DNA of 51,359 bases from contig CAJXZV010000003.1 of assembly GCA_913063835.1 (NCBI GenBank), positions 1-51,359 of the forward strand. The letters run 5' to 3'. Made by a program: the position numbers and the translations under genes. Positions 1-51,359 of the stretch are shown here, piece by piece (position 1 is the stretch's first letter; each line of letters opens with the position of its first letter). This DNA comes from an uncultured Eubacteriales bacterium (GTDB taxonomy: Bacteria > Bacillota > Sulfobacillia > UBA995 > UBA9673). Below the pieces are notes generated by a model. The model had not been told where the DNA came from and did not search any database. It saw nothing but the letters and a program-made list of their open reading frames with translations.

Positions 1-615
1 CCCGGGCCCCTCGGTGACGGGGATGCCTCCTCCCCCGGAGGCGATGACCACGACACCGCTCTCGACCAGGGCCCGGATCTCGTCTCTCTCGACGATGCGG
101 ATGGGGTCGGGCGAGGGGACCACCCTGCGCCACTGGCCGGCACGGACCTCTCTCATGACCCATCCCCGTTCGGCCGCGAGGGCCTCGGCCCTGGCCGCCG
201 GATAGAAGGGCCCTACGGGCTTGGTGGGATTGTCGAAGGCGGGGTCGGCCGGGTCCACCACGACCTGGGTCACAAGGCTGACGACACGAGGGTCGCGGCC
301 GCGCGAGAGGAGTTCGTTGCGCAGGGCCTGCTGGATCATGTACCCGATGAGTCCCTGGCTCTCCGCACCGCAGATGTCCAGGGGCATGGCCGGGACCTGT
401 TCGGCGCCCTCCTCGTTCTGGATGAGGATGTTCCCCACCTGCGGACCGTTGCCGTGCGTGACAACGACCCGGTGGCCCATCTCGATGAGGGAGACGATGG
501 CGCCGGCCGTCTGGGCGATGTTGGCCCTCTGCTCCTCCGCCGTCCCCCTCTGCCCGGGCTGGAGTATCGCGTTCCCCCCCAGAGCGATGACGACCGTTTC
601 ACCTCTGGGTTGCAT
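1..615 (-). CDS. arcC: Carbamate kinase (3' end runs off the window edge)
   Basis: Absent from the ORF track. Manual translation from ATG at 615 gives [24 protein letters not shown]...[12 protein letters not shown]...[15 protein letters not shown]...PTKPVGPFY...WRRVVPSP...ASGGGGIPV, the carbamate kinase signature motifs. Confidence 0.95.
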
Positions 616-674
616 CTCATCCCCCGTTCCCGTTCCGGACCGTTCCCACCTGCCCGTCCCCTGCGACGCCGGGC

Positions 675-1685
675 TCACCGGTCCCTTATGTTGACCCCCC
701 TACCGCATCTACGGCACTTCCTCCCTTCGAGTTCCATCCGCCGGGCCGAGAAACCTCGTCTCGAGACCAGGACCGCGCCGCAGGACGGGCAGGCCGTGTC
801 TGCGGCATCGACCTCCCAGGCGTTGCCGATGTAGACGTAAGACAGGTGCCGGGCGGCGATGTCTCTGGCCCGCCTCAGGGTCTGGACGGGTGTCTCGGGG
901 CGGGTCATCTTCCAGTTGGGGAAGTAGCGCGACAGGTGCAGGGGTATTTCCGGGGAGATGCCCGCCAGCCACTCAGAGAGGCGTTCGACCTGGTCGTCCC
1001 CGTCGTTGAGGCCCGGGATGATGAGACAGGTGACCTCGACATGACACCCGGCCGCATGGGCGGTCTCGACCGTCCGGAGGACCGGCTCGAGGCGGCCGGA
1101 GCAGACCTCCCTGTAGAACTCTGTCGAGAAGGACTTCACGTCGACGTTCATGGCGTCGACATAGGAAAGCAAGTCCTTGAGGGGCTCTTCCCGCACGTAG
1201 CCGTTTGTCACGAGCACGTTCTTCAGGCCGCGCTCCCGCGCGAGTCTCGCGGTGTCGAGGACGTACTCGAACCATACGAGAGGCTCGCTGTAGGTGTAGG
1301 CCAGCCCGATGCACGGCCGCTGCGGGTCGCTCCACGCGGCGGCCGTCTCGACCGCCCTCTCAGGCGGGAACGGGACGTCCTCACCGTCGCCCTGTGACAG
1401 CTCCCAGTTCTGGCAGTGTCGGCAGCGCAGGTTGCAGCCGTAGGCCCCGAGCGAGAAGATGTAGGTGCCAGGGTGGAAGTGGTAGAGGGGCTTCTTCTCC
1501 ACGGGGTCCATGGCGTAGGAAGCCACGCGGCCGTACTTCACGGCCACGAGGACACCGTCCTGGTTCCTGCGGACCCGACAGAACCCGACCTTCCCCGGAC
1601 GGATCCGGCAGTCCTGGGGGCAGAGGAGACAATGGACGACATCCCCTTCGAGCTTCTCGTAGTAGTCGGCCTCCCGCATCCACAC
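675..1685 (-). CDS. amrS: AmmeMemoRadiSam system radical SAM enzyme (PflX-like)
   Basis: N-terminal CxxCPxxC...[20 protein letters not shown], radical SAM motif [16 protein letters not shown]-terminal CxxC/CxxC; adjacent to the AMMECR1/Memo gene. Confidence 0.9.
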
Positions 1686-1782
1686 CCCTCCCGCGGTGTG
1701 CGGGCCCGAGCGCTACGGGCCCGAGTCACGGCCCCGACCGGGTCGCCCGCCGCACCGGGCACGCTCCCCGCCCCGGCGTCTC

Positions 1783-3264
1783 TCAGCGGTAGCGTGTCAC
1801 CCTGAACCGGAAGAGCCGCACCCCGGACTCGCCCGGGCTTATCCCCGCCTTCTGCATGGCGATCCTTACCTGGTCCTGGACCGTGTCGACGCCCTCAAGG
1901 TCGGGCAGGAGAAGACCGGTCCGGTCCCCCTTGGTGACGATGACCCCGTAGACCGCGGGGTCCAGTTCGTCGACCCCGGAGACCGGTTCCGGAGGCTCGA
2001 GGACGTCCACGGAGTACTCGAGGTCGCCCAGTTCGTCCTCACGGACGGGGGGGAACCTCGGGTCGGACGTCCCGGCCTGGATGGCGTTCCTGACGATCTC
2101 CTCGGCGAGGTTCGGGGCGGTGGGCTGGATGGTCCCGATGCATCCCCGGAGCTGCCCCCCCTTCTTGAGGGACACGAAAGCGCCGGCCCGGCGGTCGAGG
2201 CCGGGGCTCGAGGCCGGCGCCGAGATGCGCCGCCCTTCACGCACGTACGTCTCCAGCGAGAGACGGGCCAGGCGCACGAACGGGTGTGGCGCCTGGTCCC
2301 GACCGGCCGCCGTCCGGCCGCCGCCCGGCTCCAGCCCCGGGTCCTCTCCGTCCTGTCCGGGGCCTTCCGTCTTCCCCTCCGCCTTCCCCTCCGCGGGGGC
2401 GGTCCTCCCACCGCCGCCTGGAGCCTCCAGACGGGTGTTCCTCGGAAGGAAGGTGGCCACGGCGTACCCGACGCCGAAGGGGCCCTCGTAGGAGAGGACC
2501 TCGGGCACGACGTCGAGGCCGTCGAGAGCGCCGAAAAGGGTCAGGATGGGGCCGAAACCGCACTCGCCCGCCCGCTCGACGAGTTCGGGGTCCATCTCCA
2601 GCAGGGCCTTGACGTCGGCTCGGGCGAGGGCGTCGACGACCCTCCGGTCGAAGATGCGGCCCATCGGGTCGTAGCCGGCAGGAGCGCCCTCGGTCAGGCG
2701 GTGAGAGAGGTCACCGCTGGCCACGTAGACGATGCGCACCCCGAGTTCCACGGCCGCCGCCTGGACAGCCTGGCCGAACCGGTAGAGCTCCTCCCGTCGG
2801 AGGGGGCCGACGGCACCCGCGACGAGCCGGCACTCGAGCCCGGCCTCGGTGAGGTAGTGGAGCGGGACGAGGACGGCGTAGTGCAGCCTGTCCGGAGGGC
2901 GGAAGCTCATCTTGTCCGCGTCAGGGGTGAAGACGGTGACCTTCCTCCGGGCGGCTTCCTCTCGGATGCGGTCGACCAGCCGGAGGTCGTTGCCGAAGCG
3001 GAGGGACGTGCCGGCGATGCCGAACTCGCGGAAGTTCCCCTGCAGGAGAGGGCTTGCCAGGAGCGTCACCGCGTTGCGGACCACCGGACCGTGCGGGGCG
3101 ATGACGACGACCGTGTCGGGTCTGATGTCCCGCACGAGGGCGGCGACCCCCTGGAGAGCGCTCCGGGTCTTCACGACCTGGTCGAGGTCCTTGTCACCGA
3201 TCTCCGGAACGATGATGGGCGCGTGCGGGGACAGCACCCCGAGGACGATTCCTGCTCGAGCCAT
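1783..3264 (-). CDS. amrA: AmmeMemoRadiSam protein A: Memo/LigB-like N-terminal domain fused to an AMMECR1 domain
   Basis: N-terminal PHAPII...PHG...ASGDLSH...ECG...YEGPFGVGY (Memo/LigB fold); C-terminal [18 protein letters not shown]...DPRFPPV...[10 protein letters not shown] (AMMECR1). Confidence 0.9.
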
Positions 3265-3271
3265 GACGCGC

Positions 3272-4597
3272 TCACTCCCGGACGTCCCCGACGTGGACCT
3301 TGACCACGTCGGGCGATGTCGAGGCCTGCAGGAGGCAGGCGTAGTTCACCAGGAACCCGACCTCCTCACCGACGGAAAGGCGGCCGGGGTAGTCCTCGAT
3401 GTCGAGCACGAGGTGGTCGCTGGTGGCTCCCACCACCTCGATGCCGCCGGCGAGCGGTTTCAATCCCTCCGGAACGATATCCTGCCTTCCGGCCGCGACG
3501 ACGGCGCGGAGGCGGAGGCCCCTGTCGACGAAGACGGGACGGCGGCCGAAGGCGTCCTCGGCGAGCTCGCCGACCGGAGCGCTCGGCTTCTTGCGTATCT
3601 CGATGATCCGGGCCCAGAAGGTGACCGCATCGAGGTGACACCCGGGAAGGGGCTCCCGGCGCAGACTGTCCCGCCCGAGGACGATGCCCTCACCGACCCG
3701 GAGGTCGTGCAGGCCGTCCGGGAGGCGCTCTCCTCTCACCAGGAGGGGAAGGACCGCCGTGTTCCCGGCCGACACCCTGAGAAGCCGCCCCAGGCGCTCA
3801 CCGGTCTCCCGGGCCAGGGTCAGAAGGTGTTCGAGGTGCTCAGGCGTCGGGACCACTCCGGAGAAGCAGGCCATGTTCGCGGCCAGGCCGGCGACGTGGG
3901 CCCGCCGCGAGGGGTCGCTCCGGCCCGCGGCCCGGGCCATCCGCTCCTCGAACTGCACGGCCGCATCGGGGACCTCCTCCGGCAGGAATCCTTCCCTCAG
4001 GTCTCCGAAGTCGACGGTCAGGAGCACCTCGTAGGGCCGGTCAGGCCCGGTCGCCCTGGCGAGACTCTCCGCGACCTCGAGGCTCGCGCACAGGACGCCG
4101 TCGGAAAGGGCCACCGCCGCCGGGGCGTCGGCCGGGGAGGGCTCCCGGAGAAGAAGGAACGGGACCCTCCGGTCCGCCGTGCCGCCCGCGCCTACGCCGC
4201 GCAGGGCCTGCAGGCGGCGGAGGTTCGACAGGCGGGAGTCGGCCAGGCCCGCCGCCCCCCCGGCCAGGAAGGCCCGGGCGACCGCCGGGTCGCCTCGGAG
4301 GACCTTGGTCACGGCGTGGAGCTCGAGGCCGGCCGCACGGCAGCACCCCGCCAGGGCCCGCGTGTTGGCGGCCAGCTTGACAAGGTCGATCTCGAGTCTC
4401 GGCGCCGGTGACGTCGACGTCGGTGCCACTGCGGCCGGTTTCCTCCCAGACACACGGCCGCCCCGGGTCGTCGGCTGCAGAGCGCCCCGAGGACGGCCAT
4501 GACGCAAGACCTGTCGAAGACCGGGGGAAGGGGCCTCCGGTCCCGACATCCCATTCCATTCTACCCGAGTCAGGTCCTCACCTTCGGCGGCCGCCAC
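3272..4597 (-). CDS. PLP-dependent alanine/ornithine racemase family protein (true start probably ~130-190 nt downstream of the ORF start)
   Basis: PRLEIDL..L..N, VTK (PLP lysine), [34 protein letters not shown] and [10 protein letters not shown] are typical of clostridial Orr/alanine-racemase-like enzymes. Confidence 0.85.
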
Positions 4598-4663
4598 CCG
4601 CCCGCCCGGCGGCCCGGAACCTCCGGGGGCGGGGCCGCCGGGAAGAGCCGAGGTCCGGGCGGT

Positions 4664-5509
4664 TCAGGCCGTGCCGGGCGGCGGCTGGTGGACGAAGCGG
4701 CAGATGCCGAAGAAGATGGCCATGGCGATGAGGTGCTGGTAGTCCGGGTCCTGCAGGAGCGCGAGGTCGCGCGGGTTGGACAGGAAGCCCATCTCGACGA
4801 CGACGGCGGGAGCGTCCGTCTCTCTGATAAGGAAGATGTCCTGGCGCCCGTTGGGCTGCCGGTCGGTTTCACCGGTGACCCGCACGAGCTCGCCCTGGAT
4901 GGCTTCAGCGAGGAACCTGCCGCCGGGGTGCGCCCCGGGCATGTAGAAGGTCTGGGCGCCGCGCCAGACGCTGGAAGGGAAGGAGTTGCAGTGCAGGGAG
5001 ACCAGGAGGTCGGCCCCGGCCCGCTTCACCGCCTCGACCCTCCGGATGAGCTCCGCCCGAACGGCCGAGCCGTGGCGCTGCGAGTCCCCCGGCTGGAGAA
5101 GGTCGCGGTCCTCGGTCCTCGTCAGGAAGACCTCGGCCCCGGCCCGGACGAGGATGTCGCGGAGTTTCAGCGACACAGCCAGGTTCAGGTCGGCCTCCAC
5201 CACGCCGCTGTCGGTGATCACGCCGGGGTCGAAGCCGCCGTGACCGGGGTCGATGGCCACGACGAGGCCGGACAGGACGCCTGTGACGGGGACGACCGGA
5301 CCGTCGGGCAGCCAGGCGGCGCCGAAAGCCGCAGCCACAGGGCCGCCGGCCAGAAGCCACCCCACGGCGGCCACCCCCAGGAGCAGGGCCGCACCCAAGG
5401 CCGCAGGGGTCGACGGGGAGGCCAGGCCTCGCGAACCGGTGATGCGGGTCGGCCGCTCGGCTGCGGCTGTCGCCCCGGCAGAGGCCCTCGGCCCCGCTCG
5501 ATGAGGCAT
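4664..5509 (-). CDS. cwlD: N-acetylmuramoyl-L-alanine amidase, CwlD-like (Amidase_3) with N-terminal membrane anchor
   Basis: IDPGHGGFDPG, E..LNL, LTR, SLHCNSFPSSVWRGAQTFY, VEMGFLSN; position downstream of rplM-rpsI as in spore-forming Firmicutes. Confidence 0.85.
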   Translation of the reverse strand: MPHRAGPRASAGATAAAERPTRITGSRGLASPSTPAALGAALLLGVAAVGWLLAGGPVAAAFGAAWLPDGPVVPVTGVLSGLVVAIDPGHGGFDPGVITDSGVVEADLNLAVSLKLRDILVRAGAEVFLTRTEDRDLLQPGDSQRHGSAVRAELIRRVEAVKRAGADLLVSLHCNSFPSSVWRGAQTFYMPGAHPGGRFLAEAIQGELVRVTGETDRQPNGRQDIFLIRETDAPAVVVEMGFLSNPRDLALLQDPDYQHLIAMAIFFGICRFVHQPPPGTA

Positions 5510-5574
5510 TCGGCTCCATCCTCCCGCCGCCCGCTCCGGGTAGGCCTCTGGCCGCCCCGAAGCCTCTTCCGACC

Positions 5575-5604
5575 ATTCGTATGTCGGGTCGGAGCGGACT
5601 TAGC
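5575..5604 (-). promoter_or_regulatory. Possible sigmaE/sigmaK-type sporulation promoter of cwlD
   Basis: Minus strand GCTAA-N16-CATACGAAT; the -10 resembles the mother-cell sigma CATAcaaT consensus, the -35 is weak. Confidence 0.4.
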
Positions 5605-5673
5605 ACATCGGCGACCTGTCGGCGGGACGGACGGAGGGCGTCGACCGGAGACGGCTCCGTCTCTGGCGCCGCC

Positions 5674-6105
5674 TCACCTCTTGGAGAACTGCGGGGCCTT
5701 GCGGGCCTTCTTCAGCCCGTACTTGCGGCGCTCCTTCATCCGCGGGTCCCGCGTCAGAAGGCCGGCCTTCTTGAGGATGGGTCGGTAGTTCTCGTCGACC
5801 AGGAGCAGGGCCCGCGCGATGCCGTGCCTGATGGCCCCGGCCTGCCCGGACATCCCCCCGCCGCTCACCCGGACGATGACGTCGAACCTGTCGTCCAGAT
5901 GGGTGAGGCGGAGCGGGAGGGTGAGCGAGTCCCGGAGCATCGGCGTCGGGAAGTAGTCGTCGACGGGCCTGCCGTTGACGATGATCCGTCCTTCGCCAGG
6001 CACCAACCGTACACGAGCGACAGACGTCTTGCGCCGGCCGGTACCCTGGTACTCGACAGAACGCTGGGTGAGAGTCGTCGCCACCGCTGCCGGCACCACC
6101 TTCAC
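5674..6105 (-). CDS. rpsI: 30S ribosomal protein S9
   Basis: [12 protein letters not shown]...[25 protein letters not shown]. Confidence 0.98.
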
Positions 6106-6530
6106 AGTTCGAGTTCCTCGGGTTGCTGCGCTTCGTGGGGGTGGACCGGGCCGGCGTAGACCTTGAGCTTCTTCGCCATGGCCCGCCCCAGGCGGTTGTG
6201 CGGCAGCATCCCGCGGACGGCTATCTCGATGACCCTTTCAGGCCTCGTCTGCATCATCCGGCGGAAGGTGGTCGTCTTCAACCCGCCCGGATAGCCGGAG
6301 TGCCGGTAGTAGAGCTTGCCTTCGGCCTTGTCTCCGGTGACGACCACCTTGTCGGCGTTGATCACGATGACGTAGTCCCCTGTGTCAAGAAAGGGGGTGT
6401 AGGTGGGCTTGTGCTTGCCGCGCAGGATGGCGGCGATCCGGCTGGCCAGACGGCCCAGGGTCTTGCCCTCGGCGTCAACGACGTACCAGCGTCTCTGTAT
6501 CTCAGAAGGTTTGGCCACGTACGTCCGCAT
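6102..6530 (-). CDS. rplM: 50S ribosomal protein L13
   Basis: [16 protein letters not shown]...[20 protein letters not shown]...HSGYPGGLK. Confidence 0.98.
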
Positions 6531-6560
6531 AGGATGTCCCCCTCGAACGGCACAACTCGA

Positions 6561-6590
6561 ATTCTAATACGCGCGAGAATCCGGTGTCAA
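6561..6590 (-). promoter_or_regulatory. sigmaA-type promoter of rplM-rpsI
   Basis: TTGACA-N18-TAGAAT on the minus strand, just upstream of rplM. Confidence 0.7.
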
Positions 6591-7492
6591 GGCAGGTAGA
6601 CGCCTCCCGGAAGCAGGGCCGCCGAAGGCTCTCCCCGGGCGGGTGCGGCCTCCGCTTCGGTCGGAGACTCGTAGCTGACCCTTTCCAGCCAGAGGCCGTG
6701 AGCCGGTGCGGTCGGCCCCAGCTCCTCCCTGACTCCGCTCCGCAGGGCCTCCCGGGTGACATCCGGAGGCAGGCGCCCCTGCCCGACCTCGAGCATGGTC
6801 CCGACGATGATGCGCACCATGTGGTACAGGAAGCCGTCACCCGTGACCTCGAAGGTGAGGACCTCGCCGCCGGGGGGGTGCCACGCCGGGACCGGGCGGC
6901 TCTCGATGCAGGCGCGGTGGATGGTCCTCGTCGTCGTCTGGGCGGAACTCCCCGTGTCCCTGAAAGCGGCGAAGTCGTGGCGGCCCTCGAGCGGCTCCAA
7001 GGCCGCCCGGCAGGCTTCGAGGTCGAGTCGGAACGGGAAGTGAAGGGACCACTTCCGGTAGAACGGTGACGGAAGGGGTGACCGCCAGACGTAGTACCGG
7101 TAGGTCTTGGAGACCGCGTCCCGCCTCGGGTCGAACCCCGGAGCCGCCCTCTGTGCCGAGAGGACGACGATGTCCGGCGGCAGGTGGCTGTTCAGGGCCT
7201 GGGGCAGATGGTCGCAGGGCACCGTCAGGCGGCTGGAGAAAGCGCAGACCTGCCCCTTGGCATGGACCCCCGCGTCGGTCCTGGAGGCGCCGGTGACCAC
7301 CACTCGCTCGCCACGCTCCCCCTCAGGGGATATCTTCGCCAGGGCGGCTTCCAGGCGGGCGGCCACGGTGTCCAGGCCCGGCCTCTGGAGCTGGAAGCCG
7401 TGGTAGGCCGTTCCGTCGTAGGCCACGACAAGACTGTAGCGCGGTACGTCGTCCGCCGGCCTCCCGCGGCCGAGGGCGTCCTCACCTCTCAC
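6587..7492 (-). CDS. truA: tRNA pseudouridine(38-40) synthase
   Basis: YDGTAYHGFQ, ASRTDAGVHAKGQV, GRHDFAAF, GFLYHMVRIIVG, TAPAHGLWL; GTG start at 7492 overlaps the ecfT stop (GTGA). Confidence 0.96.
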   Translation of the reverse strand: MRGEDALGRGRPADDVPRYSLVVAYDGTAYHGFQLQRPGLDTVAARLEAALAKISPEGERGERVVVTGASRTDAGVHAKGQVCAFSSRLTVPCDHLPQALNSHLPPDIVVLSAQRAAPGFDPRRDAVSKTYRYYVWRSPLPSPFYRKWSLHFPFRLDLEACRAALEPLEGRHDFAAFRDTGSSAQTTTRTIHRACIESRPVPAWHPPGGEVLTFEVTGDGFLYHMVRIIVGTMLEVGQGRLPPDVTREALRSGVREELGPTAPAHGLWLERVSYESPTEAEAAPARGEPSAALLPGGVYLP

Positions 7493-8292
7493 CCGGGCCA
7501 CCACCTGAGGCCGATGACCACGGCCGCCATGAATCCCGTCAGCGCGGCGGCCGCCGCGTCGAGAGCGGTGGCCCGGAGGCGGTTGAGCCGGGTCCGGTGT
7601 CTTCCCCCCCGGTAGCACCTGGCCTCCATCGCTGTGGCCAGCTCGTCCGCGCGGCGGAAGGCCGAGACGAAGAGGGGGACCAGGAGCGGAACGAGGCTTC
7701 GTATGCGCCGCGAAAGGCTCCGGCTCTCGAAGTCGGCACCGCGAGCCATCTGGGCCTTCATGATCTTGTCGGCCTCTTCCATCAGCGTCGGGATGAAGCG
7801 CAGAGCGATGGTCATCATCATGGCCAGCTCGTGGGCCGGCAGGCCCACGACGCGGAACGGGGCCAGGATGCTCTCGAGGCCGTCCGTCAGGGACACGGGC
7901 GAGGTGGTGAGGGTGAGGAGAGAGGCCATGACAAGGAGCAGGAGCAGCCTGGCCACCATGAACAGGCCCATCCTCAGGCCCTCCCACGAGGCCACGAGGG
8001 GCCCGAGGGTGAACATGGTCCGGCCCGGGGTCAAGAAGAGCTGGAGCGTGAAGGTCAGCACAAGAAGGATGAGGACCGGCCGGAGGCCCCGGAGAAGCAT
8101 CCTCGCCGGGACACGGGCGAGGTGGACGGCAAGGACGGTGAAGGCCGTCAGCGTGGCGTAGGCGGCGGCGTCCGTCGCGGCGAACAGGACCACCATGAAG
8201 ACCCCCACGATGGTTATCTTCGTCCTGGGGTCGAGCCGGTGCACCACCGAGGAGCCGGAGAGGTACTGGCCGATGGTGATGTCTCTAAACAT
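7489..8292 (-). CDS. ecfT: ECF transporter transmembrane component T
   Basis: MFRDITIGQY...HRLDPRTK...IALRFIPTL..E...AQMARGADF...AMEARCY. Confidence 0.95.
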   Translation of the reverse strand: MFRDITIGQYLSGSSVVHRLDPRTKITIVGVFMVVLFAATDAAAYATLTAFTVLAVHLARVPARMLLRGLRPVLILLVLTFTLQLFLTPGRTMFTLGPLVASWEGLRMGLFMVARLLLLLVMASLLTLTTSPVSLTDGLESILAPFRVVGLPAHELAMMMTIALRFIPTLMEEADKIMKAQMARGADFESRSLSRRIRSLVPLLVPLFVSAFRRADELATAMEARCYRGGRHRTRLNRLRATALDAAAAALTGFMAAVVIGLRWWPG

Positions 8293-9220
8293 GGACAAGC
8301 CCGGCGTCACCCTCCCGTCCGGAACCGGCGCGGCGCGGCCTGCCCGCCCTGATCCACTGGTCGATCTCCTCGGCCGCCTCCCTCGGGCTCAACCGGGAGA
8401 CGTCGACCTGAGCCCCCCTGGCGGCCAACGCGTGCATCAGGGCGACGACGGGTGGTGCGTCGAGTCCCAGGCGGCGCAGACTCTCCGGGTCCCGGAAGAC
8501 TTCACGGGTCGGACCGTCCAGGATGAGGCGTCCCTGGTCGAGGATGATGACCCTGTCCACGAGAGCGGCGAGGTCTTCCATGTTGTGGGAGACGACCACC
8601 AGGGTGAGCCCCCATCTCCGGTGCAGTCTCGAAAGTGTCTCGAGTAGTTCGAGCCGCCCGCGGGGGTCCAGGCCCGCCGTCGGTTCGTCGAGGACGAGGG
8701 TGGCGGGTCTCATGGCCAGGACCCCGGCGATGGCCACCCGCCGCATCTGGCCCCCCGAAAGGCTGAAGGGGGACCTCCGCCCGAGAGCCTCGGCCTCGTC
8801 CTCGGGGACACCGACCATCCTCAGGGCGACGGTCACACGGCGTCGGACCTCCTCCTCGGGCAGGCCGAGGTTGCGCGGGCCGAAGGCGATGTCGTCATAG
8901 ACGCTCTCCTCGAAGAGCTGGTGTTCGGGGAACTGGAAGATGAGGCCGACCTTCCGCCTGACCTTGTGCAGGTCCGCGGTCCTCGGACCGTCCTTCTCCC
9001 GGGGCCACAGGTCCTCTCCGTCGATGAGCACCCGGCCCGACGTGGGCCTGAGAAGACCGTTGAAGTGCTGGATAAGGGTCGACTTGCCGGAACCCGTCGG
9101 GCCCATGATGCCGACCGTCTCACCGTCGTCTATGCGCAGGCTGACCCTGTCGACGGCGACGACGGCGCGTTCTGTCCCAGGCATGTAGACATGGGTGAGG
9201 TCGACCGTTTCTATGGACAT
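8285..9220 (-). CDS. ecfA2: ECF transporter ATPase A2
   Basis: Walker A GPTGSGKST, FQFPEHQLFEE, SPFSLSGGQMRRVAIAGVLA, LDEPTAGLDP. Confidence 0.95.
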   Translation of the reverse strand: MSIETVDLTHVYMPGTERAVVAVDRVSLRIDDGETVGIMGPTGSGKSTLIQHFNGLLRPTSGRVLIDGEDLWPREKDGPRTADLHKVRRKVGLIFQFPEHQLFEESVYDDIAFGPRNLGLPEEEVRRRVTVALRMVGVPEDEAEALGRRSPFSLSGGQMRRVAIAGVLAMRPATLVLDEPTAGLDPRGRLELLETLSRLHRRWGLTLVVVSHNMEDLAALVDRVIILDQGRLILDGPTREVFRDPESLRRLGLDAPPVVALMHALAARGAQVDVSRLSPREAAEEIDQWIRAGRPRRAGSGREGDAGLVHV

Positions 9221-10050
9221 AGGAAGTCCACCATGGCCTCCAGGGTGAGGACGGACGGAGGGATAGGGTGGCCGGCCTCTTCCAGGAGGCGGCGGACGCC
9301 GACGATCTGCGGCACCCCGAGCCCGATGCCCTCCAGGAAGTCCACCTCGCTGAAGACTTCCTCCGGACGCCCGTCCATGACGAGGTGTCCCCGGTCGAGG
9401 ACCACGACGCGGTCGGCCAGGGCCGCTTCCTCCATGAAATGGGTGATGAGGACGACGGTGAGACCTTCGTCCCGGTTGAGGCGGCGAACGGTCTGGAGGA
9501 CCTCGCGCCGCCCCCTGGGATCGAGCATGGCCGTCGCCTCGTCGAGGACCAGACAGGCGGGTCTCATGGCCAGCGCGCCGGCGATGGCCACCCGCTGCTT
9601 CTGGCCTCCGGACAGGAGATGCGGGGCGTGGCGGGCGTAGTCCTGCATCCTGACGAGGGCGAGGGCTTCGTCCACCCTACGCCGGATCTCCTCGGGTGGG
9701 ACCGCGAGGTTCTCCGGGCCGAAGGCCACGTCCTCCTCGACCACCGTGGCCACGATCTGGTTGTCGGGGTTCTGGAAGACCATCCCCACCGTCTGCCTGA
9801 TGGACCAGTGATGGTCAGGGTCCCGGGTGTCGAGGCCGTTAACGGTCACGCGGCCCTCGGTTGGAAGCAAAAGGGCGTTCAGGTGCCGGGCGAGGGTGGA
9901 CTTGCCTGAACCGTTGGGCCCGATGACGGCGACGAACTCCCCTTGTGCGATGCGAAGGTCCACACCCTCGAGGGCGGTGACCTCCTGCTCCGTCCCCGCT
10001 CCGTAGCGATGTCCGAGACCACTGGTCACGATGAGATCGTCAGGCGGCAA
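9211..10050 (-). CDS. ecfA1: ECF transporter ATPase A1
   Basis: GPNGSGKST, FQNPDNQIVATVVEEDVAFGPEN, LSGGQKQR, LDEATAMLDP; TTG start at 10050 preceded by GGAGG. Confidence 0.95.
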   Translation of the reverse strand: MPPDDLIVTSGLGHRYGAGTEQEVTALEGVDLRIAQGEFVAVIGPNGSGKSTLARHLNALLLPTEGRVTVNGLDTRDPDHHWSIRQTVGMVFQNPDNQIVATVVEEDVAFGPENLAVPPEEIRRRVDEALALVRMQDYARHAPHLLSGGQKQRVAIAGALAMRPACLVLDEATAMLDPRGRREVLQTVRRLNRDEGLTVVLITHFMEEAALADRVVVLDRGHLVMDGRPEEVFSEVDFLEGIGLGVPQIVGVRRLLEEAGHPIPPSVLTLEAMVDFLCP

Positions 10051-10168
10051 GTTGCGAGGTTCCTCCCCCAGGGCTCCGGAGGCGCGGCCGGCGCCAGGCC
10101 GGACCAGGGCGACGCGGAGCCGTCGGCACCCACCCGTCGGCCGCACGCTCTCTCTGTGCGGGGAATTC

Positions 10169-10510
10169 TCAGCGCACCAGCTCCAGGAGGGCGATGGGCG
10201 CCCCGTCACCCCTGCGGTTGTCGAGCTTGACGATGCGGGTGTACCCTCCGGACCTGTCGGCGTAGCGGGGCCCTATCTCGTCGAAGAGTCTCTTGAGGAC
10301 GTCCTCGTCGAGGATGAAGGCCGCCGCCTGCCTCCGCGCGTGCAGGTCACCCCTCTTGGCCAGGGTGATGAGCTGTTCGGCGATAGGCCGACACTCCCTG
10401 GCCTTGGCTTCGGTCGTCTCTATCCGTTCGTGGGCGAAGAGGGCCGTCACGAGGTTCCTGAAGAGAGCCCGGCGATGGCCTCTGGTCCGCCCGAGCTTAG
10501 CCTGTCCCAT
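10169..10510 (-). CDS. rplQ: 50S ribosomal protein L17
   Basis: [16 protein letters not shown]...IETTEAKA...[14 protein letters not shown]. Confidence 0.98.
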
Positions 10511-10563
10511 AGGCTCTGCGTCCTCCCATCGAACACCGGACCGCGACGGGCCGGCGGGCCGGC

Positions 10564-11514
10564 CTACTCCTCAGGCTCGGCCAGGCTGAGATCGAGTTCG
10601 GCCAGCTTGGCCTTTACTTCCTCGAGTGATTTCTTGCCGAGGTTCCGGACCTTCATCATCTCGGCCTCGGTCTTGGAGATGAGTTCACCGACCGTGTTTA
10701 TGCCGGCCCGCTTGAGGCAGTTGAAGGACCTCACCGAGAGTTCCAGCTCCTCGACGGGCATGTCGAGGATACGGTCCCGCTCCTCCTCACCGGCGTCGGC
10801 CAGGAGCTCCACCCCCTGACCCTGCTCGGTGAGCTCGGTGAAGAGGAGCAGGTGTTCGGTCAGGATCCGGGCCCCCAGGCTCACGGCTTCCTCCGGGGCC
10901 ATGGTGGCGTTGGTCCAGACCTCGAGGGAGAGCTTGTCGTAGTCGGTGATTTGCCCCACCCGGGTGTCCTCGACGGTGAAGTTCACGCGCCGCACAGGCG
11001 AGAAGATGGAGTCGACCGGAATCACCCCGATGGGCTGCTCCGGCCACTTGTTCCGTTCGGCCGGAGCGTAGCCGCGCCCGCGCTCGACGGTCATCTCCAT
11101 GTAGAGCCGACCGTCCTTGTCGAGCGTCGCGATGTGGAGGTCGGAGTTGAGGATCTCGATGTCCGCCCCGGCGATGATGTCGCCGGCCTTGACCTCCTGC
11201 TCCCCTTCGGCCTCCACCCGCAGGATACGCAGGTCGTCGGGGCCGTGCATCTTGATGCAGAGCTGCTTGAGAGCCAGGATGATGTCTGTCGTGTCCTCCA
11301 GCACGCCCGGGATGGTCGAGAACTCGTGAAGCACCCCGTCTATCTTCACCGTCGTCACGGCGGCTCCGGGCAACGAGGAGAGGAGGACCCGCCTGAGCGA
11401 GTTGCCTAGAGTCGTCCCGTAGCCGCGCTCAAGCGGCTCGACCTCGAACCGGGCGTAGGTGTTGTCCTCGGAGCGGTCGACACACACGATCCTCGGCTTC
11501 TCGATGGTCAGCAT
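10564..11514 (-). CDS. rpoA: RNA polymerase alpha subunit
   Basis: [22 protein letters not shown]...[14 protein letters not shown]...[11 protein letters not shown]. Confidence 0.99.
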
Positions 11515-11608
11515 CAAACCGCCTCCTTGAGACGATGAACCTCTCCGTCAACGCCGGCGCGGAGGCCGGACGAAACGTCACCCTCCGGCCGCGGCATGGT
11601 CCGTCCCC

Positions 11609-12235
11609 TCAGCGAGAGTAGAACTCGATGATGAGGCGTTCCTGGACGGGAACGTCGATCTCTTCCCTCTTGGGAAGCCTCAGGACCTTGCCCTTCATCT
11701 TCTCGTGGTCGACCTCGAGCCAGTCCGGAACACCGCGCTGGGCGCCCAAGCCGGCCAGTTCCTTCAGCCTGGGCAGGTTGCGGCTCTTTTCGTGGACCGC
11801 GACCTCGTCGCCCTCCCGGACCTGGAACGAGGGGATGTTCACCCGGCGGCCGTTCACCGTGAAGTGTCCGTGGCGGACGAGCTGCCTGGCCTCAGCCCGC
11901 GAGCTCGCCAGCCCCATGCGGTAGACGACGTTGTCCAGTCGTCTCTCGAGAAGCTGCAGGAGCACCTCACCGCTGACACCCCTGGCTCGGGTGGCACGCC
12001 GGTAATAGGTGCGGAACTGCCGTTCGAGCACCCCGTAGATGCGGCGGGCCTTCTGCTTCTCGCGGAGCTGGATGCCGTACTCCGTCGGCTTCCGGCGGAA
12101 GCGGGCCCTGTGGCCCGGAGCTTCAGGCCGGTGCTCGAAGACGCACTTCGCACTGTAGCACTTCTCGCCCTTCAGGTAGAGTTTCACGCCCTCCCGCCGG
12201 CAGAGCCGGCAGACCGGGCCGGTGTATCTAGCCAT
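11609..12235 (-). CDS. rpsD: 30S ribosomal protein S4 (Zn-binding C+ type)
   Basis: [25 protein letters not shown]...[18 protein letters not shown]. Confidence 0.98.
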
Positions 12236-12253
12236 AGTCTTTCGACACCTCCA

Positions 12254-12652
12254 TCAGACGCGGCGGCGCTTGGGCGGCCGGCAGCCGTTGTGGGGTATGG
12301 GCGTCACGTCACGGATGGCGTTTATCTCGAGTCCGGCCGCCTGCAGCGAACGGATCGCCGCCTCGCGGCCCGAACCGGGCCCCTTGACCAGGACCTCGAC
12401 CTCTCTCAGCCCGTAGTTCATGGCTTCCCGGGCGGCCGCCTCGGCCGCCATGCCGGCCGCGAACGGCGTCCCTTTCTTGGAGCCCTTGAAGCCCTGGGTC
12501 CCGGACGAGGCCCAGGCGAGGGTGTTGCCGCTCCGGTCGGTTATGGTGACGATGGTGTTGTTGAACGTCGAACGGATGTGAGCCACCCCGCGTTCGACGA
12601 GCTTCCTCTCCTTCTTGCGGGCCGACGGCCCCTTTGTCCTGCGCGGAGGCAC
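12254..12652 (-). CDS. rpsK: 30S ribosomal protein S11
   Basis: [12 protein letters not shown]...[13 protein letters not shown]...[18 protein letters not shown]. Confidence 0.98.
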
Positions 12653-12724
12653 CAGCTTTACCGCCTTTCACTTCATCTAGATTGCTCTTTGTGTCGACCG
12701 GCCCGGAGGCCGGCCCCTTCGACA

Positions 12725-13096
12725 TCACTTCTTGCGGCGCACGCCGACGGTCTTCCGCGGACCCTTTCGCGTCCTGGCGTTCGTCCGGGTCCGCTGGCCC
12801 CGGACGGGAAGACCGCGCCGGTGACGCAGTCCACGGTATGTCCCGAGGTCGATGAGGCGCTTGATGTTCATCTGCACCTCGCGCTGCAGGTCACCCTCGA
12901 CCTTGTAGTTGCGCTCGATGGTGTCCCTGAGCCTGGAGACCTCCTCCTCGGTAAGGTTCCGCACCCTTGTGTCGGGATTGACCCCGGTTTCGGCGAGAAT
13001 CTTCCTGGAGGTCGAAAGGCCTATACCGTAGACATAGGTCAAGGCTATCTCGATCCGCTTGTCTCTCGGCAGGTCCACTCCTGCGATGCGAGCCAT
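12725..13096 (-). CDS. rpsM: 30S ribosomal protein S13
   Basis: [14 protein letters not shown]...[19 protein letters not shown]. Confidence 0.98.
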
Positions 13097-13124
13097 TCCC
13101 GGTCACACCTCCCCGAGGGGCTTT

Positions 13125-13238
13125 TCAGCCCTGCCTCTGCTTGTGCTTCGGGTTCTCGCAGATGACGACAACCCGGCCCTTGCGCCTGATGACCTTGCAC
13201 TTATCGCAGATCCGCTTCACTGACGGGCGAACCTTCAC
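13125..13238 (-). CDS. rpmJ: 50S ribosomal protein L36
   Basis: Absent from the ORF track. Manual translation: (M)[36 protein letters not shown]. Confidence 0.97.
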
Positions 13239-13313
13239 GTTCAAGACCTCCCCGAATCCGGCTTACCCAGGAGACGGACGGCTGGACCGACCGGCGCGGT
13301 CTTCCCCCGGACG

Positions 13314-13532
13314 CTACTTGTAGCGGTACAGGATGCGGCCGCGGGTCAGGTCATAGGGCGAAAGCTCCACCAGGACCCGGTCCCCCGGGAGAATCCGGAT
13401 GAAGTGCATCCTTATCTTGCCGGACACATGGGCCAGGACCTTGTGCCCGTTGTCCAGCTCCACCCGGAACATGGCGTTGGGAAGAGGCTCGATGACCTTC
13501 CCCTCTACCTCTATGGCGTCCTTCTTACCCAT
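13314..13532 (-). CDS. infA: Translation initiation factor IF-1
   Basis: [24 protein letters not shown]...[11 protein letters not shown]. Confidence 0.98.
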
Positions 13533-13911
13533 GACTGAAGACGTCCTCCTCCGGCTCTTGCTCCGGCTCTTGTCTTCCTCCGGCCGGGCCCTCGGGCCGG
13601 CGGGCCGCCTCGAGAGACGAGCCGCCTGTGCGGTGAAGTTCGGCCACGAGCCTGTCCACGGCCTCGGCCACCGCCCTGTCCGTGATCACGCTCTGCGGAG
13701 CGAACCTCTCCTCCGCGTCCGGGACCCTGAGCGGGAAGACCTCAAGGTGCTTGACGTTCTTCTTCTTGGGGCAGGCAAGGGACCGGCGCCTGCCGTCCGC
13801 GACCATCACCCACCGCCGGTCCTTGACCCCGACGACGAGGAAGTACGTGCCGGAATCGCGCCCCGCTCTCGACCTCACGAGCTGGCCGATGCGTAAGCCT
13901 TCCTCGGTCAT
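13525..13911 (-). CDS. KOW-domain RNA-binding protein (L14e-like)
   Basis: [17 protein letters not shown]...VADG..R....PKKKNVKHL; usual position between map and infA in Clostridia-like genomes. Confidence 0.88.
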
Positions 13912-13970
13912 TCGTCCCCTCTCCCACGTATTGCCGGTTGCCATATTTCTCCAGTAAAAAGTCGCTCTTT

Positions 13971-14000
13971 AGTATATCATTCAGCCTGGTTTCTATTCAA
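13971..14000 (-). promoter_or_regulatory. Internal sigmaA-type promoter for the KOW-infA-rpmJ-alpha cluster
   Basis: AT-rich gap containing TTGAAT-N18-TATACT with an extended -10 TG. Confidence 0.65.
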
Positions 14001-14071
14001 TTGTGGTTTTCTCCAACAGCCACCTGACTCGTGTCGTCGCGCCGCGTGGGCCCCACGCCCCCGGCCGTCCG

Positions 14072-14821
14072 TCAGGGGAGGGTCAGGATGAGCGGGCCGT
14101 CTTCGGTGACGGCCACCGTGTGCTCGTAATGGACCGAACGCTTCCGGTCGACGGTGACCACCGTCCACCCGTCCTTGAGACAGGTGACGGCATAGTCACC
14201 CTCGTTCACCATGGGCTCTATGGCGAGCACCATCCCCGGTTTCAGCAGGGGCCCCTGGCCCGGAGGACCGTAGTTCGGCACCTGGGGGTCCTCGTGCATG
14301 GCCTGGCCGATACCGTGCCCGACGTAGTCGCGGACGACCGAGAACCCTCTCCCCTCCGCGAAGCTCTGGATGGCGTGGGATATGTCCGAGAGCCGCCCGC
14401 CGGGAACGGCCTTCTCGATGCCGGCCGCCAGCGCGCCCTTCCCCGCCTCCATGAGTCTGGACGCCCGCCTGTCCGCGCGGCCGCCGACAGCGAAGGTCAC
14501 CGACGCGTCACCGTAGTAGCCCCCGTACCGCACTCCGACGTCGATGCTGAGCAGCTCACCCTTGCGCAGGACCCGCGGACCGGGTATCCCGTGCACGACC
14601 TGTTCGTTTATCGAGGTGCAGATGGTGGCCGGAAAGCCCCGGTACCCTTTGAACGCCGGAACGGCCCCCGCCTCGGTGATGAGCCTCTCGGCCAGCCGGT
14701 CGAGGTCGGCCGTTGTCACCCCTGGGGCGGCCTCGGCCTCGAGCACCCGAAGGACCCTCGCCACCAGGCGGCCGGCCTCACGCATTATCTCGATCTCCTT
14801 GGGCGTCTTCAGGACTATCAT
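14072..14821 (-). CDS. map: Methionine aminopeptidase type I
   Basis: GFPATICTSINEQVVHGIP, D..D, GHGIGQAMHEDPQV, IEPMVN, HYEHTV. Confidence 0.97.
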   Translation of the reverse strand: MIVLKTPKEIEIMREAGRLVARVLRVLEAEAAPGVTTADLDRLAERLITEAGAVPAFKGYRGFPATICTSINEQVVHGIPGPRVLRKGELLSIDVGVRYGGYYGDASVTFAVGGRADRRASRLMEAGKGALAAGIEKAVPGGRLSDISHAIQSFAEGRGFSVVRDYVGHGIGQAMHEDPQVPNYGPPGQGPLLKPGMVLAIEPMVNEGDYAVTCLKDGWTVVTVDRKRSVHYEHTVAVTEDGPLILTLP

Positions 14822-15474
14822 GGGCCGAGACGCAGAGCCTTCACCAGGCGGTCGGTCACCGCATCGACGTTCCCTCGCCCGTCGACCTCCCTGACCAGCC
14901 CGCGCCGGGCGTAGTAGCTGATGAGAGGCTCGGTCTCCCGCCGGTAGACCTCAAGCCTTGACCTCGCCGTCTCCTCGGTGTCGTCGGTCCTCTGGTAGAG
15001 AGGACCGCCGCAGAGGTCGCAGACCCCCAGGGCCCGCGGTGGCTTGTAGAGCAGGTGATAGTTGGCCCCGCACCCGCGGCAGACCCGCCGGCCGGTCAGC
15101 CTTCTCACCGCCTCCTCCACCGGCAGGGTGATGTTCACCACCGCGTCCAGGGAACGGCCGCTCTCCTCAAGAAGCCCGTCCAGGGCTTCGGCCTGCCGGA
15201 GCGTGCGGGGGAACCCGTCGAGGATGACGCCCCTCGCCCGGCCAGTCTCCTCTTCCCTGATGCGGGCGCCGATGAGGTCCACGATGAGCTCGTCGGGCAC
15301 AAGGAGACCGGCGTCCATGAAGGTCTTGGCCTTGCGGCCCAGCTCCGTCCCCTCTCTGACGGCCTCTCTCAGGAGGTCCCCCGGCGAAAGGTGTAGAAGG
15401 TCGAACCGCTCGGCAAGGATCTTGGCCTGCGTGCCCTTGCCGGCGCCCGGCGGTCCCATCATGACGATGTTCAA
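14818..15474 (-). CDS. adk: Adenylate kinase (Zn-lid type)
   Basis: GPPGAGKGTQA, LDGFPRT..QA, RRVCRGC...CDLCGG.LYQRTDD. Confidence 0.97.
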   Translation of the reverse strand: MNIVMMGPPGAGKGTQAKILAERFDLLHLSPGDLLREAVREGTELGRKAKTFMDAGLLVPDELIVDLIGARIREEETGRARGVILDGFPRTLRQAEALDGLLEESGRSLDAVVNITLPVEEAVRRLTGRRVCRGCGANYHLLYKPPRALGVCDLCGGPLYQRTDDTEETARSRLEVYRRETEPLISYYARRGLVREVDGRGNVDAVTDRLVKALRLGP

Positions 15475-15511
15475 GCTCCGGTCCCTCCCCCCGACAAGCC
15501 GGTGGAGCCCC

Positions 15512-16771
15512 CTACTTCAGGAAGCCCTGGTAATGCCTCATGACCAGGTGCGTCTCTATCTGTTTCATCGTCTCCAGGGCGACGCCGACGACGATGAGGA
15601 GGGCCGTGCCGCCGAAGTAGACCGCACCGACGCCGGTCAGGTTCTGGACGAGCGTCGGCAGGACGGCGGCGATGAAGGCCAAGAACAGCGCTCCGGCGAG
15701 GGTGACGCGGTTCAGCACCTTGTTTATGTACTCGGCCGTCGGGCGACCCGGACGGATGCCCGGGATGAAGCCGCCCCATTTCTTGAGGTCGTTGGCCACG
15801 TTCATCGGGTTGAACTGGATGGCCGTGTAAAAGTAAGTGAAAAGGACGATCAGCACCGCGTTGGTGGCGACGTACAGCCAGCCGCTAAAATCGAACAATC
15901 CCGCGATCCTCTGGGCCACCGGATGGTCTATGAACTGGGCGATCGTCACCGGGAAGGCCAGGAGCGACGTCGAGAAGATGACCGGGATGACCCCGGCGGT
16001 GTTCACCCGGATCGGCAGATGGGTCGTCTGACCGCCGTAGTAGCGCCGCCCCTTGACCCGCTTGGCGTACTGGACCGGGATGCGCCTCTGGCCCTCCTGC
16101 ATCCACACGACCGCAGCGATGACGACCAAGGCGACAACAGCCAGAAGCGCCACGTTCAGGATGTTGATCGTCCCTGCCGTCAGGTACGCCCACAGAGAAC
16201 CCAGACCGGAGGGAAGCCGGGACACGATGCCCGCGAAGATGATGAGCGAGATGCCGTTCCCTATCCCGCGTTCGGTTATCATCTCTCCGAGCCACATGAG
16301 GAAGGCGGTGCCGGCCGTGAGGCTGAGAGCGATGAGGGTGATGCTCCCGAAGGTCGGCGAGATGACCGCCGTCCTCATGGCGTAGGACATCCCGTAGGCC
16401 TGGATGAGAGCGAGGATGACGGTGCCGTACCGGGTGTACTGGGTCAGCTTCTTGCGGCCTTCCACGCCCTCCTTCTGGAGCCGCTCGAAGTGCGGGATGA
16501 CCACCGTGAGCAACTGCATGATGATGGACGCGTTGATGTACGGCGTTATGCTCATGGCGAAGACGGAAAAGGCCTTGAAGGCGCCGCCCGAGAAAAGGTC
16601 GAGAAGACCCAGAAGGCTGCCGCCCTGGAAAAGCTGTTCTATCCTCGTCGTGTCTATGCCCGGGACAGGGATGTGTGTTCCGACGCGAAAGACGAGGAAC
16701 ATCCAGAGGGTGAAGACGATCCTCCTCCGGAGGTCCGATATGCGCATCGCGCTCCTTAGCGTCTGGAGCAA
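15512..16771 (-). CDS. secY: Preprotein translocase SecY
   Basis: IPVPGI, SITPYINASIIMQLL, GIGNGISLIIFAGIV, GGFIPGIRPG, GGTALLIVVGVALET. Confidence 0.98.
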   Translation of the reverse strand: MLQTLRSAMRISDLRRRIVFTLWMFLVFRVGTHIPVPGIDTTRIEQLFQGGSLLGLLDLFSGGAFKAFSVFAMSITPYINASIIMQLLTVVIPHFERLQKEGVEGRKKLTQYTRYGTVILALIQAYGMSYAMRTAVISPTFGSITLIALSLTAGTAFLMWLGEMITERGIGNGISLIIFAGIVSRLPSGLGSLWAYLTAGTINILNVALLAVVALVVIAAVVWMQEGQRRIPVQYAKRVKGRRYYGGQTTHLPIRVNTAGVIPVIFSTSLLAFPVTIAQFIDHPVAQRIAGLFDFSGWLYVATNAVLIVLFTYFYTAIQFNPMNVANDLKKWGGFIPGIRPGRPTAEYINKVLNRVTLAGALFLAFIAAVLPTLVQNLTGVGAVYFGGTALLIVVGVALETMKQIETHLVMRHYQGFLK

Positions 16772-17212
16772 CTAGATCACCTCGGTCTTTCCGCCGGCGG
16801 CCTCGATCTTGCGGACCGCCGACCGGGAGAAACGGTGCGCCCGGACCGTCAAGGCCTTGCTGAGCTCACCGTCACCCAGAACCTTCACCCCGTCCAGGAC
16901 CTTGCGGATGACTCTCTTCTCGAGGAGGACCTCGGGCGTCACCACGGTCCCCTCATCGAACCGGTCCAGGTCGTCAAGGTCCACCAGGGCGAAAACCTTC
17001 CGGCTCGGGTTCTTGAAGCCCCTCTTCGGCAGCCGCATGGCCAGCGGCATCTGGCCCCCTTCGAACTGGGGACCCTTGCCACGACCGGACCTGGCCCTCT
17101 GTCCCTTGTGCCCGCGGCCGGCCGTCTTGCCGCGGCCGGACCCTATACCACGGCCGACGCGCCTGCGTTCCTTCCTCGAACCTGGAGCCGGCGCCAGTTC
17201 ATGCGTCCTCAC
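16772..17212 (-). CDS. rplO: 50S ribosomal protein L15
   Basis: [26 protein letters not shown]...[15 protein letters not shown]. Confidence 0.98.
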
Positions 17213-17295
17213 AGCCGGCGCACCTCCTCTGGTCAGTCGAACCGCATGAATTCACTCTTCGTCCTCAGCATCCTCGGCGAGGTCCCCGTCGAAGG

Positions 17296-17691
17296 CTACG
17301 CGTCCGCGTCCTTCTCCGCGCCCCCGCCCGCCTTGGACGTCTTCTTGGCCTTGGCCTGAGTCTTCTTCTTGGCCGGGGCCTTGGAAGCCGCTTCCTTCAC
17401 CTTCTTCTCGGCTGTCTTCTTCTCGGCTGTCTTCTTCTCGGCTGTCTTCTTCCCGGCTGTCTTCTTCTCGGCCGTCTTCGCCCTCCGGGACGCACGAGGC
17501 TTCTTCTCCGGCCTCTCCACCACCTCGACGAGGTGCCGGACGACCCTGATCATGCCTCGGACGGCCGGCGTGTCCCGGTGGGTGACCGTCTGGCCTATCT
17601 TCCGGAGGCCGAGGGCCCTGACGGTGCGGTCCTGGCGCTTCGGGTAGCCGATCGTGCTCTTCACGAGGGTTATCTCAAGCCTGTCTCCCAT
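17296..17691 (-). CDS. rpmD: 50S ribosomal protein L30 with a long Lys/Ala-rich C-terminal extension
   Basis: The first ~60 aa (LEITLVKSTIG....DRTVRALGLRKIGQTV...DTPAVRGMI..VRHLV) are L30; ~70 extra residues follow. Confidence 0.95.
   Translation of the reverse strand: MGDRLEITLVKSTIGYPKRQDRTVRALGLRKIGQTVTHRDTPAVRGMIRVVRHLVEVVERPEKKPRASRRAKTAEKKTAGKKTAEKKTAEKKTAEKKVKEAASKAPAKKKTQAKAKKTSKAGGGAEKDADA
17401..17475 (-). repeat. 15-bp tandem repeat x5 within rpmD (encodes TAEKK/TAGKK)
   Basis: Plus strand cttcttctcggctgt x3, cttcttcccggctgt, cttcttctcggccgt. Confidence 0.95.
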
Positions 17692-17745
17692 GGGTTTCTC
17701 CTCCGCTCTGGGGCCTGGCCCGACGCCCGGGTGTCAGGACCGGGG

Positions 17746-18252
17746 TCACGCCATGAGCTCGTCGACGGGCTTGCCTCTCAGCCTGGCGACCTGCTCTGCG
17801 CTCTTCAGGGACCTGAGGCCTTCCATGGTGGCGTAGACGGTGTTGGCGGCGTTGGAGGAGCCCAACGACTTCGTAAGGATGTCGCTTATCCCGGCGGCCT
17901 CGAGAACGGCCCTGACAGGGCCGCCGGCGATGACCCCGGTGCCCTTCGAGGCCGGCTTCAGGAGGACCTTGCCCGCGCCGAAGTGACCGACGACCTCGTG
18001 CGGGATGGTCGTCCCGACGCGCGGGACGGTGATCATGTTCTTCTTGGCCTCCTGCACGCCCTTGGCGATGGCGTCCGGGACCTCCGGCGCCTTGCCCAGC
18101 CCGACCCCCACACGGCCGTCACCGTCACCGACAACGACGAGGGCGCTGAAGCTGAAGCGCCGGCCGCCCTTGACGACCTTGGCCACACGCTTGACGGCCA
18201 CAACCTTTTCGAACAGCTCCGTGTCCAGTTCGTTCTCGCCCGTTCGTGCCAA
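17746..18252 (-). CDS. rpsE: 30S ribosomal protein S5
   Basis: [22 protein letters not shown]...[15 protein letters not shown]; TTG start at 18252. Confidence 0.98.
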
Positions 18253-18328
18253 GTGTCTCTCACCTTCCCCCCGGCCCGGCGCCCCCCGGCCCCGCGCGGC
18301 GGCGGGCCGGCCGGAAAACCTAGAAGCC

Positions 18329-18688
18329 CTAGAACTCGAGGCCGGACTCACGGGCGGCCTCGGCCAGCGCCTTCACCCGTCCGTGGTAGAGATACCCGCC
18401 GCGGTCGAAGACCACCTTGGTGACCCCGCGGGCGACGGCTCTCTTCCCCAAGAGCTCCCCCACGGACCTGGCAGCGCTGATGTTGCCTCCGCTTCCCAGC
18501 TTCAGTTCAGGGTCCAGCGAAGAGGCGGATACGAGCGTCCGCCCGCTCACGTCGTCTATGATCTGCGCGTATATGTGTCGAGAGCTACGGAAGACGTTGA
18601 GCCGCGGCCTGTCGGGCGTCCCGACGACCTTGCGCCTTATGCGAAGGTGGCGTCTCTTCCTCGCCTCTTCCTTGCCAAGCTTAGCCAT
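18329..18688 (-). CDS. rplR: 50S ribosomal protein L18
   Basis: [18 protein letters not shown]...[27 protein letters not shown]. Confidence 0.98.
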
Positions 18689-18742
18689 GTTCTTTCAACC
18701 CTCTCACCAGCCCTGGTCCCGGCCCGGCACGCTGGACGGCTC

Positions 18743-19282
18743 CTACTTCACTGTCTTCCCTATCGGGATGTGCCGGACGCGTTCATCGCGGTAGCGGATG
18801 CCTTTGCCGTGATAGGGCTCTGGGGGCCTGACCTTTCGGATGTTGGCGGCCACCTGCCCGACGACTTGCTTGTCCGTTCCCTTCACGACGACGGTCGTGG
18901 GCGTGGGGGTTTCGATCGTGACCCCCTCAGGCGGGACGATCTCCACCGGGTGCGAGTAGCCGACATTGAGGGTCAGGCGCCTCCCCTGGACGGCGGCCCG
19001 GTAGCCCGTCCCGACGATGGTGAGGTGCTTCTCGAAGCCCTTCGTCACCCCGTCGACCATGTTGGCGATCATGGTCCGCGTCACGCCGTGCAGAGCCCGG
19101 TGGACCGGCTGGTCGCTCGGACGCTTGACGACGATCGTGTCGGAGTCGATCTCCACCACCATGTCCCGGTGCACACGGTGCTCGAGGGTGCCGAGGGGTC
19201 CTTTGACGGTTATGACATCCCCGTTCTTGGTGACCGTCACACCCTCCGGTATCCGGATCGGCTTCTTACCCACTCTTGACAT
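18743..19282 (-). CDS. rplF: 50S ribosomal protein L6
   Basis: MSRVGKKPI...VKGPLG.L...[13 protein letters not shown]. Confidence 0.98.
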
Positions 19283-19329
19283 GTCGCTTACCCCCGTCTC
19301 AGGGTCACAGGCTCGGGACGTGTCACCAG

Positions 19330-19728
19330 TCACCAGACGTAGCAGATGACCTCGCCGCCGACACCCTTGGCCCGGGCGTCCCGGTCGGTGATGACGCCTT
19401 CCGGCGTCGACAGAATGGCTATCCCCAGACCACCGAGGACTCTCGGCACGTTCTCCTTCTTCACGTAGACCCGGAGACCGGGCCTCGAGATCCTCCTGAG
19501 GCCGTTGATGACGGTCTCACGGTTGGGACCGTACTTGAGGTATATCCTGATGGAGCCCTGCCGCCCGTCGTCGATCCAGGCGTAGTCCCTTATGTAACCC
19601 TCTCGCTTGAGGATCTCGGCGATACTCCTCTTGATCTTAGACCCCGGTATGTCCACACGGTCGTGATGAGCCGCGTTGGCATTCCGTATCCGGGTCAGCA
19701 TGTCGGCAATGGGATCGGTCGTGGACAC
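19330..19728 (-). CDS. rpsH: 30S ribosomal protein S8
   Basis: [14 protein letters not shown]...ISRPGLRVY...[11 protein letters not shown]; GTG start at 19728. Confidence 0.98.
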
Positions 19729-19766
19729 GCCCAAAACCCCCTTCTCGCCGGAACCCTTTCGGGGTC

Positions 19767-19952
19767 CTACCAACTGGCTTTGCGCACTCCGGGTATCAGG
19801 CCGCGGTGGGCCCGCTCCCGAAAACACATGCGGCACATGCCGAACCGGCCCATGTAGGCCCTCGGCCGACCGCAGATGCGGCAACGGTTGTAGGCTCTGG
19901 TCTTGTACTTGGGCTCTTTCCGCCACTTTTCCATGAGCGCCTTGCGTGTCAT
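19767..19952 (-). CDS. rpsZ: 30S ribosomal protein S14, Zn-binding type Z
   Basis: 61 aa; [24 protein letters not shown]...IPGVRKASW. Confidence 0.97.
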
Positions 19953-19967
19953 CTCAAGGCCCCCTCC

Positions 19968-20507
19968 CTACTCGCGGAACGGCATCCCCAAGAGCTCGAG
20001 GAGAGCCCGCGCCTCTTCGTCCGTCCGCGCCGTGGTGACGATGGTGACGTTCATCCCGCGTATCTTCTCGACCTTGTCGTAATCGATCTCGGGGAAGATC
20101 AACTGCTCCTTTATACCCAGGGTGAAGTTGCCGCGGCCGTCGAAGGAGCGGGACGGCACCCCTCTGAAGTCGCGGACCCTCGGCAGGGCGACGCTGACGA
20201 GTCTGTCGAGGAAGTCCCACATCCGGTCACCCCGCAGGGTGGTGAAGGCCCCGATGGGCATTCCCTTCCTCAGCTTGAAGGCCGAGATGGACTTCTTGGC
20301 CCTGGTGACGACGGGCTTCTGCCCGGTTATGGTCATCAAGTCGGTCACCGCGCCGTCCAGAGCCTTCGGGTCCCGGGTCGCCTCACCCACGCCCATGTTC
20401 ACCACGATCTTCTCGACCCGCGGCACCTCCATCGGGCTCCTGTACCCGAAGCGCTCCTTGAGCGCCGGCACGACTTTTTCAAGATAATGCTGTTTCAATC
20501 TGGGCAT
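19968..20507 (-). CDS. rplE: 50S ribosomal protein L5
   Basis: [11 protein letters not shown]...[10 protein letters not shown]...[20 protein letters not shown]. Confidence 0.98.
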
Positions 20508-20527
20508 CTGGGTGGGTCCTCCCTAGC

Positions 20528-20878
20528 TCACCGGTCGACCACTTCGCCGCAGCGCCGGCATGTCCGCACCAGGCGGCCGTCTTCCAACCGCCTGCGGCCG
20601 ACGCGCGAGGGCTTGTTGCAACGCGGGCAGACCAGCATGACCTTGTCCCGCGGGAGCGGGGCCTCCTGGTCGACGATGCCGCCCTGCATCATCTTGCCTC
20701 TCGGCCTCATGTGCTTCTTGACCACGTTCACGCCTTCGACGACCACACGGCGGGTCTCGGGCTCGACCCGGATGACCTTACCCCTCCGGCCTCGGTGCTT
20801 GCCGGACAGGACGACCACCGTGTCGCCCTTCCTGATGTTCAACTTGGCCTTCGAAGCCGCAACCTTGTTCTTCGCCAA
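20528..20878 (-). CDS. rplX: 50S ribosomal protein L24 (with CxxC...CxxC)
   Basis: IRKGDTVVVLSGK.RG..GKV...VVVEGVNVVKKH...GGIVDQEAP; TTG start at 20878. Confidence 0.97.
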   Translation of the reverse strand: MAKNKVAASKAKLNIRKGDTVVVLSGKHRGRRGKVIRVEPETRRVVVEGVNVVKKHMRPRGKMMQGGIVDQEAPLPRDKVMLVCPRCNKPSRVGRRRLEDGRLVRTCRRCGEVVDR

Positions 20879-20935
20879 ACCAGCCCACCTCGCTTCCGTC
20901 CGCAATGCCCGGGCCTGGCCGGGTGCCCCTGACGG

Positions 20936-21304
20936 TCACAAGACCTCCGGGGCGAGCGAGATGATCTTCATGAACTCCTTCTCCCGCAGCTCACGCGCGA
21001 CAGGACCGAATATGCGGGTGCCCTTCGGCTCCTTCCCGTCGCCCAGGAGAACACCAGCGTTGTCATCGAAGCGGATGTGCGTGCCGTCAGGCCGGGTCAG
21101 CCCCTTCTTGGAGCGGACCACGACGGCCCTGACGACATCCCCCTTTTTGACCACGCCTCCGGGGGAGGCTTCCTTCACCGAAGCCACGATTATGTCGCCT
21201 ATGTTCGCGTACTTGCGCCGCGAACCGCCGAGCACCCTTATGCACATGATCTCCTTCGCCCCGGTGTTGTCGGCGACGACCAGCCTGGTCTGAGGCTGAA
21301 TCAT
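20936..21304 (-). CDS. rplN: 50S ribosomal protein L14
   Basis: [27 protein letters not shown]...[13 protein letters not shown]...IISLAPEVL. Confidence 0.98.
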
Positions 21305-21342
21305 CAACGTCCACCTCTTTCGAGCTACGGCCTGAAGGCCGG

Positions 21343-21600
21343 CTACTCGGCCCTCTCCAGGATCTCGACAACAAGCCAGCGCTTGTCCTTGCTCAGAGGG
21401 CGCGTCTCCGCGACGCGGACGCGGTCTCCCACGCGACATTCGTTCTTCTCGTCGTGGGCCTTGAGCTTCTTGGTCCGCTTCAGACGGCGCCCGTAAAGCG
21501 GGTGCCTCTCGAGGGTCTCGATGGTGACGACCACGGTCTTGTCCATGGCGTTCGAGGTCACCCGCCCGATCCGCGTCTTCCTGGTCCCTCTGACCTGCAC
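21343..21600 (-). CDS. rpsQ: 30S ribosomal protein S17
   Basis: [14 protein letters not shown]...HPLYG...AHDE.N..GDRV...ETRPLSK.KRW. Confidence 0.98.
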
Positions 21601-21612
21601 CGCTGAACCTCC

Positions 21613-21828
21613 TTAGCGCACCTGGGCCTGCCTCAGGCCGGCCAACTCGCGTTCTCTCTGAATGGTCTTGACCCTTGCGATGTCCTTCCGCACCTGTCTC
21701 AGCCTCATCGGATTGTCAAGCTGGCCGGTGGCCATCTGGAACCTGAGGTTGAAGAGCTCCTCCTTGAGCTCCTTGAGCTTGGCCTGGAGCTCGGCGTCAC
21801 TCAGCTGTCTCAGCTGCTCAACCTTCAA
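21613..21828 (-). CDS. rpmC: 50S ribosomal protein L29
   Basis: [33 protein letters not shown]; TTG start at 21828. Confidence 0.97.
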
Positions 21829-22252
21829 CCTGTCCACCACCCAGTTCAGCACGGCTGACGATGCGGGTCTTGAGCGGGAGCTTGTGCGAGGCCAGCCGCA
21901 GCGCCTCCCGTGCCACGTCCGCCGGGACCCCGGCGATCTCGAAGAGGATCCGGCCGGGCTTGACCACGGCCACCCAGTACTCGGGTGACCCCTTACCGCT
22001 GCCCATGCGCGTCTCAGCCGGCTTGGCCGTGACCGCCTTGTCCGGGAAGATCCTGATCCAGACCTTTCCGCCCCTCTTGGTGTGGCGGGTGAGGGCGATA
22101 CGTGCCGCCTCGATCTGCCGGTCCGTCACCCAGGCCGGCTCCAGAGCCTGCAGGCCGTGCTCGCCGTAGAAGATCTCGGCGCCCCGCGTGGCCTTGCCCT
22201 TCCGGGTGCCGCGGTGCGGCTTGCGGTACTTGACCCTCTTCGGCATCAGCAT
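21818..22252 (-). CDS. rplP: 50S ribosomal protein L16
   Basis: [11 protein letters not shown]...QIEAARIA...[21 protein letters not shown]. Confidence 0.98.
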
Positions 22253-22255
22253 GAA

Positions 22256-22945
22256 TCACTCGCCTGCCTCTCCTTCCGGCACGTCCTGACCCGTCCGGTC
22301 GGCGGCCGCCTTCTTCTCAGGCAGAACCTCGCCCTTGTATATCCAGACCTTTACCCCGATCTTCCCGTAGGTGGTGTCCGCGTCAGCCGCTCCGTAGTCG
22401 ATGTTGGCCCTCAAGGTGTGAAGGGGAACGGTCCCCTCCCACGCGCGCTCCCGGCGGGCGATCTCCGCGCCGCCGATGCGGCCGCTCACGACCACCCTCA
22501 CACCCTTGGCCCCCGCCTTCATCGCCCGGGAGATGGCCTGCTTCATCGCCCGTCGGTGGGATATCCGCTTCTCGAGGGCGCCGGCGATGTTCTCCGCGAC
22601 GAGCCTGGCGTCCAGCTCCGGCCGCTTGACCTCGACGATGTTCACGGCTATCTGCCTTCCGGTCATCTCCTCGAGCTCCCGGCGCAGCTCGTCGACGCCC
22701 GCCCCGCCCCGACCGATCACCATCCCGGGCCTGGGGGTGTGCAGGGTCACCTTCACCCTGTTGGCGGCCCTTTCTATCTCAATCCGGGAAACCCCGGCGG
22801 CGGCGAACTTCCTGTGAATGTGGTTCCTTATCCTGTCGTCTTCGAGGAGCAGGTCGGCGAACTGCTTCTTTCCGGCGAACCACTTCGCGTCCCAGTCCTC
22901 GATGATGCCCAACCTAAGCCCCTTGGGGTGGACCTTTTGCCCCAC
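22256..22945 (-). CDS. rpsC: 30S ribosomal protein S3
   Basis: MGQKVHP.GLRLGI...PGMVIGRGG...[13 protein letters not shown]...[16 protein letters not shown]. Confidence 0.98.
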
Positions 22946-22975
22946 CTGGTTCCCTCCTTTCCGCCGCCTCCTCCG

Positions 22976-23344
22976 TCACTCGCGCTCACGGACGACGACC
23001 GTGATGTGGCTGGTCCGTTGCTTTATCTCGAAGGCCCGACCCCTCTGCCGGGCCTGCCAGCGCCTGAAGGTGGGCCCTCCGTCGGCGTAGGCCTCGGCCA
23101 CGTAGAGCTGGTCCCGCTTGAGGTCGTAGTTCTGCTCGGCGTTGGCCGCGGCCGACCTGATGGCCTTGGACACGACGCTCGAAGCCCGCTTCGGAGTGAA
23201 CCGCAGGACCGCAAGGGCCTCGTCCACGCTCTTTCCCCTCACCAGGTCAAGGACGATGCGGACCTTGCGGGGGGCGATCCAGACGTGTCTCACGACCGCC
23301 CGAGCCTCGTCCGGCCTGGCTTTTGTGGTCCTGGTCCGTGCCAT
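22976..23344 (-). CDS. rplV: 50S ribosomal protein L22
   Basis: APRKVRIVLDLVRGK...SAAANAE.N...GPT..R..AR.RGRA..IK.RTSHITVVV. Confidence 0.98.
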   Translation of the reverse strand: MARTRTTKARPDEARAVVRHVWIAPRKVRIVLDLVRGKSVDEALAVLRFTPKRASSVVSKAIRSAAANAEQNYDLKRDQLYVAEAYADGGPTFRRWQARQRGRAFEIKQRTSHITVVVRERE

Positions 23345-23392
23345 CGACTGATACCTCCCGCCCGACCCGGCGAAAGCCGGGGCCCCACTACG

Positions 23393-23677
23393 CTACTTGA
23401 GGGCGGTCGACCGCTCCGTGTGGGCCCCGTGTCCCCGGAAGACCCGGGTCGGCGCAAACTCTCCCAGCTTGTGGCCTATCATCTCTTCGGTTATGTAAAT
23501 CGGAACGTGACGGCGGCCGTCGTGCACGGCGATGGTGTGTCCGACCATCTCGGGGACGATGGTGCAGTCCCGGGCCCAGGTCTTGACGACACGCTTCTCG
23601 TTCCGGGCGTTCATGGCCTCGATCTTCTTCATGAGCTTTGCGTCCACATAAGGCCCCTTCTTCCTCGACCTGCCCAT
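23393..23677 (-). CDS. rpsS: 30S ribosomal protein S19
   Basis: [12 protein letters not shown]...KTWAR...[11 protein letters not shown]. Confidence 0.98.
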
Positions 23678-23740
23678 GCAGCGGCGCCTCCCTTCCTCCG
23701 GACTTCAGGCTGTGTCCGGTCCGGTCCCCGCCTCAGGGAC

Positions 23741-24571
23741 CTACCTGGTCCTCCGCTTGACGATGAACCGGTCGGACTTCTTGCGCTTCCGACGGGTGCG
23801 GGTCCCCAGGGCCGGCTTGCCCCAGGGTGTGACCGGGTGCTTGCGCCCGACCGGAGACCGGCCCTCGCCGCCCCCGTGCGGGTGGTCCACAGGGTTCATC
23901 GCCACACCGCGGACGGTGGGCCGCCGGCCCTTCCAGCGGGCCCTCCCGGCCTTCCCGATGGTGATGTTCTCGTGCTCGACATTCCCCATCTGGCCGATGG
24001 TCGCCCGGCAGTCCCTGTGCACAAGGCGGACCTCGCCCGAGGGGAGACGGAGGTGCGCGAACGGGCCCTCCTTGGCCATGAGCTGGGCCGAGGTCCCGGC
24101 CGCACGGCAGAGCTGACCCCCTTTGCCTGGGGTGAGCTCGATGTTGTGGACGAACGTCCCCGTCGGCACCTCGGAAAGGGGCAGGTGGTTCCCTATCCGG
24201 ACGTCGGCACCGGGACCCGACACCACGGTGTCGCCGACCCTGAGCCCCAGGGGAGCCAGGATGTAGCGCTTCTCACCGTCGGCGTAGTGAAGGAGGGCCA
24301 GACGTCCCGAGCGGTTAGGGTCGTACTCGATAGCGGCGACCTTGGCCGGGACGCCGTCCTTGTCCCGTTTGAAGTCCACGTCGCGCAGGGCCCGGCGGTG
24401 GCCCCCTCCACGGTGCCTGACCGTGACTCTGCCGTGGCTGTTCCGTCCGCCCCACCTCTTCTTCCGGGAGACCAGGGCCTTCTCAGGCCGCTTCTTCGTG
24501 ATCTCCTCGAAGGTGGAGACGGTCATGCCCCGCCGCCCCGGCGAAGTCGGTTTGTATTTCTTGATAGGCAC
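23741..24571 (-). CDS. rplB: 50S ribosomal protein L2
   Basis: KPTSPGRR...IEYDPNRS...[18 protein letters not shown]. Confidence 0.99.
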
Positions 24572-24680
24572 TGGCGCTCAACTCCTCCAGAGACCCGGCC
24601 GGCACCGACCTCAGCGCCGCCGGCCGGCCGCCCGGTGCCGCCGCCGATGCGGACGGCCCGGGTCCGGCCCCGGGTCCCGG

Positions 24681-24971
24681 TCAGCTCATATCCTCGAAGA
24701 CCTTGATCCTCTCTCCCTCTTCGAGGGTGACGACAGCTTTCTTGTAGCTCGGCCGCCTCCCGCGGAAGACGCCCATCCGGCGCATCTTGCCGAGCTGCCT
24801 GATGGTGTTGACGCTCCTCACCCTTACCCCGAACGCCTCTTCCACAGCCCGCTTGATCTGGTTCTTGTTGGCCCTGGGGTCGACCAGGAACGTGTACTTG
24901 TTCTCGGCCATCGCGGCTGTCGTCTTCTCCGTGACGACCGGGCGGATGAGGATATCCGCGGCCCGCTTCAC
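24681..24971 (-). CDS. rplW: 50S ribosomal protein L23
   Basis: RPVVTEKT...[28 protein letters not shown]...KKAVVTL. Confidence 0.98.
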
Positions 24972-25594
24972 GATCCGAACACCTCCTCGACCCTTGCCAC
25001 GGCGTCCCGGGTCATGAGGACCTTGGCGTGGCCCAGGAGGTCGTAGACGTTCAGGTCGTCGGCCCGCCGGGTGTCGACCCCCGGTATGTTCCTGGCCGAG
25101 AGGACCAGGGTGCGGTCGGTCTCAGGGGTCACGATGAGGGCCGACCCCTTCACGTTGAGCTTCTCGAGTATCGAGACGACCTTCTTCGTCTTCGGCTCCT
25201 CCAGCTCTATGGTGTCGAGGACGAGCAGGCTCCCGTCCCTGACCTTGGCCGACAGGGCCGAGCAGAGGGCCTTCCGGCGCATCCGCTTCGGGAGGGCCTG
25301 GGTGTAGTCGCGCGGCTTCGGGCCGAAGGTGATGCCGCCTCCGCGCCAGATGGGCGAGCGGATGCTGCCGGCGCGGGCGAGGCCGGTCCCCTTCTGTCTC
25401 CACGGCTTGCGGCCGCCGCCGCGGACCTCGGACCGCCCCTTGGTCGAGGCCGTCCCCCGGCGCTGCGCGGCCAGGTAGGCGGTCACCGCCTGGTGCATCA
25501 AGGCCTCGTTCACCTCTGCCCCGAACAAGGCGTCGCTCAGTTCGACCTCGCCGACGACCTCGCCGTCGACGTTGTAGACGTCAACTCTGGGCAA
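24968..25594 (-). CDS. rplD: 50S ribosomal protein L4
   Basis: [44 protein letters not shown]. Confidence 0.98.
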
Positions 25595-25598
25595 CTCC

Positions 25599-26240
25599 TC
25601 ACACCTTCTTTCGCCGGGCCCCGGCCTGGTCGCGGACCACGACCAGACCGCCCCTCGGTCCCGGTACGGCGCCTTTGATCAAGAGGAGGTTCCTCTCGGG
25701 GTCGACGCCGACCACGGTCAGCCCGCGCACGGTGACCCTTTCGGCGCCCATGTGCCCCGGCAGCTTGCGCCCTTTGAACACCCGGGCCGCGTCACGCGAC
25801 TGGAGGGAACCGGGCGCCCGGTGGTACTTTGAGCCGTGGGCCATCGGCCCGCGCCTGAACCCGTGCCTCTTGATGCCCCCGGCGAAACCCTTCCCCTTGG
25901 ACGTGCCCGTCACGCAGACGATGTCACCGGGCTGGAAGATGTCAGCCGAGATCGTCTGGCCGACCTCATAGGCCGAGCTGTCCTCCACGCGGATCTCACG
26001 GAGGACCTGGGCCGGCTTAACCTTGGCCTTGGCGAAATGCCCCTTGAGGGGTTTGGAGACCCGGTGCTCCGACTGCTCTCCCAGGCCGAGCTGAATGGCT
26101 TCGTAGCCGTCCTTCTCCCGGGTGCGCCGCTGGACCACGACGCAGGGACCGGCCTGGACCACCGTCACCGGGACGGTATGCCCGTGCTCGTCGAAGAGCC
26201 GTGTCATGCCGACCTTGCGTCCCAGGATCCCCTTGGGCAT
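25599..26240 (-). CDS. rplC: 50S ribosomal protein L3
   Basis: [13 protein letters not shown]...[16 protein letters not shown]...HGSKYHR.PGS...KGAVPG. Confidence 0.98.
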
Positions 26241-26311
26241 GAACACTTGCCTCCTATCACGGGGACGCCGCAGGCGTCCCCCGCCCCGACCCGGCACCGG
26301 GTCGGAACTCC

Positions 26312-26620
26312 TCAGAGCTTGATCTCGATGTCGACCCCGGCCGGCAGGTCCAACCTCATGAGCGCGTCGACCGTCTTGGCCGTAGGCTCGACGATGTCGA
26401 TGAGGCGCTTGTGCGTCCTCATCTCGAACTGCTCCCTGATGTCCTTCTCGCCGTTCGGCGCCACCAGGATGGTGTAGACGCTCTTCTCCGTCGGAAGAGG
26501 AACCGGTCCCGAGACCTTGGCGCCGGTGCGCCGTGCCGTGTGCACGATCCGCTCAGCGGACTGGTCCAGAATCTTGTGGTCGAAGGCCCGCAGGCGGATG
26601 CGTATCTTCTGGCTCGTCAT
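26312..26620 (-). CDS. rpsJ: 30S ribosomal protein S10
   Basis: [15 protein letters not shown]...SGPVPLPT...[15 protein letters not shown]...[11 protein letters not shown]. Confidence 0.98.
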
Positions 26621-26642
26621 GACCTACCCCCCTGCCGTCCGC

Positions 26643-27845
26643 CTACTCGATGATGGACGTGACGACACCGGCGCCGACGGTCCGTCCGCCCTCACGGATG
26701 GCGAACCTGAGGCCTTCCTCGATGGCGATGGGGGTGATGAGCTCGACCTCCATGTTCACGTTGTCGCCCGGCATCACCATCTCCACGTCCTCCGGCAGCT
26801 TGATGGTCCCCGTCACGTCCGTCGTCCGGAAGTAGAACTGCGGGCGATACCCGTTGAAGAACGGCGAGTGACGCCCACCCTCTTCCTTGGTCAGAACGTA
26901 GACCTGCGCCTTGTACTTCGTGTGCGGCTTGATCGAGCCGGGCTTCGCCAGGACCTGCCCCCGCTCGACCTCGTCCTTGTCGATGCCGCGCAAAAGCACC
27001 CCGATGTTGTCCCCGGCTATCCCCTCGTCGAGGATCTTCCGGAACATCTCCACCCCGGTCGCCACCGTCTTGCGCGGCTTGTCCATCAGCCCGACGATCT
27101 CGACCTCGTCCCCGACCTTCACCCGGCCGCGCTCGACCCGGCCCGTCGCCACCGTCCCGCGACCCGTGATGCTGAACACGTCCTCCACAGGCATCAGGAA
27201 CGGCTTCTCCGTGTCACGCTCCGGCGTCGGGATATACTCGTCGACCGCGTCCATGAGCTCGAGGACCGACTTGCACCACTCGCACTCCGGACGGCCGCAC
27301 CCGCACTCCAGAGCCTTCAAGGCCGACCCCTTCACCACCGGGATCTCGTCGCCCGGGAACTCATACTTGCTCAGTAGCTCCCGTACCTCGAGCTCCACCA
27401 GCTCCAAAAGCTCCGGGTCGTCCACCATGTCCGTCTTGTTCATGTAGACCACCATCGCCGGCACCCCGACCTGCCGCGCCAGGAGAATGTGCTCCCGCGT
27501 CTGCGGCATGGGCCCGTCCGCCGCCGACACCACCAGGATCGACCCGTCCATCTGCGCCGCCCCGGTGATCATGTTCTTCACGTAGTCCGCATGACCGGGA
27601 CAGTCGACATGCGCGTAGTGCCGCTTCTCCGTCTCATACTCCACGTGCGCCGTGTTGATCGTGATACCCCGCTCACGCTCCTCAGGCGCCTTGTCGATCT
27701 CGTCGAACGGCACATACTCCGCCTGGTCCCTCTTCGACAAGACAAGCGTGATCGCCGACGTGAGCGTCGACTTCCCGTGGTCCACATGACCGATCGTCCC
27801 GATGTTCACATGCGGCTTCGTGCGCTCGAACTTCTTCTTGGCCAT
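26643..27845 (-). CDS. tuf: Elongation factor Tu (copy in the str operon)
   Basis: [48 protein letters not shown]. Confidence 0.99.
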
Positions 27846-27903
27846 TTTCGCTCGTTCTCCCTTACTCCGTCCGGGGCCGGCGCAGGCCCCGGTTCCGGGA
27901 TGG

Positions 27904-29982
27904 TTACTTCCGCCCCGCCCCCCGGGCGCCGATGGCCGCGCTGGACACCGCGGGCGGCGCCGGCTCGTAGGCGGCGAACTGCATGGTGTAGGTCCCCCGT
28001 CCCTGGCTCTTGGAACGCAGGTCGGTGGCGTACCCGAACATCTCAGCCAGGGGCACGTGGGCCTTTATCACATGGACCCCGCTCCTCGTCTCCATTCCGT
28101 CGACCCGGCCGCGCCGTGCGTTGATATCGGCCAGGACGTCGCCCATGTACTCCTCGGGGACAAGGACCTCGACCTCCATCACCGGTTCGAGGATGACCGG
28201 GTCGGCCTTGGAGAGGGCCCTGCGCATGGCCATCGACGCGGCCACACGGAAGGCCATCTCGGAGGAGTCCACCTCGTGGTACGAACCGTCGACAAGGGTG
28301 CACGAGACCCCGATGACAGGGTAGCCGGCCAGGACGCCGCTCTCGCACGCCTCCCGGGCACCCTGCTCCACCGCGCCGATGAACTCGGACGGGATGACCC
28401 CGCCCTTGATGGCGCTCTTGAAGACGAAGGGTTCCTCCGACGGTTCGACCTCGAGCCAGACGTGACCGTACTGGCCGTGTCCCCCGGTCTGGCGGACGAA
28501 GCGGCCTTCCGCCCGCGAGCGGCCCCGGATGGCCTCCCTGTAGGCCACTTGGGGACGGCCCACGTTGGCCTTGACGTGGAACTCCCGGAGGAGGCGGTCG
28601 ACGATGATCTCCAGGTGGAGCTCGCCCATGCCGGCGATTATCGTCTGGCCGGTCTCCTCGTCCGTGAAGGCCCGGAAGGTCGGGTCCTCTTCGGTCAGCC
28701 GGTCGAGCGAGGTGGTGAGCTTGTCCTGGTCGGCCTTTGTCTTGGGCTCGATGGCCACCGAGATGACCGGCTCGGCGAAGGTCATCTCCTCGAAGACGAT
28801 GGGCCGGGCTTCGGTGCAGAGGGTGTCTCCGGTCTTTGTCTCCTTGAGCCCGACGATGGCCACGATGTCACCCGTCCGCGCCTCGCCGACTTCTTCCCGG
28901 TGATGGGCGTGCATCCGGAGGATGCGGGAGACGCGCTCCCTCTTCCGCCGCGCGGGGTTGAGAAGGACGCTCCCGGCCTTGATGACCCCGGAATAGACGC
29001 GCACATAGGTCAGACGCCCCACATAGGGGTCTGTCTGGATCTTGAAGGCGAGAGCCGAGGCGGCCTCCTCGTCACTCGGCCTGCGCGACGCCGGCTCGCC
29101 GGTGGACGGGACCCTGCCCTCCACGGCCGGGATGTCGACCGGAGACGGGAGGTAGTCGGTCACGGCGTCAAGGAGGAGCTGGACCCCCTTGTTGCGGTAG
29201 GAGGCCCCGCAGAGGAAAGGCACCAGTTCGACCTCGACGGTGCCGCGCCTAAGGGCCCGGCGGATGAGGTCCGGCGGCACCTCCTTGCCCTCGAGGTACA
29301 GGGCCATGACCTCGTCGTCATGCTCTGCCGCCGCTTCCAGGAGCTTCTCGCGGTACTCGCTGATGAGGCCGGCCATCTCCTCGGGAGGTTCCCTGTCGAC
29401 GAGCCTCGTTCCCAGCTCGTCGGTGTAGTAGACCGCCTTGCCCTCGATCAGGTCGCAGATGCCCCTGAAGCCGTCCTCACACCCTATGGGGAGCTGGACG
29501 ACCACCGGCCGGCAGCCCAACTTCCTGCGGGCCTCCTCGACCACCGCGAGGAAGTCGGCCCCGACGGTGTCCATCTTGTTGACGTAGGCGATGCGCGGGA
29601 CCCGGTACTTGTCGGCCTGACGCCAGACGGTCTCCGACTGGGGCTGGACACCGCCCTTGGCGCAGAAGATGACGACGGCCCCGTCGAGGACCCTGAGCGA
29701 CCTTTCGACCTCGATGGTGAAATCTACGTGCCCTGGCGTATCGATAATGTTGATGCGGAAACCCTTCCAGTCGCACGCGGTGGCGGCGGATGTGATGGTG
29801 ATTCCCCGCTCCTTCTCCTGGACCATCCAGTCCATGGTCGCGGAACCCTCGTGGACCTCCCCCATCCGGTGCACGCGTCCCGTGTAGAACAGGATGCGCT
29901 CGGTGGTGGTCGTCTTCCCGGCGTCGATGTGGGCGACGATACCTATGTTCCGCACCTTTTCAAGGGCGTGCTCTCTAGCCAT
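27904..29982 (-). CDS. fusA: Elongation factor G
   Basis: [63 protein letters not shown]; ATG at 29982 with a GGAGG SD. Confidence 0.99.
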
Positions 29983-30089
29983 CTCTCGCTCGACCTCCCT
30001 TCCGTGACCGGCGTCTTCTCCCGGCGGCAGGCCCGGCCCGCCGGCGACCGATAGCCGGCACCGGGCCGCAGGCCCGGCACCCGACCGTA

Positions 30090-30560
30090 TCACCATCGGT
30101 AGTGGGCGAAGGCCTTGTTGGCCTCGGCCATCCGGTGCGTGTCTTCCTTCTTCTTCACCGCGTTGCCGGTGTTGTTGGCCGCATCGATGAGCTCCGCGGC
30201 CAGCCGTTCGGACATGCTTCTTTCGCCCCGGTTCCGCGCCGAGTCGATGAGCCAGCGCATGGCAAGCGATGACCTGCGTTCAGGCCGCACCTCGACCGGC
30301 ACCTGGTACGTGGCACCGCCGACCCTCCTCGACTTGACCTCGAGGACGGGGGCCACGTTCTTCAGGGCCATCTGGAAGACCTCGATGGGGTCCTTGCCCG
30401 TCCTCTCCCGGATGATGTCCAAGGCCGTGTAGACGATCTTCCGGGCCAGAGACTTGTGCCCGGCGTACATTATCTTGTTCGTGAACCGGGCCAAGGCTTC
30501 ATTGCCGTAGACCGGGTCGGGCTCGATTTTCCGGCGCGGCGCCCTGCCGCGTCTTGGCAC
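30090..30560 (-). CDS. rpsG: 30S ribosomal protein S7
   Basis: MPRRG...[18 protein letters not shown]...[15 protein letters not shown]. Confidence 0.99.
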
Positions 30561-30581
30561 TGTGCTCCCCCCTGCCTCACG

Positions 30582-30956
30582 TCACTTCTTCGGTCGCTTC
30601 GTCCCGTACTTGGACCGCCCGCGCTTGCGGCCCTCGACCCCGGCGGCATCCAGTGTTCCCCGGATGATGTGGTACCTGATACCCGGCAGGTCCTTGACGC
30701 GTCCGCCGCGCACCAGGACCACGGAGTGCTCCTGGAGGTTGTGCCCCTCACCGGGGATGTAGGCGCTGACCTCCTCGCCGTTGGTCAGGCGCACCCGTGC
30801 CACCTTCCGCAGAGCCGAGTTGGGCTTCTTCGGCTGCATGGTCTTCACGACCGTGCAGACGCCCCGCTTCTGAGGGTTGCCGCGCAGGGCGGGCGATTTC
30901 GACTTCTCCCGCTTGCGGGCTCTCCCCTTACGGATCAACTGGCTTATCGTCGGCAA
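30582..30956 (-). CDS. rpsL: 30S ribosomal protein S12
   Basis: (M)[11 protein letters not shown]...[16 protein letters not shown]...GGRVKDLPG; TTG start at 30956 after GGAGG. Confidence 0.99.
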
Positions 30957-30974
30957 CGAAACACCTCCCAAGAG

Positions 30975-31017
30975 AACAAAAAGGACCTTCAATCAACTCT
31001 TCAGTTGTCAGCGCCCT
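30975..31017 (-). terminator. Terminator/attenuator-like hairpin containing a putative kink-turn, between L7Ae and rpsL
   Basis: RNA AGGGC(G)CU-GA-CAACU-GAAG-AGUUG-AUU-GA-AGGUCCU-UUUUGUU: 5-bp C stem, 3-nt bulge, tandem G.A/A.G pairs, 7-bp outer stem, U tract. Confidence 0.55.
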
Positions 31018-31036
31018 AGCTGGTCAGGCCTCCTTG

Positions 31037-31291
31037 CTAGTCCTCGAGCACGGCCGCGGAGGCCGCCCCGACCTGGATCCCGCAGGCTTGCCCTAGCCTC
31101 GCCATGGAGTCGGCGTAGACAACCTCGACGTTCTTCTCTTCGCAGAGCCTCAGGAGCTCCCGCACCACGCGCTCTTCGGCGTCGCGGGCGACGTAGACAA
31201 CCTTCACCTGGTCCTTCTGGAGCGCCTTCAGCGTCTGCTTTGTCCCCACAGTCTTAGCCTTGGCCCCGGTAAGCCTCTCATAGAGCGACAC
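31037..31291 (-). CDS. L7Ae family K-turn-binding protein (YbxF/RplGB-like)
   Basis: VGTKQTLKAL....VKVVYVARDAE...MARLGQACGIQVGAASAA; canonical position between rpoC and rpsL. Confidence 0.93.
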   Translation of the reverse strand: MSLYERLTGAKAKTVGTKQTLKALQKDQVKVVYVARDAEERVVRELLRLCEEKNVEVVYADSMARLGQACGIQVGAASAAVLED

Positions 31292-31346
31292 TGAGTCGTT
31301 CCCCCTGAGCTGGAATAACCGGGTCAAGCCAGACAAACACTCACCT

Positions 31347-31375
31347 ATTCTAGCACCCGGTCCTGAAAGTGTCAA
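31347..31375 (-). promoter_or_regulatory. sigmaA-type promoter of the L7Ae-rpsL-rpsG-fusA-tuf (str) operon
   Basis: TTGACA-N17-TAGAAT with an extended -10 TG. Confidence 0.8.
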
Positions 31376-31411
31376 TGCAAAGGCCGCCTGCCGCGTCCCC
31401 GGGCTGTCCGG

Positions 31412-34400
31412 CTAGTCGTCGGCCCGAGACCTTTCAGCCTCCGGAGCCGCGGAAGCCCCGGGCCCGGCCGGCGAACGGTCCTCCACCTGCCCCTCACCGG
31501 GGAGGGAGACGTCTACTTCTTCGCTCCGGGCTTCCACGTCCCCGTCCTCAGCCGGCGGCTCCCCGGCCGCAGGGCCGTCCCCGACGACGCCCTCACCCGG
31601 AGCGGCCCCCTCGCCCGGCGGCTGCGCCTCGGCCTCCTCGGGTCCAGGCGCCTCGACGTCCTCCGGCAGGAGCACCTCCGCCTCTTCCTCTTCCTCCTCC
31701 TCAAGCTCCTCGCAGGTGATGCGGATGTTGCGGTAGCAGCTCATCCCGGTGCCCGCCGGAATGAGCTTCCCGATGATGACGTTCTCCTTGAGGCCCAGCA
31801 GACGGTCCCTCTTGCCCTTTATCGCCGCGTCGGTGAGGACGCGGGTCGTCTCCTGGAAGGACGCCGCGGACAGGAAGGATTCCGTCGCCAAGGCGGCCTT
31901 GGTGATGCCCATGAGCACCGGCTTGGCCGATGCGGGCTTGCCCCCCTCGGCCAGGACCTTCTCGTTGGCCTCCTCGAAGTCGAAACGCTCCACCAGACCG
32001 CCCGGCAGGAGGTCCGTGTCCCCGGGGTCCTCGACCTTGACCTTGCGCAGCATCTGCCGGATCACGGTCTCGATGTGCTTGTCGTTGATGTCGACACCCT
32101 GCATCCGGTAGACCTTCTGGACCTCACGGAGGAGGTGGAGCTGGACATCCCGCGTCCCCTTGATCTTGAGGATGTCGTGCGGGTTGACCGGTCCCTCGGT
32201 CAGTCTGTCCCCTGCCTCGACCTCCTGCCCGTCATGGACGATCAGCCGTGCCGTGTAAGGGACGACATAGGTGGCCGTCTCCCCGTCGGCGGCCGTGACC
32301 ATGATCTCACGCCGCCCGCGGCTGTCGGAAATCTGGACGGTACCGGAGATCTCGCTGATGACGGCCTGCCCCTTGGGCTTGCGGGCCTCGAAGAGCTCCT
32401 CGACCCTCGGGAGACCATGAGTGATGTCCTCTCCGGCGACACCGCCGGTGTGGAAGGTCCTCATCGTGAGCTGGGTCCCCGGCTCGCCGATGGACTGGGC
32501 GGCGATTATGCCCACGGCCTCCCCGGCGTTGACGATCCTGCCCGTGGCCAGGTCACGGCCGTAGCAGAGACTGCACACGCCGTGCTTGGTGCGGCAGGTG
32601 AGGACCGACCGGATCTCGACTTTCCGGATGCCGGCTTCGATGATCCTGTCGGCCAGCTCCTCGGTTATCTCCTCGTCAGCCGTCACCAGGACCTCGTCGG
32701 TCTCAGGGTGCCTGATGTCCTCGAGGGCGACCCGGCCCACAATGCGGGACCTGAAGTCCTCGATGACCTCGGCGCCGTCCCGAATCTCGGCGACCGGTAT
32801 GCCCAGGGTCGTCCCGCAGTCCCACTCTCTGACGATGACGTCCTGGCAGACATCCACCAGGCGCCGGGTGAGATACCCGGAGTCTGCCGTCCGCAGGGCG
32901 GTGTCGGCAAGGCCCTTGCGCGTGCCGTGGGTGGAGGTGAAGTACTCGAGGACGGTCAGCCCCTCGCGGAAGTTGGCCCTGACGGGGTGCTCTATGATCT
33001 GCCCCGCCGGGTCGGCCATCAGGCCCCGCATCCCGGCCAACTGGGAGATCTGGCTCACGTTGCCCCGCGCCCCCGAATGGGCCATCATGTAGACCGAGTT
33101 GAACTTGTCCGCCTGGAGGCTCTTCATCAGGTTGTTGGTGACCGTGTCCTTGGCCTGGTTCCAGATCTCGATGACCTTGCGGCGGCGCTCCTCGTTGGTG
33201 ATGAGGCCCCGGCGGAACTGCTGCTCCACGTTCGCGACCTTCTCGTCGGCCTCGGCCAGTATCTCCTCCTTGGAGATGGGGACCTGGAGGTCGGAGAGGG
33301 CTATGGTCGTCCCGGCCCGGGTGGCGTAGGCGAACCCGAGGTCCTTGATCCTGTCGAGCATGGCCGCCGTCGTAGCCTGGCCGCAGATGCGGTAGCACTT
33401 GGCCACGATGTCGGCCAGGACGTCGCGGTCGACCTCCTCATTGACGAACCTGAGGGGCTCGGGCAGACTGTCATTGAAGATGACACGGCCGACGGTGGTC
33501 CGGAGGAGCTCACCGTCGTACTTCACCAGGATCGGCTGGTGGAGCCTCAGCATCCCCAACTGGTAGGCCATGATGGCCTCGTCAGGGCCTGAATAGGCCT
33601 TGAGCCCCGCCTTCCGGCGGTCTTCCGGAGCGGCCTCCCCGCCCTCGGCGGCGCCCTCCTCCGCCTGTCCGGCGCCGGCTCCGGCACCGGCGCCGGCACC
33701 CTCGTCTTCTCCGTCCGGGGCCCGCTCGTCGCTCTCAATGGTCAGGTAGTAGATACCGAGGACCATGTCCTTGCTGGGCGAAACGACCGGAGTCCCGTCC
33801 TTCGGGCTCAGGAGGTTGTTGGCCGAGAGCATGAGGACCCTCGCCTCAGCCTGAGCCTCGGAGGAGAGAGGCACGTGAACGGCCATCTGGTCCCCGTCGA
33901 AGTCGGCGTTGTAGGCGGTGCAGACAAGGGGGTGGACCTTGATGGCCCGCCCCTCCACGAGGACGGGTTCGAAGGCCTGGATGCCCAGGCGGTGGAGGGT
34001 GGGCGCACGGTTGAGGAGGACGGGGTGCTCCTTGATGACCTCCTCGAGGATGTCCCACACCTCGGGACGCATCCGCTCGACCATCCGCTTGGCGCTCTTT
34101 ATGTTATGGGCGTACCCCAGGTTGACCAGCCTCTTCATCACGAAGGGCTTGAAGAGCTCCAGGGCCATCTCCTTGGGGAGGCCGCACTGGTGCAGCTTCA
34201 GCTCCGGCCCGATGACGATGACCGAACGGCCGGAGTAGTCGACCCGCTTCCCGAGCAGGTTCTGCCGGAAACGTCCCTGCTTGCCCTTCAGCATGTCGCT
34301 GAGGGATCTCAGCGGCCGGTTGCCCGGGCCGGTGACCGGCCGTCCGCGGCGGCCGTTGTCGATGAGGGCGTCAACAGCCTCCTGGAGCATCCGCTTCTCG

Positions 34401-35248
34401 TTCCGGACGATGATGTCCGGCGCCCCGAGGTCGAGGAGCCTCTTGAGACGGTTGTTCCGGTTGATGACCCGTCGGTAGAGGTCGTTGAGGTCGGAGGTGG
34501 CGAACCGGCCGCCGTCGAGTTGGACCATCGGTCTGAGGTCGGGCGGGATGACCGGTATGTACCTGAGGATCATCCACTCCGGGCGGTTGCCGGACTTGCG
34601 GAAGGCCTCGACGACCTCCAAGCGGCGGGTGGCCCGGGTCTTGCGCTGTCCGGAGGCCTGCCTTATCTCGGCCCGGAGCTCCCTGGCCATCTGGTCCAGG
34701 TCTATCTGCTCGAGGAGCTCGAGCACCGCCTCAGCGCCCATCCCGGCCTTGAAGGACTGGCCGAACTTCTCCCTGGCTTCGCGGTACTCCACCTCTGTCA
34801 GCACTTGCCGGGGGCTGAGAGTGGTCTCACCCGGGTCCGTGACGATGTAGGCGGCGAAGTAGAGGACCTTTTCCAGCGCCCGCGGTGAGATGTCGAGAAG
34901 GAGGCCCATCCGGCTCGGGATACCCTTGAAGTACCAGATGTGCGAGACGGGCGCGGCGAGCTTGATGTGCCCCATCCTTTCGCGGCGCACCTTGGACCGC
35001 GTCACCTCGACCCCGCAGCGGTCGCACACGATGCCCTTATAGCGGATCCTCTTGTACTTGCCGCAGTGGCACTCCCAGTCGCGCTGCGGCCCGAAGATGC
35101 GCTCGCAGAACAGGCCGTCGCGTTCAGGCTTCAGGGTTCGGTAGTTGATGGTCTCAGGCTTCTTGACCTCTCCCCGCGACCACTCGACGATCTGCTCGGG
35201 TGACGCCAGACCGATCTTCAGGGAGTCGAAGTTGTTCACGTCAAGCAC
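31412..35248 (-). CDS. rpoC: RNA polymerase beta' subunit
   Basis: [32 protein letters not shown] catalytic motif, [20 protein letters not shown]. Confidence 0.99.
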
Positions 35249-35325
35249 AGGTTATCTCCTCCGGCAGGCTTGATGGAGACACCGGTGAACACAGAGTCTG
35301 GGACACGCGGACGACCGGCGCCGCG

Positions 35326-38300
35326 TCATCCGCCCTGCTCCTCATCAGCTTCATCCTCCGCGCCTTCGGGCGGAAGGCCCGGGTCCTCCTCATCACGGGG
35401 CTCCGGGTCGGCCTCGGCTTCCTCCTCCTGCCGGTCCTCCTCCCCGCCCGTGAGGAGGGCGCGGGCCTGGCGCCGCCTGGCCTCCGCGTCCTCTTCCTCC
35501 TCGACACTGCCTTCATCCTCGGCCTCTCGTTCCGGAGCGGCCGAGGCGGCGGCACCGTCCTCGTCCGGTCTCAGCGAGAGGAAGAGCTGGTCTTCCTCGT
35601 CGGCCGCGCCGGCGAGGAAGCGCCTGGCCTCCAGGCGACGGCTGGCCGCACGGCCGAGACCGCTCGCCGCCAGCCCGCCCTCCTCATCGAGTTCCTCGCC
35701 GCCGCCGAGGTCGAGGTCCAGTTCGCGGGCCCGCTCGACGACATCGTCATCCGCCTCCCGGATCTCTATCTCACGGGAGTCCTCCGAGAGGACCTTGACA
35801 TCCAGAGCAAGGCTCTGGAGTTCCTTTATCAAGACCTTGAAGGATTCCGGCACACCGGGCTCAGGGACGTTCTCTCCCTTGACGATGGCCTCGTAGGTCT
35901 TGACCCGGCCGACGACGTCGTCCGACTTCACAGTGAGGAGCTCCTGGAGGGTATAGGCCGCACCATAGGCCTCCAAGGCCCAGACCTCCATCTCCCCGAA
36001 GCGCTGACCGCCGAACTGCGCCTTGCCTCCGAGGGGCTGCTGGGTGACAAGGGAGTAGGGACCCGTCGACCGCGCGTGGATCTTGTCGTCGACGAGGTGG
36101 GCGAGCTTCAGCATGTAGGCGTACCCGACGGTGACCCTGCTGTCGAACGGCAGCCCGGTGCGGCCGTCCCGGAGCTGGATCTTCCCGTCCCGCGGAAGGC
36201 CGGCCTTCTCCAGGTAGTCGGCGACGTCGTCCTCGGTCGCCCCGTCGAAGACCGGGCTTGAGATCCAGATACCGAGAGCCCTCGCGGCCCAACCCAGGTG
36301 GGTCTCCAGGATCTGGCCGATGTTCATCCTCGACGGGACCCCGAGGGGGTTGAGGACGATGTCCACCGGACGCCCGTCGGGAAGGAAGGGCATGTCCTCG
36401 TCGGGGAGGATCTTGGCGATGACGCCCTTGTTCCCGTGGCGGCCGGCCATCTTGTCGCCTTCCGATATCTTGCGCTTCTGGGCCACATAACAGCGCACGA
36501 GCTGGTTGACGCCGGGACCCAGCTCGTCGCCTGCCTCGCGGTAGAAGACCTTCACGTCGACGACGATGCCGCTCTCCCCGTGAGGCACCCGGAGGGAGGT
36601 GTCACGGACCTCACGGGCCTTCTCACCGAAGATGGCCCGCAGGAGCCGTTCCTCAGCCGTGAGCTCGGTCTCGCCCTTCGGGGTGACCTTCCCGACGAGG
36701 ATGTCCCCGGGCATGACCTCGGCGCCGACGCGGATGATGCCGCGTTCGTCCAGGTTCTTGAGGACGTCCTCACCGACATTCGGGATGTCCCTGGTTATCT
36801 CCTCAGGACCCAGCTTCGTGTCGCGCGCTTCACACTCGTGTTCCTCTATGTGTATGGAGGTGAACACGTCGTCACGGACGAGTCTCTCCGAGATGAGGAT
36901 GGCGTCCTCGAAGTTGTAGCCCTCCCAGGGCATGAAGGCGACGAGCACGTTCCGGCCCAGGGCCAGCTCGCCGTGGTCGGTGGAGGGGCCGTCGGCGAGC
37001 AGGTCGCCTCTTTCCACCTTCTGGCCGACCCTTACGACAGGCTTCTGGTTCATGCACGTACCCTGGTTGGAGCGGCCGAACTTCATCAGTTCATAGGTGT
37101 CCTGTCCATCCTTACCGCAGTCGACGACTATCTCGCGGGCCGTGACCCTGGTGACGGTGCCGGCGCGGTGGGCCGTGACGAGGACGCCCGAGTCGTGGGC
37201 GACCCGGGCCTCGATGCCCGTCCCGACGAGGGGCGCCTCGCTCCGGATGAGCGGGACGGCCTGGCGCTGCATGTTGGCGCCCATCAGGGCGCGCCCGGCA
37301 TCGTCGTTCTCGAGGAACGGTATCAAGGCCGAGGCGACGCTCACGACCTGCTTGGGCGAGACGTCCATGTAGTCCACCTTCTCGGCCGGGACCGTGACGA
37401 TCTCGTTGCGGTGGCGGCAGGTCACCCTCCGGTTCTTGAACCACCCGTTCTCGAGCGGCTCGTTGGCCTGAGCGATGATGTTCTCCTCTTCGTCGTCCGC
37501 CGTGAGGTACTCGATCTCGTCGGTGACGACCTTCCTTTCCTTGTCGACGCGCCGGTAAGGCGTCTCGATGAAGCCGTACTCGTTCACCCGGGCGTAGGTG
37601 CTGAGATTGCCGATGAGCCCGATGTTCGGGCCTTCCGGAGTCTCGATGGGGCACATGCGTCCGTAGTGCGAGTCATGGACGTCGCGGACCTCGAAGCCGG
37701 CCCGCTCCCTGGTCAGACCGCCCGGCCCGAGCGCGCTCAGCCGCCGCTTGTGGGTCAGCTCGGCCAGAGGGTTGGTCTGGTCCATGAACTGTGAGAGCTG
37801 ACTGGACCCGAAGAACTCCTTGACCGCGGCCACGACCGGCCGGATGTTGATAAGGGCCTGGGGGGTGATGATGTCGACGTCCTGGATGGTCATGCGCTCC
37901 TTGACCACCCGCTCCATCCGGGCCAGGCCGATGCGGAACTGGTTCTGGAGCAGCTCGCCGACACACCTCAGGCGGCGGTTGCCGAGGTGGTCGATGTCGT
38001 CGGCCCTGCCGAGGCCCTTGTACATGGTCAACATGTAGTTGATGACGGCGACGATGTCCTGACGGGTCAGGGCCCGGACGTCCGTCGGCGGGCAGCCGTT
38101 TCCGATGACCCTCACCCGGGTGTTGCCCACCTCGACCTCGACACTGGTTATGCCGGCCGCATCGATCTTCTTGGCCTCATCACGGCCGATGGTCGTCCCG
38201 GCCGGAACGATGACGTTCCCGGCCTTGTCCCTGATGTCCTCGGCGGCGACCGTGCCGCGCAGGCGCCGCTCGAAACTGAGCTTCTTGTTGAGCTTGTACC

Positions 38301-39096
38301 GGCCCACCTTGGCGAGGTCGTAGCGCCGGGTCTCGAAGAACAGCGACTCCAGAAGACCCCTGGCACTCTCCACCGTGGGCGGCTCACCGGGACGCAGGCG
38401 CTTGTAGATCTCGATGAGAGCCTCATGTTCGGACTGGGTAGGGTCCTTGTCGAGGGTGTTGAGGATGTGCGTCGACTCGCCGAGAACCCTCAGTATCTCT
38501 TCGTTCGTGTCGTACCCGAAGGCGCGGAGGAGGACGGTCACGGGTATCTTGCGGGTCCGGTCGACCCGGACGTAGATCACGTCATGACTGTCGGTCTCGA
38601 ACTCGAGCCAGGCTCCGCGGTTCGGGATGAGGGTGCAGAAGATGAGGCGCTTGCCGGTGGCGTCGACCTGCTCGGAGTAGTAGGCGCCGGGAGACCTGAC
38701 GAGCTGGCTCACGACCACCCTCTCGGCGCCGTTGATGATGAAGGTGCCCTTCTCGGTCATGAGCGGGAAGTCGCCCATGAAGACTTCCTGCTCCTTGACC
38801 TCGCCGGTCTCGCGGTTGATGAGCCTGACGTTCACCCGCAGGGGTGCGGCATAGGTCACGTCGCGTTCGCGGCACTCGGCGACGCTGTACTTGGGTTCGT
38901 CGAGGCGGTGGTCGATGAACTCCAGGACGAGGTTCCCGGTGAAGTCCTCGATGGGGGAGATGTCCTTGAACATCTCACGGAGGCCGTCTCTCAGGAACCA
39001 ATCGTAAGACTTGCGCTGGATCTCGATGAGGTCCGGCATCTCAAGGACTTCCTTGATCCGCCCGAAATGCTCCCGTTCCCTCACGCCTTTCGGCAT
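35326..39096 (-). CDS. rpoB: RNA polymerase beta subunit
   Basis: [61 protein letters not shown]; likely ATG at 39096 after GGAGG. Confidence 0.99.
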
Positions 39097-39276
39097 GCCG
39101 TGGCTCTCCTCCCGCACGGAAAGACTCGGGACCCCCGGAACTCGGGTCAGGGGTATCCCTGGGCCATGGGTGACATGCAGGGACCTCTGTTGTAAGGAAT
39201 AAGCTTAGTGTTACCCTCCGGAGGGAGTACGATACATAGAATTCCTTCTCCTGCCCGCTGCAATAAGCAAGTTACT

Positions 39277-39305
39277 AGTGTAACACGACCCCCTTTGTTT
39301 GTCAA
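39277..39305 (-). promoter_or_regulatory. sigmaA-type promoter of rpoBC
   Basis: TTGACA-N17-TACACT with an extended -10 TG, about 180 nt upstream of rpoB. Confidence 0.75.
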
Positions 39306-39341
39306 AAGCAAATCCCGAAAATCCGTTGCCCGCAACAAGGC

Positions 39342-39375
39342 GGCGAAGGGGGGCTTCGGAGGGCCCCCCTTCGCC
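39342..39375 (-). terminator. GC-rich hairpin after rplL (probable terminator)
   Basis: 13-bp inverted repeat GGCGAAGGGGGGC...GCCCCCCTTCGCC; the U tract is weak. Confidence 0.6.
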
Positions 39376-39401
39376 CGCTGTGGGTCCGGTCGGCCTGAGT
39401 T

Positions 39402-39785
39402 CTACTTTATCTCGACGCTGGCACCCTGCTCTTCCAGCTTGGCCTTTATGGACTCGGCCTCTTCCTTGGAGACCTTTTCCTTCACCGGCTTCGGCGCCCC
39501 GTCGACCAGGTCCTTGGCCTCCTTGAGGCCGAGGCCGGTGATCTCCCGGACGGCCTTGATGACCTGGATCTTCTTGTCCCCGGCGGACTTGAGAATGACG
39601 TCGAACTCGCTCTTCTCCTCCTCGGCCGCCGCGGCGCCGGCCGCCGGAGCGGCGGCCGCGGGTGCGACGGCAACCGGAGCCGCCGCCGAGACCCCGAACT
39701 CCTCCTCGAGGGCCTTGACGAGCTGGGAGAGTTCAAGGACGGTCAGGCCCTTCACGGCCTCGATAATCTCATCGACTTTCGACAC
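39402..39785 (-). CDS. rplL: 50S ribosomal protein L7/L12
   Basis: [21 protein letters not shown]...EFDVIL...[24 protein letters not shown]. Confidence 0.99.
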
Positions 39786-39862
39786 CAGCTACACCTCCTG
39801 AAAGCTTAGGCGCCCGAAGGCACCTTCAGGCCGGGCTCCAGGGCCGGGTGGCCGGGCCCGGG

Positions 39863-40393
39863 CTACGCGGCTTGGGTCTTCTGCTCAGCGATACGGTTGA
39901 GGGCGATGACGAGCCCTCTCAGGTTGCCGGCCAGGACCCGGTGGAACGCAGCGACGGGCCCCTGTACGGTCCCTGCGAGTTGCCCGAGCAGCTCGGTCCG
40001 GGTGGGCAGGGCCGCGAGGGACTTCACCTCTTCGGCCCCCAGGACGCGCCCTTCGAGGTATCCGCCCTTGAAGGAGAGTTCCTTCTTGGTCTTTGCTCCG
40101 AACCGGCTGATCACCTTGGCCGGCGTCACCGGGTCTTCGTAGCCGAAGGCGACCCCTGTCGGACCGACGAGGAAGGGCTCGAGGCCCTCGATGCCCGCCC
40201 TCTGGGTCGCCAGCAGCACGAGGGAGTTCTTGACCACCCGAAACTCCACACCGGCCTCACGAGCCATGCTCCTGAGGAGGTTCATGTCAGCCACGGAAAG
40301 ACCCTGGAAGTCCGCAAGGACGACCGATTGCGCTCTCTTGAACTTCTCCTCGAGGACCTCCACCGTCTCTTCCTTCTGCCGGCGTGTCACCAA
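39863..40393 (-). CDS. rplJ: 50S ribosomal protein L10
   Basis: ADFQGLSV...VVKNSL...L.GPTGVAF...LAALPTR.ELL.QL. Confidence 0.97.
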   Translation of the reverse strand: MVTRRQKEETVEVLEEKFKRAQSVVLADFQGLSVADMNLLRSMAREAGVEFRVVKNSLVLLATQRAGIEGLEPFLVGPTGVAFGYEDPVTPAKVISRFGAKTKKELSFKGGYLEGRVLGAEEVKSLAALPTRTELLGQLAGTVQGPVAAFHRVLAGNLRGLVIALNRIAEQKTQAA

Positions 40394-40439
40394 CCCGACT
40401 CACCTCCCGGTCACCTGAACCGGTCCGCCCCGAAACGTC

Positions 40440-40580
40440 GAAACCCTGCGCCGCAGACGGGCGCAGGGCACCGCACGGCGGGAAGACCGCCGCCCTGATC
40501 GCCTCGGCAGGCCGGCCACACGGGGCCGCTTAGGTCTCCCGGGCTCCTCCCGGAGACACCTGCTGTCTACGGCCGGTTCA
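40440..40580 (-). promoter_or_regulatory. L10 ribosomal protein leader (autoregulatory RNA)
   Basis: Minus strand CCGTAGACAGCAGG...CTAA...CCTGCCGAGG matches the L10-leader core I recognise; directly upstream of rplJ. Confidence 0.85.
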
Positions 40581-40652
40581 CGCGTCTTGGATTTCATCCT
40601 TCGGCCCGGCCGCATCCTGCTCGGAGACGGCCCGGGCCGAAAGGTCGATGTT

Positions 40653-41345
40653 CTATTGAACGAGCTTCTGGGTGTTCACCCGAACGCCGGGCCCCATGGT
40701 CAGGGAGAGGACGACGCTCCGGAAGTACTGGCCCTTGGCCGCCGCCGGCCTGGCCTTGCTCAAGGCCTCCATCAGGGTCCTGAAGTTGTCGAGGAGCTTC
40801 TCGTCCTCGAAGGAGGCCTTCCCGATGGGAGCGTGAACGATACCGGTCTTGTCGGCCCTGAACTCGATCTTGCCCGCCTTTATCTGCCGGACCGCCTGGG
40901 CGATGTCGAAGGTGACCGTCCCCGACTTGGGGTTGGGCATGAGCCCGCGAGGGCCCAGGATACGGCCGAGCTTCCCCACCACGCTCATCATGTCCGGCGT
41001 GGCGACGGCGACGTCGAAGTCGAGCCAGCCCTCCTGGATCTTCGCGGCAAGGTCCTCGGCCCCGACATAATCGGCACCGGCCTCTTCGGCCTCCCGCGCC
41101 TTCTCCCCCTTCGCGAAGACGAGGACCTTCCTCTGCTTGCCCGTCCCCGCCGGAAGGACGACGGTCCCGCGGACCATCTGGTCGGCGTGCTTGACATCGA
41201 TGCCCAACCTCACCGCGACCTCGACCGTCTCGTCGAACTTGGCCCGCTTCGTCTCCTTCACGAGGCGGATGGCTTCCTCGGGGTCGTAGAGGCGCTCCGG
41301 GTCCACCTTCGCCGCCACTTCCCTGTAGCTTCTGGCCTGCTTCAT
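40653..41345 (-). CDS. rplA: 50S ribosomal protein L1
   Basis: AKFDETVEV...[16 protein letters not shown]...[16 protein letters not shown]. Confidence 0.99.
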
Positions 41346-41349
41346 CGTC

Positions 41350-41775
41350 TTACTCCTCCACCGTTATACCCATACTGCGGGCCGTACCCTCGATCATCCG
41401 CATGGCCGCCTCGAGGCTTGCGGCGTTCAGGTCGGCCATCTTCGTCTGGGCTATCTCCCGGACCTGCTCCCGCGTCACCCGGCCGACCTTCTCCCGGTTG
41501 GGCACACCCGATCCCTTCTCAAGACCCGCGGCCCTCTTGAGCAGGACGGAAGCCGGGGGGGTCTTGCAGACGAAGGTGAAGGAGCGGTCTTCGAACACCG
41601 TTATCTCAACGGGAACGACCAGGCCGGCCTGCTTGGCCGTCCTTTCGTTGTACTCCTTGCAGAAGGCCATGATGTTCACGCCGTGCTGGCCCAAAGCCGG
41701 GCCCACCGGCGGGGCCGGCGTAGCCTTGCCGGCCGGTATCTGGAGCTTGATAATCGCGAGAACCTTCTTGGCCAC
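41350..41775 (-). CDS. rplK: 50S ribosomal protein L11
   Basis: [30 protein letters not shown]...GTARSMGI. Confidence 0.99.
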
Positions 41776-41843
41776 TGGAACGAACCTCTTCTCCTGTCTG
41801 TGATGGCGCCGCCCGGACGGAGAGCCGCAACCCTGCCGACCCT

Positions 41844-42605
41844 TTAGAGCTTCTCTACCTGGCTGAAGTCGAGTTCCACAGGGGTCTCCCGGCCGAACAT
41901 CGACACGGACACCCTGAGCTTACCCTTGTCGAGGTTGATCTCCTTGACCTTTCCGATGAACCCCATGAACGGTCCGCTGATGACCTTGACGCTCTCCCCG
42001 CGTTCATAGATGACCTTCGGTCTGGGCTCGTCAACCCCCATGTGCCGCAGGATGCTCCGGACCTCGCTCGGCTCGAGCGGCACGGGCCTCGTGCCGGAGC
42101 CGACGAACCCGGTGACGCCTGGGGTGTTGCGGACCACGTACCACGAGTCGTCGTTCATGACCATTTCCACGAGAACGTATCCCGGGAAGATCTTCTTCTT
42201 GCTGATGAGCTTCCGGCCGTCCTTGTACTCGATCTGGTCCTCGGTGGGGACGATGATGCGGAAGATCTTGTCCTGCATCAGCATGGACTCGATCCGCTTC
42301 TCGAGGTTCTTCTTGACCTTGCCCTCATAGCCCGAGTAGGTGTGGACCACGTACCACTTCTTCTCGGGATGGTCGGGGTGAGCCTCGCCGCCGCCTTCCT
42401 CTTCTTCCTGTTCTTCCTGGGCCTCGGCGGCGGTCTCGGCGGCACGGTCATCCTCGTTGTCTCCGCCGTCCTGCCCGGGCCGGTCCGCCTCCGTCGGGTC
42501 TGCAGGTTCGTCCTCCACCACGGACGGAGTGTCGCCGGTCGCCGCGGCGGTGCCGGTGGACCTCAAGACGGTGTCCTCTTCGCTACCGTTTCTTTCCGTA
42601 GGCAT
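41844..42605 (-). CDS. nusG: Transcription factor NusG with an acidic N-terminal extension
   Basis: [16 protein letters not shown]...FPGYVLVEM...[12 protein letters not shown]...[17 protein letters not shown]; start most likely ATG at 42605. Confidence 0.96.
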
Positions 42606-42664
42606 TCTCAAGGGGCCCGAAGGCCCCTCACCTCCAGCACGGCCCCGCCCGGCTCCCGGACCGC

Positions 42665-42874
42665 TCAGGCCCCGAAGAGAAGCAGGGAGAGCCCGGTGCT
42701 CAGAATCGTATCCACGACCCAGATCATGGCCGCGACGATGGTCACCGAGATGACGACCACCCCGGTGTAGACGACGGTCTGTCTCCGGTCGGGCCAGACC
42801 ACCTTCCGCAGTTCCGTCCTCACTTCGCGCAGGTATCGCCCCACCCGCGCCGGCAGAGACCTGAGCCAGTGCAT
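42665..42874 (-). CDS. secE: Preprotein translocase SecE
   Basis: YLREVRTELRKVVWP followed by a single TM helix; lies between tRNA-Trp and nusG. Confidence 0.95.
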   Translation of the reverse strand: MHWLRSLPARVGRYLREVRTELRKVVWPDRRQTVVYTGVVVISVTIVAAMIWVVDTILSTGLSLLLFGA

Positions 42875-42899
42875 ACGCCAACCACGCCCCGAATTTTAA

Positions 42900-42976
42900 T
42901 GGCAGGCCCGGAGGGACTCGAACCCCCAACATGCGGTTTTGGAGACCGCCGCTCTACCCATTAGAGCTACGGGCCT
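42900..42976 (-). tRNA. tRNA-Trp (CCA)
   Basis: AGGCCCG acceptor stem, anticodon arm GCGGT-CTCCAAA-ACCGC, TTCGAGT T-loop, encoded CCA end. Confidence 0.96.
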
Positions 42977-43055
42977 ACCTCAAAACTTTACCTTGATTTG
43001 GTCTTGCTCCCCGGGGCCGGGCCTTCGTTCGTTTATCCGGCCCGCCCCTGCGTGT

Positions 43056-43205
43056 TCATCGGGTCTCCTTGTGGACGGTGTGCCGGCCGCACCACCGGCA
43101 GTACTTCTTGAGCTCGATCCGCTCAGGGTCGTTACGCTTGTTCTTCGTGGTGGTGTAGTTCCGCCTCTTGCACTCGGTGCAGGCAAGGGTGATGATCTCC
43201 CGCAC
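43056..43205 (-). CDS. rpmG: 50S ribosomal protein L33 (Zn-binding type)
   Basis: Absent from the ORF track. Manual translation: (M)[48 protein letters not shown]. Confidence 0.97.
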
Positions 43206-43265
43206 ACCCGCCACTCCCGTCCTCTGAAGCCCCGCCTGGCCCCGACAGGGCCGGTAGCGGTATCA

Positions 43266-43295
43266 AATCTACCACAGCGAGGCAAACGGTGTCAA
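43266..43295 (-). promoter_or_regulatory. sigmaA-type promoter of rpmG-tRNA-Trp-secE-nusG-rplKA
   Basis: TTGACA-N18-TAGATT with an extended -10 TG. Confidence 0.65.
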
Positions 43296-43309
43296 CAAAA
43301 CCGCGAGGG

Positions 43310-43339
43310 CGGGGAGCCCGCTCCGCGGCGGGCTCCCCG
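43310..43339 (-). terminator. Hairpin after the upstream tuf copy (probable terminator)
   Basis: 12-bp inverted repeat CGGGGAGCCCGC/GCGGGCTCCCCG; a TTTT follows about 10 nt later on the minus strand. Confidence 0.6.
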
Positions 43340-43394
43340 GCCGTCCGAAACCACCTGAATCGGTGCCGCCCTGTCGGCTTCGCCTGCCGTCCGC

Positions 43395-44597
43395 CTACTC
43401 GATGATGGACGTGACGACACCGGCGCCGACGGTCCGTCCGCCCTCACGGATGGCGAACCTGAGGCCTTCCTCGATGGCGATGGGGGTGATGAGCTCGACC
43501 TCCATGTTCACGTTGTCGCCCGGCATCACCATCTCCACGTCCTCCGGCAGCTTGATGGTCCCCGTCACGTCCGTCGTCCGGAAGTAGAACTGCGGGCGAT
43601 ACCCGTTGAAGAACGGCGAGTGACGCCCACCCTCTTCCTTGGTCAGAACGTAGACCTGCGCCTTGTACTTCGTGTGCGGCTTGATCGAGCCGGGCTTCGC
43701 CAGGACCTGCCCCCGCTCGACCTCGTCCTTGTCGATGCCGCGCAAAAGCACCCCGATGTTGTCCCCGGCTATCCCCTCGTCGAGGATCTTCCGGAACATC
43801 TCCACCCCGGTCGCCACCGTCTTGCGCGGCTTGTCCATCAGCCCGACGATCTCGACCTCGTCCCCGACCTTCACCCGGCCGCGCTCGACCCGGCCCGTCG
43901 CCACCGTCCCGCGACCCGTGATGCTGAACACGTCCTCCACAGGCATCAGGAACGGCTTCTCCGTGTCACGCTCCGGCGTCGGGATATACTCGTCGACCGC
44001 GTCCATGAGCTCGAGGACCGACTTGCACCACTCGCACTCCGGACGGCCGCACCCGCACTCCAGAGCCTTCAAGGCCGACCCCTTCACCACCGGGATCTCG
44101 TCGCCCGGGAACTCATACTTGCTCAGTAGCTCCCGTACCTCGAGCTCCACCAGCTCCAAAAGCTCCGGGTCGTCCACCATGTCCGTCTTGTTCATGTAGA
44201 CCACCATCGCCGGCACCCCGACCTGCCGCGCCAGGAGAATGTGCTCCCGCGTCTGCGGCATGGGCCCGTCCGCCGCCGACACCACCAGGATCGACCCGTC
44301 CATCTGCGCCGCCCCGGTGATCATGTTCTTCACGTAGTCCGCATGACCGGGACAGTCGACATGCGCGTAGTGCCGCTTCTCCGTCTCATACTCCACGTGC
44401 GCCGTGTTGATCGTGATACCCCGCTCACGCTCCTCAGGCGCCTTGTCGATCTCGTCGAACGGCACATACTCCGCCTGGTCCCTCTTCGACAAGACAAGCG
44501 TGATCGCCGACGTGAGCGTCGACTTCCCGTGGTCCACATGACCGATCGTCCCGATGTTCACGTGCGGCTTCGTGCGCTCGAACTTCTTCTTGGCCAT
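43395..44597 (-). CDS. tuf: Elongation factor Tu (second copy, after the tRNA cluster)
   Basis: Protein identical to that of 26643..27845. Confidence 0.99.
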
Positions 44598-44773
44598 ACC
44601 GAGGGATGCCTCCTTTTGCTACCCTGTCCTAATTATGTCAGGGCTGCAGGGCCTCTATGCTTTTCGCGCCCCCCCGGAGTAATCCTTCCTCCCTGCCGGG
44701 TGCGGGCGCAGGCCCACGCCGCTGACGGACCTCCGGCCGGCGGGCCGGCCGTGCGGAGTCGCCGATAAAGAAG

Positions 44774-44848
44774 TGGAGCCACCGATGGGAATCGAACCCA
44801 TGACCACCCGCTTACCATGCGGGGGCTCTACCTCTGAGCTACGGTGGC
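44774..44848 (-). tRNA. tRNA-Thr (GGT)
   Basis: GCCACCG acceptor stem, anticodon arm CCCGC-ATGGTAA-GCGGG, TTCGATT T-loop, CCA end. Confidence 0.95.
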
Positions 44849-44900
44849 TCTGAATGCATTAAGACGGCACGGCCGTGATGGACGTGCCGTCCGCTTGTCT

Positions 44901-44977
44901 TGGTTGCGGGGGTGGGATTTGAACCCACGGCCTCCGGGTTATGAGCCCGACGAGCTACCTGACTGCTCCACCCCGCG
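44901..44977 (-). tRNA. Initiator tRNA-fMet (CAT)
   Basis: CGCGGGGTGGAGCAG start, C1:A72 mismatch, three G:C pairs flanking the CTCATAA loop, CCA end. Confidence 0.96.
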
Positions 44978-44985
44978 GTATGAGG

Positions 44986-45071
44986 TGGTGGAGAGGGCTG
45001 GATTTGAACCAGCGAAGGCGTCCGCCAGCAGATTTACAGTCTGCCCCCTTTGGCCACTTGGGTACCTCTCC
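44986..45071 (-). tRNA. tRNA-Tyr (GTA)
   Basis: GGAGAGG acceptor stem, GCAGA-CTGTAAA-TCTGC, long variable arm, CCA end. Confidence 0.96.
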
Positions 45072-45084
45072 ACTATTGGACAGC

Positions 45085-45160
45085 TGGAGCTGGCGATGGG
45101 ACTCGAACCCAAAACCTGCTGATTACAAGTCAGCCGCTCTGCCTGTTGAGCTACGCCAGC
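45085..45160 (-). tRNA. tRNA-Thr (TGT)
   Basis: GCTGGCG acceptor stem, GCTGA-CTTGTAA-TCAGC, TTCGAGT T-loop, CCA end. Confidence 0.96.
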
Positions 45161-45221
45161 ACTGGGCTGGTACCTCTTTTTCAAGGTTCGACCGGCCGCT
45201 CCCCGCGCCGGTCGCTCACAC

Positions 45222-45250
45222 ATTATACGCGGTTTGGTCATGGGGGTCAA
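45222..45250 (-). promoter_or_regulatory. sigmaA-type promoter of the tRNA-tuf operon
   Basis: TTGACC-N17-TATAAT. Confidence 0.85.
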
Positions 45251-45264
45251 GGAAGCGCATCGTG

Positions 45265-45972
45265 TCAGGCCAGAGCCTGGGACCGGTTCGTGCCGCCGCC
45301 CCTGACCGCGGAACGCCCGCCGGGCTCTCCGCGCCGTTCGAGATACTTCTCCAGCTTCCGCTTGACCCTCTGCAGGGCGTTGTCGATGGATTTGACATGC
45401 CTGTCCAGCTCATTGGCTATCTCCTGGTACGACTTGCCGTCGAGATAGGCCATCAGCACCCGCCACTCGAGGTCGCTCAGAATCTCGACCATCTTCTCCT
45501 CGATGTTCCCGAACTCTTCCCGGCTTATGATGAGTTCCTCCGGGTCGGTTATCTTGGTGCCGGAGATCACGTCAAGAAGAGTGCGGTCCGAATCCTCGTC
45601 GTATATGGGCTTGTTCAGCGACACGTACGAGTTGAGCGGGATGTGTTTCTGTCTCGTCGCCGTCTTGATGGCGGTTATAATCTGCCGCGTTATGCACAAC
45701 TCCGCGAAGGCGCGGAAAGATGACAGCTTGTCGCTCCTGAAGTCCCGGATGGCCTTGTAGAGACCTATCATGCCCTCCTGAATTATGTCCTCACGGTCGG
45801 CCCCGATGAGAAAATAAGACCTGGCCTTGGCTCTGACGAAGTTGCGGTACTTGTTGATGAGGTACTCTTGGGCCAGCCTGTCACCCTCACGCGCGGTCTC
45901 CACTACGTCTTCGTCCGGCATGCCTTCGAAGACACTGTAGTCTTCCCGCTGCGTATGAGAGCTAAAAGCCAC
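45265..45972 (-). CDS. sigH: RNA polymerase sigma factor SigH (Spo0H)
   Basis: YLINKYRNFVRAKARSYFLIGADREDIIQEGMIGLYKAIRDF...TATRQKHIPLNSYVSL...KSIDNALQRVKRKLE; GTG start at 45972 after GGAGG. Confidence 0.97.
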   Translation of the reverse strand: MAFSSHTQREDYSVFEGMPDEDVVETAREGDRLAQEYLINKYRNFVRAKARSYFLIGADREDIIQEGMIGLYKAIRDFRSDKLSSFRAFAELCITRQIITAIKTATRQKHIPLNSYVSLNKPIYDEDSDRTLLDVISGTKITDPEELIISREEFGNIEEKMVEILSDLEWRVLMAYLDGKSYQEIANELDRHVKSIDNALQRVKRKLEKYLERRGEPGGRSAVRGGGTNRSQALA

Positions 45973-46073
45973 AGACTTCGCCTCCAAGCCTTGTGCACGG
46001 AAAAAGGATTTGAGGTGGGAACCTGACCCGGCCTAGTCGAGCTGGCTGCGGCAGTCTGGCTGATTGTGTCACC

Positions 46074-46102
46074 ATTATAGAAACGCATGTTGGACAAGTC
46101 AA
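46074..46102 (-). promoter_or_regulatory. sigmaA-type promoter of sigH
   Basis: TTGACT-N17-TATAAT. Confidence 0.85.
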
Positions 46103-46130
46103 GACATGCCTGCCGGCCGGTGGGACATCT

Positions 46131-47552
46131 CTAGCGCCCGATGCGGGTGGGCTTGCGTGACGCCGGCGGCCGGTCCGTCTCGTCTCCCGCCGTCCGGCCG
46201 CCCTGGACCGGGCCGACAGGCGGGCCGGTGCGGATGTGGCCGGGAAGAGGCTCGTAGTGGTCGACGAACAGGAGCTCCCGCCGGACGAGGCGGCCAGCCT
46301 GGAAGACCTCGCGCCACAGGCGGACGTCACGGCCGTCGAAGGACGGCCGGACGACCTCCTGTGTCCCCGGGGGGAGGTCGGGGTCCGTTTCGACCACGGG
46401 CTCGGCCGGGACCAGGTTGGTCTCCTCGGTGCGGAGGACCACCGTCACCTCCACCGTGCGCCGCCCCCAGACGGAGACCTCCAGACGCGACCCGTGCACC
46501 CATGTGGTCAGGATGACCGGGAAGGCCCGGGGGTTCTTGATGACAAGGTCGAGGTCCGGATATGAGACGGTGGCGTCGCGTCCGAGGCCTATGTAGGGAA
46601 GCGGTCGGGAGTGGTGATGGCGGGTCACGACGTCGAGGTCGGCGAGCAGGGCGGCGTTGAAGACCGTCGTCGCCACTTGGCAGACACCGCCCCCCACCCC
46701 CTGGACGATATGCCTGTCGACGATCTCCGGCGCCTGTCGGTAACCGCGCTCCGGAGTGCGCGGGCCGACCGTCTCGTTGAACGACAGGGTGCCGCCCGGA
46801 GCGATCACCGCCCCGTCCAGACACGCCGCCGAGAGGATAATGTTCCAGGTCCGGCCCTTCTCACCGGGGTCGAAGGTCGTCGAGAAGGTCGCCAGGCGGT
46901 CCCTGTCCAGAGAGGCCAGAAGCGCCGGGTCCCCGGACGGCTCCAGGGGCACGGCGACCACGGGCACAAGGACCGGACCGGCCCCCTCGAAACGGGCGGC
47001 CGCCGCGAAGAGGGCTTCTTCCGTCGCCGCGCGGTCCAGACGCCGCCCGGGGCGACCCTCGCGAACCTCTCCCGTGCGTGGGTCGAGGGAGGCGTTGCCG
47101 GCCGGCACGTCGATGTCTGAGGCCAGGTCGTCAAGGACCATGACGACCCTGTCCGGGTCGGCCTTCACCACGGGGAGGACCCGGGCCCCTGACACCGATA
47201 TCCGCAGGAGGTCGAGGAGGCGTCGAGGCAGGTCACCGCGGCGGCCGGCGGCCAGGGCCGCAGCGGCCGTCTTCTCAAGGTCGTACCTGAGGCCGAGCCG
47301 CGCCGTGTCAACGGTCCACGACCTCCCGGCCTCGGCATCCTCGAACCGGACCTCGCCGTGCGGCCACAGCCCGTCCGGGCCGCACCCACGCTCCTCGGCC
47401 CACCGGTCGAGCGCCCGGGCGAGCCCCCGCTGGTCGAGACCGCCGACGGCGAGCGAGTCCACGCTGACGTTGGGGAAGACCCGGCCGGCGGCCTCAAGCC
47501 ACCCGAGATAGCCCGTGAGCAGGAGGACGAAGGAGGCCGAAAGGGCGGCCAT
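46131..47552 (-). CDS. VanW/YoaR-family protein (N-terminal TM, peptidoglycan-binding region, VanW domain, G5-like C-terminus)
   Basis: R..NI.L.A..LDG.VI.PG..SFNETVGPRT...GY...GVGGGVCQVATTVFNA...RHHHS..Y...GRDATV.Y..LDL...N is the VanW domain. Confidence 0.88.
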   Translation of the reverse strand: MAALSASFVLLLTGYLGWLEAAGRVFPNVSVDSLAVGGLDQRGLARALDRWAEERGCGPDGLWPHGEVRFEDAEAGRSWTVDTARLGLRYDLEKTAAAALAAGRRGDLPRRLLDLLRISVSGARVLPVVKADPDRVVMVLDDLASDIDVPAGNASLDPRTGEVREGRPGRRLDRAATEEALFAAAARFEGAGPVLVPVVAVPLEPSGDPALLASLDRDRLATFSTTFDPGEKGRTWNIILSAACLDGAVIAPGGTLSFNETVGPRTPERGYRQAPEIVDRHIVQGVGGGVCQVATTVFNAALLADLDVVTRHHHSRPLPYIGLGRDATVSYPDLDLVIKNPRAFPVILTTWVHGSRLEVSVWGRRTVEVTVVLRTEETNLVPAEPVVETDPDLPPGTQEVVRPSFDGRDVRLWREVFQAGRLVRRELLFVDHYEPLPGHIRTGPPVGPVQGGRTAGDETDRPPASRKPTRIGR

Positions 47553-47569
47553 AGCACGCGCGACACCTG

Positions 47570-48346
47570 TCAGCCGCGGGCCTCCTGGGGCGGGCCGTCG
47601 TCCCGGGCTCCGGCCGAACGCTGACGGACGGCCTCGAAGATGAGGACGGCCGCCGCGACGGAGACGTTCAGGGACTCTGCGGGGCCCCTCATCGGGATCC
47701 TCACCAGGAAATCGCATTTCTCCCTGACCAGGCGCCGGAGTCCCCGGTGCTCGCCGCCCAGGACGATCACCGCCGGAAGGGTGAAGTCGACCTCCGTGTA
47801 GAGCATGTCGGCGGCGGCGTCCGCGCCTATGGTCCACAGGCCCTTCTCCCTCAGTTCATCCATGGCCCTGGCCAGGTTGACCACTCTAGCCACCGGCAGG
47901 CGGTCAGCGGCTCCGGCGGCGGCCTTGACCGCGGCCGGGGTCAGCCCCACCGCGCGGCGGGTCGGGAGGACGAGGCCGTGAACTCCGGCCGCCGCCGCCG
48001 TCCTGATGACCGCGCCCAGGTTCCGGGGGTCTTCCACACCGTCCAGGGCGACGAGGAGAGCAGCCTCCCGCCGCTGTTCGGCCAGAGACAGAAGGTCACC
48101 GAGGTCCCGGTAGGCCATCGGCTCGGCCAGAGCCACCACACCTTGGTTGACCCTGTCGCCGCTCATGGCGTCGAGTCGGGCGCGCGGGACGTAGGTGACA
48201 GGTATGCCGGCGGCCCGCGCCATGTCGGCGACCTCGGCGGCCGAACCCCGGGCCCCGCTGACGATGAAGAGCCGGTGGATGCGGCGGCCGGCCCGGATGG
48301 CCTCGAGGACCGGATGCCTGCCCTCTATCTGCTCGAACCGACCCAT
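47570..48346 (-). CDS. rlmB: 23S rRNA (guanosine-2251-2'-O)-methyltransferase
   Basis: GRHPVLEAI, QGVVA, LDGVEDPRNLGAVIRTA, LGGEHRGL, IPMRG..ESLNVSVA (SpoU fold). Confidence 0.95.
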   Translation of the reverse strand: MGRFEQIEGRHPVLEAIRAGRRIHRLFIVSGARGSAAEVADMARAAGIPVTYVPRARLDAMSGDRVNQGVVALAEPMAYRDLGDLLSLAEQRREAALLVALDGVEDPRNLGAVIRTAAAAGVHGLVLPTRRAVGLTPAAVKAAAGAADRLPVARVVNLARAMDELREKGLWTIGADAAADMLYTEVDFTLPAVIVLGGEHRGLRRLVREKCDFLVRIPMRGPAESLNVSVAAAVLIFEAVRQRSAGARDDGPPQEARG

Positions 48347-48380
48347 GTCCTACAGAAACCACCCTTAGAAATAGCCCCGC

Positions 48381-49106
48381 TCACTCCAGCCTATCCCCGT
48401 CCGAGTGGCCCGGGTCCGGCCCGCGCCGGCCCCGACCGGCCGGGACACGGCGCAGATGCCGGTAGCGACCGCACGACAGGGCCCCCTCGGGACAGCGCCC
48501 TTCAGACTCACAAGGGGACCCGGCCCTTTCGAAGAGGGCCGGGGCGACCCTCTTCACCTCCCGAAGCATGTCGTAGGCGATCCGGCGAATCTCCCACTGG
48601 GCGCGCCGGCAGCAGCGCAGACGGAAGAAGTTGTGCAGGCTGCGCGCGTTGAACGTGGCGACGAGCCTGGTCGCCACACCCTGCCCGAGCACCATCCGCG
48701 CGTCCTCGGGCGGGGCCCCCTCGTCGAGAAGCCTGCGGTAGACACCGAAGGCCCGGGCCATCTCCGACCGGTAGATCTCGCGAAGGGCCGGGTCCTTCCT
48801 GAAGGCCGGGGGCAGTACGTAGCACGGCCGGTCGGGGGTCACATATCGAAGGGACTGGACGGAGTAGGAGGCGATGCGGTGGCGGGTGAGCTGGGCCAGC
48901 ATGGCCCGGGAACCCTCCACGTAGAACTGGAAGGAGGCGTGCTCGAAAGGTGACAGGTGGCCGGCTTCCCACAATCTGGCGACCAGGCGGCACACCTCGT
49001 CCTGAGCCATTCCCTCCGCCACCTGCGCCTCTCCGCCGGGCGAGTAGCAGAGGCGGGCGGCACGGGCCACGGTCAGGTCAGGCTCCGGTGTCCAGGTCAG
49101 GAGCAC
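48381..49106 (-). CDS. thyX: FAD-dependent thymidylate synthase (start may lie further upstream, up to 49172)
   Basis: AARLCYS, GHLSPFEHASF, QLTRHRIASYSVQSLRY (RHRx7S motif), EDAR.VL, NARSLHNFF.LR...AQWEIR. Confidence 0.96.
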   Translation of the reverse strand: MLLTWTPEPDLTVARAARLCYSPGGEAQVAEGMAQDEVCRLVARLWEAGHLSPFEHASFQFYVEGSRAMLAQLTRHRIASYSVQSLRYVTPDRPCYVLPPAFRKDPALREIYRSEMARAFGVYRRLLDEGAPPEDARMVLGQGVATRLVATFNARSLHNFFRLRCCRRAQWEIRRIAYDMLREVKRVAPALFERAGSPCESEGRCPEGALSCGRYRHLRRVPAGRGRRGPDPGHSDGDRLE

Positions 49107-49175
49107 GGCCCGTGGTCTAATCTCGACGGGGTCGGCCGGTCCCGGCTCGGCCCTCGGCGGTCCGTCCCCCAGCGC

Positions 49176-49568
49176 TCACCGCCTCCTTCTCACCACGGTT
49201 CCTTCCGGCGTGTCCTGGACCTCGTAGCCGAGGTCGGCGAGCGAATCACGGACGAAGTCGGCCAGTTCGAACCGTCTGTCCGCCCGCAGCCTGCGGCGGA
49301 CCTCGAGGAGAAGGTCGAGAAGCGGCCCGGCGTCGGCGGCTTCGCCCCTAGGGACAGGTCCTTCTTCCTCCACGACCCCGAGGACACCTGCCCCCAGCCT
49401 TATCATGGCCGAAAGAGCCCTTTCAAGGGCCTCCACCGGCTCGGCGTCCGGGCCCCTCGCCAGGGCCCTGTTCGAACTCCTGGCAAGGTCGAAGAGGGCG
49501 GCCAGGGCCCCGGCCGTGTTGAAGTCGTCGTCCATGGCGGCCTCGAAGCGGCGCACGGCGGCGGCGGC
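49176..49568 (-). CDS. cysS: Cysteinyl-tRNA synthetase, C-terminal fragment only (DALR and anticodon-binding domains)
   Basis: FEAAMDDDFNTAGALAALFDLAR...R...R....F..AD.VRD.L...G.EV.DTPEGT; no HIGH or KMSKS motif; expected position upstream of thyX-rlmB-sigH. Confidence 0.9.
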   Translation of the reverse strand, partial: AAAAVRRFEAAMDDDFNTAGALAALFDLARSSNRALARGPDAEPVEALERALSAMIRLGAGVLGVVEEEGPVPRGEAADAGPLLDLLLEVRRRLRADRRFELADFVRDSLADLGYEVQDTPEGTVVRRRR

Positions 49569-50048
49569 GCCCGCATCGTATTCGATCTGCGTGGCCTCCT
49601 GCTTGGGGAAGAGCGACTTGATCTCGGCCGGCGCCTCATTGGCGAGGCTGAGTTGGCGAACCAGCTTGTCGTGTTCGACGATGACCGTTTCGATGGCTAC
49701 GTTCATCTTCTGACGCAGCTCTTCGATCGGCTTCGGATCGCTCGGGTCGGACGTGGCGAGGATGAGGCGGTTCTCGCGACGCCCCAGCGGCAACAGGCGC
49801 AACTGGGCAAAGTGCTTGTTGGCCGACAGCACGGCCGGCACGGTGTCGAGCTTGTACTGCGCAAGATCCAGCAGCGGCATCTGGTACTTGCCCGCCACGA
49901 AGACCGCCAGATCATGCGCGCTCATGATGCCGCTGCCCACCAGCTCGTCGATCAGCTGCGTGCGTTTTTCACGCGCGCTCTGTTCGAGTTGGGTAAGTAG
50001 CGTCGGCGCGATCCGCCGGCTCTGCGCTAGAGCAAGTCCGAGTGTCAT
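49569..50048 (-). CDS. pilB: Type IV-A pilus assembly ATPase PilB, N-terminal (MshEN/T2SSE_N) fragment, Burkholderiaceae-like
   Basis: MTLGLALAQSRRI...LIDELV.SG.MSAHDLA.F.A.KYQ.PLLDL..Y...LLPLGRRENRLILA.SDPS...IVEHDKL resembles the Cupriavidus/Ralstonia PilB N-terminus as I recall it; the ATPase domain is missing. Confidence 0.75.
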
Positions 50049-50308
50049 GAGTCCAGTCCGTCAGGCTGAAGCTGACCATTTCAGCGCGCGCCGGGCCCCA
50101 CCGCCTCCTGCGCGCGCTCGCCCCCCAAGGCGATTGTTCTATGTTCTGCCGCCGGTACCCCACCCATTCGTGGGGGGTGAGGCCCGGAGTCGGGGCAGTT
50201 TGCCGACCGCTATGCAATTTGTAAAGCACGCTTAAAAGCGACACGTGCATTTGTGCCACATCGGCAGAAAACCGCGTGGACTGAAGTGCCAAGCTTCTAA
50301 GTGTGGAG

Positions 50309-51358
50309 TCAGCTGCGCTTCTCGGGGGCTTTCGGCCGATGCAGCCGCACCGTGCGGATCGATTGGCTGTCCATCTGCACGATATCCATCACGCACCCGG
50401 CAATGCGCACGCTCACCGTCGCTTCCGGAATCTCTTCCAGTACTTCCAGCACCAGCCCGTTCAGCGTCTTCGGCCCGTCGGTCGGCAGGTGCAGGTCCAG
50501 GCGCCGGTTCAGGTCGCGCAACGACATGCCCGCGTCGGCCAGATAGGCGCCATCCGCACCCCAGGCCAGCTTGCCGGCATGCGGCAGCGTGGTGGTGAAC
50601 TCGCCGATCATCTCTTCGATGATGTCTTCCAGCGTCACCAGCCCCAGCATGTCGCCGTATTCGTTGATCACCAGGCCGATGCGGCGGCGATTCTCCTGGA
50701 AATACTGTAGCTGGCGGAACACCGGCGTGCCGCTCGGCACGAAGTAGGGCTGGGCGAGCAGGCCGCGGAAGTCGTCGTGGGTTAGCTCCGGATGACCCAG
50801 CAGCGACAGCGCCTTGCGCACGTGCAGGATGCCGATCACCTGGTCGGTGTCGCGCTCGAACACCGGCAGCTTGTTGTGGTAACAGGTCTCCAGCTGGCCG
50901 ACGACCTCGTCGATCGGACGCGACAGGTCCAGCGATTCCACCTTGGCGCGCGGCGTCATCACGTCGTCCACCGTAATGGCTTCCAGGTCGAACAGGTTCA
51001 GCAGGATGCTGCGGTGCTTGTGCGGGATGAAGTTGCCCGATTCCAGCACCAGCGTGCGCAGTTCCTCGGTCGACATGCGCTGCTCCGGCGCCTTGCGCGT
51101 GTTGATGCGCACCAATCTGAGCACACCCATGGCAAACGCGTTGACTACCGCCACCAGCGGCGTCGAAATCTGCAGCAGCGGCTTGATGATGAAGCTGGCG
51201 GGAAACGCAACGCGTTCGGGATAGGTCGCGCCCACGATCTTCGGGGCGATCTCGGCGAACACGATGATGAGAAACGCCACGATGGCCGTGGCGATCGACA
51301 GCGTCGTTCCGTTGTTGCCAAAGTAGTGGATCGCCAGGGTGGTGATCAGCACCGGCAC
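50309..51358 (-). CDS. HlyC/CorC family (CNNM/DUF21-CBS-CorC_HlyC) transporter, 5' end beyond the window
   Basis: FAEIAPK, EELRTLV, ITVDDVMTPR, CBS pair, NEYGD..GLVTLEDIIEE.IGEF, PKTLNGLVLE.LEEIP; betaproteobacterial YfjD-like. Confidence 0.92.
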   Translation of the reverse strand: MPVLITTLAIHYFGNNGTTLSIATAIVAFLIIVFAEIAPKIVGATYPERVAFPASFIIKPLLQISTPLVAVVNAFAMGVLRLVRINTRKAPEQRMSTEELRTLVLESGNFIPHKHRSILLNLFDLEAITVDDVMTPRAKVESLDLSRPIDEVVGQLETCYHNKLPVFERDTDQVIGILHVRKALSLLGHPELTHDDFRGLLAQPYFVPSGTPVFRQLQYFQENRRRIGLVINEYGDMLGLVTLEDIIEEMIGEFTTTLPHAGKLAWGADGAYLADAGMSLRDLNRRLDLHLPTDGPKTLNGLVLEVLEEIPEATVSVRIAGCVMDIVQMDSQSIRTVRLHRPKAPEKRS

Positions 51359-51359
51359 G

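Follow-up and report, generated by a model that had tools for sequence, protein, structure and literature searches.

A conserved leader element and putative attenuator upstream of rpsL in one family of uncultured Bacillota: kink-turn sensing by the adjacent L7Ae-like protein appears unlikely

Gene organization of the locus

The window, that is, the whole stretch of DNA that was analyzed (51,359 nucleotides from an uncultured Eubacteriales bacterium), carries in the part considered here rpoB, rpoC, an L7Ae-like gene and rpsL with the genes that follow it, all of them on the minus strand. The L7Ae-like protein matches the Pfam family PF01248 at 56.3 bits (cut-off 22.1) and aligns over its full length with the solved chains of Bacillus subtilis YbxF, 3v7e and 4lck (E = 2e-17); its top NCBIfam match, PRK13602 ('L7ae-like protein'), scores 101.7 bits, under the cut-off of 113 for that model. 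On the 3' side of rpsL lie rpsG, fusA, tuf, rpsJ, rplC, rplD, rplW and rplB, in this order. The element studied here is the short spacer between the L7Ae-like gene and rpsL, and the features that surround it are as follows, in the direction of transcription:

31412..35248, minus strand: rpoC
31347..31375, minus strand: sigma-70-type promoter-like site, TTGACA-17-TAGAAT with TG, 11 of 12 hexamer matches
31292..31346, minus strand: conserved 5' leader of the L7Ae-like gene, with AGUGUUUG, a short GC hairpin and a U-rich stretch; transcription start inferred from the -10
31037..31291, minus strand: YbxF/L7Ae-like (OapC-like) gene, 84 aa, GTG start, TAG stop at 31039-31037
30957..31036, minus strand: spacer between the L7Ae-like gene and rpsL, 80 nt, the element studied
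30964..30969, minus strand: Shine-Dalgarno (SD) sequence of rpsL, GGGAGG; GGAGGUG is invariant in alignment A1 (see below)
30582..30956, minus strand: rpsL (ribosomal protein S12), TTG start at 30956-30954, TIGR00981 at 222.9 bits over residues 1-124 of 124

The promoter-like site (31375..31347) lies 56 nt 5' of the GTG of the L7Ae-like gene, is the only site of this kind between 30000 and 32000, and retains its -35 and extended -10 in all nine aligned loci of the family. The same search of 30000-32000 revealed no promoter-like site between the U tract of the spacer, described below, and rpsL; given this, and given that only 8 nt separate the tract from the SD sequence, transcription of rpsL and its downstream genes has to pass through the element. 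Examination of the 5' leader of the L7Ae-like gene itself yielded no Rfam match at E <= 10, and a descriptor scan of these 5' leaders detected a kink-turn-like (K-turn-like) match in none of the nine family loci.

The fold of the spacer

The preliminary description of this locus had proposed that the L7Ae-like protein binds a K-turn in its own transcript and in this way gates the genes downstream. The fold on which that proposal was based can indeed be written in the spacer. The NC helix consists of AGGGCGCU (31017-31010) paired with AGGUCCU (30988-30982), giving seven pairs with G31012 bulged, namely two pairs next to the GA, the bulged G and five further pairs. The GA at 31009-31008 stands opposite the GA at 30990-30989, the 3-nt bulge is AUU (30993-30991), and the C helix joins CAACU (31007-31003) to AGUUG (30998-30994) across the closing loop GAAG, so that the -1b.-1n pair of the putative K-turn in the window is C31007-G30994, with a Watson-Crick A-U as 3b.3n. 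The U tract corresponds to a T5 run (30982-30978) followed by GUU, and 8 nt lie between the end of the run and the SD sequence of rpsL.

This arrangement of NC and C helices, GA/GA pairs, bulge and U tract was confirmed as the minimum free energy (MFE) structure of a 91-nt stretch in ViennaRNA (-27.7 kcal/mol), except for the trivial correction that the fold starts 19 and not 18 nt after the L7Ae stop. Its energy is ordinary (z = -0.26), with 76 of 200 shuffles folding at least as well. When the 86-nt stretch from stop to start is folded, the MFE structure (-23.7 kcal/mol) pairs the 3' strand instead with an imperfect upstream copy of the 5' strand, the alternative partner that had been pointed out at the outset:

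31018..31030, minus strand: GGCCUGACCAGCU, imperfect upstream copy, alternative partner of the 3' strand

This copy also takes part in the most favorable helix that abuts the U tract of the window (-14.6 kcal/mol); among the eight family sequences compared below, it is present only in the window and in the same-genus locus L002. Only five tRNAs reach the gathering score in a search of the window against Rfam (release 15), and 30850-31450 yields nothing at E <= 10; no existing family matches the spacer.

Two conserved blocks separated by a variable patch

The L7Ae-like gene is present in 39 of the 41 genomes of the class sample, and rpsL adjoins it on the 3' side in 30 of the 30 loci listed. 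The spacer between the two genes ranges from 4 to 176 nt in the loci of the class and cannot be aligned beyond the window's own family. Our alignment A1 comprises eight distinct family sequences, metagenome contigs included: the window, L002 (same genus), L003, L004, L034, L031, L032 (identical to L033) and L036. A ninth family locus, L035, with 74% protein identity, lacks the two conserved blocks that the alignment delineates around a variable patch:

30998..31016, minus strand: block A, consensus AGGCGNCGACAACYKAAGAG, A1 columns 50-71
30989..30997, minus strand: variable patch, comprising the C-helix 3' arm, the bulge AUU and the 3' GA, A1 columns 72-81
30972..30988, minus strand: block B, AAG(G)UCY-U5-7-GKUCU, A1 columns 82-99

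Block A holds the 5' GA, the NC 5' arm and the C-helix 5' arm of the putative K-turn, block B includes the NC 3' arm and the U tract, and 9-10 variable columns lie between them. Between the window and other genera, the identity of block A amounts to 15-16 of 19 positions (13 of 22 for L031, which has an indel) and that of block B to 12-14 of 18, compared with 3-4 of 9-10 in the variable patch; the four-fold sites of the flanking genes are saturated, with 33-59% identity to other genera. Blocks A and B are thus far better kept than four-fold sites, which shows the element to be under selection, whereas the variable patch, by the same comparison, behaves in a neutral-like manner.

When 210 genomes of the class were searched for the block motif, it occurred beside rpsL only in family f1, in four of its five genomes counting that of the window (G000); in G002, an f1 genome that is 81% complete, neither a gene match nor the block motif was detected. 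Seven other matches were obtained, none of them near rpsL, and a control search with the reversed pattern gave five. Judging from these comparisons, conservation of blocks A and B with a U5-U7 tract appears to be confined to this family.

Conservation and chance frequency of the kink-turn pattern

The conservation of the element does not extend to the core of the putative K-turn. The NC pairs beside the G.A pairs are present in two of the eight sequences of A1 and the -1b.-1n pair is kept in one. The 5' GA is invariant (8/8), as a part of block A; the 3' GA is found in three of the eight, the remaining five reading YAAG, and L031 has no 3-nt bulge in register. The outer GGC/GUC pairs of the NC helix are invariant and therefore uninformative with respect to pairing. 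When the fold of the preliminary description is imposed on A1, 65.6% of the cells are paired, as against 62.6% in shuffles. A relaxed descriptor (C helix of at least 3 bp, NC helix of at least 2 bp), applied at the position of that fold, is matched in one of the nine family loci, and the six loci of the other sub-lineage give no match even with AA permitted on the non-bulged strand, as in OLE RNA.

The closest comparisons point in the same direction. L002 differs from the window at 3 of 80 spacer bases, all within 30991-30994 (4 of 90 four-fold sites differ), and one of these changes, G30994U, which turns the -1b G into U, breaks a C-helix pair and is left uncompensated in the 5' arm. A contig from sequencing run X6, with 15 differences in 576 bases overall, carries changes at A30993 and U30995; here U30995C, a change of the -2b U to C, again breaks a C-helix pair without compensation. 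Within the genus the variable patch is in fact hypervariable. A C helix ended by the -1b.-1n pair, and a bulge accompanied by in-register GA/GA, are what defines a standard K-turn, and neither appears to be maintained in the family. Other K-turn registers (a 5'-strand bulge with AA opposite, or one using the GA of the SD sequence) were considered and rejected, being neither conserved nor provided with an NC helix.

With respect to chance, a descriptor modeled on the window (C helix of at least 5 bp, 3-nt bulge, GA/GA, NC helix of at least 2 bp, loop of 3-12 nt) matches 10 times on both strands of the window, compared with 8.1 +/- 2.9 times in ten dinucleotide shuffles, and its chance expectation is about 0.006-0.008 per 80 nt on one strand. 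The K-turn descriptor is a low-information pattern, and the sole unusual part of the present match is its place beside a gene of the L7Ae family. The place was examined across Bacillota, where 141 loci, 132 of them with both genes, provided 98 distinct L7Ae-rpsL spacers. K-turn-like matches number 27 in these spacers and 23.5 +/- 3.5 in shuffles; two further stringency settings gave 14 versus 11.2 +/- 2.6 and 6 versus 5.6 +/- 1.9. K-turn-like patterns are not enriched in L7Ae-rpsL spacers across Bacillota.

Taken together, the non-conserved core, the C helix broken within the genus and the lack of enrichment among spacers count against the proposal that the L7Ae-like protein senses a K-turn here. 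The expectation that the GA/GA pairs and the bulge would be conserved failed as well, the 3' GA being kept in three of eight sequences and the patch evolving at the neutral rate or faster. Of the L7Ae-gated terminator originally proposed, what stands is a conserved RNA element with a U tract before rpsL; the comparative data make its gating by K-turn sensing unlikely.

The U tract and the evidence for attenuation

A tract of U5-U7 is present in all eight distinct family sequences. Runs of at least five T are scarce in this genome of 69% GC: 180 were counted over both strands of its 2.3 Mb, and the window contains 7. In each of the eight sequences a predicted helix closes on the U tract, with energies from -6.5 to -16.9 kcal/mol that are no better than those of shuffles (z from +0.92 to -1.75), and in L032 and L036 the best hairpin stops 4-6 nt before the tract. 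A genome-wide calibration of terminators was of no help: the T runs of this genome carry no stronger hairpins than random positions (33% of the 180 runs have a closing helix of -10 kcal/mol or lower, compared with 48% of 400 random positions), and the crude gene calls reached only 77% of the genome. The one clear terminator-like hairpin inspected, after rplL, has a GC stem of 13 bp and a poor U tail and differs in style from the rpsL element. Moreover, GGUCU right after the U tract is also conserved, which counts against a plain terminator, since a plain terminator does not need it; in the RNAalifold consensus of five sequences, the U tract occupies the loop of a small hairpin.

Which strands pair upstream of the tract depends on the sub-lineage. 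The variable patch of L004, L034, L032 and L036 is predicted to pair with the 5' part of block A, which places block A in a 15-18-nt loop, and this helix of the L004 sub-lineage includes three pairs with compensatory changes (RNAalifold, five sequences); in the window and L031, its partner is CAACU instead, so far as the patch is concerned. What is kept would seem to be some hairpin before the U tract and not one particular fold. Among the 65 distinct spacers of 60 nt or longer at other Bacillota loci, 31 also have a hairpin with a U tract between both genes, a count that comes without a shuffle control and to which one Tepidanaerobacter-like group contributes about half. A search for an antiterminator, by eye and in the spacer folds and RNAalifold models, gave no convincing candidate. 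The element lies upstream of rpsL in the same transcription unit, as is required of an rpsL-leader attenuator. The distance from the U tract to the SD sequence varies from about 8 to more than 50 nt across the family, which indicates that the element is not a fixed part of the ribosome-binding site (RBS).

Several further candidates for the role of the conserved blocks were tried and rejected. Mimicry of rRNA found no support: with three scoring schemes, local alignments of the eight family spacers to the 16S and 23S rRNA of a relative from the class gave z values from -1.4 to +0.6 (G000, G003 and G005 yielded no rRNA genes), and the match of four spacers to 16S positions 269-294 is at chance level. 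Pairing of block A with GUUGUC inside the L7Ae-like ORF was dismissed because this hexamer occurs in only four of the eight block-carrying loci, being missing at the position tested from L031, L004, L034 and L032. Block A is not accompanied by a -10 at the right spacing that would make it a -35 element, and the SD-like AAGGAGG after the L7Ae stop is not followed by a start codon of a small ORF. An N-terminally extended S12 starting from the TTG at 30992 was likewise rejected, since MPTISQL follows the SD sequence at 30956.

OLE RNA and the YbxF family

The genome under study (G000) encodes a full-length OLE RNA (contig C70, positions 7479-8096, 464 bits), and OLE RNA was also detected in four of five relatives searched, G005 included. 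In Halalkalibacterium halodurans, YbxF, renamed OapC, binds a K-turn of OLE RNA, and this contact is required for function; single changes that destabilize the C helix of OLE RNA weakened or abolished the binding of YbxF (PMC9723947). Hence the known physiological K-turn target of the YbxF family, OLE RNA, is very likely present in this genome, and the view expressed in the preliminary description, that the target of bacterial YbxF is poorly defined, is partly outdated (PMC9723947).

The K-turn region of OLE RNA was located in this genome via positions 84, 85 and 144, which are named in the same report (PMC9723947). Its bulged strand, AUC-GAU-GA-AGUUCCU, is similar to that of the spacer, UUG-AUU-GA-AGGUCCU. 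This OLE-like strand is the one hint in favor of a K-turn clamped by YbxF. In an unbiased local alignment of the spacer with OLE RNA, the score is 16, compared with 17.3 +/- 2.3 for shuffles (401 of 500 as high), and mimicry of OLE RNA by the spacer was discarded as non-significant. In G005, OLE RNA and a YbxF-like gene are found together with an L7Ae-rpsL spacer of only 17 nt.

Discussion

The spacer contains a real conserved leader element that is probably a leaky attenuator. More specifically, with a confidence that we would set about midway between doubt and conviction, we propose that it is a family-specific rpsL-leader, in which an irregular hairpin ends at the conserved U tract 5' of the RBS of rpsL. 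The sequence itself, the pattern of its conservation, the rarity of such U tracts and the absence of a downstream promoter-like site are matters of observation. Termination, its leakiness and the involvement of any ligand are what we infer from them. Transcription would start at the conserved promoter 5' of the YbxF/L7Ae-like gene, which would place this gene inside the leader of the str operon, and a fraction of the polymerases would stop at the U tract, as at a leaky intrinsic terminator. With such an attenuator, the level of YbxF-like mRNA would become independent of the levels for S12, S7, EF-G, EF-Tu and the genes behind them. Block A, the conserved loop sequence, is probably the site of a factor, or of an alternative pairing, by which attenuation is tuned. 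With the same intermediate confidence, the K-turn of the window can be regarded as a by-product of a freely evolving patch that happens to pair with block A and not as a selected sensor.

Could the K-turn nevertheless be a sensor restricted to the species or genus, so that the YbxF/OapC-like protein binds the K-turn of its own transcript, stabilizes the terminator and exerts feedback on the downstream genes? The window sequence fits the K-turn consensus on paper, the encoded protein is a full-length homologue of YbxF, the bulged strand resembles the K-turn region of OLE RNA in this genome, and the terminator helix is so weak that it could require stabilizing. Furthermore, by rule 1 of the published K-turn folding rules, a Watson-Crick 3b.3n implies folding only on protein binding, which predicts protein-dependent folding here (PMC5061560). 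However, the core is not kept in the family (GA-adjacent pairs in 2/8, -1b.-1n in 1/8 and 3' GA in 3/8 of the sequences; the descriptor in 1/9 loci, and in 0/6 of the other sub-lineage even with AA), the 98 spacers are not enriched in such patterns, and the alignment of the spacer with OLE RNA is non-significant. L002 and the X6 contig, moreover, both break the C helix, and equivalent breaks in OLE RNA hurt YbxF binding (PMC9723947); finally, G005 has OLE RNA and a YbxF-like gene and yet a 17-nt spacer. We consider such a sensor improbable. Its most specific version, in which a recently acquired, protein-dependent K-turn allows free YbxF/OapC (protein bound neither to OLE RNA nor to ribosomes) to clamp the terminator helix and thereby lowers the transcription of the genes for S12, S7, EF-G, EF-Tu and the downstream ribosomal proteins, is, if anything, slightly harder to credit. 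If this clamp existed, it would be the first bacterial riboregulator based on the L7Ae family, and the window, L002 and X6 variants would represent natural alleles of different strength.

A role other than termination is more probable than such a sensor, although we still rate it as unlikely on balance. Blocks A and B might be bound by a ribosomal or other protein, or might direct processing or stability, and in this way control the translation of rpsL or the half-life of its mRNA, with the U tract acting as a single-stranded platform or as the loop of a hairpin. The display of block A in the 15-18-nt loop of a covarying hairpin in four sequences is frequent among protein sites, GGUCU is conserved and a small hairpin with the U tract in its loop is predicted, and the hairpins are poor terminators by energy. 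With weak hairpins, a conserved GGUCU and no antiterminator found, such a role keeps about a fifth of the probability. It is disfavored by the variable distance between U tract and SD sequence (about 8 to more than 50 nt), by the absence of significant similarity to 16S and 23S rRNA (z -1.4 to +0.6) and by the fact that the hairpin displaying block A is absent from the window's own sub-lineage. Conceivably, the signal could act at the level of DNA, as an operator-like inverted repeat (AAGUCC-T6-GGUCUU), or the blocks could have no function and reflect low divergence only. Block B does form an imperfect inverted repeat around the T tract in five of eight sequences (recognized by eye, with RNAalifold giving the same pairs), but one mismatch in the repeat is conserved, the window's own version is poor, and no regulator gene is linked to it; absence of function is unlikely because the blocks are kept while the four-fold sites are saturated (33-59%). 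This pair of explanations seems to us about as improbable as the K-turn sensor. The leaky attenuator remains the reading that we prefer.

A class of attenuators to which the element most likely belongs, as a new and narrowly distributed member, is already in print. Naville and Gautheret (2010; PMC2965389), citing earlier predictions by Merino and Yanofsky, describe premature terminators upstream of rpsL in distant phyla, with no common sequence or structure; the ligand of these rpsL-leaders is left unsettled, S7 or others being suggested. The element of the window resembles them in that a predicted hairpin and a T stretch lie just 5' of rpsL in an rpsL-rpsG-fusA-tuf operon and in that sequence and structure are lineage-specific in both cases. 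It differs from the leaders described there (PMC2965389) by the presence of a whole YbxF/L7Ae-like gene between the promoter and the putative attenuator, by the weak, irregular hairpin, and by the two blocks conserved in one family of uncultured Bacillota. The initial impression that no such element had been described holds for the K-turn reading, our literature search having turned up no description of a bacterial L7Ae/YbxF-sensing element or of a K-turn at rpsL; it does not hold for the rpsL-leader attenuator as such (PMC2965389).

Comparison with the known K-turn systems brings out the differences. In Archaea, a K-turn located in the 5' UTR of the l7ae mRNA lets L7Ae repress the translation of that mRNA (Daume et al., 2017; PMC5539422); there, as here, an L7Ae-family protein and a K-turn-shaped motif share one transcript, whereas in the window the motif follows the ORF, lacks conservation in relatives and has no counterpart in the 5' leaders of the family (0/9). 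The K-turn of OLE RNA (PMC9723947) involves the same protein family and a similar strand, NNN-GA-AG(G/U)UCCU, but it is conserved, experimentally bound and has AA on the non-bulged strand, while the spacer motif is not conserved. With standard K-turns such as Kt-7, box C/D and U4 (PMC5061560), the window shares the C helix, the 3-nt bulge, GA/GA and the NC helix, as well as the Watson-Crick 3b.3n found in protein-dependent K-turns; it departs from them in the G bulged after two NC pairs and in the lack of covariation and conservation.

The preliminary proposal also follows a familiar regulatory logic. In the leader of the E. coli S10 operon, L4 mediates attenuation, a protein of the operon strengthening the leader terminator. 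The logic is the same as in the proposed feedback by the L7Ae-like protein. The two systems share neither protein, RNA nor phylum, and the likeness is one of analogy only.

The two conserved blocks could help to find the ligand of the poorly understood rpsL-leader. The locus also provides an example of how a consensus K-turn beside a gene of the L7Ae family can arise by chance; were the K-turn reading true after all, it would add a regulatory role to bacterial YbxF/OapC and tie the biology of the OLE ribonucleoprotein to ribosome synthesis. Independently of how the spacer functions, the co-occurrence of OLE RNA and a YbxF-like gene in this uncultured lineage is a useful annotation.

OLE RNA and the putative OLE RNP

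A full-length OLE RNA is encoded in the same genome as the window (contig C70, positions 7479-8096 on the plus strand, equivalent to 1501-2118 of the OLE RNA locus L142; Rfam RF01071, 464 bits, model positions 1-616). RF01071 was also detected in four genomes of relatives (G001, G003, G004 and G005), with no match in a fifth, G002, which is 81% complete. The presence of both OLE RNA and the YbxF/OapC-like gene suggests that this lineage of uncultured Bacillota has an OLE RNP.

Sequence elements around the YbxF-like gene

Within the spacer between the YbxF-like gene and rpsL, the 5-nt patch 30991-30995 (minus strand) differs among three near-identical strains: the window reads UGAUU, L002 (the same genus) UUCUC and a run-X6 contig CGCUU. 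Elsewhere in the spacer the three are identical, as they are at nearly all four-fold sites. Judged from these sequences, the patch looks to be evolving faster than neutral. Two additional K-turn-like matches (C helix of at least 4 bp, NC helix of at least 2 bp) lie in the coding sequence of the L7Ae-like ORF, at 31100-31190 on the minus strand, in the window and L002 only; because they are not conserved in the remaining seven family loci, they are probably due to chance.

Upstream of this gene, both the promoter and the 5' leader are retained in all nine family loci:

31292-31375, minus strand: predicted promoter (TTGACA-17-TAGAAT, with TG) and leader of about 55 nt

The leader comprises, in order, AGUGUUUG, a short GC hairpin and a U-rich stretch; neither an Rfam match nor a K-turn-like match was found in it. 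It could act as a second element regulating the operon.

In loci of the group labelled Tepidanaerobacter and relatives (L037-L040, L045-L052, L079, L098, L103-L106, L111-L112, L115 and L117), the L7Ae-like stop codon is directly followed by a canonical terminator of nearly identical sequence, AAGAUGCCCC...GGGGCAUCUU and then U6-9, and an AT-rich spacer separates this terminator from rpsL. In this group, the small L7Ae-like gene seems to form a transcription unit of its own.

Other features of the window

27904-30096, minus strand: fusA, ORF as listed, with an EF-G match
39120-39404, minus strand: rplL-rpoB spacer, with a hairpin, a promoter-like site and the rpoB leader

Given that the EF-G match begins only at residue 39 of the listed ORF, fusA probably starts some 110 nt further downstream than listed, and a spacer would then separate it from rpsG. 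This putative spacer contains a weak promoter-like site, TTGAAA-16-TATCGT (29963..29936, minus strand). Immediately 3' of the rplL stop codon, a 13-bp GC-rich hairpin precedes a promoter-like site, TTGACA-17-TACACT with TG (39305..39277, minus strand), which is followed by an rpoB leader of about 160 nt.
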